From a virus: a DNA stretch of 5,582 nucleotides. The DNA lies in the IMG/VR virus record IMGVR_UViG_3300045988_041489, positions 1 to 5,582 of that record, one strand, 5' to 3'. The translations under genes were made by a program, and so were the position numbers. Below are positions 1-5,582 of the stretch, in pieces (within the stretch, counting starts at the first letter, position 1; each line of letters opens with the position of its first letter). A model generated the notes under the pieces. The model did no database searches. It had not been told where the DNA came from and saw nothing but the letters and a program-made list of their open reading frames with translations.

Positions 1-141
1 GTTTTTTTTTTTTTTTGGTAAAATTAGAGAAAAAAAAGGAGGTGCAGCCATGAGCTACCGTAAAACCGTAAATCCGAAAACCGACAAGAAAGTATTTACC
101 AATACCGCAAAGAAAACGAAGAAAATCAACGTCAACCCGAA
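1..141. repeat. Terminal direct repeat, copy 1 (identical to 5442..5582); assembly overlap of a circular genome
   Basis: Base-by-base comparison by eye. G, T15, GGTAAAATTAGAG, A8, GGAGGTGCAGCC, ATGAGCTACCGT ... CAACCCGAA occurs at both window ends with an offset of 5441. The window stops mid-gene in the second copy, as expected when a circle is read past its start. Confidence 0.9.
16..24 (+). promoter_or_regulatory. Candidate extended -10 promoter element TGgTAAAAT (also at 5457..5465) for the J-like/structural gene block
   Basis: TG at 16-17, one spacer base, then TAAAAT at 19-24, which fits the TGnTATAAT pattern in 5 of 6 hexamer positions. No good -35 is present because the upstream sequence is the T15 tract. 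It lies about 14 nt upstream of the AGGAGG at 38-43. This is sequence pattern only. Confidence 0.3.
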
Positions 142-169
142 ACCGAGCCGAGGAGGCATCAGACTGTGA
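50..169 (+). CDS. Small highly basic protein (39 aa), J / ORF8-like DNA-binding packaging protein of Microviridae
   Basis: The ORF was translated by hand because it falls below the track cutoff: MSYRKTVNPKTDKKVFTNTAKKTKKINVNPKPSRGGIRL, with stop TGA at 167-169. It has 9 Lys, 3 Arg and 1 Asp. A strong SD (AGGAGG, 38-43) lies 6 nt before the ATG at 50. Its size and charge match phiX174 J (38 aa) and the small basic ORF8 proteins of chlamydial gokushoviruses. Confidence 0.7.
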   Translation: MSYRKTVNPKTDKKVFTNTAKKTKKINVNPKPSRGGIRL

Positions 170-390
170 TTGGACGAGCACGACCAGGCGAAAACAAAGG
201 CATGACAAGTCTGAGCATCTACCTGACACCGGAGGACTTTGAAGAAATCCAAGACTGGCGAGAAGAATTTGTCACAACCTACAGCGATATCGCACGCAAA
301 TGCATCAGAATCGGCCTAAAACACAAAAACGAGCTCTTCAAAGCGCTGGACGATGACCAGCAGAAAAGGAAGGAAAAATATGGAGTTTGA
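166..390 (+). CDS. Ribbon-helix-helix (CopG/Arc/MetJ-type) like small DNA-binding protein; function in this phage unknown
   Basis: The 74-aa ORF contains LSIYLT (beta strand), PEDFEEIQDWREEF (helix 1), a TTYSD turn/N-cap and IARKCIRIGL (helix 2), which is the RHH pattern. The GTG start at 166 has GAGGAGG at 150-156 (9-nt spacing) and overlaps the upstream stop as GTGA. The alternative in-frame ATG at 202 has a poor SD. The stop is TGA at 388-390. Confidence 0.55.
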   Translation: MIGRARPGENKGMTSLSIYLTPEDFEEIQDWREEFVTTYSDIARKCIRIGLKHKNELFKALDDDQQKRKEKYGV

Positions 391-625
391 AATTTACGCA
401 ATCAAAGACGAGCTGGCAGGAACCTTCGGGAACCTGATGATCGTGAACGCCAAAGTTGCCCAGAGAACCTTTAAGTGGCTAATGAAGGAAACCGAAAAAG
501 CAGACTGCGACGACAAGCGCATCTATCTGATGGGTACCTACAACAACGAGACCGGCGCAATCAATCCGTGCGTGCCGAAGCTGGTTTACAACCTGGAAGA
601 GGAAAAAAAGCATGAAAATCTTTAA
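380..625 (+). CDS. VP5: VP5-like small nonstructural protein (gokushovirus ORF5 family)
   Basis: MEFEIYAIKDELAGTFGNLMIVNAKVAQRTFKWLM...RIYLMGTYNNETGAINPCVPKLVY fits the remembered family pattern Y..D.....F.........A.R.F ... L.G.Y..(T/S)G......P..(L/V). The ATG at 380 is preceded by AAGGAAGGA (366-374). The 353 start given in the track has no SD. The gene sits just upstream of VP3, as in gokushoviruses. Confidence 0.55.
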   Translation: MEFEIYAIKDELAGTFGNLMIVNAKVAQRTFKWLMKETEKADCDDKRIYLMGTYNNETGAINPCVPKLVYNLEEEKKHENL

Positions 626-1109
626 ACCCTACGAGGACGAAAAGCCGGAAAGCAGACCGAACGAGCCCGGAAACATCATGGAACCGCAGTATAAGGAACG
701 CTACGACGAAAACGGGAAAGCATACCTGGAAAAAGTGGGCGAAGTAAACACTTATGAGAAAATCCAGAGCTACAGGGACGAATGCGACGTCATGAGCATT
801 CTGAGCAGATACGCAGCTGGCGACCAGACCGCACTCGCACGACCTGGCTACTACATCGACACCAGCAAACTCCCGCAAACGTACACAGAGTGGCTAAACC
901 TGATGAACGAAAAACGAGATCAGTTCGACGCGCTGCCGCTGGAAGTCAAAAAGGCATTTGACATGAGCTTTGAAACCTGGGCAGCAAACGCAGGCGAAGA
1001 AGAGTGGCTCAAAAAAATGGGCATTGTGACGAAAAATGATGCTGCAGCACAACAGCCTGGTGCAGCAGTATCACCAAAGGAGGACGAAAAGCATGAACCG
1101 AAACAGTGA
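612..1109 (+). CDS. VP3: Internal scaffolding protein VP3
   Basis: The 165-aa acidic protein has the segment TYEKIQSYRDECDVMSILSRYAAGDQTALARPGYYIDTSKLPQTYTEWLNLMNEKRDQFDALPLEVKKAF. This matches the conserved gokushovirus VP3 core (IQSY.D.CD...IL.R...GD ... P.TY.E.LN ... F..LP.E.R..F). It lies immediately upstream of VP1 and overlaps it. The start is ATG 612, with GAGG about 9 nt upstream. The in-frame ATG at 679 cannot be excluded. Confidence 0.75.
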   Translation: MKIFKPYEDEKPESRPNEPGNIMEPQYKERYDENGKAYLEKVGEVNTYEKIQSYRDECDVMSILSRYAAGDQTALARPGYYIDTSKLPQTYTEWLNLMNEKRDQFDALPLEVKKAFDMSFETWAANAGEEEWLKKMGIVTKNDAAAQQPGAAVSPKEDEKHEPKQ

Positions 1110-2733
1110 ACAGCATTACAGTCAGGTTCCACACGCAGAAATCAGGCGCAGCAGCTTTAAACGAGACTTCGGCCTACTGACCACGATGAACGAAGGCGAT
1201 CTGGTGCCGATCTACTGCGACGAGGTACTCCCGGCAGACACTTTCAAGATCAATCTTAACGGCCTAATCAGAATGGCAACTCCACTTTATCCGGTCATGG
1301 ATAACGCGTATGTTGACTTCTACTTTTTCTTCGTGCCGGCACGCCTGCTGTGGAAACACTTTGAAAACCTGATGGGACAGAATGATTCGACATTCTGGGC
1401 AGAAACGGTAGATTACACGACGCCGCAAACCAAAGCACCGTCAGGCGGGTGGAAAGTTGGCACCATCGCAGACTACTTCGGGATCCCGACAGGCGTAGCA
1501 AACCTGAGTGTCAACAGCATGCCACTCCGCGCATATGCGAAGATCTGGAACGAATGGTTTAGGGACGAAAACCTGCAACAGCCGGTAACCATGAGCCAGG
1601 ACGACGCAACCACGCAAGGCAGCAACACCGGCACGGCGCTGACCGACGCAGAAGCCGGAGGGCTGCCACTCAAAGTGGCAAAATACAAAGACTACTTTAC
1701 AAGCTGCCTCCCATCGCCACAAAAAGGCGAAGCGATAACCATCAGCCTGACAGGTAACGCACCTGTAGAACTCTTTACGGACAACAACTTAACAAATCAG
1801 CTCACAGAAAGAATTTACCTGGGAAACGGCAGCGCGTCAACAGCAAACAAGCAGAATACTTATATCGGCAGATCATTCTCGAACGACAAAGCGGTAACTG
1901 TAAGCGGCACATCAACAGCAACAGGAACAACCATCAATAACGGTGTGCTGGGAGCAAACTTGCAAGACATCGCAGCAACAACCATCAACGAATTGCGGAA
2001 CGCGATCGCAGTGCAACACATCCTGGAACGAGACGCAAGGACCGGCACCAGATACAAAGAAATCCTCGCTGGCGCATGGGGTGTAACCAGTCCGGACGCA
2101 CGACTTGACCGAAGCGAGTATATCGGTGGGTATCGAATGCCGATCAATATCAATCAGGTGGTGCAAACGTCGAGCACCGACAGCACGAGCCCGCAGGGCA
2201 ACACCGGCGCGTATAGCCTGACGACCCTAAGTCGCAAAATGTGCACCTATTCGGCAACGGAACATGGCTACGTCATCGGACTGGCAGCAATCAGGGTAGA
2301 TCACAGCTATCAGCAAGGTCTGAGCCGGATGTGGACACGCAGCACACGGTTTAGTTACTATGACCCAATGCTGGCAAACCTCGGCGAACAAGCAGTTCTG
2401 AATCAGGAAATCTATGCACAGGGCAACGCAAAAGATGAGGAAGTATTCGGCTACCAGGAAGCCTGGGCCGACTACAGGTATCGCACCAACATGATCACCA
2501 GCGAGATGCGCAGCACCTACGCTCAGACACTCGACGCGTGGCACTACGGCGACAAATACACAAGCCTGCCGACACTATCGAGCACCTGGATAAAAGAGGG
2601 CACGGAAAACATCGACCGCACGCTGGCAGTTCAGAGCAGCAACGCGCACCAGTTTATTGCGAACCTCTACTTCGACCAGACATGGACAAGACCCATGCCG
2701 ATCTACAGCGTGCCTGGACTGGAAACGATCTAA
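1093..2733 (+). CDS. VP1: Major capsid protein VP1 (phage F-protein family, Microviridae)
   Basis: Family hallmarks are present: N-terminal YSQVPHAEIRRSSFKRDF..TTMNEGDLVPIYCDEVLPADTF, then YVDFYFFFVP.RLLW, IADYFGIP, LRAYAKIWNEWFRDENLQ, KYKDYFTSCLPSPQKG, TINELRNAIAVQHILERDARTGTRYKEILAGAWGV and GYQEAWADYRY. I chose the start at ATG 1093 (546 aa) because AAGGAGG at 1077-1083 lies 9 nt upstream and homologues begin near this point. The track ORF start at 1036 adds 19 residues with no SD. Confidence 0.95.
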   Translation: MNRNSEQHYSQVPHAEIRRSSFKRDFGLLTTMNEGDLVPIYCDEVLPADTFKINLNGLIRMATPLYPVMDNAYVDFYFFFVPARLLWKHFENLMGQNDSTFWAETVDYTTPQTKAPSGGWKVGTIADYFGIPTGVANLSVNSMPLRAYAKIWNEWFRDENLQQPVTMSQDDATTQGSNTGTALTDAEAGGLPLKVAKYKDYFTSCLPSPQKGEAITISLTGNAPVELFTDNNLTNQLTERIYLGNGSASTANKQNTYIGRSFSNDKAVTVSGTSTATGTTINNGVLGANLQDIAATTINELRNAIAVQHILERDARTGTRYKEILAGAWGVTSPDARLDRSEYIGGYRMPININQVVQTSSTDSTSPQGNTGAYSLTTLSRKMCTYSATEHGYVIGLAAIRVDHSYQQGLSRMWTRSTRFSYYDPMLANLGEQAVLNQEIYAQGNAKDEEVFGYQEAWADYRYRTNMITSEMRSTYAQTLDAWHYGDKYTSLPTLSSTWIKEGTENIDRTLAVQSSNAHQFIANLYFDQTWTRPMPIYSVPGLETI

Positions 2734-2745
2734 AGAGGTAAAGGC

Positions 2746-3693
2746 ATGGCAGTACTTGAAACACTTGCAGGACTTTTGCCGATCATAACCGGAGGTGTAA
2801 GTCTCGCTGGACAACTTGGAAAAACCATAAAAGACCTGACAAGCAGCACAACCAGCAGCGGCAACACAAGCAGCGGCATGGGGCAGATGGGCATGAACAC
2901 GAGCTTCGGAAACACCGCAAGCAGCGGAAGCATGACCAGCAACACAACAACCAGCGGAAGCAACTGGCAGCAAGGCAGCATATCAGGAATCGCAAGCATA
3001 CTCAACAGCGCTCTGGGGACACCAACAGGAAACAACGCGACAGGGGCAGCAAACTGGAACGCGGGACAGGCAACCACGGCAAACAACCTGCAAACAGGTA
3101 TGTGGTCACTTGGCAACCTGATGAACCTAGGCAGCAATCTAGCAGCAAACGCAATGAATGCGGCAAGCCAGAGCAGCGCAATGCGATACAACAGCGCAGA
3201 AGCGCAAAAACAAAGAGACTGGACAGAGCGCATGAGCAATACGAGCTACCAACGCGGCGTCGCAGATCTCAAAGCGGCAGGTTTGAACCCGGTGTTGGCA
3301 GCATACAACGGCTACGGAGCAAACACAGGAGGCGGAGCGGAAGCGAGCCTGGGAGCGCAAAGCTACAGTCACACACAGGCAAACAGCATTCCGGCAGCAA
3401 AAATGGCCGAAATGCAAACAATGTACGACTACGGAAACAATACATCGCAATTTTTACAACAGGCGCAAGCAGCCATCAACGCAGCACGGCAAATGGGTGG
3501 CTACAATGAAGAAAAAGCATTCCGACAAATCACAAGCGACATCGTGAGCAGCAGTGCAAAAGATGTCAGCGCACTGGCAAAAACAGAGCAGAGCACAACA
3601 AGCGGAAACACCAGCACGACCGACCACGGAACAGAAAAAAATTACGCGCTATCCGGAAAGGGTCAGCTGGAATACCAGAGCAAAAAAAAGTAA
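2746..3693 (+). CDS. VP2: Minor capsid / DNA pilot protein VP2
   Basis: The 315-aa protein has the conserved core [37 protein letters not shown], which is the microvirus VP2/H signature (Q..R.....MSNT.YQR...D...AGLNP.LA). It has a hydrophobic N-terminus ([22 protein letters not shown]) followed by an S/T/N/G-rich low-complexity region. An SD (AGAGG, 2734-2738) precedes the ATG at 2746. It lies directly after VP1. Confidence 0.9.
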
Positions 3694-3722
3694 TTGAAAA
3701 ACACAGGAAAGAGGTGTATAAT
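3694..3722 (+). promoter_or_regulatory. Near-consensus sigma70-type promoter: TTGAAA (-35), 17-nt spacer, TATAAT (-10)
   Basis: TTGAAA is at 3694-3699 and TATAAT at 3717-3722, with exactly 17 nt between them and TG immediately 5' of the -10. The element starts right after the VP2 stop (TAA, 3691-3693) and lies 45 nt upstream of the next ATG at 3767. Confidence 0.6.
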
Positions 3723-3766
3723 ATGGGTGTATCAATCGTACACTTTGCCTAGAAAGGGGCACAACA

Positions 3767-3949
3767 ATGAAAAGTCAAGTAGTAGAAAGAATGAACATAA
3801 ACCTAACCGTGAAAGAAGTAGAAAACTTAAACTGGCTCTATGAATACTTCAAATGCGTAAAGTATAACAAAAGTGACTGCGTAAGAGAAGCAATAAACCA
3901 GCTGACGTTCATACTAAAAAACGAACACGGCGAAAACAAGCAAATTTGA
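3767..3949 (+). CDS. Ribbon-helix-helix (CopG-like) small protein encoded directly upstream of rep; candidate transcriptional regulator
   Basis: The 60-aa ORF reads MKSQVVERMNINLTVKEVENLNWLYEYFKCVKYNKSDCVREAINQLTFIL.... It has a beta strand (NINLT), helix 1 (VKEVENLNWLYEYF) and the classic RHH helix-2 signature S-D/E-x-x-R-E-A-I-x-x-L. An SD (AAGGGG, 3754-3759) lies 7 nt before the ATG at 3767. The in-frame ATG at 3791 is an alternative start. The stop is TGA at 3947-3949. Confidence 0.55.
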   Translation: MKSQVVERMNINLTVKEVENLNWLYEYFKCVKYNKSDCVREAINQLTFILKNEHGENKQI

Positions 3950-3964
3950 CGCGGTTGCACCGCG
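3950..3964 (+). other. Short GC-rich hairpin immediately after the RHH gene stop (CGCGGT / loop TGC / ACCGCG)
   Basis: It has a 6-bp perfect stem (3950-3955 pairs with 3959-3964) and a 3-nt loop. No T-tract follows it, so it is not a canonical intrinsic terminator. Confidence 0.35.
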
Positions 3965-4019
3965 CCAAAGGGAAACAAAAATCCATGGCAAAAAATAAGC
4001 GGGAGCTAAATTTTGTGTC

Positions 4020-4060
4020 AGTGGGGGGAATAGACATCAAGAGGGTCTATTCCCCCCACT
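4020..4060 (+). repeat. Perfect 16-bp inverted repeat (hairpin) with 9-nt loop in the RHH-rep intergenic region
   Basis: AGTGGGGGGAATAGAC (4020-4035) is the exact reverse complement of GTCTATTCCCCCCACT (4045-4060). The loop is ATCAAGAGG (4036-4044). It ends 11 nt before the rep SD (GGAGG, 4072-4076). No T-tract flanks it on either strand. Confidence 0.85.
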
Positions 4061-4088
4061 CTCCCCGGGAAGGAGGAAACGTCCATAC

Positions 4089-5237
4089 ATGGCATGCGCA
4101 AGACCGAACATCAGAATTTTTAGCGAGAACGAAAAAGACTATTTTGCGCCGCTGAACTGGTACATACAGCACGGAAAAAAAAGAACCGGCGAACCGGACA
4201 TGATAGCGACACAAAAAAGACGCGAACGAGAACTGAAAGAGATGATCAAAGACGGCAAAGCAGTGCTGTGCCCATGCAAACATTGTAATGGCTGCATCAT
4301 GGACAGGGGCAAGAGCTGGGCAAACCGCATGGAAATGGAACTGCCATACCACGATCAAGCATGGTTTTTGACATTAACATACGATAACGAACACGCACCA
4401 ATGAGCTACGACCAAGGTCTGGGCGTGGATGAACTGACAGGCGAAGTGGTAACGGAAAACATGACGCTCGACTATACAGACTTAGAAAAATTTTGGAAAA
4501 GGCTCAGACGCTGGACAGAGTACAACAACAGAGCGGTCTACATAACCTACAACGGCAAAAAGAAAAACGATCTAATGTATTACGCTGGCGGCGAATACGG
4601 AGGAAAAACACACAGACCGCACTATCATGCAATAGTATACGGCTTAAAAATCGAAAAAGAGGAGCTGAAGGAGTACAAAAAAGCAAAAGGCAAAGTATAC
4701 TATACCTGTGAATGGCTCACGAAACTATGGGGCAAAGGCTTTGTGATCATCGGTGCAGCGGAATGGGAAAGCATGGCATATACAGCAAGATACTGCACAA
4801 AAAAGAGCTATGGAGCAGGCGCAAAAGAATATTACAAAAACCTGGCAATACAGCCAGAGGATAGCAGAATGTCAACCAATCCGGCAATCGGATGGAGATA
4901 TTACGAGGAACACAAAGAGGAAATCTATAAAGAGGACAAAATACAACTCAAGAAAGGAAGAAGCTGTAAGCCGCCTACATACTTTGACAAGCTCTTTGAC
5001 CTGGAACACTCAGAAGCCGAACCGCTGACGGAAGAAGAATGCAGAGGAATTGAAGATGTAATAATAAAAGCCGAATCCGAAGAACTGAAAGAAATAAAGC
5101 GAAAACGGCGAAAACTCGCCAATGACGCGTTATTTAGTCAGCTCAAACAGACCGGCCTAACTATGCAAGAGTATTATAAACTAAAAGATCAGCGGAATCA
5201 AGAAAAATTTAAACAGCTCATAAGAGAGGAAGTATAA
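4089..5237 (+). CDS. VP4: Replication initiation protein VP4 (HUH rolling-circle endonuclease, phiX174 A-protein superfamily)
   Basis: The 382-aa protein has an N-terminal M.C..P and the Cys cluster CPCKHCNGC. Motif 1 is FLTLTYD. The HUH motif is PHYHAIVYG, with HYH encoded at 4620-4628. The two-tyrosine catalytic motif is YTARYCTKK, with Tyr codons at 4779 and 4791 spaced as in phiX A (YVAKY). An SD (AAGGAGG, 4070-4076) lies 12 nt before the ATG at 4089. Confidence 0.92.
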   Translation: MACARPNIRIFSENEKDYFAPLNWYIQHGKKRTGEPDMIATQKRRERELKEMIKDGKAVLCPCKHCNGCIMDRGKSWANRMEMELPYHDQAWFLTLTYDNEHAPMSYDQGLGVDELTGEVVTENMTLDYTDLEKFWKRLRRWTEYNNRAVYITYNGKKKNDLMYYAGGEYGGKTHRPHYHAIVYGLKIEKEELKEYKKAKGKVYYTCEWLTKLWGKGFVIIGAAEWESMAYTARYCTKKSYGAGAKEYYKNLAIQPEDSRMSTNPAIGWRYYEEHKEEIYKEDKIQLKKGRSCKPPTYFDKLFDLEHSEAEPLTEEECRGIEDVIIKAESEELKEIKRKRRKLANDALFSQLKQTGLTMQEYYKLKDQRNQEKFKQLIREEV

Positions 5238-5315
5238 AGAACGGCTAAATAAGGGCACTACATGCAGCAAGCGGAAAACAGGCGTGCAGCGCTGAACCTG
5301 CTTTTGATTTAAATG

Positions 5316-5350
5316 GACCGGGACGGAGTAAAACTCCGCTCCGGTCTTTT
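5316..5350 (+). terminator. Terminator-like imperfect hairpin plus TTTT downstream of rep
   Basis: GACCGGGACGGAG (5316-5328), loop TAAAA, then CTCCGCTCCGGTC (5334-5346). That gives 11 Watson-Crick pairs, one G-U and one A/C mismatch, followed by TTTT (5347-5350). The short U-tract makes it at best a weak intrinsic terminator. It could instead be an ssDNA structural element. Confidence 0.4.
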
Positions 5351-5419
5351 AAGGTGCGCAGGGCTCCGCGCTGCCGTTTACAGAAGAAGCTCCTGTTATC
5401 GGAAAAGACATAAAATCAG

Positions 5420-5457
5420 CAATGGCACGGAAAATGCCATTGTTTTTTTTTTTTTTT
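5420..5457 (+). terminator. Rho-independent terminator: 8-bp stem, 7-nt loop, T15 tract
   Basis: CAATGGCA (5420-5427) is the exact reverse complement of TGCCATTG (5435-5442). The loop is CGGAAAA. Fifteen consecutive T follow immediately (5443-5457). All genes are co-oriented with it. The T-tract portion recurs at 2-16 because of the terminal overlap. Confidence 0.75.
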
Positions 5458-5582
5458 GGTAAAATTAGAGAAAAAAAAGGAGGTGCAGCCATGAGCTACC
5501 GTAAAACCGTAAATCCGAAAACCGACAAGAAAGTATTTACCAATACCGCAAAGAAAACGAAGAAAATCAACGTCAACCCGAA
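5442..5582. repeat. Terminal direct repeat, copy 2 (identical to 1..141)
   Basis: As for copy 1. The offset of 5441 nt defines the unit genome length. Confidence 0.9.
5491..5582 (+). CDS. Redundant partial copy of the 39-aa basic J-like gene (same locus as 50..169, truncated by the window end)
   Basis: It is identical to 50..141 and lies inside the terminal overlap. It is not a second gene in the real circular genome. Confidence 0.7.
   Translation, partial: MSYRKTVNPKTDKKVFTNTAKKTKKINVNP

Follow-up and report, generated by a model that had tools for sequence, protein, structure and literature searches.

A conserved ribbon-helix-helix-like gene with its own promoter and a candidate replication origin lie upstream of rep in a clade of gut gokushoviruses

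The window, the whole 5,582-nt stretch of DNA that was analysed, is a circular gokushovirus genome of 5441 nt, the circle being given by a 141-nt terminal repeat. As in other Gokushovirinae-like Microviridae, the VP1-VP5 set is carried on one strand of a circle that falls within 4.5-6 kb. Pfam matches were found for VP1 (Phage_F, E 3e-166), the VP3 scaffold (Chlamy_scaf, E 2e-32) and VP5 (Phage_ORF5, E 1e-9), the VP2 pilot protein matched pilot-protein PHROGs, and the translation of VP4, the replication protein (Rep), contains the motifs FLTLTY, HYHAIV and YTARY. Between VP2 and rep lie a promoter (P1), a small ORF for a ribbon-helix-helix (RHH)-like protein (ORF60) and two hairpins (Table 1), an arrangement running into the HUH Rep that the initial annotation had described and that was recovered complete and in place. 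The position of the rep Shine-Dalgarno is occupied by GGAGG or GAAAGG in relatives, and two terminator-like sites follow rep on the + strand (5324-5343 and 5418-5444).

Table 1. Features of the rep-proximal region of the window
Feature	Position	Strand	Description and evidence
Promoter P1	3694-3722	+	-35 TTGAAA (3694-3699), 17-nt spacer, -10 TATAAT (3717-3722); 11/12 positions
Operator-like block GGTGTATAATATGGGTGTATCAATCGTACAC	3713-3742		Direct GGTGTA repeat and inverted GTGTA/TACAC pair; putative binding sites
ORF60, RHH-like protein, 60 aa	3767-3949	+	Homologues, dN/dS, motif pattern, AF2
Hairpin 1, TTTGACGCGGT-TGC-ACCGCGCCAAA	3945-3969		11-nt arms, 91% complementary; overlaps the ORF60 stop codon
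Conserved flank of hairpin 2	4007-4019	-	TAAATTTTGTGTC on the + strand, GACACAAAATTTA on the - strand
Hairpin 2, candidate rolling-circle origin	4020-4060	-	16-bp perfect stem, 9-nt loop (4036-4044)
Shine-Dalgarno AGGAGG of rep	4071-4076	+	Read from the sequence; 12 nt before the ATG
VP4, HUH rolling-circle Rep, 382 aa	4089-5237	+	Pfam PF23343 (REP_ORF2-G2P) E 1.6e-14; PHROG 942 E 2e-89
Terminator region closing the unit	5313-5457	+	Hairpin near 5313-5345 then TTTT; hairpin 5418-5444 then T15

P1, which directly follows VP2, is the top-scoring promoter-like site of the window and is close to the sigma-70 consensus, with a predicted transcription start near 3729. Promoter-like sites in the window numbered seven, which does not exceed the chance expectation of 4.0 +/- 2.0. 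Of 50 distinct relatives, however, 48 keep P1 in the form TTGACA-17-TATAwT, and the promoter sequence claimed in the initial annotation was found at its stated place. Sites matching at least 10 of 12 positions upstream of hairpin 2 were found only in genomes with the RHH gene, and A-group genomes lacking it had no strong promoter there. The operator-like block extends from the -10 to about +14 of P1 and comprises direct GGTGTA repeats at 3713 and 3726, 13 bp apart, and an inverted pair of GTGTA (3727-3731) and TACAC (3738-3742) with centres 11 bp apart, the same distance that separates the half-site centres of the Arc operator. Its 30 nt are nearly invariant in 48 distinct relatives despite saturated synonymous sites. 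Repeat block and RHH ORF were both present in 64 genomes and both absent from 97, with three exceptions; promoter and RHH gene appear to travel together, and to do so in a clade of gut gokushoviruses only. Of 44 related genomes, 23 show the arrangement GGTGTATAAT...GGTGTA again at a further promoter. This promoter lies after rep, has three GTGTA repeats and drives accessory ORFs, and probably the structural genes as well. In the window itself P1 stands alone, no second GGTGTA-repeat promoter being found. The repeats are the presumed binding sites of the ORF60 protein.

Comparison with related sequences indicates that ORF60 is a genuine conserved gene under purifying selection, since its homologous clusters (48 close, about 300 in the wider set) come nearly all from contigs of microvirus size (<=5.9 kb), its dN/dS is 0.01-0.16 and it is preceded by a conserved Shine-Dalgarno-like sequence (AAAGGGG in the window, TAGGAGG in relatives). 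Conservation and purifying selection, two of the points on which the initial annotation had made its claim depend, were both found. No GenBank relative has ORF60 annotated, in agreement with the earlier remark that descriptions of gokushoviruses include no dedicated regulator of rep. The suggestion that the module had been exchanged between plasmids and microviruses fared less well, as ORF60 gave no tblastn match in 72,556 plasmids (PLSDB) and no copy was found by profile search of 185,579 species genomes. A VP1 scan of the species genomes recovered many gokushovirus prophages, none of them from the RHH clade. One relative sits terminally on a 48-kb contig, next to genes of bacteria or plasmids; this contig may be an assembly chimera. 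A second family of RHH-like proteins, ORF74, is syntenic across the clade. BLASTP gave no alignment between ORF60 and ORF74, and the link between the two is weak and was obtained by profile-profile comparison only.

From its motif pattern and predicted fold the ORF60 protein is RHH-like. A strand RMNINLT (residues 8-14) is followed by helix A (15-31), the turn NKS and helix B (35-55), and this RHH pattern of strand, helix, short S/T/N-capped turn and helix is kept in 31 diverse members of the family, of which R8, N10, L13, T14, S36 and R40 are invariant residues. Along the strand polar residues alternate with hydrophobic ones, R8, N10 and N12 being predicted to point outward; helix B is capped by S36. 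The AF2 monomer likewise has an extended N-terminus and two helices in strand-helix-helix topology (pLDDT 72). The RHH proteins of relatives diverge to about 40% identity. ORF60 itself had no match in Pfam, no significant one in PHROGs and no sequence match in the PDB. Of the 31 family members 14 matched Pfam RHH_1 (PF01402) weakly (E below 1); the homologue P0069 scored 22.4 bits over the full model against a gathering cut-off of 20.5 bits, and P0068, P0067 and P0065 scored 17.5-18.5 bits, below that cut-off. The "clear" RHH signature announced for ORF60 therefore holds as a motif pattern and not as a database match of the protein itself, and the profile check proposed with it left ORF60 unmatched in Pfam while being passed by one homologue. 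The best matches of the family profile in the PDB were weak (E 0.009-1.7) and included 2k9i (pRN1 ORF56), in second place (E 0.27), and 7ycv (ParD), both of them RHH proteins. Alignment of the family by hhalign with a CopG sequence entered by hand was in register (Prob 65%, E 6e-5), and one family member is named by JGI as an Arc/MetJ-type RHH regulator. Foldseek searches with the ORF60 monomer model against the PDB and BFVD, and with a tandem homologue model against the PDB, gave non-significant matches only (E above 0.3), some of them named RHH. When the natural tandem homologue P0049 was modelled in AF2 as a stand-in for a dimer, no beta-ribbon was formed and the pLDDT of the second repeat was 56-65.

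A 139-nt spacer separates the ORF60 stop codon (3949) from the rep ATG (4089), and this region folded as DNA had a z of -6.5 against shuffles. Of 49 distinct relatives, 26 have a GC-rich hairpin at the position of hairpin 1. Its stem differs in sequence between them, several versions being found, a + strand T-run never comes after it, and it is missing in e.g. L008 and L020-L026; judged from these relatives hairpin 1 is optional within the clade. No further promoter-like site and no terminator was found on the + strand between 3722 and 4089. On the - strand hairpin 1 scores as terminator-like, and the sole promoter-like site of the spacer (4021-3992, 9/12) has a -10 that is not conserved in relatives. 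A search of the whole window against Rfam gave no match at E up to 1, and in some relatives the spacer before hairpin 2 shrinks to 26-45 nt. This lack of conservation of the only - strand site led us to reject an antisense RNA from the spacer, as put forward in the initial annotation, and the blank Rfam search agrees. The related idea of a control region of the CopG/RNAII type also fell away, as hairpin 2 occurs in gokushoviruses without the RHH gene (Chp2, SpV4).

On the + strand the loop of hairpin 2 is ATCAAGAGG, with RTCAAGAR invariant throughout the clade, and on the - strand it is CCTCTTGAT, with TCTTGAY invariant. Its stem covaries, with both sides changed in 14 of 18 pairs, 96.9% of cells paired and no G-U in the core stem, values reached by none of 500 shuffles. 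The flank together with the outermost stem base A4020 forms a TGACAC motif, placed 3' to the hairpin when the strand with the CTTGAT loop is read; T8-A15 of the flank alignment are invariant or nearly so, and a (G)TGACAC flank is common to gokushoviruses in general. In the annotated phiX174 origin (J02482) the nick lies between CAACTTG and ATATT, and the corresponding core CTTG/AT(A) is present near rep in the - strand loop CCTCTTGAT; the exact CTTGATA is absent from the window, the loop having CTTGATG. A loose origin pattern gave many chance matches in large viral contigs and was filtered for real stems. Among genomes without the RHH gene the element was found on the - strand of Dulem virus 202 and Gokushovirus WZ-2015a and on the + strand of Chp2, SpV4 and bajarodmic virus 876. 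Hairpin 2 is most likely the rolling-circle origin of the genome, with a candidate nick site in its loop. From its distribution it appears to be a gokushovirus-wide origin-type hairpin, separate from the P1-RHH regulatory module, and probably predates the RHH gene, the module having been inserted between VP2 and an existing origin-hairpin/rep region. Literature searches yielded nothing on the gokushovirus origin, on RHH proteins in the Microviridae or on strand polarity in that family.

Gokushoviruses differ in which strand bears the origin-type hairpin: in some it is the coding strand, in others, the window genome among them, the non-coding one, and strand composition largely follows the orientation of the hairpin. 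The exceptions, phiMH2K and five environmental genomes, combine a + strand hairpin with a coding strand rich in A, and because of these composition is not a fully reliable proxy for the packaged strand. A tentative reading, to which we would give somewhat less than an even chance, is that hairpin 2 is the viral-strand origin and that, its nick core being opposite all genes, the antisense strand is displaced and packaged. Within this negative-sense reading the hairpin-plus-flank unit would have been flipped several times in the family.

Similarities to known systems are partial. The locus resembles copG-repB of pMV158 in that a small RHH-type gene lies directly upstream of the gene for an HUH initiator, apparently in one unit behind a single promoter with repeated elements, and by analogy the expected logic would be autorepression limiting initiator synthesis. 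It differs in that no antisense RNA promoter is conserved in the spacer, the candidate operator covers -10/+1 rather than -35, the two genes have the origin-type hairpin between them instead of upstream of the promoter, Rep (PF23343/PHROG 942) is of the microvirus VP4 type and not of the RepB family, and ORF60 is below the RHH_1 threshold with no plasmid homologue found among the 72,556 searched. The plasmid-like module proposed at the outset is thereby retained as an RHH gene with its own promoter and repeats over -10/+1, and loses its antisense spacer. In orf56-orf904 of the Sulfolobus plasmid pRN1 an RHH repressor is reported to be co-transcribed with a replication protein (PMC4234260). There the pairing of an RHH gene with a replication gene is shared and ORF56 (2k9i) was the second-best PDB match of the family profile, but the match is weak (E 0.27), the pRN1 replication protein is a primase-polymerase rather than an HUH protein and the host is archaeal. 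Arc and Mnt of P22 and omega of pSM19035 are also small phage or plasmid RHH proteins, which bind short direct or inverted repeats overlapping core promoter elements at several promoters, and in relatives of the window the ORF60-clade repeats occur at two promoters; sequence matches to this group went no further than weak PHROG ones (E 0.07). Hairpin 2 has the core CTTGAT(A) in common with the origins of phiX174 gene A and the pC194 family, T-group gokushovirus loops read ctatCTTGATAta and the Reps are likewise HUH proteins of the two-tyrosine type. In the window, however, the core is found on the non-coding strand, within the loop of an intergenic hairpin whose 16-bp stem covaries, where cleavage by Rep is predicted, whereas that of phiX174 is unstructured coding sequence. 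Reekeekee- and roodoodoo-microviruses have been described to carry a hairpin immediately in front of rep whose loop is identical from genome to genome and whose stem shows compensatory changes; the authors suggested a minus-strand origin and reported neither a phiX-like nick core nor an orientation switch (PMC9865509). It is from this description that these hairpins are likened to hairpin 2.

The reading that we prefer, with a probability of roughly 0.55, is that one clade of gut gokushoviruses acquired P1 and the RHH gene as a self-regulating switch for rep, hairpin 2 being separate from it. An autoregulated RHH-rep operon is inferred to be the best reading because promoter and gene co-occur, the repeat block is near-invariant and the block is repeated at a second promoter; it is plausible because the repeats cover -10/+1 and ORF60 is not separated by a + strand terminator from rep, with which it would form one transcription unit behind P1. 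The P1 transcript would traverse ORF60 and both hairpins, continue into rep and stop at the terminators after it. ORF60 dimers would bind the GGTGTA/TACAC repeats over the -10 to about +14 region and, by analogy with CopG, Arc and pRN1 ORF56, may repress their own promoter and so cap the synthesis of Rep. In about half of the relatives they would also meet the repeats on the second promoter after rep, and there the protein probably controls more than rep. Against autoregulation, direct repeats placed 13 bp apart do not match a helical repeat. The invariant block is also similar to the GGTGTCA flank of the origin, and might instead serve as an element of the promoter or the 5' UTR, or as an iteron bound by Rep.

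A different role, modelled on the RHH proteins of conjugative relaxosomes, is that of an origin accessory factor, besides or instead of a repressor; ORF60 would then bind beside the origin hairpin and aid melting or nicking by Rep or recruit host replication proteins. ORF60 lies 70 nt from the origin-type hairpin and directly upstream of the HUH Rep gene, and the origin flank TTGTGTCA has GTGT in common with the promoter repeats. An acidic C-terminal tail, ...EEDLPF, is found in 49 of the 146 members of the family and resembles the C-terminal tip of bacterial SSB (DDDIPF/DDDLPF), which docks replication proteins; such an LPF tail in a third of the family suggests recruitment of replication proteins rather than plain repression. 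The tail is, however, present in none of 47 members of the window-type subfamily, hairpin and flank are equally conserved without the RHH gene, so that the origin works without ORF60, and the strongest RHH-clade-specific conservation of DNA is at the promoters and not at the origin, all of which makes this role rather unlikely. A further possibility is a phage-wide switch acting on several promoters, such as an early/late or immunity-type repressor like Arc/Mnt of P22, with control of rep dosage secondary. The three GTGTA repeats after rep in 23 of 44 relatives, the syntenic ORF74 and the relative beside bacterial or plasmid genes would fit it, but the window has P1 alone, integrated copies of the clade numbered zero in 185,579 species genomes and the 48-kb contig may be chimeric, and we regard it as quite improbable.

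A true pMV158-type circuit, in which the RHH repressor would act together with a spacer antisense RNA that blocks rep translation, as a module shared with plasmids, must be considered very improbable. The order RHH-spacer-HUH rep behind a single promoter, the - strand site (4021-3992, 9/12) and the terminator-like score of hairpin 1 on that strand are what such a circuit would lead one to expect; yet the - strand -10 is unconserved, hairpin 1 is absent from about half of the clade, hairpin 2 is older than the RHH gene, both Rfam and the 72,556 plasmids came up blank and Rep is of the VP4 type instead of the RepB family. As for hairpin 2, it ends 28 nt short of the rep start codon (4089), inside the predicted transcript, and might be an RNA-level element affecting the stability or attenuation of rep mRNA, or else a complementary-strand origin (entry of a primosome or RNA polymerase on the packaged single strand), as proposed for the rep-upstream hairpins of other microvirus clades (PMC9865509), rather than a nick site. 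The element is found in both orientations relative to the mRNA, which an RNA element would not be expected to tolerate, and changes in the core stem are Watson-Crick only, without G-U pairs. The invariant loop, moreover, equals the phiX174 nick core. A complementary-strand origin, which would be equally strand-specific, is conceivable, though these roles for hairpin 2 are on the whole unlikely.

To our knowledge microviruses have been treated as minimal phages without dedicated transcription regulators, and with a conserved promoter, operator-like repeats and an RHH gene before rep a regulatory circuit would be proposed for gokushoviruses for the first time. It would offer a handle on how these abundant gut phages limit their replication or persist. 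Independently of the RHH gene, hairpin 2 provides a concrete candidate for the gokushovirus replication origin. If the negative-sense reading of hairpin 2 is true, the window phage would be a negative-sense microvirus, as would a large group of gut gokushoviruses, in contrast to a family described as positive-sense, and the possibility is raised that the packaged strand differs between lineages. The P1-RHH module would then fire transcription through the origin to rep, coupling expression of the regulator to use of the origin.

The window holds one complete circular genome of a gokushovirus-type microvirus, 5441 nt long; its first 141 bases recur at 5442-5582, and every gene is on the + strand. 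All the elements of the cassette described in the initial annotation (a promoter, the 60-aa ORF60, a spacer, two hairpins and the HUH-type Rep, VP4) are present, and two terminator-like hairpins were found downstream of rep. At 5418-5466 the rep terminator hairpin is followed by a T15 run and TGGTAAAAT, an extended -10-like motif. The T-run and TGGTAAAAT recur at 2-24, the latter ~25 nt upstream of the Shine-Dalgarno sequence of ORF39, and TGGTAAAAT may act as promoter for the structural genes.

Features of the window
Feature	Position	Strand	Details
ORF39	50-169	+	J-like basic protein, 39 aa
ORF74	166-390	+	74-aa ORF
VP5, VP3, VP1		+	listed between ORF74 and VP2; VP3 Chlamy_scaf; VP1 Phage_F, E 3e-166
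VP2	2746-3693	+	pilot protein
P1 promoter	3694-3722		TTGAAA-17-TATAAT
Operator-like block	3713-3742		GGTGTA at 3713 and 3726
Facing half-sites	3727-3731, 3738-3742		GTGTA / TACAC, centres 11 bp apart
ORF60	3767-3949	+	RHH-like
Hairpin 1	3945-3969		11-nt arms, one mismatch
Direct repeat	3971-3990, 4075-4094		GGAAAC..TCCAT..ATGGCA, 75% identity
Hairpin 2	4020-4060		16 perfect pairs, 9-nt loop
VP4 (HUH Rep)	4089-5237	+	PF23343, E 1.6e-14; PHROG 942, E 2e-89

ORF60 had 48 close homologous clusters (74-98% identity), with no contig longer than 5.9 kb among them, and profile searches recovered 25 ORF60-family clusters from 1.8 billion representatives and 307 from a larger collection. One member of the 307 was on a 48-kb contig; the other contigs of more than 5 kb were mostly of 5.4-5.9 kb. 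Seven close relatives gave dN/dS of 0.01-0.16 across codons 1-50, often with saturated synonymous sites, which indicates purifying selection, and the Shine-Dalgarno sequence was kept in relatives. On these comparative grounds ORF60 is a real protein-coding gene.

ORF60 is likely, but not proven, to be a ribbon-helix-helix (RHH) protein. The family consensus, MKSQvaKRiNINLT.kE...L...(turn)SDIIRDAI, in which M1, Q4, R8, N10, L13, T14, S36 and R40 are invariant, fits the RHH pattern of a strand (R8, N10 and N12 outward polar, hydrophobics inward), helix A, a capped turn and helix B, and the AF2 model of ORF60 has an extended N-terminus with helices at 15-31 and 35-55 (pLDDT 72). ORF60 as query found no match in Pfam or PDB-sequence searches. 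Pfam RHH_1 matched 14 of 31 diverse family members at E <1; P0069, with 22.4 bits over the whole length of the model, exceeded the curated cut-off of 20.5 bits, and three further members scored 17.5-18.5 bits. The top PDB matches of the family profile were weak (E 0.009-1.7) and included the RHH proteins pRN1 ORF56 and a ParD antitoxin. By hhalign the family aligned in register with a CopG sequence over the whole domain (Prob 65%), and one member had been named an Arc/MetJ-type RHH regulator by JGI. Foldseek with predicted models gave no significant match. The 'clear' RHH signature first claimed for ORF60 is a match in residue pattern and does not come from a database hit of ORF60 itself.

P0049, of 125 aa and from a 5520-nt contig, has the RHH-like domain naturally duplicated in tandem within one polypeptide, the second repeat being like the window subfamily (..ECLKEAINQLAF); its predicted fold had no ribbon. 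An acidic LPF-containing tail, mostly SEEEDLPF, ended 49 of the 146 retrieved family proteins (e.g. P0073, L003:5204-5416 and L019) and 0/47 of the window type; it resembles the DDDIPF/DDDLPF tip with which bacterial SSB, at its C-terminus, recruits replication and repair proteins. ORF74, right after ORF39, is a second small RHH-like ORF (LSIYLTPEDFEEI...YSDIARKCIRIGL; 74 aa from GTG, 62 aa from ATG 202). Only 3 close homologues were found in a large protein database, but local jackhmmer recovered a diverse syntenic family throughout the RHH clade, i.e. the gokushoviruses with an ORF60-type gene. Its Pfam matches were weak (RHH_1, RHH_3 and RHH_5, E 0.013-0.17) and it aligned in register with the ORF60 family by hhalign (Prob 60%).

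P1, ahead of ORF60, was the top-scoring promoter-like site of the window (11/12), in which such sites were not in excess (7 against 4.0 +/- 2.0 expected from shuffles). In 48 distinct relatives it reads TTGACA-N17-TATAwT, and the block from ~-17 to +20, GGTGTATAwTATGrGTGTAnnAATCnnACAC, is near-invariant among them while the proteins encoded behind it diverge to ~40% identity. Promoters of at least 10/12 upstream of hairpin 2 were confined to genomes that carry the RHH gene, with none in those A-group genomes (high positive coding-strand AT skew) that lack the gene and have the hairpin located. Repeat motif and RHH ORF occurred together in 64 genomes and were both missing from 97, with 3 exceptions. 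A second, near-consensus promoter, cTTGACAaGTGTAT-n-aGGTGTATAATaaaGGTGTAgaaagga, with three GTGTA copies at 13-bp spacing, lies 3' of rep in 23 of the 44 distinct RHH-clade genomes available in full and is absent from the window; it is followed by variable small accessory ORFs (e.g. L002:1255-1330, L194:1205-1280). The repeat block looks like an operator common to a small regulon, which ORF60 would bind, and it agrees with this that the residues presumed to read DNA are invariant. There is no + strand terminator in the ORF60-rep interval. The tie between block and RHH gene, the missing terminator before rep and the terminator-like hairpins after it are best read as an autoregulated unit in which ORF60 would bind and repress, and would be co-transcribed with rep.

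The 139-nt spacer that separates the stop codon of ORF60 from the rep ATG had been likened to the antisense-RNA control region of the copG-repB operon of pMV158-type plasmids. As DNA the region folds far more stably than shuffles (z = -6.5). A CopG/RNAII-type control region was rejected: hairpin 1 is optional (26 of 49 distinct relatives; its stems are of several unrelated kinds and no + strand T-run follows), hairpin 2 also lies upstream of rep in RHH-less gokushoviruses (Dulem virus 202, Gokushovirus WZ-2015a), the sole promoter-like site on the - strand of the spacer (9/12) is not conserved in relatives, and Rfam had no match in the window. Hairpin 2 is present throughout the RHH clade, and among 18 distinct sequences both sides changed in 14 of 18 pairs, 96.9% of cells were paired and the core had no G-U pairs; the observed values were reached by 0/500 shuffles. 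Neither the loop RTCAAGAR nor the 5' flank TTGTGTCA varies. Read from the other strand, the element runs stem - nCTTGAT - stem - TGACAC (CCTCTTGAT in the window), with a loop of exactly ctatCTTGATAta in many relatives. In the phiX174 record the origin of viral-strand synthesis is annotated at CAACTTG|ATATT, and the loop has this nick core of the related Rep family. A covarying hairpin, this invariant loop and a place beside rep point, in line with other HUH systems, to an origin of rolling-circle replication. Hairpin 2 is probably such an origin, on the non-coding strand in the window, and the hairpin part of the copG-repB analogy is wrong. A direct repeat lies on both sides of hairpin 2, its second copy containing the rep start codon, and in relatives the hairpin has similar motifs (CAACAT..ATCCATrG and GAAAC..ATG) at its sides. 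The repeat may be iteron-like, may be the scar of a duplication or may have arisen by chance.

The ORF60-family HMM matched only genomes with VP1 at least 69% identical to that of the window, with no match in other A-group or in T-group (low skew) genomes. Promoter and RHH gene are thus a module specific to this clade, inserted ahead of an origin-rep arrangement that is older. A module common to plasmids found no backing, as no plasmid was found to encode an ORF60 relative. L275:6174-11837 (ENA contig k141_41694, 48,421 nt) is a near-complete RHH-clade genome at a contig end (5664 of about 5756 nt) with ABC-transporter/FtsX, HTH_3 and ParM-like genes as neighbours; either the copy is integrated or carried on a plasmid, or the contig is chimeric through assembly. 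In the close relative MG945373.1 (3690-3950), a record that is UNVERIFIED and partial, VP2 and the RHH gene are ~260 nt apart, and the last 110 nt before the gene lack the P1 block.

Chp2, SpV4 and bajarodmic virus 876 have the CTTG-loop hairpin on the coding strand; the window, Human gut gokushovirus, Dulem virus 202 and WZ-2015a have it on the non-coding strand. A survey of 80 diverse, VP1-oriented IMG/VR gokushovirus genomes (L201-L274 and others) showed strictly bimodal coding-strand AT skew, with classes at about -0.1 and about +0.35; GTDB loci (L278-L350) and GenBank isolates (L193-L200) were also compared. In the T group (45 genomes, -0.20 to +0.005) the hairpin was on the + strand in 35 and on the - strand in none; in the A group (35 genomes, +0.27 to +0.39) it was on the - strand in 31, with no true copy on the + strand. 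Mean AT skew at four-fold degenerate sites of VP1 was -0.77 and +0.46 respectively, and the groups were interleaved on a rough VP1 neighbour-joining tree, e.g. with L218 (A) and L221 (T) as sisters. In the independent GTDB set 7/7 - strand hairpins were in positive-skew genomes, making 42/42 with the 80-genome set and the GenBank cases. The rule holds in one direction only: five environmental genomes of the GTDB set and phiMH2K have a + strand hairpin despite an A-rich coding strand, and composition is therefore an imperfect proxy. Two CTTGAT hairpin copies each were found in the scanned region around VP1 of prophage-like loci in bacterial contigs of Intestinirhabdus alba (L303) and a Clostridia MAG (L291); these could be tandem copies or could mark where the prophage ends. 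Should the hairpin serve as viral-strand origin, or as another strand-specific single-strand element, A-group phages, the window phage included, would have to package the strand antisense to their genes. Nothing forbids this, because a double-stranded form is needed for transcription either way, and we regard antisense packaging by these phages as a tentative proposal with slightly less than even odds.

Of the copG-repB likeness as first proposed, the elements themselves are confirmed and the interpretation is supported in part: an RHH-before-rep operon with its own operator is plausible, and may reasonably be taken as a testable analogue of copG-repB or pRN1 orf56-orf904; the spacer analogy and an exchange with plasmids are not supported. 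ORF60 and its relatives make up a new family of proteins, and for the virus family that they come from no regulators have been described.

Follow-up and report, generated by a model that had tools for sequence, protein, structure and literature searches.

In phage phiX174, the origin of viral-strand synthesis is a linear 30-nt gene A protein site (CAACTTG^ATATTAATAACACTATAGACCAC) that lies inside gene A and is not presented in a hairpin. The phiX174 record annotates this origin at 4306, within CAACTTGATATTAATAACACTATAGACCAC, where CTTGAT occupies 4302-4307 and a second block, GACCAC, begins 15 nt later. The same nick-site core, CTTGATA, is conserved in the double-strand origins of pC194/pUB110-family plasmids (PMC10378824), which are served by initiators of the same rolling-circle superfamily but of a different Rep family (Rep_1), lack a comparable long perfect hairpin with a covarying stem, and belong to replicons that are not packaged. 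In contrast, the origins of pT181 and pMV158 plasmids and of CRESS-DNA viruses display a conserved nick motif in the loop of a stem that is kept by covariation, next to rep and with an adjacent recognition sequence; in CRESS-DNA viruses this motif is the nonanucleotide NANTATTAC at the loop apex, with iterated Rep-binding repeats beside the stem. Within the microviruses, Olo Ndela et al. 2023 (PMC9865509) reported intergenic hairpins beside Rep in reekeekee- and roodoodooviruses, which belong to other subfamilies; these have identical loops and compensatory stem substitutions, and their function was left open, although negative-strand priming was suggested. No nick-motif match, orientation polymorphism or link to composition was reported for them. 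Kirchberger and Ochman 2020 and Kirchberger et al. 2022 do not mention a hairpin, a stem-loop or an origin, and further literature searches, which did not extend to older subscription papers on Chp1, Chp2 and SpV4, found no description of a gokushovirus origin or hairpin, of antisense packaging, or of negative-sense microviruses.

The window analysed here is the whole 5,582-nt stretch of IMG/VR record IMGVR_UViG_3300045988_041489. Its first and last 141 nt (1-141 and 5442-5582) are identical, and it is therefore a circularly permuted complete gokushovirus-type microvirus genome of about 5441 nt. All recognisable genes are on the + strand: a small basic VP8/J-like ORF (50-169), VP5 (380-625; PF20577), the VP3 scaffold (612-1109), VP1 (1093-2733; PF02305), VP2 (2746-3693), a 60-aa ORF (3767-3949), and rep, encoding VP4 (4089-5237). 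VP4 matches PF23343 (REP_ORF2-G2P, E 1.6e-14) and is an HUH rolling-circle initiator, in which H178-Y179-H180 and two tyrosines three residues apart (Y231 and Y235) are invariant in 8 diverse homologues. The phiX174 gene A protein, a homologous HUH Rep of the same virus family, has the same arrangement.

A perfect hairpin lies just upstream of rep. The arms at 4020-4035 (AGTGGGGGGAATAGAC) and 4045-4060 (GTCTATTCCCCCCACT) are exact reverse complements over 16 bp and enclose a 9-nt loop at 4036-4044, which reads ATCAAGAGG on the + strand. The observation made in the sequence-only reading, namely that this is the longest perfect inverted repeat of the genome and lacks a T-tract, is thus confirmed. 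The next longest perfect stem is 8 bp, and in 100 dinucleotide-preserving shuffles the longest perfect stem averaged 7.5 bp and none reached 16. Folding z-scores are -6.4 (DNA, + strand), -5.0 (RNA) and -5.2 (DNA, - strand). The hairpin ends 9 nt before the rep Shine-Dalgarno sequence AAGGAGG (4070-4076; purine-rich in relatives), or 11 nt before GGAGG, and 28 nt before the rep ATG at 4089. A 56-aa ATG ORF (3985-4155) spans it in the window, but this ORF has no conserved counterpart in relatives and no credible Pfam hit, so the region is effectively noncoding. A promoter-like site (TTGAAA-17-TATAAT, 3694-3722) matches the consensus at 11 of 12 positions and, on this consensus match only, probably drives the small ORF at 3767-3949 and rep, in which case the hairpin would also be transcribed within the rep leader.

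The sequence-only reading proposed that the hairpin is a candidate ssDNA origin or regulatory structure, and named as a test whether the stem is kept by compensatory changes while the loop is conserved. Two GenBank relatives about 88% identical to the window (MG945373 and MT135351) are invariant over the hairpin and its flanks, which suggests constraint but is uninformative for covariation. A Rep-anchored search of IMG/VR gave 41 loci with Rep 50-97% identical. Every locus with upstream sequence carries a 14-19 bp hairpin ending 20-28 nt before the rep ATG. At least eight different stem sequences occur, all perfectly or almost perfectly paired, whereas the loop is conserved as [A/G]TCAAGA[G/A] and the 5' flank TTGTGTCA is invariant in 32 clade members. 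This is the outcome that the sequence-only reading named as its test. In two pairs of loci (L004/L048 and L007/L051; L numbers are our labels for the compared loci, genomes and contigs), the G and C homopolymer runs of the two arms differ in length (G6 versus C5 and G6 versus C8), which breaks the outer stem and is probably homopolymer sequencing or assembly error rather than biology. A MAFFT alignment of the hairpins misplaced gaps in two rows, and pairing was therefore computed directly and with a covariance model.

The element is not restricted to this clade. A locus search with a Rep profile picked clade-specific peptides and returned the same clade again, whereas a VP1-profile search added about 60 divergent genomes, in nearly all of which the strongest hairpin carries YYTCTTGAT, either on the coding strand or inverted. 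A direct hairpin scan of cultured gokushoviruses showed that the longest perfect hairpin of Chlamydia phage Chp2 (2904-2941, between VP3 and ORF8) is CTAGCGTATAACAG [TCTACTTGAT] CTGTTATACGCTAG, and that SpV4 has TGGGGCATAT [ATTACTTGTTATA] ATATGCCCCA; in both, the motif is on the coding strand. In the window, the corresponding sequence is the reverse complement of the loop, CCTCTTGAT. Written on the motif strand, 112 genomes (64 distinct elements), with one element per genome, share a single architecture: a stem of 9-19 bp, the loop YYT(C/A)CTTG(A/T)T, the complementary stem arm, and (G)TGACAC(C/A)A, 0-4 nt after the stem. Nine of about 121 genomes had no element at the thresholds used; some of these are cut contigs (for instance L140), and L122 has only a weak match. 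Hairpin hits in L159, L172 and L185 were discarded because they lack the flank motif. Many of the IMG/VR genomes come from one large project.

Stem mismatches are almost absent among the 64 distinct elements, and the three G.T-type wobbles all fall on the motif strand, with no A.C mismatches there. On a 24-member seed, all 12 modelled stem pairs show double-sided changes (77 cells), and the covariation score is 0.79, compared with 0.15 in shuffles (0 of 500 reach the observed score) and 0.06-0.14 with slid partners. The seed was chosen for perfect pairing, so the percentage of paired positions is circular, but the compensatory changes are not. A covariance model built from this seed finds exactly one site per genome in 100 genomes, scores the motif strand about 25 bits above the opposite strand, and has no match in phiX174. 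The model did not reach Chp2, SpV4 or phiMH2K, whose elements were found by the direct hairpin scan.

In comparison to the phiX174 origin, CTTGAT is present in the window on the - strand, within the loop, and CTTGA is invariant in 24 distinct elements. The match to the CTTGATA consensus covers 6 of 7 positions, as the seventh base is G here (CTTGATG). CTTGAT occurs three times on the - strand and never on the + strand of the window, and only this copy sits in a hairpin. The stem arm at 4045-4060 is the 5' arm on this strand and the arm at 4020-4035 is the 3' arm; the latter is followed immediately by GACACAA (TTGTGTC on the + strand, 4013-4019), a candidate Rep-binding ('key') sequence by inference. 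This flank lies 16 nt from CTTGAT, similar to the 15 nt that separate CTTGAT from GACCAC in phiX174, giving a second block GAC(C/A)(A/C)C 15-16 nt downstream in both systems. However, the anatomy differs from that of phiX174, the only characterised family member: here the element is an intergenic 16-bp hairpin rather than a linear site within the rep gene, the spacer between the two blocks is one arm of a covarying stem (14-19 bp in this clade), and in this clade the motif lies on the strand opposite the genes. The manner of presentation resembles that of the pT181, pMV158 and CRESS-DNA virus origins, but the Rep families differ and the loop (CCTCTTGAT / ATCAAGAGG) is unrelated to NANTATTAC. 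Only a single conserved TGACAC(C/A)A block, and no iterated repeats, was seen beside the stem when the elements were compared, in the absence of a dedicated search for iterons.

The position and orientation of the element differ between clades. It lies just upstream of rep in the window's clade, downstream of rep in the clade of L111-L126, and between VP3 and ORF8 in Chp2. In Chp2, SpV4 and many gut phages CTTGAT is on the coding strand (here the '+' class), whereas in the window's clade and two other clades it is on the opposite strand (the '-' class). The asymmetric TGACAC flank is inverted together with the loop, which rules out a simple loop flip; the whole element of about 60 nt is inverted. 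With all genomes oriented so that the genes are on the + strand, coding-strand AT skew separates the classes without overlap: -0.118 in the '+' class (range -0.200 to 0.001, n=24) and +0.357 in the '-' class (range 0.232 to 0.417, n=87). At VP1 4-fold sites, the A/C/G/T frequencies are.094/.216/.135/.555 in the '+' class and.354/.240/.282/.124 in the '-' class, so that both AT skew and GC skew change sign; the window itself has A.357 and T.156. There are two partial exceptions. The coding-strand element of phiMH2K is weaker, with an 11-bp stem around GGACCCTACTTGTTGTAA, and this phage is nonetheless A-rich at 4-fold sites (A.46, T.27) and has an unusually strong genome-wide GC skew of -0.21. 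Similarly, L164 has the element on the coding strand but A.46 and T.38. Both break the AT-skew rule, although both still have C>G, as in the '+' class. The 11-kb contig L137 was excluded from the composition statistics; it, L121 (7.3 kb) and L052 (7.0 kb) are clearly longer than a microvirus genome and may be concatemers, prophage fragments or misassemblies.

Recent substitutions at 4-fold sites, inferred by parsimony on shallow branches, show opposite asymmetries for all four complementary pairs in every one of the five clades tested. The C>T/G>A rate ratio is 4.8 and 10.4 in two '+' clades and 0.37, 0.39 and 0.32 in three '-' clades; G>T/C>A is 4.95 and 7.8 versus 0.51, 0.25 and 0.76; A>T/T>A is 2.9 and 11.6 versus 0.43, 0.47 and 0.59; and T>C/A>G is 1.8 and 3.3 versus 0.66, 0.76 and 0.50. 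The asymmetry in the '-' class is weaker (about 2.6-fold) than in the '+' class (5-10-fold), and the parsimony spectra are approximate, although parsimony bias under skewed composition works against these results rather than for them. Excess C>T and G>T are the expected signatures of damage on exposed ssDNA, and ssDNA phages favour NNT codons through C-to-T pressure on the viral strand (PMC3278643). In both classes the strand that carries the CTTGAT loop is T-rich and carries the excess of C>T and G>T changes, which is indirect evidence that it is the strand displaced as ssDNA. The phiX174 origin likewise lies on the strand that is T-rich and prone to C>T change.

A VP1 tree, built by neighbour joining without support values, needs three orientation changes, and at least two or three independent changes are inferred overall. 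L110 and L124 ('-') are nearer in both VP1 and Rep to '+' genomes than to the window's clade. L123 groups with them but has CTTGAC on the coding strand, with nearly zero AT skew and intermediate 4-fold composition, as expected shortly after a flip; this may indicate a recent orientation switch that is not yet at compositional equilibrium. Gokushovirus VP1 genes also sit inside bacterial contigs of 38-180 kb (L155, L157, L169, L185, L188, L190, L165, L167 and L170, assigned to Christensenella, Clostridia, Eubacteriales, Muriventricola aceti, Phascolarctobacterium, Desulfovibrionaceae, Intestinirhabdus and Sutterella), which points to integrated prophages and provides host assignments. The element is conserved in prophages of Christensenella and other Clostridia, Veillonella and Phascolarctobacterium (Negativicutes), Intestinirhabdus (Enterobacteriaceae), Burkholderiaceae and Sutterella (Burkholderiales), Desulfovibrionaceae and Elusimicrobia. 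Both orientation classes include prophages of Clostridia-type hosts, and thus neither host phylum nor host-driven codon usage explains the flip in composition.

The reading best supported by these data, held with moderate confidence, is that the hairpin is the viral-strand (rolling-circle) origin of this gokushovirus, a hairpin-presented form of the phiX174/pC194-type origin that is shared across Gokushovirinae. In this view, the inverted repeat would extrude in supercoiled replicative form or in ssDNA as a stem-loop that presents CCTCTTGAT in the loop of the strand complementary to the genes. Rep would recognise the loop and the adjacent GACACAA, nick at CTTG^AT (by analogy, between 4038 and 4037 on the - strand), and remain attached to the 5' end while the 3'-OH primes rolling-circle synthesis; after one round, the regenerated hairpin would be cut and rejoined to release a circle. 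As the motif is on the - strand here, the strand that is displaced, exposed and packaged would be antisense to the mRNAs. The structure, its covariation, its single copy per genome, the conserved loop and flank, the two orientations, and the link between orientation and mutational strand asymmetry are established by the present analysis. In contrast, cleavage by Rep and its covalent joining to the DNA, the exact nick position, the role of GACACAA, and the polarity of virion DNA are inferred from sequence alone, rather than from nicking or strand-specific virion data, and Microviridae are described as positive-sense. The interpretation offered by the sequence-only reading is therefore partly supported. 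An origin-type role on single-stranded DNA, with Rep nicking in the loop, agrees with it, but the informative loop sequence is CCTCTTGAT on the complementary strand rather than ATCAAGAGG on the coding strand, and the position just upstream of rep is clade-specific. Additionally, the alternatives it offered (an RHH operator, an mRNA stabiliser or RNase III site, occlusion of rep translation, and a host-primed complementary-strand origin) fit poorly, as the element is inverted relative to transcription in different clades and its sequence is conserved across phages of unrelated host phyla.

Of the competing explanations, a complementary-strand origin that recruits host RNA polymerase, primase or a primosome, as with the phiX174 PAS, the G4 origin, the M13 minus origin or plasmid sso elements, is unlikely as the sole role but remains possible, perhaps in addition. 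Hairpins are typical of such origins, this role was suggested for the hairpins of reekeekee- and roodoodooviruses (PMC9865509), and the element sits on the strand with ssDNA-type damage, where such an origin must be. However, host priming signals differ between lineages, and even phiX174 and G4 differ within E. coli, whereas the loop and flank are conserved in phages and prophages of at least six bacterial phyla or classes, including those of Chlamydia and Spiroplasma, which argues for recognition by a conserved phage protein rather than a host factor. Additionally, the loop matches the Rep nick consensus, and the stem carries no conserved promoter-like -35/-10 boxes. It is also unlikely that the hairpin is another element specific to the packaged strand, such as a packaging or termination signal or a binding site for VP5, VP8 or the procapsid. 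The element is strand-specific, single-copy and conserved across the subfamily, and the composition data identify only the exposed strand, not the nick site; yet phiX174 packaging is not known to need any signal other than the origin-bound A protein, the CTTGAT match and phiX174-like spacing to the second block would be left unexplained, and no other candidate origin was found on either strand.

An RNA-level regulator of rep, acting on translation, mRNA stability or processing, or partial termination, is very unlikely, although the strong RNA fold, the proximity to the rep Shine-Dalgarno sequence and the promoter-like site upstream leave room for local side effects on rep expression in this clade. 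Neither position nor orientation relative to the rep transcript is fixed between clades, and the RNA loop would be UCUUGAU in some and AUCAAGA in others. The stem is followed by CTCTCCCCGGG on the + strand and GACACAAAATTT on the - strand, neither with a T-tract, and the full hairpin was not called by a terminator scan. An Rfam scan of the whole window at E<=1 gave no match, and an RNA-level role cannot explain the link with strand composition. A double-stranded operator or recombination site, for example for small RHH-like proteins or Xer-type recombinases, is the least likely. The element is palindromic, a small ORF lies just upstream (3767-3949), and some gokushoviruses integrate at dif (PMC7062461). 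However, the arms vary freely provided they stay complementary while the asymmetric spacer is the conserved part, which is the opposite of an operator or a dif site; the small ORF is not present across the range of the element, and arms of 16-19 bp are too long for half-sites.

If the favoured reading is correct, several gokushovirus clades, including this one, which is abundant in pig and human gut, would be negative-sense ssDNA phages in which inversion of one ~60-nt element relative to the gene block decides virion strand polarity. This is judged slightly more likely than not. The textbook description of Microviridae as positive-sense would then be incomplete, strand-specific quantification and probe design for ssDNA viromics would need revisiting, the extreme A-rich codon usage of these clades would be explained by mutation rather than by host adaptation, and leading-strand synthesis would run head-on against transcription. 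Gokushoviruses are among the most abundant ssDNA phages in gut and environmental viromes, and their replication origin is not defined in any of the literature searched. A single recognisable element (a covarying stem, a CTTGAT loop and a TGACAC flank) would make that origin directly testable with purified VP4, would give a sequence-only rule for the strand that a metagenomic microvirus packages, and would be the natural cis-acting part for minimal gokushovirus replicons.

Additional structures and ORFs were observed near the element and elsewhere in these genomes. In one '+' clade (for instance at 3638-3667 in L127 and 3839-3868 in L129), a second conserved hairpin, GAGACCCACGG-TCTAAACG-CCGTGGGTCTC, lies about 30 nt upstream of the origin hairpin and is a candidate for a complementary-strand origin or a Rep accessory site. 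In the window, a T16 homopolymer at 2-17 (= 5443-5458) on the coding strand, A16 on the proposed packaged strand, is preceded by a small hairpin at 5421-5441 (arms AATGGCA and TGCCATT, loop CGGAAAA) inside the ~250-nt noncoding region after rep, and could be a terminator or part of a complementary-strand origin. An imperfect G+C-rich hairpin downstream of rep (5316-5351; GGACCGGGACGGAG..CTCCGCTCCGGTC) is followed by TTTT and looks like the intrinsic terminator of the rep transcript. A further hairpin at 3945-3969 (CGCGGT-TGC-ACCGCG, extendable to 11 pairs) lies directly after the stop codon of the ORF at 3767-3949; it is followed by a T-rich tail only on the - strand, which has no genes, and is conserved in the two close relatives with one loop change. 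The ORFs at 3767-3949 and 202-390 (60 and 62 aa) look by eye like ribbon-helix-helix proteins but have no Pfam match, and the former is conserved in MG945373 and MT135351 with mostly third-position changes. MG945373 additionally carries an insertion of about 180 nt (within 3700-3950 of that genome), with an extra small ORF and a duplicated promoter-like leader, upstream of the small ORF that precedes rep.
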